A stretch of 63,818 nt of DNA, counting the filler, from Reticulomyxa filosa (lineage: Eukaryota; Protista; Foraminifera), in NCBI GenBank assembly GCA_000512085.1. It is 11 parts of 11 records of this genome, joined end to end, with 100 filler letters (N's around TTAATTAATTAA, not from the genome) between each part and the next. Parts side by side here need not be neighbours in the genome. Positions count along the whole stretch, not along the records: positions 1 to 15,537 come from ASPP01005067.1; 10 more parts are not named here. One strand, 5' to 3'. A program made the position numbers and the translations under genes. Of the stretch, positions 1 through 63,818 are shown piece by piece; position 1 is the first letter of the stretch; every line of letters begins with the position of its first letter. Under the pieces are notes generated by a model that saw only the letters and a list, made by a program, of their open reading frames with translations, searched no databases and was not told the DNA's origin.

Positions 1-156
1 CAATACCATATCCAATTCCATTTCCAATGCCACCATGCATACTGTCATTTGATATTTCACTAGTGGCAGACATGTTCGGAAGGTAGTTAACATGTCTGCC
101 TTACCATTAGATCGGATGCTTGGACCAATTCCATGTTGTGTATTTTGTCCAATCAT
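1..156 (-). CDS. ORF start directly downstream of the leader, running off the window edge (possible retroelement ORF1)
   Basis: ATG at 156; 52 open codons MIGQNTQHGIGPSIRSNGKADMLTTFRT... to position 1; no recognisable motif. Confidence 0.35.
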   Translation of the reverse strand, partial: MIGQNTQHGIGPSIRSNGKADMLTTFRTCLPLVKYQMTVCMVALEMELDMVL

Positions 157-655
157 GGCTTGCAGTAGAGCCGATTGGGGTAAAGACACCTTGCCTCGAC
201 CGTCCGGATTGCCTTCACAAGCCTTGTTATCAGCGAGTGAGTTTAGGTTTTGCCCGAGGTTCAGTAGAAATTACCCGACCCTCGAAGTTCTGCCAAACAC
301 AAAAAACAGGTATTTACCTCGAAAATGCCAATTTCCCGAAAGCTCCGAACATTTTTAAGATTAAACAAGGATCGATACTCTCTCACACAAGCCGACGTTG
401 CCAGTAAAAGATTTACTATCTCAGTTACCAGGATTTTGCACCACTGTACACTTAAAGCAACTTAGGACAAGATACGCTGTAAGTTTAAAAGCGCTTCCAC
501 CTCTCAAAGCACACAAGATGCTAAACCGACGACGAAACCCCCAAAAATGAACTGCAACAAAAAACGTTGCCAAATGGTAACAAAATAGTTTACAGTTACA
601 CTCCAGCAACAATCTCACAAAATCCAACTACTATAAAAAAATCTTTATATCACTA
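157..655 (-). repeat. Repeated ~500-nt structured leader, copy 1 (probable 5' UTR of a non-LTR retroelement)
   Basis: Colinear by eye with 35767-36250 (shared GCTTGCAGTAGAGCC, CGGATTGCCTTCACAAGC, GTTCAGTAGAA, CTTAAAGCAACTTAG, CAAAATCCAACTACTATAAAA). On the minus strand, similarity stops at the ATG at 156. Confidence 0.8.
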
Positions 656-794
656 TAAAAAAAATTTTTACTAGTTAAAAATTTTCTAGTTATAATTTTC
701 TTTCTTTCTTGGTCCGAGCTTTCTTGAGCTAGACGACGTTTGAAATACTTGATTTTCAAAATCTCCTTCAAAACTTAAGAGATGCCGAAGTATC

Positions 795-890
795 TTGACA
801 CTTCCAACCACAATTTCTTTCAAAATACAACTTTTTAATAAAAGTTAATATTAATGATGAAGTTGGTAAATATTAATTTTTTTTTTTTTC
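795..890 (-). repeat. Second repeated module, copy 1 (possible element 3' UTR)
   Basis: TTGACACTTCCAAC...CTTTCAAAATAC...AAAAGTTAATATTAATGATGAAG.TGGTAAATATTAATTTTTTTTTT also occurs at about 35389-35480. Confidence 0.75.
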
Positions 891-1079
891 TAAAGAAGCT
901 TATTTGAACTTTTTTTTATGAGATAGAATGTTGTTGAATTCATTAAAAAAAACAATGTGAACATGCACCTCACCCAAAAATGAGTACAGTACTAAATACA
1001 CAAATAACACTACAAAAAACAAAAATAAGTATCTTCATGTTCTTGTGGCTGTTCATATTTTAATATCGCTTGAATGAAA

Positions 1080-1186
1080 CAGTCTTCGAATATCTTGAAT
1101 ACTGATTGAATATCAGCAATATCTTCTTCAGGACCAATTCCTTTCACAACCACTTCTTTCGTCTTGAATTCGCTATCTGATCTAAT
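1080..1186 (-). pseudogene. Fragment resembling LINE ORF1/gag-like protein
   Basis: Minus-strand translation IRSDSEFKTKEVVVKGIGPEEDIADIQSVF resembles the VVIKG..(E/D)I pattern of non-LTR ORF1 proteins. Confidence 0.3.
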
Positions 1187-2164
1187 ATAAAATTTTTTTC
1201 TTATTTGATAGCAATAATCAAAGTTTTAAAAGTATAACTTGATGCAAGCAATTAATAAACTTGAACCCATTCAAAGATAGCTAATCTTTATTTGACGAAC
1301 AATATTAGCAGAATTCGTATTTGCTAGTCAAACATATGTCGATAATGTGCTAGATTTACATAAGTCAAAATCAAAGAAAAAGTTAAATATCTTTTTATGA
1401 TTAGTTAATTGGATCGCTAAGTTCATCACAAACATCGCATCATTGACAATCTAGTTTAGTAAACTAAGAATAAAAAACTGTTTCATGCTCTAGGTGTCCG
1501 CCATTCACCTTAAAACCAATGCAGCAACCTAAATGACGCTAGCGTTGCAAATGAATGTATATATATACATTAGTCATCGTCTATCAAACAATATCACATA
1601 AGTCACATTCAAAATAGCACACCTTGTCAAAAATGATGAAATACGTCAATTGTTTACATCATATCATCGTCAAACAAATTGGATAATTTATAAATTCGTT
1701 ATCTGAAAGAACGTCGTAGTCAATATTTATATTGGTCTTGGTCTGGATTCACGAATTGTAGCGATTTGTCCTTATTTTTACCAGCAATTGCCACTTCGTA
1801 CAATATTACTTAAATAAAATGTTGAAGTTAGCCCACATGAACTGGTGTACGTGCAAAAGCTCAACTTAACGTCCAACATTAAAATGATATTATTGCATAA
1901 TAAACGACAAACAAGCACTCATGTGTTGCAAGTAGTGTGGAATGTATGGTAAGTCCATATTATGAGTGCCAAAATTCTAAGTGAACCCTGGAGCCTCCAG
2001 TGGATAAACTTTCTTCTGTCCTTTGCCCTTTTCTTTATTTCGTGTTCTTTTTCTTTGCGCACACGGTCATATTGAAGGGATGATGCACTTTGTTAACCTT
2101 AAGGAGTTGAATGTTAAAAGTTTTTTATTACCAGTCCAAAAAAAAAGTAGATAATAAACGATTT

Positions 2165-3267
2165 TTATAATGAACAACACTGACTTTGATTTTCCATTTT
2201 TTCATGTTGTTCAAGTTTTTGTGCTAGCAAATTATGTAATATTTCAAGAATTTTGTTGTTCGTGTTTTCTTGTTTGGCTTCAAGACTAGGTACGTTGATC
2301 GACATAACCAACCACAAAGCGGAAGAACTAGTTTTAATAACATTCGGTAGTATTTGGAAAAAAAAAAATTTCGATTTTCGACGTACTCTGGCCACACATA
2401 TTTGTCATAGTAAGCTTTAAACAAGTGAAATTTACTTGGGTCTCTCTTCTTTCGCTTCAATCGTCTTAAGAAGCAAAACTGGTCGTCCATCGAAAATAAA
2501 AAAATAATAATATTGCATAAGTTCATTAACTTTTCACTGTTTATTAACAGCAATCCCTCTAACAAAAGTACTGAGGTGACGTTGTCTCGAAACGCTTGGT
2601 TGCTCTCGCTGAGTTTGCTGTTTACGTGTTGTTGTATCCAACGTGTGACATCACTATACATTTTACCGTAATCACAGGCCTCTTTGCATTCCATATTACG
2701 ATAATTACCAATCTCTGGATCAAGAAAACAATTTTTAGTATTGAAATAGCTGTCACTGTGAAAAGCTTGACATTTAAAAGTTTGCGATTTAAAATTTAAA
2801 AATCGCGTTATGTAGTCCGTTAGGGTACTTTTTCCAACTCCTGAAGGACCAACGATGCCTATAGTTACGAAATTTTGGTTTTTGGACGATACACGCTTCA
2901 GGTTATTATAAAAAAGGTCGCAATCAAAGCCAATTTCCATGAACGGAATTGGCACGTGTTGCATGTATAATGTCATTTTTTTTTCACTACCATTCTTTGC
3001 AAATGTTAAAATTCTTTTTTGATTAGAGGCAAAAAACTTTGTGCACGCCTCAATGTCGTCAAATGAAAGTAAATATCGCAATTCATTGTTATTGTTGATT
3101 CGATCGTTTGGGAGGCTCATAAGCTGATTCTTTTCTGTATGGAAAAGACCAACTTGCATTTTGTTCTGTTTGTCAATATTACATCGCGTAAGAAGCTCTT
3201 CCACCGAAAATGCAGTAATATCGACATTTTTTAATAATAAATGTCTCGAATTTTGATCAGATATCAT
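2165..3267 (-). CDS. Nicotinamide-riboside-kinase/uridine-kinase-like P-loop kinase with N-terminal extension
   Basis: IGIVGPSGVGKST Walker A, HSDSYF, VLLLEGLLL, CFLRR, YYDKYVWPEY. The C-terminus probably continues in ORF 2165-2395 after a frameshift in the A-run near 2357-2368. Confidence 0.75.
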
Positions 3268-4736
3268 TTATGTAGATTTCCAAAGATGAAACTAAACTTG
3301 TGTCCAATAACTACAAACTCCTTTTTAGCCGCTCACTATTTTAGGATCTATGCTTCTAAACGTTTTGTGCTCAAATAGTATTCAATAAGTTGTATTAAAT
3401 AAAATTTTTGCTATTTGCGAACGCAAAGCAAAATTTTCAAAACCCTACAATATACAAAGCACAAATGACTTTTTACTTTATTTTTTGAAATAAAAGCAAA
3501 TGCAAAGATTTATATAAAGAACTTAATTCAGAAAACACTACGTTATGCATGGAGTTAAAGTGCTGTTGGTGAGGAGGGATTGACAAGAAAATGATATTTC
3601 CAAGAGCATATCAACAGACATAATTAGTTTTGTACATGAGATTCTTTTCGAAATTAGGTCAAATATTGCAGAAATCGATTCAACATAGTTGTCGATTTGC
3701 GGCGAATGACACGTCGAAAAGAAATATAATGAACAAGAAAATCTCACGAATACTTGCAATTTCAAGTTGTTAAAACAGTTTTGTGACACCTTACAATTGA
3801 GTGAAAGCATTTTATCCAATATTGCTGCATCGGTCATATAACAGTGAAAAGTACCCTTTTGTCAATTAATAACCAAGCGCAAGTATAGTTACAAATTTAA
3901 TCGCAGTTACGATTATTTGAAATATTTAAGTCATATATACTACAATTCGTCAATATCAAATACAGATTCAATCATAAACTCAAGACAAATATACAAATAC
4001 AACTAATACTTTTGTTAGAAGCTCTTGAGAAAAAAAAACACATTTATACATATATTATGTTTTTGTTAAACATAACGACAAATTACTTATGACGACTACA
4101 CATTAAACGCAAACGCAAAATCGAACTTGGCATAAATTAAATATTTATAACTTTATTGTAATATATTGAATTAAGTTTATTAAAAAATTAATTTATTAAA
4201 AAATAATAAATTAAAACAAAAAACAAATAGAAGTCATAATATATATCAATGCTAGATCTAAAGTATATTCAAAACAATGTAATAAAACATTTGTTGCCAA
4301 ATTGCAATGTACTATTTCAGTATTTGTTAAATGTACACAAAAGATATTTCAAATGTATACATTGCAAGAAACCATATGATGTTATTTTGCATTTCCTTTG
4401 AAATTTCATGTCAATAATTTAAGTGGAAAAAATAAAAGTACATTCCGTCACAACCACTGTAAGACATTTCAATACTTTTTGCAAGTCCTCTTATAATGTC
4501 TTAATTTTAAAATGTCCTAATACAATTGCTATACCAATCTTGGGATAATAAGAGAAAATTAGAAAAAAAACACCACTGTTATGTTAAGGCAATGATAGTT
4601 TTTTTGCGTTTGCAATACTGTAAAATTGATTATCTTCTTCCGTTTTGTTTTCAAACTATCTTCTTTCAAAAAGATATTGGAAGTTTGTCAAGAAAAAAAA
4701 AAAGAACCAAGGTCGGGCAACGTTTTACTTGGGATA

Positions 4737-5927
4737 ATGGCATTGAACCTTGCAAATTTTGTGGCCTTTGGCTTGTTCACATTTGGTGGTTCAACATTTT
4801 ATGGGTTTTATGAAAGCTGGCGACATTATTCCGACTTGAACAAAGTCAAAAAATTTCCAAGCTACATCCCCCCAGCAGTGGAAGAGGGCGGCACAGTGGC
4901 AGCACCTGAGGTGAACTCCAATTCTGTCCTTCCACCGGCACAAGACGGCTATTATTACATCCAGGGGAAGTTGAGCACTACTAAGCCGGTGACAGTAGCG
5001 ACGTCGAAAGGTCCCTCGCTAGTGAATTCGCTGAGCTTTGACTTTGCAATATGTCAATATCAATTATGGCAAATTCTTGGACATGACGAAATGGATCAAG
5101 AACAAGAACAAGAACAAGAACAAGAAGTTATGACATCAAAGCGCGACAGGAGGGGAAGGTCGTCCATGGCCTCGTTCTCGAAATCGAGTGGCAGGAACAA
5201 AAAGTTATTGTTCAAGACGCATGTGGAATACAGACCTTTGTATATACAAAATATTGACGTCAACGAATTCAAAGCGGTCATTCCTTTGTCGCCAATCTGT
5301 TCCAAATCTTCAAAAACACCATTTTTCAGTTTATATCCTAAAAAAATTTTTTTTTTCCATTTCAATTTTTTCCTTGCGCACCCTTTCTATTAATTGGAAT
5401 TTTCGAATTTGAACAAGAAATTCCAAGAAAAATAAGTCAATAAAAAAATATAATTAAATAAATGAATTTAAAAAAAAGATGACAGTGGAATCGAAATAAA
5501 TATGCCTTCTCTAGTTGATGCGATTAAAAAGAAATTATACAAATGGTGCAAGAAACAGGGACTATCTGTGGCAATGAACGACTCTTCGCGGAATGAAAAT
5601 AGTCACAATAAACATTGGAATAATGAAGAGCCAGATCAAGAAGAGGACAATTCACTAGTTCATTCGTCGTTTTCAAACGGAAATACCCGCTACGAACATC
5701 AGCTGTGGGGTATTCGGAATGAAGAAGTTTGGACGGTGGTGGGTGTCTGGGATGGATACAACAAAATTGAACCCAAAGAAGGGCTTTTCTGTGATATTAG
5801 CAGATACTCAATTGATGAAATCAAATCCAAAAAAAAACTACAGATGATTGAAAATGCTGTCGCTGGGGTCACTGTGTGTGTTGTTGGAGGGGCTATTGTT
5901 TATTGGAGGTGGAAAAATTCGGTTTAA
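4737..5927 (+). CDS. GIDE-domain-like two-TM membrane protein (MUL1/SP1-like, no RING); 2 exons
   Basis: N-terminal TM, YYYIQGKL, then GIRNEEVWTVVG...ISRYSIDEI and a C-terminal TM; intron about 5329-5478. Confidence 0.5.
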
Positions 5928-6415
5928 AAAAAAGTAAAAAAAAAGTGTGTTGCTTTTGTTTTTGTTGTTGTATGGTGTGTTGTCATTCACAAACGTTTTC
6001 GAAACAAATTGGGTCTTCTTGTCTCACCCTCTCAGACTTTCTCATTTTAATACTTATTGTACCAAGACATCATGTTTTTTTTTTTGCGATTCATCTTATT
6101 ACCAACTTGAAGTGGGTCATTTTTTTTGCTTTTAGATTACCAGACCCAGATCAGTTACAACTTTTAAAAACAAAAATTAATTGTAAAAATGTGAAAATTT
6201 TGTGAATTTGTTTTCAAAAAGTTAAACTGCAACTGTCGATTTAAAAAAAGTTGAATTGAAAAGGCAGGTCCAACAAATATGCAAACACGTGTCTCAAGCT
6301 GTTTCGCAGGTGTAGATTATTTTGCGGACTTTGTATTCCCAAAGGCAGCAAAACACACCAGCGACAATATATATATAAGTGTATGTAATGTATACATGCA
6401 CTACAATGATACTTT

Positions 6416-9400
6416 TTAAAATTTGCTTTGACCACACATCTCGCAGGCCAGGGTATCGGCTTCATTGATGAACTTGCATCTGCATTCCCATTGACCTTTT
6501 ATTCCGGTGATGTAAGGAGACGCATCGGGCTTGTGTTCATCGAAAAACGCGCCGACCGCGTCGTTGAAAAGTGTGACCGTGCTGCTCTGCTTCAAACCGT
6601 ATGTATGATGGACACAATCAAATAACAACAAAAAGATGGGATCAACATTAAATAAAATAAACAAAGAATACCGTCGTGGGGGCCTTGTCGTCCTTTTTTT
6701 CTGTTGGGATATCAAATAAGTTTGTTTCTTGCTGATTGATTGCAACAGTAGTATCTAACTGCAAAAAATCCGTAAATTCTCGTTCTGACTGTTGCTTGTC
6801 AGCAGAAGAATGTTTGAGTGGTACTGGTGGCGGTGACAATGGTAATATCGGTGACTGTGTTGACGCTGTCGACATTGTGGATACCGTTGGTGCTATTGGC
6901 ACTGTTGCTACTGTTGGTATTGTTGGTACTGGCGGTATTGGTGGTATTTGTGGTGGTATTTGTGATGGTATTGGTGGTGGTATTGGAGTTTTTCGTTGTG
7001 TTGGTGGCGGGGGTGGCGGCGGTGGAATTGGCACAGACTGTTGTCCAGTGTAGTTTACTGCTTGCACACGCTGTTTTGATCGTAATACTGTTGATAATGT
7101 CTGTTCACAGAACACATGAGAACAACAAACGTAAAGCACAAACGAGACCAACTTACCTCAATATATCATATATACATATATACACGCATGCGTACGCGCG
7201 TGCGTGCACGCACGAAAGGAGTGTTAGTTTGAAGGAACTGGACACTTTGATGAATTGCAAGCAGCGCAAGCAGTGGTAAAACTATGGTTGATGAGTGTGC
7301 AAACGGAGCACTCCCAAGCATATCCGCGGAGCACGGCGTTACTGTCCAAGGGAATAGCATTTTCTTCGAATCCAAACAGTGACGAGGAGTCTTTTTCTTT
7401 TTGGACTAATACCAAATATACTTCTTTCCGTTCTATTTTTAAAAAGCAATCAAACAAAATATGTACACATAAACGTATACACTTTCCCCCTTTTTTTTTT
7501 TAAAAAAAAAACCTATGTTGGTATGTTCCAGTTTCAATTTCTTCAATTGATTTCGAAGGTCTTCTATCGGCAATATGTCCCACATGACAGACTCCAAATA
7601 CAAATGAAAGAGACGACCGAACACAAAAGTATCGAAAGGGATCTTTCGATTGATGTCATACAAATCACGTTCGGTGTACCAGCGAAGATGCCTGTTATTC
7701 ATAAATTCTCCCTTGCTCTCCGGCCTTGTAAGCGACGGAAGCGAGCTATTCACATCGCTGCACTTTTCTAAAGACAAGATGCCAACCTCCAAATTTTTGA
7801 ACATCTTTACCATGTTGATCACGCCTTCCGTCACTATCCCGTGGTCCGCCGATTTCATTATGCTCCTCAGCGGCTGTGTCAAATGGATGATAAACCTTCG
7901 CAAGTGCTGGAAGCAGTTCTTCGGCGCCAACACCTCATTGAATGTCTGCAAGTTCGCAAATGTAAACGTATTGATTTCCAAGTATTCAATTTTGTAATGC
8001 GATATCATCTCAAACAAACGATTCTTCCAACAGCACAACCTTTCATTCACATATTTACATGCCATTCATACATTAACGAATAAATATACGTATATACACG
8101 TATAATTAGACAATATTTCTGATAAAAAAAAAAACTTTAGTCGATTGAATGCTTGCCCACAATGTTGAACGATAAGAAAGAGCAGATCCAAATGATGGTC
8201 GATATGTTGGTTTGGGGGATGCACCATTTCAATATACTCTAAATTGTCTTTGCAATGCGATAGCATAATCTTGATCAGCTTCTCCCAACAGTTGCGATCA
8301 CTTCGTCGTGTTTCAACAGCTTTGTTGCTGTTGCTGTTGCTATTGTTGTTGCTATTGCCATTGCCATTGCCATTGGCATTAGCATTGTTTGTATTCGCAC
8401 TACTGCCCGACCTGACTTTCTTCAACTTCTTGTTTTTGGCTTCCAATTCACTGATCAAACTTGTGTACCGCGTCTCGATTTCCTTCTGTCTCTTTCGTCT
8501 CTCTGTTGGTCGTGACTCCCAATAGACAGAGGATGATGAAAATGATAGTGATGATGATGGTGATGATGACGATGGTGATGATGACGATGAGGATGATGAC
8601 GATGAGGATGAAGACGAGGCCGAACGGAGCGATGTAAAGTCCAAATACAATTGCGACACATATGCAGGCAATGGCTGCAAACGCTCGGACGACAAAGGCA
8701 GACTATTGCTGTGCAGACTAAAAGAACTGGATGACATGGCCAAGTGGCACTTGGCCATAAAGTCCAATACAATAAAACGGCATTTCTTGACAAAGTCAAT
8801 GTTTTCGTCCAATCTCTTTTCTCGAAAGATATTCAACTTGTGTCGCAGCGCGTGAAACACATTGCCGCTCAACGTGATGGAAAACCCTTGCTTCAATTGC
8901 TGCATGCAATGAATCCCATAAAAATACTGACACGTACCCATCAATCTGTACACCTCCGACCGCTGCAAATACCCCATTATATTGTTTACCCACACGTCGT
9001 CGCCGATCGAACGTTCAATTGCATTGCTTCCTACCGATGCACCAAATATTTCTTCCAAAAGTCCGTACTCGGAAATTTTATCTGGATCTATCCTTTCTTT
9101 TTCGCCTTTTTCCGCTTCTAAATTTATATAAATATAAATATGTATATACAAATATATATATATACAAATAAATATACATATATGTATATTATATGTATAT
9201 TTATATTTATATAAACTTGCTTCATTTGCATAGCCATTATCACCGTAAGGACCCTTCGCTTCATAGTCGGCGAAATGATCCACTAGTACGTGCATGGCAG
9301 CGCGACACTCGTTTGTGTTGAAATGCTTCATCAAGTGCAGAAACTGGTACAACGTTTGCACCGGCGACTTTTCTATCAATTGGTGAATTACATGCTTCGC

Positions 9401-10373
9401 TGCGGTACTGTCTTTGTATTCCTGTTGATAGTGCAGCAGATATCGAAACTTTTCATTCGGAGTTTGTCTCGCTGCTTTGCCACTCCTCTTTTTTTTGCTT
9501 CGTCCATTTGTTCCGTGCTTTCATCTTCCAAACTTTTATGCATATGACATACGTATACATATATACATATGTATACGCATATGTATATACATATATATAT
9601 TATAAAGTCGCGAATGAAATAGAGATTGGAATACAAAGCAAACCTTGAAAACATTTTTATTTGTTCCAATAAGACATCACGTTTGCCTTGTGTGTCTTTG
9701 CCTCGTTTTGCCTTTCCTTCAATTTCTTGTCTCACTGATCGTATACGACCACTCATTTTAGTTCGTTTCTTTTCTTTCAACTTTTTTAGGACATTCTTTT
9801 CCTTTTTTTTTTCCCAAAAAAAATGACATATGCGCATACATATATTGTATATAACGAAGCTTTTTTTTTGTCCGTACATGTTGTTTAAAAAAAAAAAAAC
9901 CAAAAAAAGTATGAACGAAACTGCACAGTTGACGCAAATGTGTAAAGCGTTTGTGCGGAAATGACTCAATCCTGAATGCCTGTTGTTGCAGTAATAGAAA
10001 AATGTCTCATTCGCAATAATACGATCACACCCATTGCACACGATTGGATTATACACACTGCCCGAAAGTGACATGATTGGGGCAGTGCATTTCATCATGT
10101 CGCCACAAATACACAATACTGTTCGGTCATAGCTTAAGTCTGTCCAAAATCAAACACCGCGTCGTTTGACTTCCCTTTCTCAGTGGTTCTCTTGGCACAC
10201 CCTTTTTCCCTTCTTCATTACTATTTGTGTTCGAAGACGAGAAAGAGATGAGTGAGACGGGAGAGGAATATAAAAAAAAATACACATTCCCGAGTACATG
10301 AAGGATGCAATGGTCTTTGGACCTTTGGTGGACGAAATGCATCAGTTTTTTCTTCTGTCAATGGTTGGGTCAT
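6416..10373 (-). CDS. Multi-exon protein: Cys/His-rich (C1-like) region, F-box-like motif, Ser/Asn low complexity, Pro-rich linker, two RanBP2-type zinc fingers
   Basis: CNGCDRII..YYCNNRH..HICVNC; IGDDVWVNNIMGYLQRSEVYRLMGTCQYF; WECSVCTLINHSFTTACAAC; WECRCKFINEADTLACEMC. Coding blocks are separated by (TA/CA)n-rich GT-AG introns. Could be more than one gene. Confidence 0.55.
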
Positions 10374-10991
10374 TTGTCAAAACTTTCAAAAAAACTCCCG
10401 TCGTTAGCCTGCGTTCTAGTAGTAATATCACAGTAAAATTTGTGTTGTTAATGCGATCATTAGTCTTCTAAGGCATTCTCTTGTACAAAGTCCAAAAAAA
10501 AAAGCTGCTTGCTACTTATGCACAAAACGCAAAGTATTAACAATGTAGCTGATTATGCATCTACAAATAAAAAAAAGTACATTACACAATATCCCATACA
10601 CGTGCGAACTAGAAGGATATATCTATTGCTGCGCTCTTTATATGCATATCAATTTTTGAAAAAAGCTTTGCAAGTAATTAAAAAACTAAAAATGATGACC
10701 AAAACAATAAAGAAAATAGTGCTCGCATAAAAGGAATCTATGAAAAGTGGGGGAGGAGAGAGAAGATATGAGGAAAAAAAACTCGAAGCATGGGCCAGAA
10801 GGATCAGTATTTTTGTTTTTTGTAATTAATCTTTCCCTCGCTTCCCCTATGTCCCGATAGCAAAAACTAAGCAAATAAAGTAACAAAAAAAAAAATGCAC
10901 GGTTTACGTATAATAATAAGAATATAATAAAAAAGTGCGCACAAAAATAGAACAGTTTTGGTAAAAAAGAAAGAAAAAAAAGCGAAGTGTG

Positions 10992-12084
10992 CTAGATTAA
11001 CTGACAGACACATGTCTGTGAGTTTTTTGTGTGAAGATGAATGTTGTCGTTTGCAAGTTGTTTGCTTTCCAAGACAGAAGGTGAGTCCAAAATCTTTTCG
11101 ATCAGTTCGGTGAACGAATCAACAACCCCTTGGTTTGTTTTCGCTGACGCTTCAAAAAACAACATGTTATTGTCCTGTGCAAATTCACTTCCTTCACTTC
11201 TCGGCACTGTTCTGCTTTTCTCCAAATCGATTTTGTTGCCAACTAACACCTTTTTTTTCCCCAAATAGAAAAATTCAAAAAGTTAAAAAAAAGTGTATGT
11301 AAAGTGCAATTTTTTTCTCCCCTCATATCATTTCTTCTTTTAGTGAACATGCTTTTTGCAAATGTAATTTGTTCACAACTTTGATGACAGCCCCTCTTCG
11401 AGTGAATGTGTCAACCTCTTGAAGCCAGCTTTTAATGCTCTGGAACGTCTCCTGTTTCGTTACATCGTATACTATTGATTCCCACATCACACAAAAAACA
11501 CACTTTGATATTTTTTTGTTTGATAAATGATTTTTTTTAGCAATCGAACTTACCTAATATCACACCTTGTGCGCCCCTGTAATATGCACTATTACATGTG
11601 ACCAATTATCCCCCCATCCACCGCTCAAGTGATTGAAATGCAAGGGAACATTTGAAAGTAAGACATATAAGCAAGGCATAAAAAAAAAAAGTGGGGTTAC
11701 TTGCCTTGTCAGTGTTCTAAACCTTTCTTGTCCTGCTGTATCCCAAATGGTTAGCTTGATTTTCTTCCCACGTACTGTCACCACTGTCGTCTTCAAGTCC
11801 ACTAATACCGTTGGCATAGCATGGGATTCAAACGGCTCCGATGTAAAGGATAGCTGTTGTCATTATGTGCAAACCAGTGAGACACAGTGCACTTGCTGTC
11901 CATTTTTTTTTAAGTTAAAAAAAATCAGTAGTTTTGTTTACCAGAAGGCATGTTTTTCCTACACCAGCATCACCCACCTGTTGGAAAAAAAACAAAATAT
12001 TTGAGTTTATTTTTTTTGACAGTATTTTTCTGTTATTATTACCCAACATACCAGAAGAATTTTTAGATGTTCGTCACAAGCCAT
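10992..12084 (-). CDS. RAB18: Rab18/RabC-like small GTPase, 6 exons
   Basis: Spliced translation [23 protein letters not shown]...[34 protein letters not shown]...VLVGNKID...[28 protein letters not shown]...CVCQLI. Confidence 0.85.
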
Positions 12085-13118
12085 TGTTATATATTCATAA
12101 AAACAAGAAGTAAAGAAAGGAGGAAGAAAGAAGGAGAAAAATCCGTAAGTTTTTTTGACGTTTGAAGAACGTTCTTCGGAATTTTCCAAAGAATTTTTCC
12201 AAATTTTTAAAAATTTGACAAAATCGCATCGTAAATTTGTAACCTTTTCATGGGCGTGTAACCAGAAAAAATATAAACATGTGTTCAGATTTTTATTACT
12301 TGTTTTGTAGAAAACTCACAATGAGAAAAGTTGATGTGTTATGCTCACTCGTTTTAGCAAACTTAAAACTATTTGCATACTTTTCTTCGAAAATTATAGT
12401 AAATGAAAAAAACTAAGACCAATTGCACCTTTATAAGGACTAGTAGTGTTTTTTCAACGAAGTGTCACCTTTCTCAATTCTGGGTTTCAATAACGTAACA
12501 AGCAGTCAAAGTTTATTACTATTTATACAACAAACGGAAAAATAGAAAAAATATGACGATATTTGGTGTACAACGGTTTCAGAAACCCAATGAACGCAGA
12601 ATTTATCAAATTGACAAAGCGCACAACATCACTAACCTTTAAGCAATTCATTGATCCTAACAATCTCTTATCACCTGCTACTATGATTTCTTTTGTTTTA
12701 AATTTGTGTAACCCAAAAATAAATTAATTATAATTTTTTAATCTTTACCATTTTTTTGTTTGCTAATGATGAAAGGCATCTCGGCATAACAAGTCAATAA
12801 ATTTTTTAAATTGTATTAAACTACTTGCCAAACTATTTAACTACTTTTTCAATTTTATATTTTCTGAACAAACTCAAAAGAACTGTACATGATCGAAATA
12901 TCCGAGTAAAAAAAATTTAAAAATATGTTTCACCAAAAATAAATCGATATTTTATTCTATATTGCACTTGTGAAAAAATGAGTTGATTCTAGTTAATATT
13001 TTCTATTCTTATTTACACTGTTTTTGATTAGGTCATGTGATGGTTTGTTTTTATATTGAAAAGCCAACAATAAAAAGTGAGATATTTTTATTGTGAATGC
13101 ATATACTTTGAAATAAGC

Positions 13119-14276
13119 CTACCACTTCCAGAGACCAATTTCTCCATTTAAAGTATATGACATAATTGTATTTTCATCAGGTGAAATGCCTATCCCCGCT
13201 ATCGGACCAATATGTCCTTCTAATTTCTGTATTTCTTGTCCCGATTTTACATCCCATATTCGAATTGTTCGATCGTGTGAACATGAAACAATAATTTCAT
13301 TTGATGAAAATGCTACATCCGTTACAAAATTTAAATGCCCCACCAAAGTTTGTACTTTCATCCCTGACTTTATATCCCATACTGGAATTGTCTTCTCGTT
13401 TGAACAAGAAACAATATAGCGCCCATCAGGAGAAGGTCTAGCTCTGACAATGACCTTTACCTCTTCTTCTATTTCCATTACTTTTGCACCTGATTTTACA
13501 TCCCAAATATCGATGAATTGACAATCGGAACATGACACAAGAGTTTGCCCATCTGCCAAAAATTGTAAGCAATTTACCCAACTTCCATATCCATCTAAAA
13601 CTCGAATCACTTTTCCAGTATTGGAATCTCGTAGCTTTATATTCTCGGAGTATGCACTCGATACAGTGATAAGATGATCTGGTGAAAATTCTGTACATGT
13701 GATTCTACCCATGTCTCCTCTTAATACTCTTAATTGCAGTCTTGATTTCCAATCATACCAATAAATTTCATCAGCATTTGAACATAATATAACCATGTCA
13801 CCATCAGGTGAAAATTTGGCATCAAAAATATACATTGTGAATACTTCCAATTTTTGAAGCAGTTCTCCAGATTCCACATCCCAAATTTGAACATAATAAT
13901 CTAAACCGCATGAAACTATTTTAGTCCCATCCCGTGAGAAACGGGCATTCCTTATTTCATTTGAATGTCCTTGAAATAGTTTTGCTTGTTGGAAATATTT
14001 CGCCTATGCGTTTTTTCAATCAACAAATAAAAAAGATTTTAAAAGGACAAATAAATTTGCGAAAGGCTAAACATATGATGAAATTATTTTATCGAATTCA
14101 CAGATCCATCCTTTTCGTATTCTCGAAGATCGAACCCAATTACTTAATACAAAATTTATCTTTATTTTGGCCTATGTTATTTTTTTTCGTTGCCCTTTTA
14201 TGTTTTTTTTGGGTTGTACAACTTGAGTAATTACTAGATATATTGATTGTTCAGATTCTGTTGCTCCATTGATCAT
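13119..14276 (-). CDS. WD40-repeat protein with N-terminal 33-aa module; 3 exons
   Basis: Repeated GH/FSPDG/IRIWD motifs; upstream exons joined by phase-0 GT-AG introns. Confidence 0.85.
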
Positions 14277-15537
14277 ACAAACTCCCATTTCATCACAAAA
14301 CGTTTTAAAAAGATTATGGATTATTACAAAGCACTAGTAAATTGAACCTAAATTTCTTACTTTCCTTTTGGTAGAAAGGACAAACCAAAACGTATAGCGT
14401 TTTTCAATGCACAAAAACGAATGATGAGCACTCAAAATACGCTGTTTAACTTTGAACTGAAAAATTTACAAATAATCATCTGAAAATATGACTTTTTTTC
14501 CATAATATACAGTACAATGATTATATCTATTTGCAAATTCTGTTATCATATTATATAACTTTTTTCTTAGTTACTGTAGTAAACTATTTCTTTTAAGCAT
14601 TCTTATCACAGTTTTGATTATACTTTAATTTCACAGTCGTTATATAATTCATTCTTCAAACCTTTTGCATTATTATAATGTACGGAAAAAGTTACATAAC
14701 AATTTTACGCTGAATTAGAAGATATAGCTTTTCATATATGATAAATTCACTTTTCCTTTCAGCCACTCCATGAAAAATAAAGATTTAAATCAATTTTTTT
14801 AAAAAATATCTACTAATCTTGTAGTTTTTAAATATTAAATTTTTTTTTTTTTGCTAATTTTTTTTATTGTTGATATTTTTAATTGGCATTTCAAAAGTTT
14901 GATATTTAAAATGGTGAAACATTTAGCGCTTTTAAGAAAGGAGTAGCTGTTGGTATACTGGTTGGTGGAACTATCATTCGATTTTTACCAAAGAAATTTA
15001 ATATAAGTATAGCTTCGCTTCGATTTTGGCTGACGTCATATAAGTGTAATGGAACAGTAAAAAGAAAAGCTGGATCATGCATGTCAGAGAAAATTCATCA
15101 TGTCGCAAAGCTAAAGAAATAATGTATTGATTTAAAGTAAATAATATAGAACTGATAAATTTTCCTCCTAATTCAACAGACATAAATCCAATTTAGAACA
15201 TTTGGTGGATAATTAAAGTAAAATTATACAAAAGCAAAAAAATTAACAACAAACAAAAACTTTGTGAAAAATTTGAAAAAATATTTGAAAAACATGACAT
15301 TTAACTATGCCAAGATGCTATAGTTAAGTCAATGCATAGTAGAATTGAAAGTGTAATCAATACAAAAAAAACAAATTTTTAACAAAAAAAATTTTTAAAA
15401 AAATTTCAATAATAAAAAAAAAGTTTTCAAAATTTTGTTAAAAATTACGAAAGATAAAATGCTAATTCTTTTTTAAAAGTATCTACGTGACTTGAAGATT
15501 CCTAAAATGAAAACAAAAAGATTAAAAAATTTCTTAT

Positions 15538-15637
15538 NNNNNNNNNNNNNNNNNNNNNNNNNNNNNNNNNNNNNNNNNNNNTTAATTAATTAANNNNNNN
15601 NNNNNNNNNNNNNNNNNNNNNNNNNNNNNNNNNNNNN
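15538..15637. other. Artificial contig spacer N44-TTAATTAATTAA-N44. Also at 26760-26859, 30577-30676, 33366-33465, 35277-35376, 47593-47692, 53305-53404, 54726-54825, 56766-56865 and 60331-60430
   Basis: Identical 100-nt cassette with stop codons in all six frames, repeated ten times. Confidence 0.97.
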
Positions 15638-17743
15638 AAAAAAAAAAAAAAAAAAAAAAAGAATTTGAAAAGAAACTTGGTGCAAATGAAGCCTGCACCA
15701 ATAGCAGCGACGAACAACAAAGAAAATGAAAAGGTCGAAGACGATGAGTTCATAATTGAATATCGCGACGACACAATGCAAAAGAAAAATGACGAGACGT
15801 GGTCAGTGAACGAGATATCGGGACACGTGGAATTGTCGTATTCGGACAAGGGATGGATGTCCGAGCAGCAACAGCAGCAAGGACTGAAGGAATACCCTCA
15901 ACAAAAGCTGCTAAAAGACCTCGAGTTGCTTGTTTATTACTCGGTACACAGTTTCGACACGTTTGCGTGCACCAATTTGCCGAGGCCAGCCGCCGCCATC
16001 ACCTCCATGTTCACAAGCGCGAACATGGCAGTCGCTGCCGCAGCTGTCATGGCCACCGCCTTCGACAAGGACGACCACGACAAGTCCATGACCCCACGAG
16101 CTGATATGGATACAGATGATGATAATAAAACGGATTATCACAAGCTTGGACGTGCCATTACGAGACTATGGAAGCTATTTGCCATTCAATATTTATATAA
16201 ACATCGAGGTTCTTTTTTTTTTTGTTTTGTTTTGTTTGTTTGTTTTGGTGTAATGGTCTCCTTTTTTTTTTTTTTAAGAGATATTTTAAACAATAATGAA
16301 CACAACAAACATTTTTTTGTTTTCAAACCTCCACATCCGATATTCGGTCCAAAGGCGAACATGACTTTTTCTTACCCGATAACATGGACTACTTTTTCAA
16401 TCAGGCGGAAGTGGTGTTTAGCAAGGACTACGTGCCGAAAGAAATGGACGTGCTGAAGTGTTATGTGCGCACCACGGGAGTGCTGGAGGCCTCGTACGCG
16501 GTGCAGACTAATCTGTGGTTTAACTTCTTCGATTTGGGCGGCGAGAGGAACGAGCGCAAAAAGTGGATTTACAACTTTGAAAATGTCGACACTGTCATTT
16601 TTGTTGCCGCTTTGAATCATTACTGTCAAGTGTTGTTTGAAGACCAAAGCAAAAATGGTTTGACTCCTATATCTTATTACACAGTACACACACACATATA
16701 TACATATACAAAGCAACAGCAACAATAAAAAATACGTATACTGCAATCGTGTAAAAAATATATGTATGTATACATGCATACATACATATATGTATATAAT
16801 GTGTATATATGTATACAAAAGCCTTGCACGAAAGCGTAGAATTATTTGAAGAGGTATGCAACAGTAAATATTTTAAGCGCAGCGAGGTGATACTGTTTTT
16901 GAACAAGTGTGATCTGTTTCGGGAAAGTCTTCGGGACAAGATCGGCTTGGATGTATGCTTTGGCACGGACGACTCGTCCCGTGCATCCAACGAATCAACG
17001 AGCGAAGCCAATGTATCCAACATATCCACTGCGCAGGGGACAACAGAAGACTTGACAGGCCCTTTCCTTTTTTCCTCTTCCTCACAGCAGCAACAACAAC
17101 AACAACAACAACAACAACATAATGGCAATGACGAAAATGAATTTTGCATTTTGTATCGTGACGAATGTCAGTTGCTTACTCAGCAAATCCATCAGATTTC
17201 CACCGGCTATTCGCCATTGCCAATTGTCAGCGAAAGCATTTCCCAAAAGGATCTCAAAGTATATCCAATTACCGAGGATAAAGATAGAGAAAGAGAAGAA
17301 GAAAATACTAATCGATATGGACATTATGATGGTGATGATGATGATGATAATAATGAAGAAGAAGAAAAAGCAGTAACATTAAAGCCAAAAACAAAACAAA
17401 AAAAAAAGAAGAATGGCCGGTGGATGTGTCATCAATACTAGAAACACAGCTGCCAAAACTGCAAGACAAAACGAACAATAACAATAATAAAGGTCGTGGA
17501 GAAGCGACAGTGGGGAGTATATGGAATGGAAAGAAATACAATGGGCCGCGTTATGGAAATCGGCAAGAGCGCAAAAATTGGCTGATAAATCATTATTTCA
17601 ATAAAAAACACAGCAGTTTATATAACGCACAAAACCAAGCGCAAAACGCAGCTGACGTGGAATCGACTCCAAACAAAGTGGAGAACAATCCACTACAGTC
17701 GCAACAATTGCGCAAGCCTACTACCGGTGATCCCACTTCTGCT

Positions 17744-17779
<36 letters not shown>

Positions 17780-18241
17780 GCGAAGCCTAGTCATCTTGGT
17801 CCCAAAGCCAATGAAGCCGACTTTTTATTTGGTACGTCGCCACTTACATATGCAGTCAGTGAAAACACTCGAATTATTCCATTTGACTTGTCGCAAACGC
17901 CCGACTATAATGATCACTATAATTATAATAATACCAATAATAATAATAATAATAATAACAATAACAATAATGACGCACAACAAAGTGGTCGCGATGTCAT
18001 TGACGTGGACAATGATATCAAAATTGATCGCTTCGCTGACGAAGCTTGGTTTGAATACTGCTATGATAGTAGTGTTCAATTCCTCACCAACTTGTTCCTC
18101 AATCAAAATCAAAATATTGAAAATAAAATGATCCATGTCCATGTCACCAATGCCGTTAATCGAGAACACATCTCCGAGGTCATGCACGAAATCCAAGATA
18201 TCATTGTGGCTTCAATGTTTCATAAGTATAATATGATTTGA
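15638..18241 (+). CDS. Divergent heterotrimeric G-protein alpha subunit (5'-truncated by the spacer) with large low-complexity insertions
   Basis: DYVPKEMDVLKCYVRTTG (switch I), FFDLGGERNERKKWIYNFENVDTVIFVAAL (switch II), ILFLNKCDLF (G4), HVTNAVN (G5), IQDIIV C-terminal helix. Frameshift in the A-run near 17398-17408. Confidence 0.88.
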
Positions 18242-18617
18242 AGTCCTCCCACTAGCATTCTACGGAGGACTAGAGACCAATGGAGGAGAAACCGAGGAGA
18301 ATCGGGAGGGAATTTCTATGTAACTAATAAAAGAGATAGAGGGGGTGGAAGGGATGTATGTATCACTTTCTTTTTTTTTTTCTCTCATTTTGGTTTGCTG
18401 TGGATCCACAGTTTTGAAATTTGAATAAGTCCAGTTTTTGCTTTGATTGGCCTTTTTTTTTTTTTTTTTGGTTTGCTTTGTATGTTTTTCACTCTTTTTT
18501 TTGTGATGTTCACTTTCACAGAGTTTCACCTCCGTCTTGTACTGTTAAACAAAAACAAAATTACAAACACAAAGCCTCGACTTTCTTGGAGTCGCATCTG
18601 TTTCAACCTATTTGCAA

Positions 18618-20044
18618 ATGATACCAACCACAAAACTGACACCTTGGTCAGTGCACTTCAAAAAAAGTGGCATGTCCCCAGATCAAAAAGTGTACCACAG
18701 ATAATGTTTGTTTGATTGAGAAATTAGAAAGACGTGAGGATTTTGAAAGAAGCGTGTTTCTCAATAGCGAGTTGCAAAAAATGTCACTTGGTTCACGTTG
18801 TCGCATTTGGACATATGGACGTTCCGTGTACAAAAGTAAGAACGGCCAGCCATGGTTGGGAAGTTGGGCATCGGGATTGGGGATCCGAAAGTTGAGTAAT
18901 GACAAAAACTTGGAAGAATTGGAACAATTTTCCTTGCATTATATTCCAAGCAAGCCATCGGTCGGGGAGCAGCGTCCTCGCTACAAAACGCCAACGGAAG
19001 AATCACTAGTATCGGACTGGGACAGCAAGCACCACGAAGCGTGGTTGCAAGGTGTATCAGGTGAAGACGTGTGGTGCAGTGGATTTTTGCCAATCAAAAC
19101 CATTCAGCATTTTGTGGATTATTTGCACGACTACATGCCCTATTGGTGTGCAGTCATGTGTTTGCCATTCGTCACAAAAGTGTTCGTCACTATCCCCATT
19201 ATGACCTATTGCACAAAGAGTCAAGGCAAGTATATGCATGCTCTTCCAACGGCGACCAAAGAACTTAGGTACTGTCAGCATGTCTTTCGTCACGATAGAG
19301 ACCAATATAACAAAGAAGTGAAAAACGTTTAGTGGTGAGAGATCAACAAACATGCAAAAACACGCACTATTTAAAATATATATATATATCATATATATGT
19401 TATTCCTTTTTTTTTTTTTGATCATATTAGGTAATTGAAAAATATGGGTTCAATCCAACGTTTCAATCGTTTAACAATTTTGGGGTGTCATTGCACAAGC
19501 ACCGGTTCATATCGCGACATTTTATGCCATTTCGACAATGTCTCGCTCGTATCCGGATTGGAAAATGGGGGGAGTATTGTGGTTCCAAGACTTGAGCTTG
19601 AGCGATCCTTACTGGGTCCTACCTGTCGTCACCAGTGTGTGCATGATTTTGTCTGTCCATGTCAACATGCGTTCCCAGAAGATCATCAATCAAAAAATCG
19701 GATTTCAACAGAATTTACCAGGGGATGTTTCGGCGGAATTAATGGACAAAATGAATTATGTGTTGGCCTTATCCTTAATACCAATGGCACATCTTTTGTC
19801 CAGTGGATTCAATTTGTATATGGCTGCAAATATAGTCTCGTTTATAATGCAGTCTCATCTGCTGCACAACAATTGGTATAGACGGCTTGTCAAAATGCCG
19901 TCCAATGAATATGAAGGCACGTATCGAAAGGAAATGCAAAGCGCAGTACGTGCGGTGCAAGAGATTATATCAAGACCGACTCATGTTACTGGCGATCCTC
20001 CTCGTCCCATTAACCCATCCAATCCAATCCTACCAAAAGAATAA
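18618..20044 (+). CDS. Oxa1/Cox18/YidC-family membrane insertase
   Basis: LHDYMPYW, QAPVHIATFYAISTM, GGVLWFQDLSLSDPYWVLP, SGFNLYMAAN. One intron (19327-19430) and two homopolymer frameshifts (near 18660 and 19480). Confidence 0.8.
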
Positions 20045-20639
20045 CATTATCATTAGTCTATTGTTCAAGTCCTTGTTTGTTTGTTTGTTTTATTCAAGCT
20101 CGACCAAATTCATATCTCAAAAAAAAAAGCAAACGTTCTTCATTCAGGATTTTACATATAAATCACTTTGTATTTCTTGTTCAAGTTTACAAATCTTCTT
20201 TCGTAATAAATAAAAAAAAGCACGCTCGTGTAAGATTATAATAACGGTGAAAGCACTTACCAATGACACTTACTGCTGCTAAATAACTTTTTTGTACTGT
20301 AGCAAGATGAAAAAAAAGGCAAATTACGGATTATTTAGACACTATGTCGAATTAAATGAAGGAAAAACGCAAGTTTGGCATTGTTTTGCACAACAATTGT
20401 TACAAAACAACAAAACAAGAGTATGTTGGACCGAGCAGAAATGGCTTGCAAAACTTTAAAAAAAAATGGCATGTTAAGACTAAGTGACCTAAACTAAGGA
20501 CAAGATTCCTCAAAACATCATATTTGTTGAATCCTAAAAATCAATGATCAGTTTATTGCAATCCTACCAACAACAAAAATGTTAAGCAAAGTATAATAAT
20601 AATTACAAAAAACTAAATTGGTGTGATTATGTTGGTTTT

Positions 20640-21298
20640 TCACTTTTGGGTATTGTGTTCTTCAGAGCTGTTTGTGGTTGTTCTTCTTCGAAATAAAGAT
20701 GTCAGTGTTGATTTGGAAGGCGTGCCGTTGGAGTGATTAGAAGGGGTAACAGGAGCAAAATGTTGACTACCATTCAATTTATCTACACTCTCTTTGGATG
20801 TTGATCTAAGCACTCTTTCTACATTTATTACAAATTTGACTCCTTTTTCTTTTAATGATTTTTCAATTTTTTTCTTCAGCAAAGTTTTCAGAACTACTTG
20901 CTTCATTTGAGAAACATTGCGCAATATGATCTGCACTTTATTACGATCAATCATACAGACTTCGTTTGATAAGTTCTTTTCGTTCAATTTCTGGGACACC
21001 TTTGAACCATTGTTTAACAAACACATAGCTGATCTGCGCATATCTTGTGATGTTTAGTGTTGTTCCCCATTGTCCCACTCTTCACCTTAAAACCAATTTT
21101 CTGAGTTATCTTTCTTTCAGTTAAGCACAGGCAACAACATGCACAGTGTATGCTAGAACCAGCACCAACTGTCCATACACCACAACACAAGTAATAAGCC
21201 AAGCCCAATTTTGATTTCAGTTCGCTTTCGAAGACTTCTTTGGGATTAAGAACTTCTATCGTTATCACTAAATGCTTTATTATTTCTTCCTCACTCAT
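20640..21298 (-). CDS. Hypothetical protein (two overlapping ORFs; Cys-rich segment CACCCLC)
   Basis: ORFs 21014-21298 and 20640-21041 with protein-like composition; no family recognised. Confidence 0.35.
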
Positions 21299-22543
21299 TT
21301 CTCGAGGATAAACCGAAAATCATGCTGAAAAAGGAGAGCACAAAGGAACTTTGAACTCACTCAACCGGTTCGTGTTTACCGTCAAAACAACTTAAAATAG
21401 GGGATATTTCCTCGAAAATTGGATCAATAGCATGTGTCGCAATAAAAAAAGTAGCTTCCAATAACAAAGTAATATAAACACTGAATAAACTCCAAAAAGA
21501 AACAAAAACACTATTTTAGCTAATAACAAACAATTCAATTAATAGCAACAAAAAGACATCATATTGAATTTTTTATTTGCCTAAAAATGAAATGAATTTA
21601 AATGTACTACAGAAATAAAACGGTTATTTCAACAATAATAAATATTTCATAAAGTATGGAAAAAACTAAAACTAAATTTGAGTGAAACTAGCCAAGGAAA
21701 TTAATAAAAAAATTTTAACAATTAAAATTGTGCAGTCTATATGTTCCGTTATTCAAAAACTATATTATGCTGTAGAAAAATTGAAAACATAAAATGTCAA
21801 CTTATGGTGATAATCGATTTTCTTCATGAAAAACAAACATTTAAGTTTAATTTTTTTAAAAACATTAATAAAAACAGTTTCAAAACGTTTAAAGATAATC
21901 AAAGACTGCACCAAAAAGCAAAATATGCAACAAAATTTTATTGCACAAAACAATAAAAATAAACTTGCTTCACCCTTTTCATTCATTTTTTTTGTTATTG
22001 TTGATCGTCATTTTCATTCTTTTTTTTGATCCAACCCTTCGTTCTTTGTTGAAAAATCTCTCAGAGAGAACATTTGATCACTTTGCGCGTCTTAAAGTGA
22101 CAGTTAACAACGCTGAAATTTTGTTTTACTTTGTTCCGAATCTATTTTCATTCTAAAATTCAAAAGAATATTTCTTCGTGTTACACTTTGCACTAAACAT
22201 GATTAAAAATTGACGTTGAAAATTGTTGGTCAATGCGTCAAAAACAACGATAATTAACAAAATCTGCAAAGTTATGCCCATAGATGTCTTAACATCATTT
22301 ACATCAAAGATTTGGGTTAGAAGTTGGACATAATTGTATTGAGACTTCAACCTTACAAAAAAAAGCAAATGGTCACCACTCGAGACAAACAGTTTAAAAC
22401 AACAAAACAAACCAGTTGCACACATCACTTTTTTTTTCAATTCCGTACGCTTAGATTTTGTCTTTTGTTTCACTCGTTCTATTTCAAAGAAATCAAACAT
22501 TTGCATATAATCTATTTTCTTAAACTTACGTTTGTACCATCAC

Positions 22544-23745
22544 TTACTTTTCGCTGTTTGAGTTCTCTTTTTGAACTATTCCAGCATCCGAATCTTTACG
22601 ACCATCTGCACAGTATGGTGGGCATGAGGACTCTTTGATTTTGGTATGATGGCCGCGTGGATACTCGATCTGAATGGTAGAATGTTGAATGTGAAATTCT
22701 TCTGAGCAAATTTTCTGCGCTTTTCTTAAAATACCATCAGCACAAGCAGGGATAATTTTTCCATCGCTGTCATACGTCGACGACTTTGCCAACAAGTGTA
22801 CTGACAAAGCTGGTTTTCCAACGGACAAATTCCACACGTGCAAATCATGCACATCTGCAACATCAGGTAATTCTTTCTGTTTAAAAGAAAACATAAGACA
22901 TCATTAAAAAAGAGATTATTATATCGTCTGTAAGTTTTGGCACTTAACCAAAGTTTGAGTGAGTTTATCCAAGTTAATATGTTTAGGGACATTTTCCATC
23001 AAAACATCCAAAGCATCTCTAACTAAGGTTGTGGTAGTGAACACAACGATTATGGAAAAGATTAAAGTGCAAATGGGATCCAATAACCGCAACTTATGAT
23101 CAGCCCAAATTAAGGCAGCTGCAATGACAACCCCAATGGATTGTACCAAGTCTGTCCAACGCAATTACGCATCCAACGTTTTAAACAAAACTTACGTGCC
23201 TAAAAAAAAAAAAAAAGGAAAATGTACAAATACCTCCTAAGACATGAATAAAAGCTGATCTCACGTTGATGTTGCGTTGATCACCTTTGGTTCCTTTACC
23301 TTTTCCACTGGAATGTAAACACAGTACCAAAAAAAAAAAAACAACAACAATAAAGAGGAAAAAAATGTAAATAACGTCAAACCCATATCCCACATAAATG
23401 AAAGAACAGCACACTCCCCCTCCCTTCTCCCTCTTTCCTTTGGACACGCAACTGGTCATGAGAATGCTTGTGATCATGTTTGTGCGAGTGGGATCCGTGC
23501 GAATGTCCACCGTGCGAGTGCGAATGAGAGTTACTCTTAGCATGCGAATGTTTGTGACTGTGCGAATTGTCGTCGTGCGAGTGGCCACCACCGCCCAATC
23601 CATGACTATGATGGCCCCCTTGGAATAATATTACTCTGTGATATTTTATTGTTTAACATGAGTTCCAATACTCACATACACAAAAAGCCAAGGGACAATG
23701 AGTACATGTTTTATCTGTCACAATCAAATTTTTTTCAACCTCTCC

Positions 23746-23776
<31 letters not shown>

Positions 23777-24535
23777 CCATAATAATGTTTACTAAAATAC
23801 CCAAACAAGCGACAATGAACATGATCTTGCCATCCACAGCGGGTTTGGTAATCAAACGTCGGATAGCCTCAATTACTAACCACACTGTCAGGCCCCAAAT
23901 CAACATGATTGAGAATAATGCCCCAATAATTTCAGCTCGATGATAGCCAAAAGAAAATCGACCACCAGCCTCTCTTTGGACCAGCCACTATTGTTTGTTT
24001 AAATCCCAAAAAAAAAAAAAAAAAGAATGTCACGTGTTTTTTTTTTAATATTTCAAATAATAATAATATTATTGTTATTATATTATTAAGTGAACAAAAG
24101 AAGGGATCGACACAAAATTAAAACATGCTTTACCAAAGCAGTAATGCTGATAAACAAGCCAGCGCAATCGGACAACAAATGTGTAGCATCGGACAACAAT
24201 GCCAAACTGTTGGCAAGGAATCCTCCCACAACTTCAGCGATCATAAACAATATGCAAAATCCTGAGGCCAAGAATAGTTGCTTTCTGGCCTTTTGTGTTT
24301 TTTGACGTTCTTCATCGGATCTTTTATCATCACATCAACACAAAGTTTTTTTTTGCCAATTTTCCTGACATATTTTTTTTTTGGGAGGGGTTAAAAAAGT
24401 CACAATTTTCCATTTGACAAAACAATGCACAGGAATGAACTTACACTTTTTGAAGTTTGCACCCGAATTCACAAGAATAAAACTTTGGTACTTTTCCATC
24501 TCTGTTTTCTCATAACCAAAGGCAGAACTATCCAT
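22544..24535 (-). CDS. SLC30/ZnT (CDF-family) zinc transporter with His-rich loop; multi-exon
   Basis: NSLALLSDATHLLSD, FSFGYHRAEIIGAL, (HS)n loop, NINVRSAFIHVLG/DLVQSIGV, VHDLHVWNLS, HSTIQIE. Confidence 0.92.
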
Positions 24536-25444
24536 GACAAAACAACAGGGTCAGAATAACAAAGAACTTTCTTTCCCTTACCATTCCCCTAGTTTTTTTA
24601 TCATTTTTTAATTAACATTTTGGAATCAGAAGTAATTTCTACGAACTGGTCCCCTGCGTTGTTTCAAAATACACATTTTCTTACATTTAAGAACAATAAA
24701 AAAAAATGGTATATACCAGGTAAAATGGGCTTCTTAAAATCATTGCTCATTTCTTCTTGCTTTCCGATAGAATCCGCTAATAACGAGTGCAGTGAACAGA
24801 TGGAAAAAAATCTAGGAGAACTTTTGTACCGTCACTTTTTGAGAACAACGAGTACTATCAACAAACTTGAGGAAATTTTACATAAATTGGTGCAAGTTTC
24901 TATTTTACGGAAGGTGTTAACAGTAATTTTAAAAACAAGATAATTTACAAAATTTCAAATGTTGTTTTGTGTAAAATTTTATTTAAAAAATTTTAAAATT
25001 ACAATTAACCGTACTTTTGAAGGGATATAGACACAAAAAACTAGATATTCAATCTTTTTGGAAATTAAACACTTAAAACATATGAAGTACCCAAAACCAC
25101 TGAGACCTAAATTACTTCATATGCAGCCAATATATTTGTAAAAATGTATATTCTATTCTCTTCGTAAATTCTTTTTTCGATCAAGCAAAAATGTATTTGT
25201 CACTTTTCCCTTACAAAATCCTAAAGATTATCATCCTTCAAAAATCAATCTGAATACTATTTCCCATTATATTCCATTAATTTTTAAGCAGTTTTCATAT
25301 CAAGCCAACAAGAAAAAAACGGATAATTTTTCAAAAAATGCTAGCACAAAATACACTCATTTCACGAGACACAACTAAAAACAAAAATTTTAATTCCATT
25401 AACTAAAACAGAAATTAAAGCTCAATCCGTGTATTCGTTGCTTC

Positions 25445-26470
<1,026 letters not shown>

Positions 26471-26899
26471 AGTTTCTCTTATTCCCTTAAGATCTGACTA
26501 CAACTCGGTAAACACAAAAAAAACTCAGTCACCTTTAACTCCAAAAGGTACTTTTGTTTAGTTGCTGTCACTTCACTCAGTTTGGCCCGAGCTTCTTTAT
26601 TTTTTTGTATCATCAAATATCTTACATTTCATTGTTTTATGTGTTTGTGTGATGTAGTCACTTTTATCCATGACATCTGACATAATGTACATCCAGGATT
26701 GTAAGAGATAATGAAAAATTTGATCTATTTTTGAATGAAGATGTTTGAAATAATGTAACNNNNNNNNNNNNNNNNNNNNNNNNNNNNNNNNNNNNNNNNN
26801 NNNTTAATTAATTAANNNNNNNNNNNNNNNNNNNNNNNNNNNNNNNNNNNNNNNNNNNNCAAATATATCACATAAATTGTTAATATCAAAAATGGTAAG

Positions 26900-27400
26900 T
26901 ATACCAAAGAAAAACAACTTACACAACGAATAAAATCAGTGATATTACCAATAATTGATAGATTGTCTTGAACAATATATGTCCCATTTGGAAAAAGAAA
27001 TAAAACAAACAAAATTGATTATTATATTAAGAACAATACTGTATAATAGAAAATATATTAAAAGAAAAACTGTTACTTAACATTATTAGAAGCATTTGAT
27101 TCATTATGGCATGATTGACTAATATATAAATTAACTAAAATATGAATAAAGTGGAGATTACTTCAGATAATATATTCCATGATGACCCAAGGCCATTTGA
27201 TTGTAACTTGTGATAATTGGTTATATCACCAATTTAAAACCGATTCTGAAACTGGCCAATGATACTATCTAAGCGGACCGTTATTCAATCTATACATAAA
27301 TGATATCATAAGTGAGATTAAAAAAGAAAATATATCGCAAAGTATTTATAACACAAATATACCATAATGTTTATTTTATGCAGCAGATATAAAATTCAAT
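26900..27400 (+). mobile_element. Decayed non-LTR retrotransposon reverse-transcriptase remnant
   Basis: EAFDSLWHD*LIYKL, LSGPLFNLYINDI and CLFYAADIK correspond to RT motifs; stops and deletions present. Confidence 0.7.
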
Positions 27401-27560
27401 ATGTATGTTAGTTTGTGTGATGATGCCACTTTTACCATCACTGGCAAGGTCAAATCTGTCTCTATTGATTCATGTGTGAAATGTAATGTCATCATCAATG
27501 AATTCATTTCACTGTCGAAATGGTTAATTCCAAATCTGTCATTTTATGGTGCAAGACAAG
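27401..27560 (+). pseudogene. Fragment of adenylyl-cyclase-associated protein (CAP) C-terminal beta-helix
   Basis: YVSLCDDATFTITGKVKSVSIDSCVKCNVIINEFIS matches the CAP_C pattern (IxGKVxSIxxDxC); isolated and frameshifted. Confidence 0.5.
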
Positions 27561-27619
27561 GTAGTATCTTTGTTGAAGTGATTTCTAATTATATATTTAT
27601 ATAATTATGTGTTGTTTAA

Positions 27620-28820
27620 ATGCACACTGATAGACACCATCAATTGCAGTTGATAAGAGTACACCTGCACGCATTGGTTTGACCAAAACACATGCAGCAG
27701 ATGCAAGCATCGACTCTCCAATATCACTGTTTCATTTTTCATGTGTCTAAACAGTTGCGGATTGTCATAGCGATAGGACGGATTGGTCGTCAGCTGTTTC
27801 AAGTACTTTTGGCACTGTCTTGGCCTTCGTGTCGATGACCAACACTCGCATGAACCTTCCTAAGTCAAGCGCGGGGTTGGACAAGCTTTGCAAAGTCTTC
27901 AAAGTTACATGTCTCGCCAACGGCCCTATCCTCCGCATCATCTCTCTGTCCGCCATGTCGTGTATCGGTCCAATCATACCTAAGTTGCGCCTATGTCGTC
28001 ATTGCTATTGCCCTTCTCCAACCTGTTCACCACCGCGTCGGCTATCGTCAGCTCCACGAGCATATGCTGACGACGCCCAACATTTGCACAGTCGAGAAGC
28101 CCAGCAAGTTCTAGATCAGACTAGTGTCCAAATATGATATGTTCAGAAGACCCACTCTTTGCACATGATGGACGCCTATAGCATTCAATTCGACAGTTAT
28201 ACATCATGTATTGTTTAGTATCTCAATACGATATTATCGCAGTACTCACTATATACATTTTTTAAAATTAACTTATCTTTTTTTTACAAGTATGCGCTGC
28301 AATGGGACGAATGCTATACTGATGCAATGTTTACAAAGGAGGCTGCGCTCAACCACTTGATACAGTACGATGAAACCGCACAGTGTTGACATATACTGTC
28401 GATATCGGCGCTGGCACAACTAACGTTATTTATGTTAATATTTAATTTTTTTCTTTGCTTTGTTTTTGAATTTCTTCTTCTTCTTCGGTCCCAACAAACT
28501 GTTAATTGTTTCTTTTTATATTCTATGGAATAGTATATTGATATTGCGCCGTGTCGATGTGGATGATGTTTTTGTCTTATCTTGGCTCTGTGTTAGACCT
28601 GATTAAACTGGGCGTCAGAAAAGTTGATAGAGTCACAAAAGCAATAGATGAAACTAATGGCAAAATTAAAGAGATGTTGCATCGGCCCGTTATTGGAGAT
28701 GATAAAGGTGGCATTGCAATTCTGACGTTGCTCAAATGTCCTATGCACAAAAGTTCCAACAACTGAAAAAAATGCATCAAATTACACAATATTTGGTCGC
28801 TGACATTGAAGACTACTAGA
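27620..28820 (+). pseudogene. Unidentified decayed coding fragments; one STE20-kinase-like piece near 28570
   Basis: GC-richer blocks with interrupted frames; LGSVLDLIK resembles a STE20 kinase subdomain V/alphaD segment. Confidence 0.25.
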
Positions 28821-31167
28821 GTTAATTTTTTTTAATTATAGTTGCACTAATAATAATAAATTCATTCATTCATTCATTTATTCGTTTTTTCATTTGATAT
28901 GACAATTGCCACATCAGATAAAAGCCAAATCAAAGAAGGAAAAAAGAAATACTAGGACGACAAGAAAAAAAAAAGCAAAGGGGAAATTTTTGTCACAATA
29001 TGTACTACATCAACACAAGTGACTGTTAAGGGCACTAAACAACTGATAATGAATAAACATCGAAAGAAGTATCTACAAGCAGTACGATCAGTTGTAGCTG
29101 CAGTCGCAGTAATAGTCTTAGTGTTAATTAGCATCATAGCGACAGTAGTGAAAGCACTTACTGTGATCGTCATAGTCATAGTCAGTTGATAGTTGTATAT
29201 TATACATATTTGCAAATAGATATGCATTTTGATTTCACTTTGATAAATCATTGTTATTTGATGATAGTGCAAAATGATGTAAGCAAAATAAAAGAAATAT
29301 TACATGTCTGACAGTTGTCTATCTTATTTTTCCGATCAATTAAAACCTTTTTCTGCATTTTGGGAATATTAGAAAAATGAATTGTTTGATTAACTGAAGC
29401 GCATTTCAATCTGATGAAATATAAACTTTTGTATTACACGCATAGTATGTCTTTCAAATTTCACAAATCCTCTTACTGATTTTACATCAAATAATAGAAT
29501 AGAGTTTTAGTCTGAATGTAAAGCAACTATGTATTTTACACAAAAAAATACTAAGTATCGAATTCATTAAAAAATATCAGCACAAACAATTTGAAAACAA
29601 AATTTCTCTTTCCTTTTGTAAATTGCTCTAATTTTTTAACCGCTTCGCGAATGCGCAACCTATTATAAAACATATCCTTGAGAGGAACGGAAAAAAACTG
29701 AGGTGCCATCAATTTGTTAACCCCTAGTTATACCAATTCCAATAAAGAAGGCTTTTTCTTCTACACAAAAGAAACAACTAACTTGGTACGATTTACAACT
29801 ATTAGACTGACATGAACCAACATCTTGCTCTTGTTTATAAAAGCAAAATATGAAAACAACATTTTTTTTTCATGAGATCATCAAAAAAATCGACCCGTTT
29901 TTGAACGTCACGCTATTTCTAACTTTAAATATCAAGTGAATGACAACAAGTTAAATTTTAAAAAAAATTTAAATGACATCCCTTTTTTTCATGTGATATT
30001 ATCTTTATTATTTTATGAATGTTGAAAAGTCGACAGCCATTTATTTAATCAATTAGATTTAGTCAACTCAAAATTGTATTGCACAATATTTCGCTTTCAA
30101 AATCAGCATATCTTAAATTTGTTTTTTCTCATATAACAAAATAATTTACCAAAGCGTGACCATTAGGTAATCATTGATATATCATTATGTTCTGAATCTA
30201 GTATAAATCTTTGTAGATAATTTCAAATATATTCAACATTAAAACAAATTAATAGTGTCATGGCATTAAGAAAAAAAGCTTGAAACATGGAATCTTAGTA
30301 TTAATAAACAGTTTCTATACGTAGTCATCCTTGAAATGATTTACTATTATGACTTCTAAACGATAACAATAATAGACATTGCTGTAGAAACATTTAGAAA
30401 ATATGTCGCATTACAGGATGCGTGATAATATTATAGAAAAAGACCAAATTATATGTAATTATTATGACGATTCTGGATTATTTACAATTTAGTCAAATTT
30501 ACGAAGTCTAAAAGTTACAAATTTTCCTTTTTGAGCAAAACAATGTAAAGTATTATCAAAGAAAAGTACAAGATTCNNNNNNNNNNNNNNNNNNNNNNNN
30601 NNNNNNNNNNNNNNNNNNNNTTAATTAATTAANNNNNNNNNNNNNNNNNNNNNNNNNNNNNNNNNNNNNNNNNNNNTGTTAGCAGTGCTTAAGTAATGAC
30701 GATTATGAAAAAAATATTAAAATACTTTTTGTTTTTTTGCAATTGAAAAAATCAATTATTATATAAAGTGACTCTTTATGTGTTAACTTTTTTTATTTCT
30801 ACTTTGCAAAGTAATCTGATATATTATCAATACTTTAATATATTTAAATATCTAGTGCTAGACTTATGAACAAACAAAATTAATGCAAGTGTGATTTATT
30901 ATTGTTTTAACATATTGTTTTTTGTGTATCGAATGAGTTTTTTTTAATAAATATTTTAGTGATATATATCACAGCATATAGATTTTACTGTTGGACACCA
31001 AAAACATGTGCAAATTCAGATAATACAGAACAAATTTTAGCTCTTTTCAGTTGTAATTTTCATGGGACTTGGTATTGCAATGAAGACATTGTATTACGGA
31101 CACTTTTTTTGGGATGGTATCTAGTTATTGAGATGCATCTGCAGCTTATCATTTATTAGTTCTGATA

Positions 31168-31720
31168 TTATTTTATATTCATCACAATCGTCCTATTCAA
31201 TAAAAGAAAAAAAATTAATAGATTTTTTAATTTGTTTTTGGCAAATTTTATATGATCTTTTGAATATTTTTTAATATTATAGCCTTCATAATCTTTAAAT
31301 ATTAATGAATCGCATACAAATACCTTATATTGGCAATGTATTAATTTTATTGTGCAATCGGTTTCCAAGTGTCCTTTTATGTCTTTGACATCTACAATAA
31401 AATAACATTCTAATTTGCTGTTATCCTTTTTATTAATCGATAACTGATAATTACCCCAGCACATTGCGAGTAATCTATAAATTCTTTTTTGAATGAATTT
31501 AACATTAGTGTACCTAAATTCATGTTGTCACATTGGATATTTTCTATTATTATTTGTAAATACGTTTGGAGACAATTTTCACCAACTGTGAACACTTCAT
31601 CTTGCTTATGCTCACTACAATCGATTTGTAACTGGACGTTTGCAATCTCTTTGCAAAGTAGACAAACAAAATCTTGAACTAGTTTTATTCATTTAACTAT
31701 TTTTTACTCAGTCATCCTTC
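31168..31720 (-). pseudogene. RING/TRAF-zinc-finger family pseudogene
   Basis: DFVCLLCKEIAN..IDCSEHK..TVGENCLQTYL and DIKGHLETDC..IHCQYKVFVC; frameshifted. Confidence 0.65.
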
Positions 31721-33759
31721 GCATATTGTGACAGGCCTTTCTCGCTATTCTTCATTTGATGCCTTGATTGTATTATTTTTCCAATTTCCTTTAAAAAAAA
31801 CGTTTCACAAACAAAAGTACAAATCGATACGAATTGTAAACGATATGCAAATAATTTTAAAAAAAGAATTTTGATCAACTGGGCTGTAGCATTTGCAATA
31901 CTTTCTAAATTTTATATTTTCGAGTAACAGAATGTTACTTTGTAAAATTTTTACAGTATTCGGCATTGCAATCATTTATACGTTGTATAATGGCTCTTAA
32001 GACAAAGCTCATGAAGAATATTGAATGGGGTAAATTAGAGAAATAAAGGACTCATGATTATAAGCTTACTTGCAAATCTTTTTATAAAAGATTATTCTAA
32101 ACGATGAACATATTTTTGATTATTTTTGGCGTTTCTTAAATTTGAGCAACAAAATATTAACTTTTTCCATTTATGTTTCTTTTTGCAATTAATAAGCCTC
32201 TAACTACAGTAGATTGTACCTTATGAAGATAATGCCTTTAAATAAAGGTTTACTATGCTTACGTATTTGTAAGACATTGGTCCTTTTGATTTATTTTCAG
32301 CAAAGTTTACCAATAATACTACTTTCAAAAACTAACTCGTTATTTTTTTTAATGATTTTTATAATATTCACGCATGTAAGAGAGTAATATTATGCTGTGA
32401 TTAATAATTGTTCAATGTGTACAACTGGTAACAATGCTTGATCAGAAACAATTAATTTCAGACTGTGAAATAGAATAAAAATACGCTTTCTGCTGATTAT
32501 CAATTAAAATATAATTGTAAAAGTGCGCCTTAAAAATTCAAAAATAAGTGGAAAAAAAAAATAAAACAAATGAGACAGCAGATTAAAAAGAAGACAGGTC
32601 TACGATCTCACAAATAAGAGTTATTGAAATCATTCTTTCGCAAAAACATATCGATAAAAGATTATTAACGTTGAAAAGAATTCACTTCATTTTTTGTGCA
32701 TTAATCTGTACAATTTTAATGAACATAAAAAAGATTACATTGAATTTTATAAGTAAAATCATATAATAATTAAACTAATTAGCTCTCTTTGAAGTTAGAT
32801 TTTTTTCAGAGAGCCAGAGAGTGTAATTGTTAAAAATGATTACAATCCGAAATGTTTACAACAGTTATAATACAATTGAGGATAATTGAAAATAAAATTA
32901 TATTTGCAACGAGTATCACAGGAAATCTTCTTGGGTATCAAAAAAATGCATATTATTTGCATTGAAAAGTAATCTGTGAGAATAAAAGTGCTTTTCAAAG
33001 TGAATATTCCATTCATACTTTATATTTATTAATCAACAATTCAAATTTTCTTCAATTTTAATACCAATTTGATTGACTGTTTTCCTGCAATTAGATTATT
33101 TAGATTAATTTTAATTCTATTTATTGCACGACAAAATTATTTAAATATCCTCAAAGAAACGCAATGAAATGATCATTGATAAAAAAATATGTTACACTTA
33201 TTTTCAGCATTGTTGAACAAAACCGAAAGAAGGTTCATTTATGATATTACAATTAATTTTTACAAATGAAACAACTTTACAATCAATAGCAAAAAAAATT
33301 ATTTAATCCTTGAAAAAAAACCAACAAATTGAAAAAAAAGAAAGCTTGTAAATTGCTTCCCACTCNNNNNNNNNNNNNNNNNNNNNNNNNNNNNNNNNNN
33401 NNNNNNNNNTTAATTAATTAANNNNNNNNNNNNNNNNNNNNNNNNNNNNNNNNNNNNNNNNNNNNCGGGAAAGCAAAAGTGATATAGCTCGGCCACATGC
33501 ACAGAAGTTGCTCTGAACGAAAGGAAAGTAAGAAAGGAAGCATCCTAACAAAAAAAAAAAAAAACAATACAACATTTCTTTTACAAAAAAGAAATTAGAC
33601 AAGACATGGCAGATATACTCGAAGATGCAGAATTTATTAATGCTTTTGATAGCTTCGTGAGTGGTTTTCCAGACACGTTTTATTGCCGAGGCAAAGCGAG
33701 TTAAAGAAAGTCTCAAGAAATAAACGTTAGAGTAAAAGAATAGACTAATGAAAATATAG

Positions 33760-35276
33760 ATTACCAGCTGTGAAATTAGTCTCGGAGAGGCTTTTCAAAA
33801 AAATTGGCATTCCCCATAAAAGACAAAGTTCTATCCATGATCATAGATAAAAGCACAGAGAGTCCTTACGTGCATGGAACAGAAACTAAGACGGACAAAA
33901 AGGTGCGCAAGTGAATCGAGCTGAGCAGTGAACAGTTTGTTCTGAAAAATTTTTGGTATTCCTCAGTCATAAACCCTATCTTAGAAAAAATCAGACTTGA
34001 ATTAGCTATGCATATTGAATACATTACAGCAGTGCCTTATAAGTTTTTAGTATATGAAGCAGGTTAGGTGCTTTATATTTTTTTTTTAATAATTGTTATT
34101 TAAAAAAATTGTGTCTGATATGAAGGAGGTTTTTTTAAGCCTAATATGGACACAAAGTGTCAAAAGGGACATTTTTTGACATTGTTGCTATCATTACCAA
34201 CCGAAGAAAGATTGGAAGGTGGTAGTTTGTTATTATCGTTTGAAGGTAAAAATGTTGAGTGGAATCCATCACAAGAAGAAAAAAATGACATAGCACCGCA
34301 AATGGATTGGATGGCGTTTTACACTGACATTCATCACGAAATTAGACCTGTCATCAAAGGACGACTCGTTATGATTGCTTTAAATTTGATTGTTCCGGAA
34401 GATTGTCAAGATAACTTTAAATACTTTAAGGTTCCGTCAAAAATTGAAACGTCGTCGATGTCTTTGAACGACAAACGAGTTTTGATGATTTTTTTTTTTT
34501 TTTACTTTAGTTCAATTCAGTGAGTGTTGTCAATTTGTTTACATTTTATAAAGGTGGATGAAACATTAGTACAATGCGTACATGTGCTATTTAACCTAGA
34601 TCTCCATCAAGATATTGTAAATTTGATCATTAAAATGGCAAATGACTATCGAGTCATTGAAGAAATTAAAAGACTGCTATCCGACAATGTGTATAATTAT
34701 TACAGCTGTCTAGAAAGCACAGCAGTGTGCATATTGTTCTCTCATTCCTACATTGGACACAAGACGGAAGAATGTGAATTTAATCGCGCAAATTTAAAAG
34801 GAAGTGATGTCGCCATTTACACAATACTGAGCCAATTGTTCCATTCTTTTGTAACTTGTTGCAAAATTAACGCAGTGATTGATGAATTTGAGTCTGATCA
34901 AGGTAATGACGATCTTAAAGGCACTTTTTGTTTGGTTGTTTTTTTATTAGCTAAAGTTGTTTCCTTGTATTTATGTCAATGGATTGATGTATGTTTGGAT
35001 TGACTAGACGAGACCGAAACAGATACACGTTACAACAGGAATATTATTTTGGGACACAGTTTGCTATAAACATTTCTTTTTTTCTAATGTATACTTAAAC
35101 TTTGTATTTTACCTCTCCTCCATATAAATAATATTGCATTAGAAAATTGTTTTACAATTCCAAATTGGCTTAATAATAATGACATGTACATTGATGACAA
35201 CTGTCGAATCTATGCAGCATATGTAAACAAAGATCAAACGTTATGTGATTCCAAACGTATTAGCGAAGCGGAAATA
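33760..35276 (+). pseudogene. 2OG-Fe(II) oxygenase-like gene with in-frame TGA and HxD->NxD change
   Basis: SPYVHGTETKTDKKVRK*IEL, PYKFLVYEA/GGFFKPNMDT, LEGGSL, WMAFYTDIHHEIRPVIKGRL. Confidence 0.65.
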
Positions 35277-35388
35277 NNNNNNNNNNNNNNNNNNNNNNNN
35301 NNNNNNNNNNNNNNNNNNNNTTAATTAATTAANNNNNNNNNNNNNNNNNNNNNNNNNNNNNNNNNNNNNNNNNNNNAATAAAAAAATA

Positions 35389-35480
35389 TTGACACTTCCA
35401 ACTGCAATCTCTTTCAAAATACTACTTTTTAAGAAAAGTTAATATTAATGATGAAGGTGGTAAATATTAATTTTTTTTTT
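35389..35480 (-). repeat. Second repeated module, copy 2
   Basis: Near-identical to 795-890. Confidence 0.75.
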
Positions 35481-35766
35481 CATTGTATTCGCAATGCTAA
35501 TTTAATCTCTTTATCGATTTCCAATCCACATCTGAATCAATTTCGGGTTAATTGGTTGCAAGAAGAATATTGATTGCTTAAACATTGATTTAATATCCGA
35601 TTTCATCAACATCAGATTTCTTATTCTGCAACATTTATTCGTTTTATTGCATACTTGAGCTATGTAATACAACTTGAAATGCTGAATATTGATTCTTTGC
35701 TTTCTTCGCAATGTCATCCATTAATCCACTATCTATTTGTCTTGTGCCATTTGTGTCGACGTCCAT

Positions 35767-36250
35767 TGCTTGCAGTAGAGCCAACTAAGATAAAAACACC
35801 TTGAATCAGCCTTCGGATTGCCTTCACAAGCATTGTTATCATATATTATGTTTCGGTTTTACCTGATGTTCAGTAGAAGTTACCCGATCATCGGAGTTCT
35901 GCCAATCACAAAAACTATTTATTTGCATCTAGATTGCCAATTTCTCAAATGCTTCGAACATTCTTAAGGTAAGCAATGTTCTACCTTCTCCCACAAGTCG
36001 ATCGTTTCCAATAAAAGTGTTACTATCCCAGTTACCATGAGTTTGCACGTCGGTGCTCTTAAAGCAACTTAGTACAAGATACTCGTGAAGTTTTAAAAAC
36101 ACTTCCATTTATCACAGTCCACACTACACAATTGCTGAACCGATGATGACAAACACAAATACGTTGCCAAAAACAGTAACAAAAGGGAAGAAGTCACATT
36201 CCAATCACAATATTACAAAATCCAACTACTATAAAATCTTTATATCATTT
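35767..36250 (-). repeat. Repeated structured leader, copy 2, followed by a decayed ORF (ATG at 35766)
   Basis: Homologous to 157-655; downstream reads MDVDTNGTRQIDSGLMDDIAKKAKNQYSAFQVVLHSSSMQ*. Confidence 0.8.
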
Positions 36251-37799
36251 TTAAAAAATTTTCAATTAGTTTCGAGTTGTTGACCTTGTGGACAAATGCT
36301 ATAATTGCTTTCAGTCTATTTTGTAAACTTTTAACAACGTTTTCCAAATGTTGTGTTGCTTTTTTTGCTCTTTTCCAATAAAAATATCAACAAAATTCAA
36401 ATGAAAATTCTATCCAATCTATTCAGTTCCAAATAATTCCACAAATAATAGTTCTTTCTCCAATCGAAAACATTCCTGAACGATACAAATTTGTACTTGG
36501 ACTATACTTATATTCGCTAGAAGTTGATCTTTTGAATAAAACATTATCTACAACGATATCATTACAGAAATTCCAAAATAATCATTAATCCAATATCACT
36601 GTAACATTATCTTCGTCAAGTGATCAATGTTTATTGACAACCCATCACTGGCAATTTATACAGTAAGTCAGGAAATACCGAATATTTAAAATGCCAAAAT
36701 TTTTATTTGTTCTTTAATATCTGTTTAGTTTGATCTATCCTCAAGGTCGCTAACATGTGAAAATTGTCAGCGTAATTAAACAAAAAAATATCCTTAAATA
36801 TGAACGTACAAAACTAAATATTTATCATTAGAAAACAGAAAAATTAAGCATGCAACACTTTTAAGATCAAAAATATTGCACCAAAAACTAAAAATGAGAC
36901 TTAAAAAAATCGAATAAATACAGAAAGTCGTGTGCCAACTGTCACTTTGACTTGCGCAAAGTGTAATACGAAAGTATTGCTCTGTAAGCGACTTGTCAGT
37001 AAAATAAAGGTTAATATAGTAAAGAGAAAGCGAGAATAAGTTTGTGGAGAAGTTTTAAGAAAAAGGTGTTCCAAGACCCAAATGAACTTTGACGTCAAAT
37101 AGTATGCCCTAAAAATTAAATTTGAATTTTTGGAAAATAGGCTGTATTCATTAACTGCTTTTATACGCCAGTTTTTTCTGAACATATTGTATCAATCCAT
37201 CATATTCACACTAATCCAAGATTATAACAATAAACTTAATTAAACCAATAATTTCACATAACCATTTATTACAGCGCTGTTTGCTGTCTTGTACAAACTC
37301 TTTACCTGTCAAAACCTAGTTCTAACAAAAGATATTCAGATTTGTATAAATGCTTGTGGCGTAGGCAGCATCACTTTTGAATGAAAAAATGATCTGTTAG
37401 TATAATCACGTAAATATGATTACTGTCAGTGTCTGTTCTGAGTACATCAAATGTTTATAAGGGCTTACGATAATTTTCGTAAACAAAGAAATGCATAGTT
37501 AGTATTGCTCCAAAAAATGCCGTAAAATAAGAGTCAAACGTCCAGTGAAAACATAAAGCTTGGCTTCCTTATTTGTTACTGTTAGGAAAAATCCAAATCG
37601 CTAGCGAATATCGCTTTGTGATTTTGCAAAAGTGATTTATTTGAGAAATCATAAAAATTGAATAAATGATAGCTATGTAAATTTTTGGAATTATGTATTA
37701 ATTCACCATTTTTTTCCCATTTTTGGAATTCAAACCTACAAATGGATAATTCACAATGATTAGTTACCATGTGCATAAACGATGCAGTTCTATTTAGTG

Positions 37800-38246
37800 T
37801 TATTTTTTTTCTTCAAATTGAATGCTTTTTACGTGCTCTAAACCATTGGACTTCAGCCAATTCTATACATGATATATGTTTGCATGTATGCAAAATTATT
37901 GAAGAAGAGAATAAAAAGAGTACATTGACACAATGTTGATAAATGTCGTATTCGCTCTCGCAAGGCAATGTCCCGTCGCTTTTATTTTTAAGAAACACTT
38001 CATTATACCATTTTTGAATACATATTTCATATTTCAATTTTTCTTGAGGACATGCGGAACAAGCCATTTTTGATGAATCATCAGTACTTCCAGATGTTGC
38101 TTGTTTTCCTTGTGAGTCTTGGAGCTGACGCTCTAAAATCCATAATTCCTCAACCAACTTACGTTCTTCGCCTTTGTTGTCCTTCATAAATCAAAATGAT
38201 CCAAAGAAATGCAAATACGAGAAAAAACAACTCTTACCTTCGACAT
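37800..38246 (-). CDS. MDM35: Mdm35/TRIAP1 twin-CX9C mitochondrial intermembrane-space protein; 3 exons
   Basis: CPQEKLKYEICIQKWYNEVFLKNK...PCESEYDIYQHCV. Confidence 0.75.
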
Positions 38247-38934
38247 GATTGAAATAGCCTATTTTGGAGCAGTGCTAATTTCTGAACTATTTCAACTTCA
38301 AAACATGAACATTTTATCTAGGGTCGTCGTTTGAAGTTTTGTAAGGCCATTAAAAGTAAGGTTAGTGACACCGTCACTGTAGTAAACGCGTGATAATTCC
38401 GAAAGCACATAAAATCAAAAATGATAAAATTTTTTTTATTAAACAATTTAATTATGCTGTGATACTTACCATTCCTGCGAGATAATACACAGAATAAAGT
38501 TTTTGACGAAGAGCTAGAAATTGCAAATAAAAAAAGATTTTTCGGAAAGACAATCCCATTGTAGAATAACAGGGAACAAATAACAATTGAAAACCAGATA
38601 ACGCCTTCAAGAATAAAATTTTGTTGCGTTATCGATTTTTCGAAAAATGAATTCATTTGAAAGTCAGAACTTGCACAGAAAATTGTTTATATCTAAAGAA
38701 AGAATTTGTCATGAAGCTGGATAAAAATTGTGCGCACAAACACTGGCTCAAACATTTAGTAACAAATTTAAAAAATAAAACAAGTTCATGAAACAAAAAG
38801 TTGGATTGAGCACTTATGCTTGAATTGCGTGTCGTGACGTATCAGCAGAAAACAGTCACACAATATCATTGAAAAGGATTCAATCAATTTTAATTTCTTT
38901 TGTGTTTGTCTTTGATTGCTTAACCAAAGGAGAA

Positions 38935-41900
38935 CTACTTTGGAGTAAAACCAGGGGTATTTCCATTTTCATGCTCGCCACTTTCGTTGGCTCCCGCTTC
39001 GGTGCTGTTACCTTGTGCAAAACGGCTTTTTGATCTCTGTAAAGCACTTTGATGCTTTTCTTGCAACGAGCTAAACTGAGCCATGATGTAGTGAAATGCA
39101 CTCTCGGACATTTGTGTGATAACTTGTTGAACGTCTGACAAAAAAGCAGATTGGCAATTCACAAAGGGATAAACAAACGAAAAAAAGAAGAACAGAAAAT
39201 GAACTGAATCCAAGACTGTGGGCTTGATAGGCAACAAATGCGATCATCGCAATCAACAAAAACATTATCAACAAAAATGGGTTTTTAAGCATTGCCCATA
39301 TTTCGTTCCAAGCGAAAAAGAGTAAAATTAGCCATTGTATTGGATGAGTTGGCCAAATTCCACCAATTTCACGTCTTCGCATACGTTCTTCAGCATTACG
39401 AAACTCGTTATCTGCGTAGCGTTGAAATCCGTCTTTGATTTCCTCTATTCTCTCGGCGTCAATCAAAGTTTCTTTGATTGGTGGCAATTTTAAGTCTTTG
39501 TTGTCCGCCAGTTCAAATGTCGTTGCGATTGCTAACAACGCCAGTGTTTTATCCCGTGCATTTGTAAATATTGATTGAATATTTGTCCCGGGGGCCCAGT
39601 CGCGTGGAATACCTTTTTACATCATCCCGTCATCCAAATGTTTGTTTGTTTATTTGTTTGTGTTAACAAAGAAACCATTTGTTTTAAAACAAAGAAATCC
39701 TTTCAAACCATTGGAGTCTTTTTTGAAGCTATCGTCAAAGGATCGCTCCAAAACTTTTTGGAATTCGTTTGCGAATTTTCGACAACGCTCAATGATGAAA
39801 TCATCAATCAACGACTTCAATTGGGTTTTTCTCGCTTCTTGAGCCGACCTTTCAAACATTAAATGTTCGAGTTTTTTAAGAATGCTTAAATCAGCCACAG
39901 AGCCGTGAAATTCGACGCGCAATATGCTTAAATCATGCCATATCTTTTCTGAAGGAGCACGGAATAATCGGACCATATGAGTCGCCAAATTTGTTTCTAG
40001 GGCTTTCTGAATAAGGGCAAACAAAAAAGTGCTGAAGCAATACAAAAAATTTATGTCGTATGTAAAATGAATACGAAACAGCAAATTCTTTTTGCAAAAA
40101 GTTGTATTGCTCCATTTGGGCTCCCTTTGTCAATTCGAGAATACGTTCCGAAGCATTTTTCCAAAAAGCCTCTTTGTCAGATAATTGCTTGTTGTCACTT
40201 TTAATTAATGAGCCTTTTGTGAAAATGGATTGATGTAATTGTTTGTATGTTTGTATGTTTGTGTGTTTGTGCGTTTTTGTAATAAAAAAAAACAAAAACG
40301 TACCGTCAATTTTTTCGGACCACAGTTTGTGGCACTCTTGTGTGACAGCATTGACAATCGACTCAAAATTGCTCGCACATTCGTGTTTGGGCAAGGCGTT
40401 GTTTAATTTCTCTTCAAATAAAGTGAACACCTTGTGATTGATGTGTTCTTGTTGTTTCATAAAGAAGTATTGAATCTTTGTTTCAAGCTTTTCGATCAAA
40501 TTTATGCGCTTTTCATTACTTACTTCTGGGTCATACTTTTGTGCGGTGTGATCAAACATCTCTAAGCATTGGTGGATAATATCATTTAATCGATCACCGA
40601 AATTTTTTACCTCTCCCTTTTCGACCTCTGCTTCGATCGATTGGCATAATTCTTGGAATTTCTCGTAGCTTTCCTGCAACAACAACAACACGGATTATAT
40701 ATATATATATGTATGTACATGTATATGTGTGTTTGTAGATGTGACCTGCAATGCGTGTTCACATCGGTAAGCAGAAAGTAATTTTTGTTGGTCGGGAATA
40801 TTCAACGATTCATCCGTCGAAATGGCATCCCAAATTTGTTTTGTCCATGTGAAAAGGCCTTCAGCAGGGACTGATTTCCTGAAATGATAAGATGTACGGA
40901 AATAGTAGTTTTCATTGTGGGAATCAGTGAACCGTCGAAACAACTCGTCGATTCGTTCGTAAAAGAGCTTCGTTTCATAAATGATATGTGGTACGAAAAA
41001 AAAATCCATATCAAACATGTCCGTCAATAATGCATTGCTATAGTTTTGTGGTTTTTCAATGTCACTCCAGATCTTATTCACTACTTCTCGGATTTGTCGT
41101 TCCAATTCCTTTTTTTTTTTTTTGTAGGTCCCCCTCCCCTTTGTGAACGACAGATGTGCAAAGCCAAACAACAAAACAGTCAACAAAACTTTGGCCGGTG
41201 TAACGCCAGGCACAGACTCATTGGAGGACTGATCTCGGATTACAAACAAAAGCAAAGTTTTTGTGTTTGGTGAAAACAATCGCAGATTGGCTTCCAATAC
41301 GCTGCGCAATGTTTCGACGTTCATGCCGGCAGCTCGTCCGACATCGTTGGTATTCATATTCACCATCAATACCTCCGACAATGTCAACGCCATCAATGAC
41401 GTCTGTCTCTCGAAATTTCCACGATTTTTTGTGCGTTGAATCGAGTCCGTTCCTTCCAAATCCATGATCATCAGACTCTTTGCTGTGAGACACAAATCGA
41501 TATACGCCGTTGTCTCAAAGTGATCAAACACAGTATTCAAAACAAGACATTGCGTTTACCTTTTTTGGATGATCCCAGCCAAATGCCCGTCGTGGTTTGG
41601 CTCTTCCCCCTTGACGAGTCCATCACCGCGAAATGACAACCAAAGCAGTGGTTCAACAGAGTCGATTTTCCAGAAGACTGTGGGCCCATGATCGAGATCA
41701 CCGAATATTGGCCAAACTCACCCTTCTTTATCTCTTTCACATCGTCTGGTCCACCAGGAGTTGTTGTCAATGTATGTCTTGCCGTATGTTTTTCTTCGTC
41801 CAAGATTGAATCTGGGTCCACCCATAGGTCACATGTTTTTAGCAGGTCGACAAATTTGTCTTCCGTTGCACTTGTTTTGTTATGTATTGGAGGCTATTTC

Positions 41901-42024
41901 TTCAGAGATTTTCGAACAAAACAAAACACAGTTCTCCAACATACCAAAAACTCAAGGTACTGTTGTCCTCCACATTTGATCCCACAATTTGCAGATGATC
42001 AATAAGGCCTGCTTGTGAATCCAT
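38935..42024 (-). CDS. SEY1: SEY1/RHD3 atlastin-like ER-fusion GTPase; multi-exon
   Basis: [20 protein letters not shown]...[42 protein letters not shown]; C-terminal TM hairpin [15 protein letters not shown]. Confidence 0.92.
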
Positions 42025-43028
42025 TCGTATTTTTAGCTTAAAACAAAATTAATAAGAAATTTGAAAAAAGGGAACTTTCAACGGCTTTCAACAAAAACTG
42101 TGGTTTACTTTTGTGTTCGTTTCCGTTAGCTAAAGTACGTTCATACCGTACTCCATTTTGTTCTTTTTAATTTTAAACTTTTGTTTTGCAATGTGTTGTT
42201 TGTTACTGAGTTACCACAAACGAATAAAATGGAAAACGCTATCTTTAGCAACACTATAGGCTTTCGACAAAAAATATTTGCATAATCACGTGTTGTATTC
42301 ACAGATTATCAATTCCTTTTCCATTTTCTCTTAGTCAGTAATATCATGCATGCTCAAGTTTTAAGTAATATGCATGACAATATTCTTTTAACTTAAATCT
42401 AAAGAAAATAACTACAAAAATAATTAAAGTTCACCACTCTTTAAAGAAACAATCAAATTAAATGAATATTTAAAACCTGTTAAAAAAAAACTTTCATGAA
42501 CTACAACACTTTTAAATGTTTTGAAAAATAGGATAAAATACTGTCTTCGGCATATTATCAATTTTCTAATATTTTTCTACTATTGCAGTTCACAAAGTAT
42601 TTGGCTACTTTGTTTTAACTGTGCCATAAACAGATTACTTAAAACAAGATCCGTGTTTTCTTTTAAGAATAAATTATTTTTCTTAAACCTTTGCATTGGA
42701 TTGTGTGAAAGTATTGTATTATTCATTACTTATCATTCACTTTTCACTTTTTGTAACCAAATGAAGTTGTAAATGATCAAAATATGTATATCTAAATTGT
42801 ACTTGTTGAGAGCTGCATTTAAACTTTATTTTGCATAGTATTAATAAAAAACGATAAGTATGATTATAAAATATAATTTACGTTAACATGGAATGTTTGA
42901 TTTTTCTTTATAGACAGACATTGTCCAAAACGTAAAATAAAGAAATGAAATTTATGTTTAGAAGAAATATGTTTAATACAAAAAATGAGGCAATGTATGG
43001 TTTCAAAAATTTGAAAAAATGTTGCACA

Positions 43029-44493
43029 TTATTTTTGAGGAGACACAACAGTCTCAGGTTGATGTTGTTGATCCTCAATATTGGTCATATTGGCAACTTG
43101 TTTAGCCAGAGTTTTTTTATCTTCTTCAATCTTTTGTCCATATGCCCCAAAACAAACTCCGATGACAATGAACATCCCTCCAAAGTATTGCAACAGAGCC
43201 ATTCTTTCGCCCAAAATCAGTGAGGCTAAGAAAATGGTAATAAAAGGTTGAAGATTAACGAAAAGACCAGCCAAAGCAGGTGATGTCCGTTTGATGGCAA
43301 ATGCGTTTAGCACGTTGGGTACTGACGACACGACCAAAGCTGAGCCAAGAAAGAAAAAAAAAGAAAGACAAGAATAAAAGCAATAAAGGAAAGGAATGAA
43401 AAGCAGAAGCAAAAGGATGGTGCAAAGAGACAAACCTCCATACATCATGGCCAGTGATTGGAAGAAAGTCATTTGCCGAATACGTTGAAAATGTTCGTGG
43501 AAATACGACGCGATGAAAGCAATGGAAATGAAGGCAAAGGTGAGAAATAAAAAGACGCAGCGAAAAGAGCCCCATTTGGAAACGACGCCTTTTTGAAAAA
43601 TGAGAAATAAGGCAAAACAAAAATAGGAAAGCAAAAAGCAAAGACAGCCCAAAATTTGCGAATAAATCAAACTGTCGCAAATCGAATATTCCCAGCACGC
43701 CGATCGACGCAGTGATGATACCAATCAATTTCCATCTGTTTAGTTGTTCCCATCGCAAAATGCCGGATATCATGGTCTCGGTGACTATCGGTATGAACGG
43801 TGTCATGACACCCGCCGTGGATGCATTTGTCAACCGAATGGCAAAGGTCGAGAACGACGTAGATAGAGTGATGCCTATGTGTCCACATACAAATCACGCG
43901 TTTGACGCAGATATTTGTCTGAGACAAATACAAGTCAAACCTACATTGCCCAATGCCCAAAGGACTAACACGCTTTTCCAATCGTCGATTAGAAAAAATA
44001 AAAATACGTTTTTTTTGGGAGGGACTTTTGGTGGATCTCTTTCAATCACTTTGTTGTCACTTGTGTCAACCTCTTTATTCAGAGTCGATTGTCTTGGCTC
44101 CAATTCCATCATTGGCTCACTTTCTACTTTCGCTGCTTCGTCTTTTGCCTTTGGCTCCATCTCGACGTTGTTCTCTAGTGATTTGTCTTTGTAGGACAAC
44201 AGCTGATACAACACTCTATTGCGCTTTGAAACCGTGGGTGTTGCGCTATGTAGTTGTGTGGGGGGCTTATCTTTTTCTACTTCGGAGGCCGACTTGTTTT
44301 CTTCTGTCAATAACGAACTGACAGTCATTATATACATAACAACAACTCCACCAAGAGTACGCAAAAACATGTAAATGTACGGATGCAGTACTGACAGAAC
44401 CACTTTGGCGCATATCGAATTAAACGAAAAAATGCATTGCACACAAAATAGTGCACCATAGACTTGGAACATTTCTAAATGGCAACGTCCCAT
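43029..44493 (-). CDS. EamA/DMT-superfamily transporter; multi-exon
   Basis: About 10 hydrophobic segments; AIKRTSPALAGLFVNLQPF..LASLILGERM...GGMFIVIGV; ISASNA/TNASTA. Confidence 0.82.
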
Positions 44494-45146
44494 TACTGTA
44501 GGCAGTTGACCTCAACAAAGTGGTTAAAAACTTGAGTTTTCGTCCCCTGGCTGTTCCAAATACTGTTTTGTCAACAAAACAACATATCAATGCTTAGGTA
44601 CCTGAAACAAGAAAGTAAGGACAAATTTTTTGCAATATTCACATTTGGATCAATGATTTATTAGGAATAGAGTGGAGTAGGCGATTAAATAGAATTATAC
44701 AGACGCTTCAAACAATTTCTCTGACTGGAGTATATTCTTTTGGTATTATTTCCATGTTTGAAAATGCACCATCGTAGATTTTGTGCAATAAAAAATGCAC
44801 ACATATTCACAGTTAAAGACTATGCGTGTACAATTGCAGATTGCACTATAGCAAGCTTTCAATCAGTGCCCATTATAGAGAGATAATAAAAGTTAACAAC
44901 TAAAGCTGCATTTTTAGAGTAATCGATGCTTTTCATCAAAATAAAATTTTTTCAGGGTTAAATTATATTGCTAAACATTTCAAATAATGAAACAGCATAG
45001 GTACAAATCTGAAGAGAACGGTAATTGCAATTAACTTACCTCCAAAGAAAAATCCCTTTTTAAATGTTAGCAAATTTTGAACACGGGTATTTGTGTCATA
45101 ATTAATGTGATTGTTGTGGTATCTTAACAGAAAGTATATTCGCAAA

Positions 45147-47592
45147 ATGAGTAGATCAGAATCTCCTTTGGATTTTCGGGTAGAGTGAATACACAAAATC
45201 GTTGTTTAAAAAAGTCCAATTTTCCCTCCAAGTGTTTCCTCTTGACTCCAAAAAAAAATATTTTAAAAAATGTAGATTGGTGACGTGTTGCTGTTGACAG
45301 ACAAAACTCTCGGCGTAGTGTATTTTATTGGAAATGTGCATTGGGGTAATTTTGTGTTTTCTCCAATCCCAAAAGGGCATTTTTTTTTACGCTTGTGGTT
45401 TGAATTTACAGACAACAAGAAAGTCCATGTTGGATTGGAGTTTTGCGGTTTGTGTGCGTTTCTGTGTTCTGTAAATACAAATGATTATGAATATATAGCT
45501 AATATGCATTCATAATCAATAAGAGGAAGAGGAGAGAAAAAAAAGAGTAATAACCCCCATTGTGATTGCCATAACAATATGACGAACAAAGAACCAATCG
45601 AGAACGGACATGACGGGAAGGTGAATGACATAAGATACTTTGTTTGTGAAAACGGAAAAGGAAAGATAGTACCAATTGACACAATCATTCGACCTGTTTA
45701 TCCACGAGTTCGGAGTTTGTTTTGAAAAAAAAAGAATTGAAGTGGAATATCTGTTGATGATACGATACGTCCAACAAATACTTTAAAAAAAAAAGGAGTT
45801 ATTGGATACCGTGAGTGTGTTACACAATAATTTATGGAAGCAAAAGACACAAACAAATGAACTGCAACAACGATTATCGGATGCAACAATTACGACTACT
45901 GTTCTCAAAACGGAAGTTGCAAGAGTTTTGTTTGTTTTTCTTTTTTTTAAAAAAAAATATTTATTTATTTTTTTTTTTAAAAAGTTGATTCAACAAAAAC
46001 GCGAATTGGAAGAGCGGATGGCAAAGTTGGAAGCTGAAAGATGGAAAGACAATGATGGCAAACACGTTCGTAGACAAAGCAGCAAGACACCAAATGAGAG
46101 AACAACAAGCCGAAGTGGACAGAACGTCCGAGTGCAACATTCGGAAATTGGCGCGGACGCGATGACGAATCCAGTCGCAATGCAATCCCGTTCACAAACC
46201 GAGGGAACTGATGACTATGATCTCAGTCTAGTGACGGAGTCGTACGAAGATGCAAAGCCCGTTCAAAGGAAAGAGCAAAACAATACTTGCAATAAGTGCA
46301 TACCACCTTCAATAGGCGGACATTCTCCACAGTCTTCGCAAGATGAATTGGATCGGCGCAAAAAAACGTGTGATAGTGATCTGACGGTGATTGTACGAAC
46401 TTCCCCAAAGTAATATATATAATATATATGTATATATATTTTTTTTTTTTTGCAAATTGCAGTGTGCCTTTTTCGTATACGTTGACATATGATATGTGAC
46501 AGAGAGGGTACCACAGCGTTTACAAACGACATTCCGACGGACCAAAGGTTATCCAAGACGCCAGGACATTCGACAATGAGATCGAAGAAAGAGTCCTGGC
46601 ATGCGACGGACAGCCCTTTGTCGAACGGATATTGCATCCCGACCGATTCGCCGCCAAAGCGAGTCAACTATCCGAATCCACACGCAGAAAGACATATCAC
46701 TGATCGGCATGTTTCCATTCAACCCATCAATGTCCATGTTCAACGCAAGGACACAGAAAAGACGAGACCCAGAATAGGCAGCGTTGGTCAAAGGCAGGAT
46801 CGTTATATTGTACCTCCTTCCAATGAAAGGATTTTCTTCAAAAGGAATCAGCCCCACCACGGCGCTCCTTCTCGTCGGTAAGTGCTTTACTGAAGCTCCC
46901 CAAAGATAAGCAATGCTCACTGAGCATTTCGACATATATACATATATGTATACGTATAAATGTATGCGTGCATGATGCATGTGTGAGACAGTGTCCCTCC
47001 CCGATCTGCGCCCACCTCGCCTGAGCCGACACCGGCCAGTTCGTTTACGGCGAACCGCTTGCTTCGCGATCGAATGGCCGTGGGTTTTATGTTGATCGAC
47101 GATACGTTACACCACTCCAGTCCAAATCCGGACCCGAGTGTTAGTCCCGGCGCTCAGATCGATGGAAGTGCCAAGAGGTCTTGGAAGACGATCGAAGGTG
47201 TGGATCACGACGCCCATTCCAATCCTCGATTACGTCCAACTCGCAATCCGAGCATTGATGCAAAGACAAGCGCACAGAGGCCAATGGCTGAGACGTTGGT
47301 TCGTTCCAACGTCGCAAGCGATTGGCCGAGAAAACACGCGGACAAAAGGCCCTTTGAACACAAAGACAGATACCAAACAAAGGGTTCCACGAAGATGGAT
47401 CCAACAGTGCAAATACTCAACGATGACGCAGAGTCGCCTGTGGATGTTCCGCAAGCGCCTGTTGTTACTTGGCCTTCTGAGTTACCGGTTATACCAACCT
47501 CTGAAGAGGAAAAGCCCGATTTGGACGGTGAAAGTGATGGCAGTGAAGAAGAAGAAGAAGAAGAAGACAATGAAGAAGAAGAAGAAGAAGAA
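45147..47592 (+). CDS. CAP-Gly domain protein with coiled coil and disordered acidic tail (3'-truncated by the spacer)
   Basis: Spliced MSRSESPLDFR/IGDVLLLTDKTLGVVYFIGNVHW/DNKKVHVGLE../EPIENGHDGKVNDIRYFVCENGKGKIV. The domain is split over small exons missed by the ORF track. Confidence 0.72.
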
Positions 47593-47829
47593 NNNNNNNN
47601 NNNNNNNNNNNNNNNNNNNNNNNNNNNNNNNNNNNNTTAATTAATTAANNNNNNNNNNNNNNNNNNNNNNNNNNNNNNNNNNNNNNNNNNNNCCCCCCCC
47701 CCCCTTTTCCTCCGCTCCGAAAGAGGAGGGGCTCTTGAAAAGAAAAAGGAGGAAGGAAAATAAAAATTAAAAAAGGGGCCAATTATACTTTTGAATTGGA
47801 ATTTGATCTTTTCGCAAGGACAATGTGCG

Positions 47830-49480
47830 TTACATTTGTGTTTGTGTCGGCAAAGGGCTCTGAACTCCATCGCGGTCTTCTTGCGAAGTTGCACACGAGC
47901 CATAGACAGGATTAAATAGTGGAGGGTCTTGGGAAAAGGATAGAGTGTGTGCAAACTCCTTTCCTTGCCATTGCAATGTCTCTTGTCCATCATTGTCGTT
48001 GTTGCTGTTTATTGCCATTGTCGTAATCAGTCTTTGGCATAATGTCTCCATTGGACGTACCAACTGGTGTCTGTGATATGCTCTGCGCTTTGGCTCAGGA
48101 CAGCTTGTACTCGAATAGTATACGTTTCCGTATGCTTTCTTGCCGCTTGCGACACAACAATGCCTGGCTCCACACTTTGTACCAATAGTGTTCTTATTGG
48201 GACAGGAGCCACTGTGGTGGAATGCAAATGGGTATTTGTCTGCACAAGACGGCGCGAAGGGATCGGTGCAGGTGCAGGTACAGGCGCAGGGACAGATACA
48301 GCCGCTACATTAGATAAAATAACGGGAAGGACGCAACAATAAAGACTGTTCGTGGGGATGGTAGTCATACGCAATCGAGGCGATTGAAAAGCGTACACCC
48401 AAAATGTATTTTTTTTCTATCTTTCTTCCTTTCTTTCATACGTACACATACACACTCTTTTCTTATTGTTTTTTCTTTCCCTCTTTTTTTTTTTTTTAGT
48501 TAAGTGGTACCTGTGATTGAAAAATAAAAATGAGCATTTCCTTGATCGACGTCACATATGTTTCTCTCAAAGGTCGTGGTCATAGTGCTGCCACACTCCG
48601 ATGTCGTTATGATTACCATGGTATTGGTGGGACGGATGAGCGTGGGATCGGCGCATGGTTTGGACTCTTCATCATGAGAGTGCTTTGTGTATGTATTTGA
48701 CTCGCGTGCATGGACGCGAAGGGCGGAGGAAACAAAAGATGGAGGGTGGAACATTAACTGGCTCCATCTTTGCGTGTACATTGCCATTTGCATTTGCAGC
48801 TGCAATTGAAGTTGAATTTGGGATCGGAACAGCAACAATTCAATTCCATTGGCAAGTAAATATTGCTGCAAATACTTGTGCAATTGTGTGCCTCAACTTA
48901 TGCTTGTCTTGGTTTGATTTTAATATGTCGTGGGAAATACTCCACCAAACTCTTTGCGATATGTGGAACGGCTGTTACATCGTCGTGTTTCGATCTGACA
49001 GCGCTTCCATTACTAGTCTCTGCAGCATGCCTTCGACGTCTTTCAATGCTATTCGATACGTCGTCTTGTAAAAATGACTACGTCGCTCCATCAGCAAATA
49101 GATCTAGAAACATCCATGTATACATGTACTATATAATATATATTTATATGTATGCTTTTTTTTTTAATGAGTAAAAAACGTGAGCTTAGTGATCTGGAAT
49201 ACTGTATAAGCGTTCCAGCAGATATTGACCGCATTCGACAGGTTTTTTTGAGACAATATTTATGGATTGCACACTCTGAAAAAAAACGGTTTTGTAAAGT
49301 TACAAATACACACAAAAAAAGAAAATAACCAGTTGTTGCAAACTTGACGAAGCCGTTATCAGAGATTTTTGGACACCATTCCTTGTAACTGGACCAGTTG
49401 TCATGGTTACTCGAACTTTGCACCCCCCGTTTTGTTGATTCTTGCCAGACTTTGTAGTTCTAGTTTTGTTGTCCAAAAAT
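47830..49480 (-). CDS. Hypothetical spliced coding region(s)
   Basis: GC-richer blocks separated by intron-like AT tracts (e.g. WSSYKEWCPKISDNGFVKFA, IYLLMERRSHFYKTTYRIALKDVEGMLQ); no family recognised. Confidence 0.3.
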
Positions 49481-49698
49481 TTTACCACAGTATAAGATAT
49501 ATAAATAGCTAATTCTTGTTGTATTCATTCTGTTTGCTGGCATTTCCACTTTTCCTGTTCGACTATTTTTTTAACTAGAGCTCAGCAAAGATTTTAACAG
49601 TATAACAAGCTTTTTTTTTTTTTTTGCTTGTTTCCTGTTTAAAGAATCATTAAGCTACTGAGAAGCGACCATAAACGGTCCCATTTGTTTGCGTTCAG

Positions 49699-51908
49699 AT
49701 GAAGACAAGTATCGGCAAGTTAGATGGAGTTATGCAAAATCTCTTTGAAACCTTGCCTTCTCTAACCGGACCCGCTTACACACAATGTGTGGTCCACAAT
49801 TACGAGCTCCTCCTTTGTGGGGGTTATCAAAATAATGAGTGTTACTCCTACCATACTCTCAAAAAGCAGTACAAGCGGATCTGCTCTTACCCAAAGACCT
49901 TCATCTTGCGCGAGCACTGTGTAATAAAGCTTGCGAGCAAAAATAAAAATGAAATAATCTTATTGTCTTTTGGTGGGTCAATCAATTGTACCTTGATGAT
50001 GAGATATGTAAGTGTTTGGAATGACGAAAAAAAAAAAGAAGAAATTGCAATTGAAGATATAAAACAAATCAATAGCAATAAATGGGTTCCTTTCACTGAT
50101 AATAATAACAATCCAATCAACATTGAAGAAAAGCAAGGTGACTATGCTGAAGCGCGTGCAATAGTTGGTGGAAGCAACAATACTTTGTTATTTATAACGT
50201 ATCCTCCACATGGTATTGATGTGTTTGATTTAGCCTCATTCCAGCGCGTGTATCGTGATAATTTGCCAACTGGATGGATCCGTTTTCATTGCTTCCTATC
50301 GAGAACAGGAAATGGATTGACAATAACGAATAAGAAGCATGAAATGCTGTTATTTTGTGGAAATGAAGGACTATCAATGGAATATGATGAAGATAACAAA
50401 ACATTTCAATTTAATAAATTACCAGTTGCTGCAACAATCAAACCTTATCATCGTTATGGCTGTGTGTATGTTGATGAATTCATCTTTTTTTTTGGTGGAG
50501 CAGATTATTGGAATGTATTAAAAACGATGCACGTATTTTCAATGCAAGAAATGCAATGGATAAAATTTGACAATTTTTTCTTCTCTCCAGTTTGTAACTG
50601 TATTGCAGTACTTAATGAATACAACGCAACGATACACCTCATTGGAGGACAAGATGGTAATGGTAATGAGTTGTCAGGACACATGAAACTGAATGTTAAG
50701 GACTTGAAAGGACAATGCGCAGGAGCTTATGAGATAAGAAGAGAGATTCAAGCTATGAAAAAAGAGATGAACAAATTGGGCCAAGAATTGCAAATAAAGA
50801 AATTGAAGAAAGTTGAGTTTTTTTTTTTTGCTACATTTATGGAAGAAAGGCTTATAAAAATAAAAAAATAGAAGCGAGACAATATTCAAATGATAACCAC
50901 AAACTGGCATCGGCTATTGTTCGTCAGAATGTCTTGGATTACTGACTTGAGCACTCTTATTTCGCGATATGTTTTGGTATATTATGCTGTCGCTTATCTT
51001 ACAACACACTCGAAATGTAAATACATAAATAGGTAAGATACTTCAAATCATTAAAAGTAATCCAAGGGCACACCGATTATGTCAATAGTGTAAAATTTTC
51101 ACCAGACGGTTGCAAGTTTGTTTCATCTTCGAATGATAAAACAGTAATTATATGGGATGTTGCGTCAGGAAAACAAATTCAAATTTTGAACAGTCATTCA
51201 AAAGCAGTTAAATATGCACAATTTTCACCAGATGGAAATATGATTATGTCTTGTTCAATGGATAAAACTATTCGATTATGGGATGTGAAATTAGAAAAAG
51301 AAATAAAGATTCTGCAGCATGAAAGAGGTGTCAGAAGTGCTCATCTTTCGCCGGATGGAACTACTATTGTCTCAAGTTCATGTGACAAAACAATTCAATT
51401 ATGGGATGTACATTCTGGGAACATGGCGAAAAAAATTTCATATAATGCAAATAATGTGCGATTTTCACCAGATGGTAAAAAGTTTATATCATCATCTGAT
51501 GATAACTACATTATTTTGTGGAATGTTCAAACAGGAGAACTTATAACATCACTAGTACAACATGCTTCTGCAATTAGAGCACAATTTTCTCACGATAGTC
51601 AATATATTGTGTCTTGTTCTGGTGGAAATATAATTCGAATATGGGATGTCGATACAAGAAAAGAAATAAAAAAATTAAAAGGGCATAAAGACAAAGTAGC
51701 TGATGCAATATTTTTTCCAGATTCTCAAACTATTGTATCATGTTCAGATGATAAAACAATTCGTTTATGGGACTTGCAACTGGGGATTGGGATGCAGAAA
51801 TTGATAGGACATACTGATTACGTAACAGATGTGGATGTTTCACCAGATGGTAATACAATTGTGTCTGCTTCTAATGATAAGACGATACAGTTGTGGAGAA
51901 TATTTTAA
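49699..51908 (+). CDS. Kelch-like propeller + coiled coil + 33-aa module + WD40 propeller; 3 exons
   Basis: LLLCGG..CYSYH, AIVGG, FFFGG, IHLIGG Kelch motifs. Phase-0 introns link to VRYFKSLKVIQGH..FSPDG..WD repeats. Confidence 0.85.
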
Positions 51909-52069
51909 AACTTAATTTTTAACAAATAATTTAGTAACATAAAAAATGAAATAAAGCAGTTAGTTGGATTTTTTTTTGAACATTTATTAATTTTGCAAGC
52001 AATTACCAAACTTTTTTTTTTTTTTTTTTTTCTTCACTTGAAAAGTTTCAAACTTTTTTATACTTCATG

Positions 52070-53234
52070 TCATCCCCATAATCGGATTGTTTGATCCCAA
52101 GACCATGACACAATCGTATATCCGTCTGGTGAAAATTGTGCTCCGAGTACAATATTTATATGACCTTTCAATTTTTGCAACTCTTGACGTGATTTAATAT
52201 CTAACACTAGAATTGTTTTGTCCCAATGGCACGTTATTATAGAGGAGCCATCAGGTGAAAATTTTGCTGTGGACATAAGATGTGCAACACCGAACCATTT
52301 TTGTACCTCTTTACCAGATACGATATCCCATATCCGAATTGTTTCATCTTGAAGGCATGCAACGGCATAACAACCATCTGGAGAAAATTGTATTCCTCTA
52401 CCAAGTCTTGCATTTAGCGTTATTATTTTAGTTTCTTTTCCTGATAGTACATCCCACAATCGAATTGTTTTGTCAAAAGAACATGATATAATTGTATGTC
52501 CATCAGGTGAAAATTGAACACCTGTCACAACATCAGAGTGTCCTTGTAATTGCATAATCTCAGTTGTTACTGCAATATTCCATATCCTGATGGTTTTATC
52601 ATAGCTGCTTGAGGCAAGTAATTTGCCATCTGGAGAAAAGGCGACACAAGACACAGACTGGACATGTCCATCAAATTTTTTTTCTTCCCGTCCCGACTTG
52701 ACATTCCATATCCGAACTATTTTGTCAGATGAACAGGACGCTATAGTAAAACCATCTGGTGAAAATTTTACGTCTAATACACTACCAGAACACCCTTGAA
52801 ATGATCGAAGCTGCCGTCCTGATTCAACACTCCATAATCGAATTATCGCATCGGTCGAACAGGATACAATTGTGTTACTGTCTGGTGAGAAGTCAATGCT
52901 TGTCACATGAATTAGATGTCCTTTAAATGCTCGTAACTCCTTAAACTCTTTCATCTATGTAGGAATCAGTGCGTGTTATTTATATCCGACAATTCGAATA
53001 GAAACATAGAAAGTGCATCAAACATATTTGGTAATGATTTTGTTGAAATCTTTAATCCATCCACGCTTGATATTCACGGACCTAATCCAATGCTCTACAA
53101 TACTTTCAACTTTTGTTTCATTCTATTTTTTGTGTTTTTGTTTTGTTTTTCTTAGTTAGCAGGTCATTGTTTTAGTAATAACCATTGAGACAACGCCTTC
53201 TATTGCACTAGATTTTGCTGATTGCTTATTCATC
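52070..53234 (-). CDS. WD40-repeat protein with N-terminal 33-aa module; 3 exons
   Basis: Seven GH/FSPDG/IRxW repeats; upstream exons MNKQSAKSSAIEGVVSM and NETKVESIVEHWIRSVNIKRGWIKDFNKIITKY. Confidence 0.88.
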
Positions 53235-55376
53235 TTTTACAAATTCCAATTTCACAATTCGGACTCAAAATAGATAATATAAAAAAGGGAATTCACGACG
53301 CATCNNNNNNNNNNNNNNNNNNNNNNNNNNNNNNNNNNNNNNNNNNNNTTAATTAATTAANNNNNNNNNNNNNNNNNNNNNNNNNNNNNNNNNNNNNNNN
53401 NNNNACTTTTGTTTTATTTGTATGTAATAAGCGAATATGATTTTGTCAATGCTTTTTTTTTTTGTTCGGAGTTGAAAATATTGCAACAGTAACAAGTGGA
53501 CAGACCAAGAAATGTGATAATGCTAGTCCGCTATTCATTTATAATTGGCCAAAGTGCAAAGTTATTGAAGTCATTAAATCGGTAAAATTGTTCTCAAGAG
53601 CGTGCTGAATGTTTTTTAGGTATCAACAAATGCCGGGTTTTGTCTGTTTGTGTCAGAACAAAAGAAGAAAAATTTAAACTGAAATTGCTTATCGTGCATC
53701 CGAAAAAAATACTTGTATGATAAAAAATATTAAATAGATTGGATTATATAAATATCTTATGAATTTTATGCTTCAATTGTGAACAACAAAAAAAGATGTA
53801 AAGAGTTGTCATCTTTTTCTTCGTTTCACAGACTGAACGAGATTGCTGATGAAAGAAATACCAATTATAAAATACATTGTTTATGATATTTTTTTGTGTG
53901 AGGATTTTTTTAATTTTGAATAATATTTGTATTGTTTTATAGCTTGAAGTCACGATAAATCAAGGGTGTGTCGGAGTTTTAACTGTTTCGGGAACACTAG
54001 GAAAAAAGTTGGCGCAAGTTGACAATGAAATGCCGAACGTTTTTTTCCGAACAATGATATCGGATTTTTATTTGATAATGTTCAACTAGTTTTTGGCTTG
54101 CTGAATTGAAGACAATGGTTCAAATCATGAACGCAAACAGTGATAACGACGTGGCTCCGAATGATAATAATTTGTATATATTGAAAAGGATTAATTTGCA
54201 TTTGATATAGCGCTTGCAATGGTATTGATTATTGTATGATATGTCGTTTTCGAGTGTCAATTTGTGAAAATCATTAATTAGAATCAGAATTTTTTTTCAC
54301 AAATTGATTTACTTGATCATAATAACAATTTTTACTGTACGGTCAAGATCAGACAAGTGTTGCTATCATATCATGCGTTTTCAAGATAGTAAAGTCGTGG
54401 ACAATTGGTAACTTGTTGCAAATGAATGGCAAGAGTTTGATTGTATTGCGAAAAATGATGAATGCAATCGTCCAGAAAGCAATTATCCTGCACCAACTAA
54501 GGAGAACAGATGGAAGTGGTTAAAGGCAAATTTTATGTAGCACGAACACGTGATTATACTTGGAGGCATTATTTTGCTTGTGATTGGAGTTGCAGCATTT
54601 TCAGTTGTCGCTGGGGTAGCAACAATTGTTGATCAAGATATTCATACTTGGAGCAAAAGCAACATCACTGGAAAAATCACATGATAAAATCAAGAGCAGA
54701 AAATCCTAGTGACATTGGACAAGGANNNNNNNNNNNNNNNNNNNNNNNNNNNNNNNNNNNNNNNNNNNNTTAATTAATTAANNNNNNNNNNNNNNNNNNN
54801 NNNNNNNNNNNNNNNNNNNNNNNNNATAATTACCAACTGCGAAGGATTCCACACACGCACTTTTGTCTTCATGTGAGTTGATAATGTTGTATTCTTGTCT
54901 TTTTGTCCTCTAATGATATATATTAGTACTGTCTTCACGCAGCATTGCAACGCAGTCAAACAATTGACTGGGTAAAATGTATATAAATTAGTATATCGAT
55001 ATTATCAAATTTATAAATGATAAATAATAAATGATTGTTGCTTTTACTAATCAATGCACATGCTCCTTTACCACCGTGATTGTATTGAACTTGTTTTTCG
55101 TCGCTAAGAGTTGTCATTCTTTCAACTTTTTTAGAACAATGAAGAGGGTTGTCAAAAATATTTTAACCATAAGAAAAAAAATTCAACAATATTGTGATTT
55201 TTCTTTTCCAATAAAGACGTTTTTTATTTCAAAAAGTTTTGAATTTTTTTGGGTTTTGAAGTTTTTGGAAAAGAAAAGGTTTTGTTTAAGGGCTGAATTT
55301 TTTTTTGTGTTTCCCTTCTTTTTTTAAAATCATTTTGTCATGATAGCATAAAACGAGCTCAAGAGAAAAAACAAGA

Positions 55377-56371
55377 ATGACAACTCCTGTTAACAATAAA
55401 AAGCAAGCTTTAATGCAGCTCGTATTGGTAAGCTTCGTTGCAACTGTTCAGAAAGTTGGTTTGTATTGTATTCGTGTATGATTTATGATTGAATCAGGCA
55501 GAAGTAAATGAAATTCAAGTAATTGTGCAGCATTGGATACGAATATTAAACATTAAATTAGGATGGATCCATGATATGGACGAACTTGTTGTCGATTATG
55601 CTATGTCACTGCTGAAGATACAACAAATATTTCCGGTAAATAAAAAAAAACAAGTCTTTTTTTTTGTTTTGTTTAAAAAAAAAAAAAAAATGACATTTTT
55701 ACAAATAAATAAAAAAGTTATCAGATCTAGGAATAGCTAAACAGTCAATAAAATTTGCTGCTGTTACAATAGCTAGCCCACATTCCGTTGTTGTCAAAGA
55801 AGAAGACAATGTTCACATTATCAGAATATCAACTAAAGAAAAAATGACATTGCCACTTTCTGTGAATTCTGTTATTTTGAACCCAATAAGCAATGTTGTG
55901 TCTTTTTTTTTTTTTTTAAATATTTAATATATATAATCTTTTTTTTTTTTTTTTTAGATAGGTATTGGCCTTGCAAGGTAACTTGTTTCATTTTATTTTA
56001 TATTTTCCTTTTGAATATTGTTGTTTGCAACAAACAAGGGTTGTTTTAAGACAATTCCATCAAAATCTATATACATATATATATATATTTTTTTTTTTGA
56101 GATGAAAAAAAACACTTGACACAATGCACAATATAAATGACAACAATGAAAAAGAAGGAAATAATTTGCAAATATATAATCTTGAGTCGAAATCAATAAT
56201 GAAGACGATTAAGGTGAATAGCGATATTTTGTTTTGGAGATGGCTAGACGGTCACACCATTGCATATGTGACTCCATTCGCAGTATACCATTGGAGTATG
56301 GAAGGTAACGGATTAGGTGAATTTGTTAAAAAGGAAAAGTAGAAAAAGAATGACAAGAGAACCTTTGACAC

Positions 56372-56415
<44 letters not shown>

Positions 56416-56728
56416 ATTTTATTTTTTTTTTTTGGAAAAACAAAAAAGGTGATGCAATCCCCGAAGAGAAGTTTGAAGTACTTCCAGGACAACCCCAAAC
56501 TCAATTTATCAGCTACGATTCGAGCAAAGACGGAAACTGGCTGTCTTTGCAAGGAATCGTGCAAAACGCAGAAATACAACAAATGGAAGGTGTATTGAAA
56601 TTGTACAGCGTGCAACATAAACGCTATCAACCAACAATGAATGCATTCGGTGGATGTTTTGCAGAAGTCACTTTAAGTGGACGAGAGTCGCCATGTATTT
56701 TGTTTTGCTTTGCTAGACTTGAGACAGT
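55377..56728 (+). CDS. 33-aa module fused to a divergent clathrin heavy-chain terminal domain (3'-truncated by the spacer)
   Basis: LSDLGIAKQSIKFAAVTIAS, SVILNPISNVLALQ, LQIYNLESKSIMK, FWRWLD...VYHWSMEG, GVLKLYSVQHKRYQ and ILFCFA are colinear with the clathrin heavy-chain N-terminal propeller. Confidence 0.85.
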
Positions 56729-57789
56729 TTAGTATTCATTTTTTTTTTTTTTTTTTTTTTTTTTTNNNNNNNNNNNNNNNNNNNNNNNNNNNNNNNNNNN
56801 NNNNNNNNNTTAATTAATTAANNNNNNNNNNNNNNNNNNNNNNNNNNNNNNNNNNNNNNNNNNNNAAACTACAAAACATCATAGAACTCCTTTATGCTGG
56901 AATATTAATTTCAATCCAACAAGATTCATATCACAAGCTTTGGAATTTATCTTGTTTTGTTTTGAATGTCTTTGTGTTGAATGAAGATATCGACGACATA
57001 GGATATACGTTCTTACTGTTAATACAAAATTCATTATAAATTATGGAATTGATGTTTTGACGTTCTTCTGTTGTCTCAGATTTAAAATATTCCTGAATGA
57101 GGCAAATATGGATTGAATTGTGTGTATGTTCTGCTTCAGCAGTTGAGATTTTGAATAAAAGCATTTGATGTCGTTTTGGAAGATAATCAATTTGTTCATT
57201 GAAATCTCACATATTTGTGTTGTCCAGGACATTTTCTTGATCCAATTGGTTTTTATTCTTTAATAATGCATTAGTGCTTGAACGATTGAAATCGACAAGT
57301 TACCAATACATGAAATATAATTTAAGAAGAATGATTCAAAAAAGATCTTAACCTAGTTAAAAAGAGCAATTTATCACAAAAGGAACACAGTGCTATAATA
57401 AAAAACAAAAAGCAAAACTCATAATCGATAACAACAAGCAAAAAAATATATTTCAAATTTTGATTAAACATTAAAATATAAAAAAACAAGTCAAATATCT
57501 TGACTTGTTTGTAGCAAAGTGGCAAAATTTTGTTTGCTATTTTTGATTATTTCTTATATTTAGTCGTTATCGTGCTTCCTGCAACTTCGTTTGAGTAGTT
57601 GAAATATATGATATTTCACGATATCTGATATTTCAGCTATAAAAAATTTTTGTTTTTTTTAGTTTTGTCTTTGCGCCGCTTTCGCCACGAACTTTGCCAA
57701 CGATGAAATTGTTAAAAATTTTGAAGAGATTATTCGAAATTCTTTTAGATACTGCTAGATATTGCAGTATCTGCTTCTGTTTTCAATCT

Positions 57790-58400
57790 GACTAATCCTC
57801 CTGCTTCGAGGTATATTGATTCACGAAAGCGATTACGAAATCAAGAAGACATTGGAAGATTATGGATATCAAATACAAGAAGCTAAACGATTCAATAAGA
57901 TGCCAATTATTAAAGTGCCCTATACAATACTGAAAATATCAATGACATTCAGATTGTTGTAATATAAGGATCGGCATTGTCTATATTGTTATTTCTATTG
58001 TAAATTAATGACATTGTGGAACCAGTTCAAGATCCAATATAATGTGGGATGTTTGCAGATGATGAGGCAATGTGATAAAAGGAAGTGGAAAGACAATTAT
58101 CATTGATGCAAACAAGTTTGGATACAAAAATGAAATTGGAAATGAATGGGAATGATATTGAAGAAGCATAGCACGTGAAATACTTAGGACTGATTGTTGA
58201 TCAGCAAATGACATTACAGCAACACATTAACTACATTTACGGCAAAGCATCAAGGAAACTTGGATTTGGATTTATGCACTCGTATAAAGGAATTCGTCAA
58301 AGTTTATCTGTGTATAATTTATTGTACAAAACACAAAGAATCGCAATGTGCAGGAGTCTTGGAGTTATGAAATCAAGTGTTGGACTGTTTTTTGCAATCT
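57790..58400 (+). mobile_element. Heavily deleted non-LTR retrotransposon remnant (ORF1 piece + RT pieces)
   Basis: LRGILIHESDYEIKKTLEDYGY; GSALS..LFLL*INDI; CGMFADD; VKYLGLIVDQQMTLQQHINYIYGKASRKLG. Confidence 0.8.
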
Positions 58401-59365
58401 ATACTTGCACAAACTCAGGACTTTCAGTTAAAAGAGCACATAGTTCTAAGAAATAGAATACAGTATCAAAAAAGAAACACAAAAACAAAAGAAATACACA
58501 AAATCTTACAATGACCAAAAGGTCCATGTAAAATAATTAACAGAAAAACAATAAAGCTATTTCGATTTAAATTAAAATATGTCTTGAAAATTAATTCTTG
58601 GACATTTATTCACCAATTGCGACGTAATTCTTGATAACACAAACATTCTATCAAGAAATGATCGACAGTATCTTATTCTTTACACCAAATACAGATCTTT
58701 GGTTTTATACAAATAGTCATTCAATCCAACTTTAACAGTGACCAACAGACGATCTCGCGTTCGCTAAATGTCAATGAATGCAATACAATCTTTTCAAATG
58801 AATGTGCCTCCATCAGATGAGATTCAGCCAATGATTATTCAGGAATGTTTAGCTTTTCTGCGAGCATTATTTGCAACAAGATTTTTTTTTTTAGCTGGAA
58901 GAATGTAATTTTTGAATTGACAAAAGGAAAATATTGTAAAACAAGCAAACCACTCAAACTTGAACAGTACTAAATAATACGTTACAAAAAGTAACCAACA
59001 AATAACATTTTATTTTAGAATTTGTTTAGGTGAAGATAGAGATTGAATCCTTTATAACATTTCAAAATGATATCAATTTAACCCTCAAACTACAAAACTA
59101 TTGCAATCAAAGCAAAACAAGCACAAAATTTGTTGATTTTTTTTAAAGCTTTTGCACTGGGAGGGCTGTGAAGGTTTCAGACTACTCCTTTTTCATCATC
59201 CACTGATTTTGCGCTCTTACTCTGAACCACAAACGTGCAAACAAAAGCAAATTAAAGCATCTGGACCAAAATAGGTCATGGCACTAATAAAAGAAAACGA
59301 AAGATAATTACAATTGTCACAAAACGCAAAAGAAATATAAAGTTGTTTAAAATTTGTCAATCAGT

Positions 59366-59945
59366 TTATTTAAATTTTCCTTCCAGTTGCGACAACGAAC
59401 TTTGAAAGTCCTTGACGATTTTAATTCTTTTCTCAGGTTCCCATGTCCTGTATCCAACAATCAAACTTCTCAGGTTCGATATCTTGAATTGAAAATGCGA
59501 CAACAATGATCTCACTGCTGCACGCCATACATTACTAAGTCCTTCATAATGCGGACACTTCATTAGGAAATGTTCCACAGTTTCTTCTTCATCTTCACAC
59601 CACTTGCAATCTGGTGTGATTGATCTTTCAATCCCATTTTGCCTGTGATCACTCTGCAAATAAATCTACGCTCGTGTACTTTCAATTTGTGGAGTACAAT
59701 CAAATGGCTGGGCTTCGATCATGTTCCTGATGTACTCCTTCAGGTGCTTGTATGACTGCAATGCACTCTTATATGGTCTTCGATAGAGATTAGGTTAGTC
59801 CATTTCTGCTTTGAATTTTACTTTTTTCGCCACTGCATCTGCTCTTCATTCCCAGGTATTCCAGAATGTCCTTTAATCCAATAGATTTCAGGAATATCTT
59901 TTTCTTCAAGTCCTTTCATCATTCTTTGACATTTTGCAATCTGAG
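59366..59945 (-). mobile_element. Non-LTR retrotransposon ORF2 C-terminal remnant (RNase H + CCHC zinc finger)
   Basis: IYWIKGHSGIPGNE(fs)ADAVAK and PDCKWCEDEEETVEHFLMKCPHY. Confidence 0.8.
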
Positions 59946-60483
59946 ACTTGTTTTCGAAGTGTTGAAATATCAAGGAAATATTGAAATTCAATTCATCTCT
60001 TTTAACAAATTAACGCAAACTAAAACAAAATAAAATTTAAACACTTATTAAAGAAAAGTATGTGAATGTTGTTGCTATTGACATTTCGGCTTATTTAATA
60101 GAAAAGTTGTTCATTCTCGTTCGACATTCTTTCTTATTAATATTATTTTGTTTCGACTGTTCATTTTAGGTGTTTCGTTTGTTATCTCGTATATATCTGA
60201 TCTCGCGCAAAATCGCAATATCAGATATATAAAAGCTTTCAAATAAAAAAGATTTTTTATCACGATAAAAAAAATTTTACTTTTTTTTTTTTAGGTTTTT
60301 AGAGAATGTTGTAGCATTGAAATTCCAAAANNNNNNNNNNNNNNNNNNNNNNNNNNNNNNNNNNNNNNNNNNNNTTAATTAATTAANNNNNNNNNNNNNN
60401 NNNNNNNNNNNNNNNNNNNNNNNNNNNNNNATATATATATATGTATATGTACATTTATTTATTTACATGTATTTGTTTATTTA

Positions 60484-61089
60484 GTTACAACGTATTGTCC
60501 AATGTGCAAACTCTATTGTTGTGTGTGTGTGTGCGTGCATGTCGAACATGCAGCCGACTGTTGTCGCACTCGGATAATTGCAGCTATGAATTATATTGCT
60601 TGAACGACAAATGCGAAGGACAAACGACGCAAGCGCAACTGCTGATGAGTGACTATTACTTGGCCTGGATGGCACTGAACTGCCAATGCACGCGCACTGA
60701 CAACGTAAGTGTGACCACTCTGTCCTGGGACGAGATCGGCACTTTGGCCATCGAGCCCAATGTGGCTTCCTCTGGCGCTCCCGCGGAAATTCGCATCGTC
60801 TCGTTTGAGCTATATAACAACGACGGTGTCGAAGTGCAAGACGCGTTCGAAAAGAGCGTCGCGCTCTTCCCGGGAGCTAATCCGTCCATCACTTTCACTT
60901 TGACCGACGTATTCGGACAGTGCGTCGATGCGTCCATTTGGAATATCTCGGTCATACATTTTGGTCTGAGCTCTTTTCCCGATTGGCTGTCCATTACTGC
61001 TCAAGAGCAATTGTTTGTGCAGCACTAAACACATATTCACATCAATATTTTTATATTTTTATATTTTTATATTGATATATTGATATATT

Positions 61090-61120
<31 letters not shown>

Positions 61121-61482
61121 GTATGTGTTAACTAGAAATAAAACAAATAATGGATGCAGCTACATATTATTGAAATCAACCAACACAATGGTGCTTGAAG
61201 ACATACTAAATTATTCCAGCATAACCATTAGTGTGTTTGAAGATTATAAGAGAGCAGACATTCCTAACCAATTTGGACTTGTTTTATCTGATATCATATT
61301 CTTCAATTTGACCGTTTGTCCTCTGGGCTACGGGTCCTCTGACGCCTTGCAATGTTCCCCGTGTGTTCCCGGAACATTCAACCTTCATCCGCAATCGCTT
61401 GTCGCTTGTGATCGATGTCCAAAAGAAGGGATTATATGTGAAGGAGGGAACCGAGTGTTAGTTTAGTTTTTTTTTTTTTCAA

Positions 61483-61525
<43 letters not shown>

Positions 61526-63283
61526 TGAATATTCTGATGCAAAACAATTTTTTTTTTGCATAAAAAAAAGGTGGAACAAGATTACTGGGTACATCAACAG
61601 ACATCAGATTACAACGACGAAGGGCATTTTCTATCGGTGGTTTGTCCTTTGGATTATTGCTGCCAAGATTATACCTGTTTATACAATTTAGAGGGCAATA
61701 CCTTGTGTGCGTCTCATCGAGATGGTGCGGCCACGATGTGCGGGAAATGCAAGGAAGGGTATAGCGAGACAGTTGGCGCAGGCATGGGTTGCGATCAATG
61801 TGTTGGCACTAATTGGTGGATCGTAATCATCCCCGTCATCCCTTGCTTTGCTTTGGTGGTGTGGATATTGCGAAGCACGCCATTGCAAAAGCAACAAAAG
61901 AAGCAGCAAAGTCCAAAGCCCGTTCACGATGCGAAAAGCCGCGTCGAGGATAATGCAAAAGTGACAGGGGAAGCAGTCGCAGAAGGGGATTCTTTTGGTG
62001 GTAGTGATTCCATAAACTTATGGTTTTGGAATCCATTTTTATTTAAAATCATTGGCTACTTTTGTCAAAGTGTGACAGTATTTTTGAATCGAAACCTGAT
62101 TGCAATTTACGGGGCGATATTTTCGTTGTTTGGCCCGAGTTTGAATTATAGCTACAATGGCACACGAGATATTGGCTATTGTGTGTTCGAAGGGATGACG
62201 GCATTGCAACAGGCATTTTCGCCATTGTACATTGTGGCTCTGTTGTTTTTCATTTTCGCATTGTTTATGTGTGCTCCAAGGTCGTGGTACGTATACTTAC
62301 TTTGCTTCTCCTGGTGCAGCAGTAACAGATTTTGCAATAAAGATCGAGCCTCAGTTACAATGATGATGCAATCAAAAGCGTCATTGGCAGCAGCCAATGC
62401 AAGGAGCGAAGAAGAAGAAGAAGAAGACATGTTGAGACGGCCGTGGCTCCAAGACTCGACCGTGGCATCGATATCATCTCCAGTGTCCAACGATGACAAT
62501 GACAATGAAACGGAGCCAATAACAATGGAAACGACAATTGATTGGAAGGCAGCATTCGTGGTCTTGTTTTTATTTACATTTAATACGATGATTTGGTCGC
62601 TATTTAGTGTTCTGAGTTGTCGCTTTATCTCTGGATACGGATGGAGGCACTCCTTTGCAGGCGATCAGCATTGCTTTGATGCAGGATGGTGGATCGCGTT
62701 CGTATTTACGACGCTGCTGATGATCGCGATGGTGGGACTGTTTGTATATTTGGCGAAATGGAAGGAACCTTGGGAACGCAGGTCATCGCCCATTTGCTAT
62801 TACTACAAGGACGAAACGTGGTATTGGGAGTTTGTAATCATTGTGAGAAGAGTAACCATTATTCTCTTGACTCGGGTGTCGCCTTGGAAAAGATTCACCA
62901 ATTTATGTTTGACTCTGGTCGTTTGCCAGTTTTCATTGATGGCACAGTTGATGAAGAAACCTTTCAAACATCATCAACTAAATGTTTGGGAGTCCATTCT
63001 CTTAACTGTCTTAACCATGGTTTTAATCATTTGTGTCGCATATAACCAAGATGCCATTACCCAACATAAAGCCACCATCCTTATGTCAATCATTATGATC
63101 ACCCCTTTCATTGCTATTGCTTTCGAGGCTTTTCGCCAAAGGTTATGCTGTCAGGTTAGACGCCATTTTGATTGGAGTTTTGATGCTTCCACGTTGAACA
63201 AGTATTCGAGAAAATCTCGCAGCCATTTTGCTGTCGTTGTCTGGGATGCTCCTCAACCAGCTTCTTCTGACACGACCAAATAA
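60484..63283 (+). CDS. Large Cys-rich ectodomain + multi-TM membrane protein (5'-truncated by the spacer)
   Basis: CPLGYG..QCSPCVPGTF..CDRCP.EGIICEGG/..DYW..CPLDYCC..MCGKCKEGYS, then about 9 hydrophobic segments with YKDETWYWEFVIIVRR and KPFK..LNVWE. Confidence 0.78.
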
Positions 63284-63818
63284 ATATCAATTTTATTAGC
63301 TGCAATTGTTTTTAAAAATTGAAGTCAAAGATTTGCTTTGTGTTTTTTATTTTTTAAATGATATCAGTTATTAAACATTTTTTAACAATAACTCTTTTCT
63401 TTTTTTTAGGAATAGAAAGACTAGAAAGGGAACTAATTAATGATATTTTTTTTATTTCGTTTTTTATCGTTACCAGTTTTCTTTTCTAATTTTACAAAAC
63501 TAAAAACAATGTACGTCTTTAGCCTTCCAGGAGTTGTTGCTTTAAAAAAGACTTTTTCGATGAGTTGTCCACAATGAAGTGAATGGACACAATGGAAAAT
63601 TCGGAGCTTGTCAATATTTAGATTATAGAACCTTTCATTTGTATTATAAATATTTTTATTTGCAATTACACTTACAAATTCACCTGATGCATATTCCTTG
63701 TTACAATTCAAAAAATAGTAAAAAAAGGACAATGTTTTTAATCTATAAAAAATGAAATTATTTTTTTAACCAAAAAAACGAATTGTGGCAGAATTAGACC
63801 CCCTTTAGGAAAATAGTT

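Follow-up and report, generated by a model that had tools for sequence, protein, structure and literature searches.

A repeated leader ending at an AUG in the foraminiferan Reticulomyxa filosa, a possible structured 5' UTR of a decayed LINE-like retroelement family

Two diverged copies of a leader of about 500 nucleotides (nt), each closed by a minus-strand AUG, lie within the 63,818 nt of Reticulomyxa filosa DNA analysed here (the window). The explanation we favour, and which we put a little below an even chance, is that this repeat served a LINE-like retroelement family, now decayed, as its structured 5' UTR, with the last ~135 nt predicted to fold against the AUG. We read the repeat as a LINE-like leader because of the repeat itself, an AUG kept in three copies, a helix abutting that AUG, the depletion of upstream AUGs in one copy, an ORF1-like fragment, and a second repeat (X) present at both loci.

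Self-blastn of the window paired positions 154-676 with 35764-36271, both on the minus strand, over 533 columns at 74.3% identity (E = 4e-88). The original prediction of two copies with common boundaries was correct as to the repeat; the similarity extends ~24 A/T-rich bases past the 5' end proposed there. That the similarity ends at an AUG was confirmed in both copies (156-154 in A and 35766-35764 in B), and this AUG is also kept in a third copy represented by the protein P0001 (see below). The parts of the repeat are as follows.

157-652, minus strand: leader copy A, a 496-nt core with one upstream AUG
35767-36247, minus strand: leader copy B, a 481-nt core with eight upstream AUGs
653-676, minus strand: A/T-rich extension of the common block, 5' of core A (counterpart in B, 36248-36271)
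617-652, minus strand: invariant 5' block of leader A, 33 identical columns spanning a 3-nt indel (in B, 36215-36247)

The window consists of joined contigs, so copies A and B are on different contigs and the 35-kb spacing between them is meaningless. Each of the 10 joints, located between 15538 and 60430, has paired runs of 44 N flanking a 12-nt linker (TTAATTAATTAA, at 35321-35332). An nhmmer profile of both leaders found only A and B in the 64-kb window. Outside the window, scans of viral contigs (0, 18, 0, and 0 loci), metagenome contigs (27 loci), and prokaryote genomes (0 loci) gave no further leader copy; in a profile search, all 45 viral and metagenome pattern-scan loci matched the seed only. 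Blastn of a phage collection with the leader gave no match. According to PMC13746701, the R. filosa assembly has a size of 101.9 Mb, is split into 50,809 scaffolds, and contains 30.5% repeats. Two copies in a single 64-kb window of unordered contigs would imply at least tens of leader copies genome-wide. Deletions, stops, and indels have left both copies dead, and B is probably the more decayed of the two.

At the 5' end of the alignment, the first 36 columns contain a run of 33 identical columns (p = 0.02 for the longest run); the number of long identical runs overall was not in excess (p = 0.86). This invariant block may represent a promoter or start region. A TATAAA-like motif, originally taken to mark the shared 5' end, is present there, and in B an upstream frame of 48 codons also terminates within it.

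Downstream of the AUG, the two loci carry the following frames.

1-156, minus strand: ORF opened by the AUG of copy A, reaching the window edge after 52 codons without a stop and matching P0001
35467-35766, minus strand: frame opened by the AUG of copy B, with its first stop after 40 codons and broken beyond

A and B could not be aligned directly after the AUG (109/300 shuffles), and their ORFs had been regarded as dissimilar. P0001, a hypothetical protein of R. filosa, shows them to be related. It matches frame 270-1 of the window at 80%, aligns to A from 222 to 1 at 67% (E = 8e-27), and in residues 83-90 agrees with B at 35758-35735 in 7 of 8 residues, 8 nt past B's AUG and in a different frame (E = 0.21 window-wide; 0/200 local shuffles). 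Because this third copy joins the start of A to the start of B, the sharp edge is an indel and the downstream ORFs belong to one family. According to these alignments, ~60 codons directly after the AUG are either missing from B or were gained by A and P0001. The apparent higher conservation of the leader compared with its ORF is therefore partly an indel effect. P0001 and P0003 (see below), both from R. filosa, were the sole protein relatives recovered. A protein search with P0001 returned only P0001 itself, and none of its Atlas neighbours scored above 0.77; P0002 was dismissed as a chance hit, and the plus-strand frame 53-355 had no match in the protein search. Just past copy A's AUG, an inverted repeat (63-104, minus strand; weak Rfam hit, E = 0.28) sits in a 45-nt GT...AG stretch. 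Since P0001 lacks six residues at this place, the inverted repeat could have arisen by local inverted duplication or represent a small intron.

We analysed RNA folding for each leader alone and for the pair. Single leaders behaved like their shuffles on both strands (z = -0.08, -0.03, 0.32, and 0.26), and no 80-nt window of the leaders fell below z = -1.8. The lower minus-strand energy thus reflects composition, given that single copies are no better folded than shuffles on either strand. The two-sequence consensus energy was -66 kcal/mol for the minus strand and -28 kcal/mol for the plus strand, and most of this is accounted for by the nulls. Compared with two nulls, the whole-length consensus had z = -1.8 (3/60) and -1.3 (5/60). 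It showed 5 two-sided changes vs. 6.9 and 7.5 in the nulls, covariation over the whole leader thus being no higher than in controls, and the count of helices common to both copies was at the level of shuffles.

The signal that exceeds the controls appears confined to the last ~135 nt of the leader. Columns 361-519 gave z = -2.7 on the minus strand (0/150 and 1/150 controls) and z = -2.0 and -1.9 on the plus strand. When 11 windows were compared, the last one alone reached z = -2.8 (1/120), corresponding to ~0.07 family-wise; at this window-corrected level, the last 135-159 columns seem to co-fold better than controls. Folding one copy and scoring the other gave mixed results: for broken pairs in the 3' domain, 23/1000 and 84/1000, and for the kept fraction in the middle region, 6/1000 in one direction and 464/1000 in the other. 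The predicted elements are listed below.

157-223, minus strand: predicted AUG-proximal domain of A, terminal helix 223-216/164-157 around stems 201-196/174-169 and 190-187/182-179
35767-35832, minus strand: predicted AUG-proximal domain of B, terminal helix 35832-35825/35774-35767, inner stems within 35811-35779
253-285, minus strand: predicted hairpin of 10 pairs, one of them changed on both sides and another on one side (in B, 35894-35862)
423-462, minus strand: predicted stem 462-456/429-423 with inner hairpin 449-438 (in B, 36069-36030)

The terminal helix, which ends at position -1 of the AUG, is the strongest among the 229 helices common to both copies. None of the 144 other positions has an equally strong helix, and in 1000 column shuffles one as strong arose within 3 nt of the AUG 24 times. 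As originally described, this helix is present in both copies and covaries from G-C to U-A at -1. The nested stems and the other helices named together with it do pair in A and B, but with one-sided G-U changes only, two-sided change being limited to the terminal helix. One of them, the UUCGA/UCGGG hairpin, forms in both copies but competes with the longer 10-pair hairpin (285-253), which has a two-sided change of its own. The stem 462-456/429-423 is almost invariant and consequently has no covariation support. Our working model comprises 39 pairs, all kept in A and B, with 2 changed two-sided and 6 one-sided; as it was drawn from the two leaders themselves and was matched by 142 of 500 shuffles, it is not independent proof. 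Between P0001 and A, 6 of the first 23 residues differ, none of them in codons of either strand of the terminal helix, which is consistent with a kept helix, not significant, and blind to silent changes.

Many of these values would also be obtained from a dispersed repeat or segmental amplification that drifts neutrally, in which the helices are chance pairings in a G/U-rich pair of sequences at 74% identity and the AUG edge is an indel breakpoint. The single-copy z-scores near 0, the two-sided changes at or below null, the helix counts at null, the null level of long identical runs, and the indel that explains the edge all agree with neutral drift. We nevertheless consider it unlikely, because three partly independent signals meet at the same AUG: the helix at -1, the consensus fold of the 3' part, and a depletion of AUGs that is restricted to the minus strand.

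This depletion was assessed after it had been noticed, and the values are thus post hoc. Copy A contains 1 upstream AUG vs. 6.2 expected (p = 0.004), making AUG the most depleted of the 64 trinucleotides, and only 6 of 1148 real windows contained as few. Copy B contains 8 upstream AUGs vs. 11.9 expected (p = 0.08), and the plus strands of the leaders showed no AUG depletion. The sole upstream AUG of copy A is also present in B. One short frame was recorded.

314-352, minus strand: short upstream ORF with an AUG kept in both copies, 12 codons in A and 10 codons in B (35961-35929)

This short ORF could be regulatory. The scarcity of AUGs in copy A suggests a scanned 5' UTR. Along with the AUG kept in three copies and the folded 3' domain, it upholds the original assignment of the repeat as a minus-strand 5' leader.

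We also considered that the repeat would once have encoded protein, most likely on the plus strand across 203-361, and diverged under coding selection before it broke and decayed. The block on which this explanation is based is the following.

203-361, no strand assigned: ungapped 159-nt block with differences distributed 6/19/7 by codon phase (in B, 35812-35970)

The phase bias is significant in this block (p = 0.002) and when combined over 7 blocks (p = 0.024), and pN/pS in the best frame is 0.47 (p = 0.03). The check for coding sequence was therefore weakly positive, but it weakened to p = 0.14 over six frames, and the bias is seen in 1 of the 7 blocks only. Over the whole alignment, the phases are unbiased (37/30/37), 7 of the 9 indels between the leaders are not multiples of 3, both candidate frames have a common stop in the best-kept block, and Pfam, NCBIfam, and PHROGs gave no family for the periodic frames of 203-361. 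On balance, we regard a coding origin as rather improbable.

No Rfam model reached its gathering score anywhere in the window, and the leaders gave no match even with E values up to 10 admitted, in agreement with the original view that the leader is not a known RNA family. RNase P/MRP, group I/II intron, and telomerase RNA were dropped as candidates, there being no Rfam signal down to the same E value. An HDV-like core, searched with a custom descriptor run without positive control, and a hammerhead motif gave 0 hits in the four strands of the two copies. ARAGORN detected 0 tRNA genes in the window. These searches bear on the idea that the repeat is a self-standing structured RNA (a self-cleaving ribozyme with a new fold, a SINE body, or a small RNA gene) that merely happens to lie before an ORF. 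Its defined ends and invariant 5' block would fit such an RNA, and there is a precedent in R2, which carries a 5' ribozyme and has short, internally deleted derivatives, as reported in PMC3414825. Like the HDV-like ribozyme of R2 and SIDE, the leader would be a structured RNA at a non-LTR 5' end with short deleted derivatives. In contrast to them, it has no HDV-like core, is not located in rDNA, and stands in an ORF1-type rather than single-ORF context. Since there is also no Rfam match, hammerhead core, or tRNA head, and all three copies lead into the AUG and related ORFs, we give a separate RNA only a slim chance.

The proposed membership in a LINE-like family is plausible on indirect grounds, namely an ORF1-like fragment located 430 nt upstream of copy A on the same strand, and repeat X at both loci. 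Neither endonuclease nor reverse transcriptase (RT) was seen in 12 frames.

1103-1180, minus strand: 26-residue ORF1-like fragment, 92% identical to P0003, a hypothetical protein of R. filosa
792-886, minus strand: repeat X at locus A, upstream of leader A, beginning at an A-run
35386-35480, minus strand: repeat X at locus B, separated from the upstream leader B by 284 nt and running up to a contig gap

The Atlas neighbours of P0003 by features were arthropod hypothetical clusters (0.92), DUF4780 (0.90), and PRE_C2HC (0.89; 14% of members), and those by structure, under the tool's bar, included PHD and PRE_C2HC clusters. The DUF4780 and PRE_C2HC families accompany LINE ORF1, and judging from these neighbours the fragment 1103-1180 looks LINE ORF1-like. 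Relatives of P0003 were found neither in viral contigs nor among PDB sequences, and its single-sequence fold had a pLDDT of 32. In the 12 frames of 1-2300 and 35377-37900, 0 Pfam families were detected; ORF1, zinc-knuckle, endonuclease, and RT families were absent from the matches of these frames, P0001, and P0003 in Pfam and from those in NCBIfam. The DNA downstream of the leaders spans just 156 nt in A and 390 nt in B. Weak rows in PHROGs, NCBIfam, and Pfam (E 0.001-0.1) were judged to be chance. A minus-strand frame interrupted by five stops (689-1225) takes in the ORF1-like fragment and X and finishes 12 nt short of the common block, and near 1000-960 a zinc-knuckle-like motif of broken spacing (C-X2-C-X5-H-X4-C) was noted by eye, with no Pfam hit.

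The two copies of X are 92.6% identical (self-blastn) and are the only ones in the window. At both sites, X starts with an A-run on the minus strand and is preceded by unrelated sequence; the X pair is much younger than the leader pair. Read on the minus strand, locus A consists of the ORF1-like fragment, X, 115 nt, the leader, and the AUG, while locus B consists of a 48-codon frame ending within the common block, the leader, the AUG, 284 nt, X, and the gap. These orders suggest leader-ORF units in tandem, an arrangement that is unproven. HeT-A and TART form head-to-tail arrays. Locus A resembles them in that ORF1-like sequence is followed by another leader; it differs in having no poly(A) at the junction and no telomeric position evident here.

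Comparisons of the flanks were weak. P0003 scored against the frame after B's AUG at 5/200 locally and 276/2000 globally. The downstream part of B is weakly similar to A 1456-1164 (6/1000 and 6/736), and the upstream flank of B scored equally well against A 1456-1164 and the downstream part of B. The flank-flank DNA similarity was reached by 6, 7, and 3 of 1102 real windows and by 32, 38, and 6 of 1000 block shuffles. A tandem ORF1 unit, hinted at by these pairwise scores, was not borne out, as a profile of any two flanks did not find the third. The reading of the AUG frame as ORF1 is likewise unproven at the sequence level. The upstream flanks were also inspected as possible C-termini of LINE ORF2; this was done by eye only, and no support was found.

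By eye, no target-site duplication was seen in 40 nt of flank around the leaders. This matters for a further explanation, the long terminal repeat of an LTR retrotransposon, placed after one ORF and before another. A length of ~490 nt, a TG start, an end at or next to CA, the TATA-like motif, and a TGG two bases after copy B are features of that kind. However, in addition to the missing duplication, inspection by eye showed no upstream purine tract and no TGG after copy A; what follows is an AUG instead of a primer site, and the nearby protein fragment looks like LINE ORF1. An LTR is accordingly very improbable.

A possible role of the leader in ribosome entry was also considered. The original prediction pointed to HCV-type (type IV) IRESs, with which the leader would share structure near the AUG and a pseudoknot that can be drawn. 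This comparison was not supported. HCV-type IRESs use an apical GGG loop (IIId) according to PMC7178104, whereas the only GGG common to both copies (276-274) belongs to a predicted helix or sits at its base and not in an apical loop, and Rfam gave no IRES match. Moreover, as PMC7178104 describes it, HCV has its AUG within SL IV, an element that unfolds and that is preceded by a double pseudoknot; in the leader, the AUG would be flush with the enclosing helix. Scanning would be at least equally compatible with the small number of upstream AUGs.

In a different version, the leader would sit between the ORFs of elements arrayed head to tail and serve for internal ribosome entry, recruiting the ribosome by a pseudoknot of the 5' block and the AUG-proximal domain. 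For this, leader A follows the ORF1-like fragment and X on the same strand, and leader B follows the stop of the 48-codon frame and precedes X. In addition, the invariant 5' block is complementary to the AUG-proximal domain: 633-621 could pair with 210-204 and 168-163, forming 13 pairs in both copies that cross the terminal helix. IRES activity upstream of ORF1 was reported for mouse L1 (PMC3592465), where the region resembles the present leader in preceding ORF1 directly and in its proposed role in initiation; no sequence link between the two was found. Against this version, the 13 long-range pairs show one one-sided and zero two-sided changes, such helices are equally common in shuffles, and P0001, when back-mapped from protein, implies a change at one of the paired positions. 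The tandem unit failed the three-way profile test, neither an Rfam IRES match nor a shared apical GGG loop was found, and few upstream AUGs are what scanning needs. We therefore judge an entry element in arrays unlikely. The full form of this idea is slightly more doubtful: a hitherto undescribed RNA of 500 nt serving ribosome entry in a foraminiferan retroelement family, situated between ORFs in head-to-tail arrays, with its 5' block pseudoknotted across 450 nt with the AUG-proximal domain and its last helix at -1, would be a new IRES fold outside viruses.

If the repeat is instead the structured 5' UTR of a LINE-like family, as we favour, the invariant 5' block would act as an internal Pol II promoter, and each inserted copy would then carry its own start. 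Internal promoters are held by most characterised non-LTR 5' UTRs, ORF1 of non-LTR elements is thought to be reached by scanning, and the human L1 5' UTR is reported to be cap-dependent, all as summarized in PMC2881922. After loading at the cap, ribosomes would scan a leader poor in AUGs. Folding of the last ~135 nt would produce a domain that closes one base ahead of the start codon, and the terminal helix would have to open before the AUG enters the mRNA channel. The amount of ORF1 (gag-like) protein made may be controlled through this opening.

The 5' UTRs of two-ORF non-LTR elements (L1 and the Jockey/I group, e.g., Hebe) are like the leader in running several hundred nt to an AUG, in a conserved 5' end, in nearby ORF1-like sequence, and in internally deleted copies (PMC2861651, PMC2881922); the account of Hebe in PMC2861651 describes non-LTR copies that decayed via internal deletion and kept their 5' ends intact. 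Unlike these elements, the loci studied here show no RT or endonuclease, and no poly(A) or target duplication was assigned. Furthermore, PMC2881922 describes non-LTR 5' UTRs as variable, whereas the present leader is 74% kept between copies, with a helix predicted at -1.

In the open-access literature searched, hardly anything has been described of foraminiferan structured RNAs and retroelements. We found no description of the leader family there; the repeat library of the genome paper may list the family. Within the open-access literature, searches for Reticulomyxa retroelements returned only unrelated papers and nothing on non-LTR retrotransposons. If the fold holds over many copies, the leader would define a new RNA family controlling ORF1 initiation and provide a natural test for the question of scanning vs. 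internal entry in LINE leaders; a multi-copy family would supply the covariation data for free. If the fold fails, the leader would be an ordinary repeat in a very repetitive genome.

Several host genes were recognized near the two loci: a member of the uridine kinase/PRK family at 2224-3267 (minus strand; E = 2e-8), a fragment of a 2OG-Fe(II) oxygenase gene at 34119-34523 (plus strand; E = 3e-4), and a gene for a UPF0203 protein at 37813-38190 (minus strand; E = 7e-9). An AT-rich imperfect palindrome of 100 nt (9120-9218) lies within a gene region. By eye, the window also contains WD40-repeat-like ORFs and a kelch-like ORF (13119-14003 and 49675-52954), and two of the WD40-like ORFs are convergent at 51908-52070.
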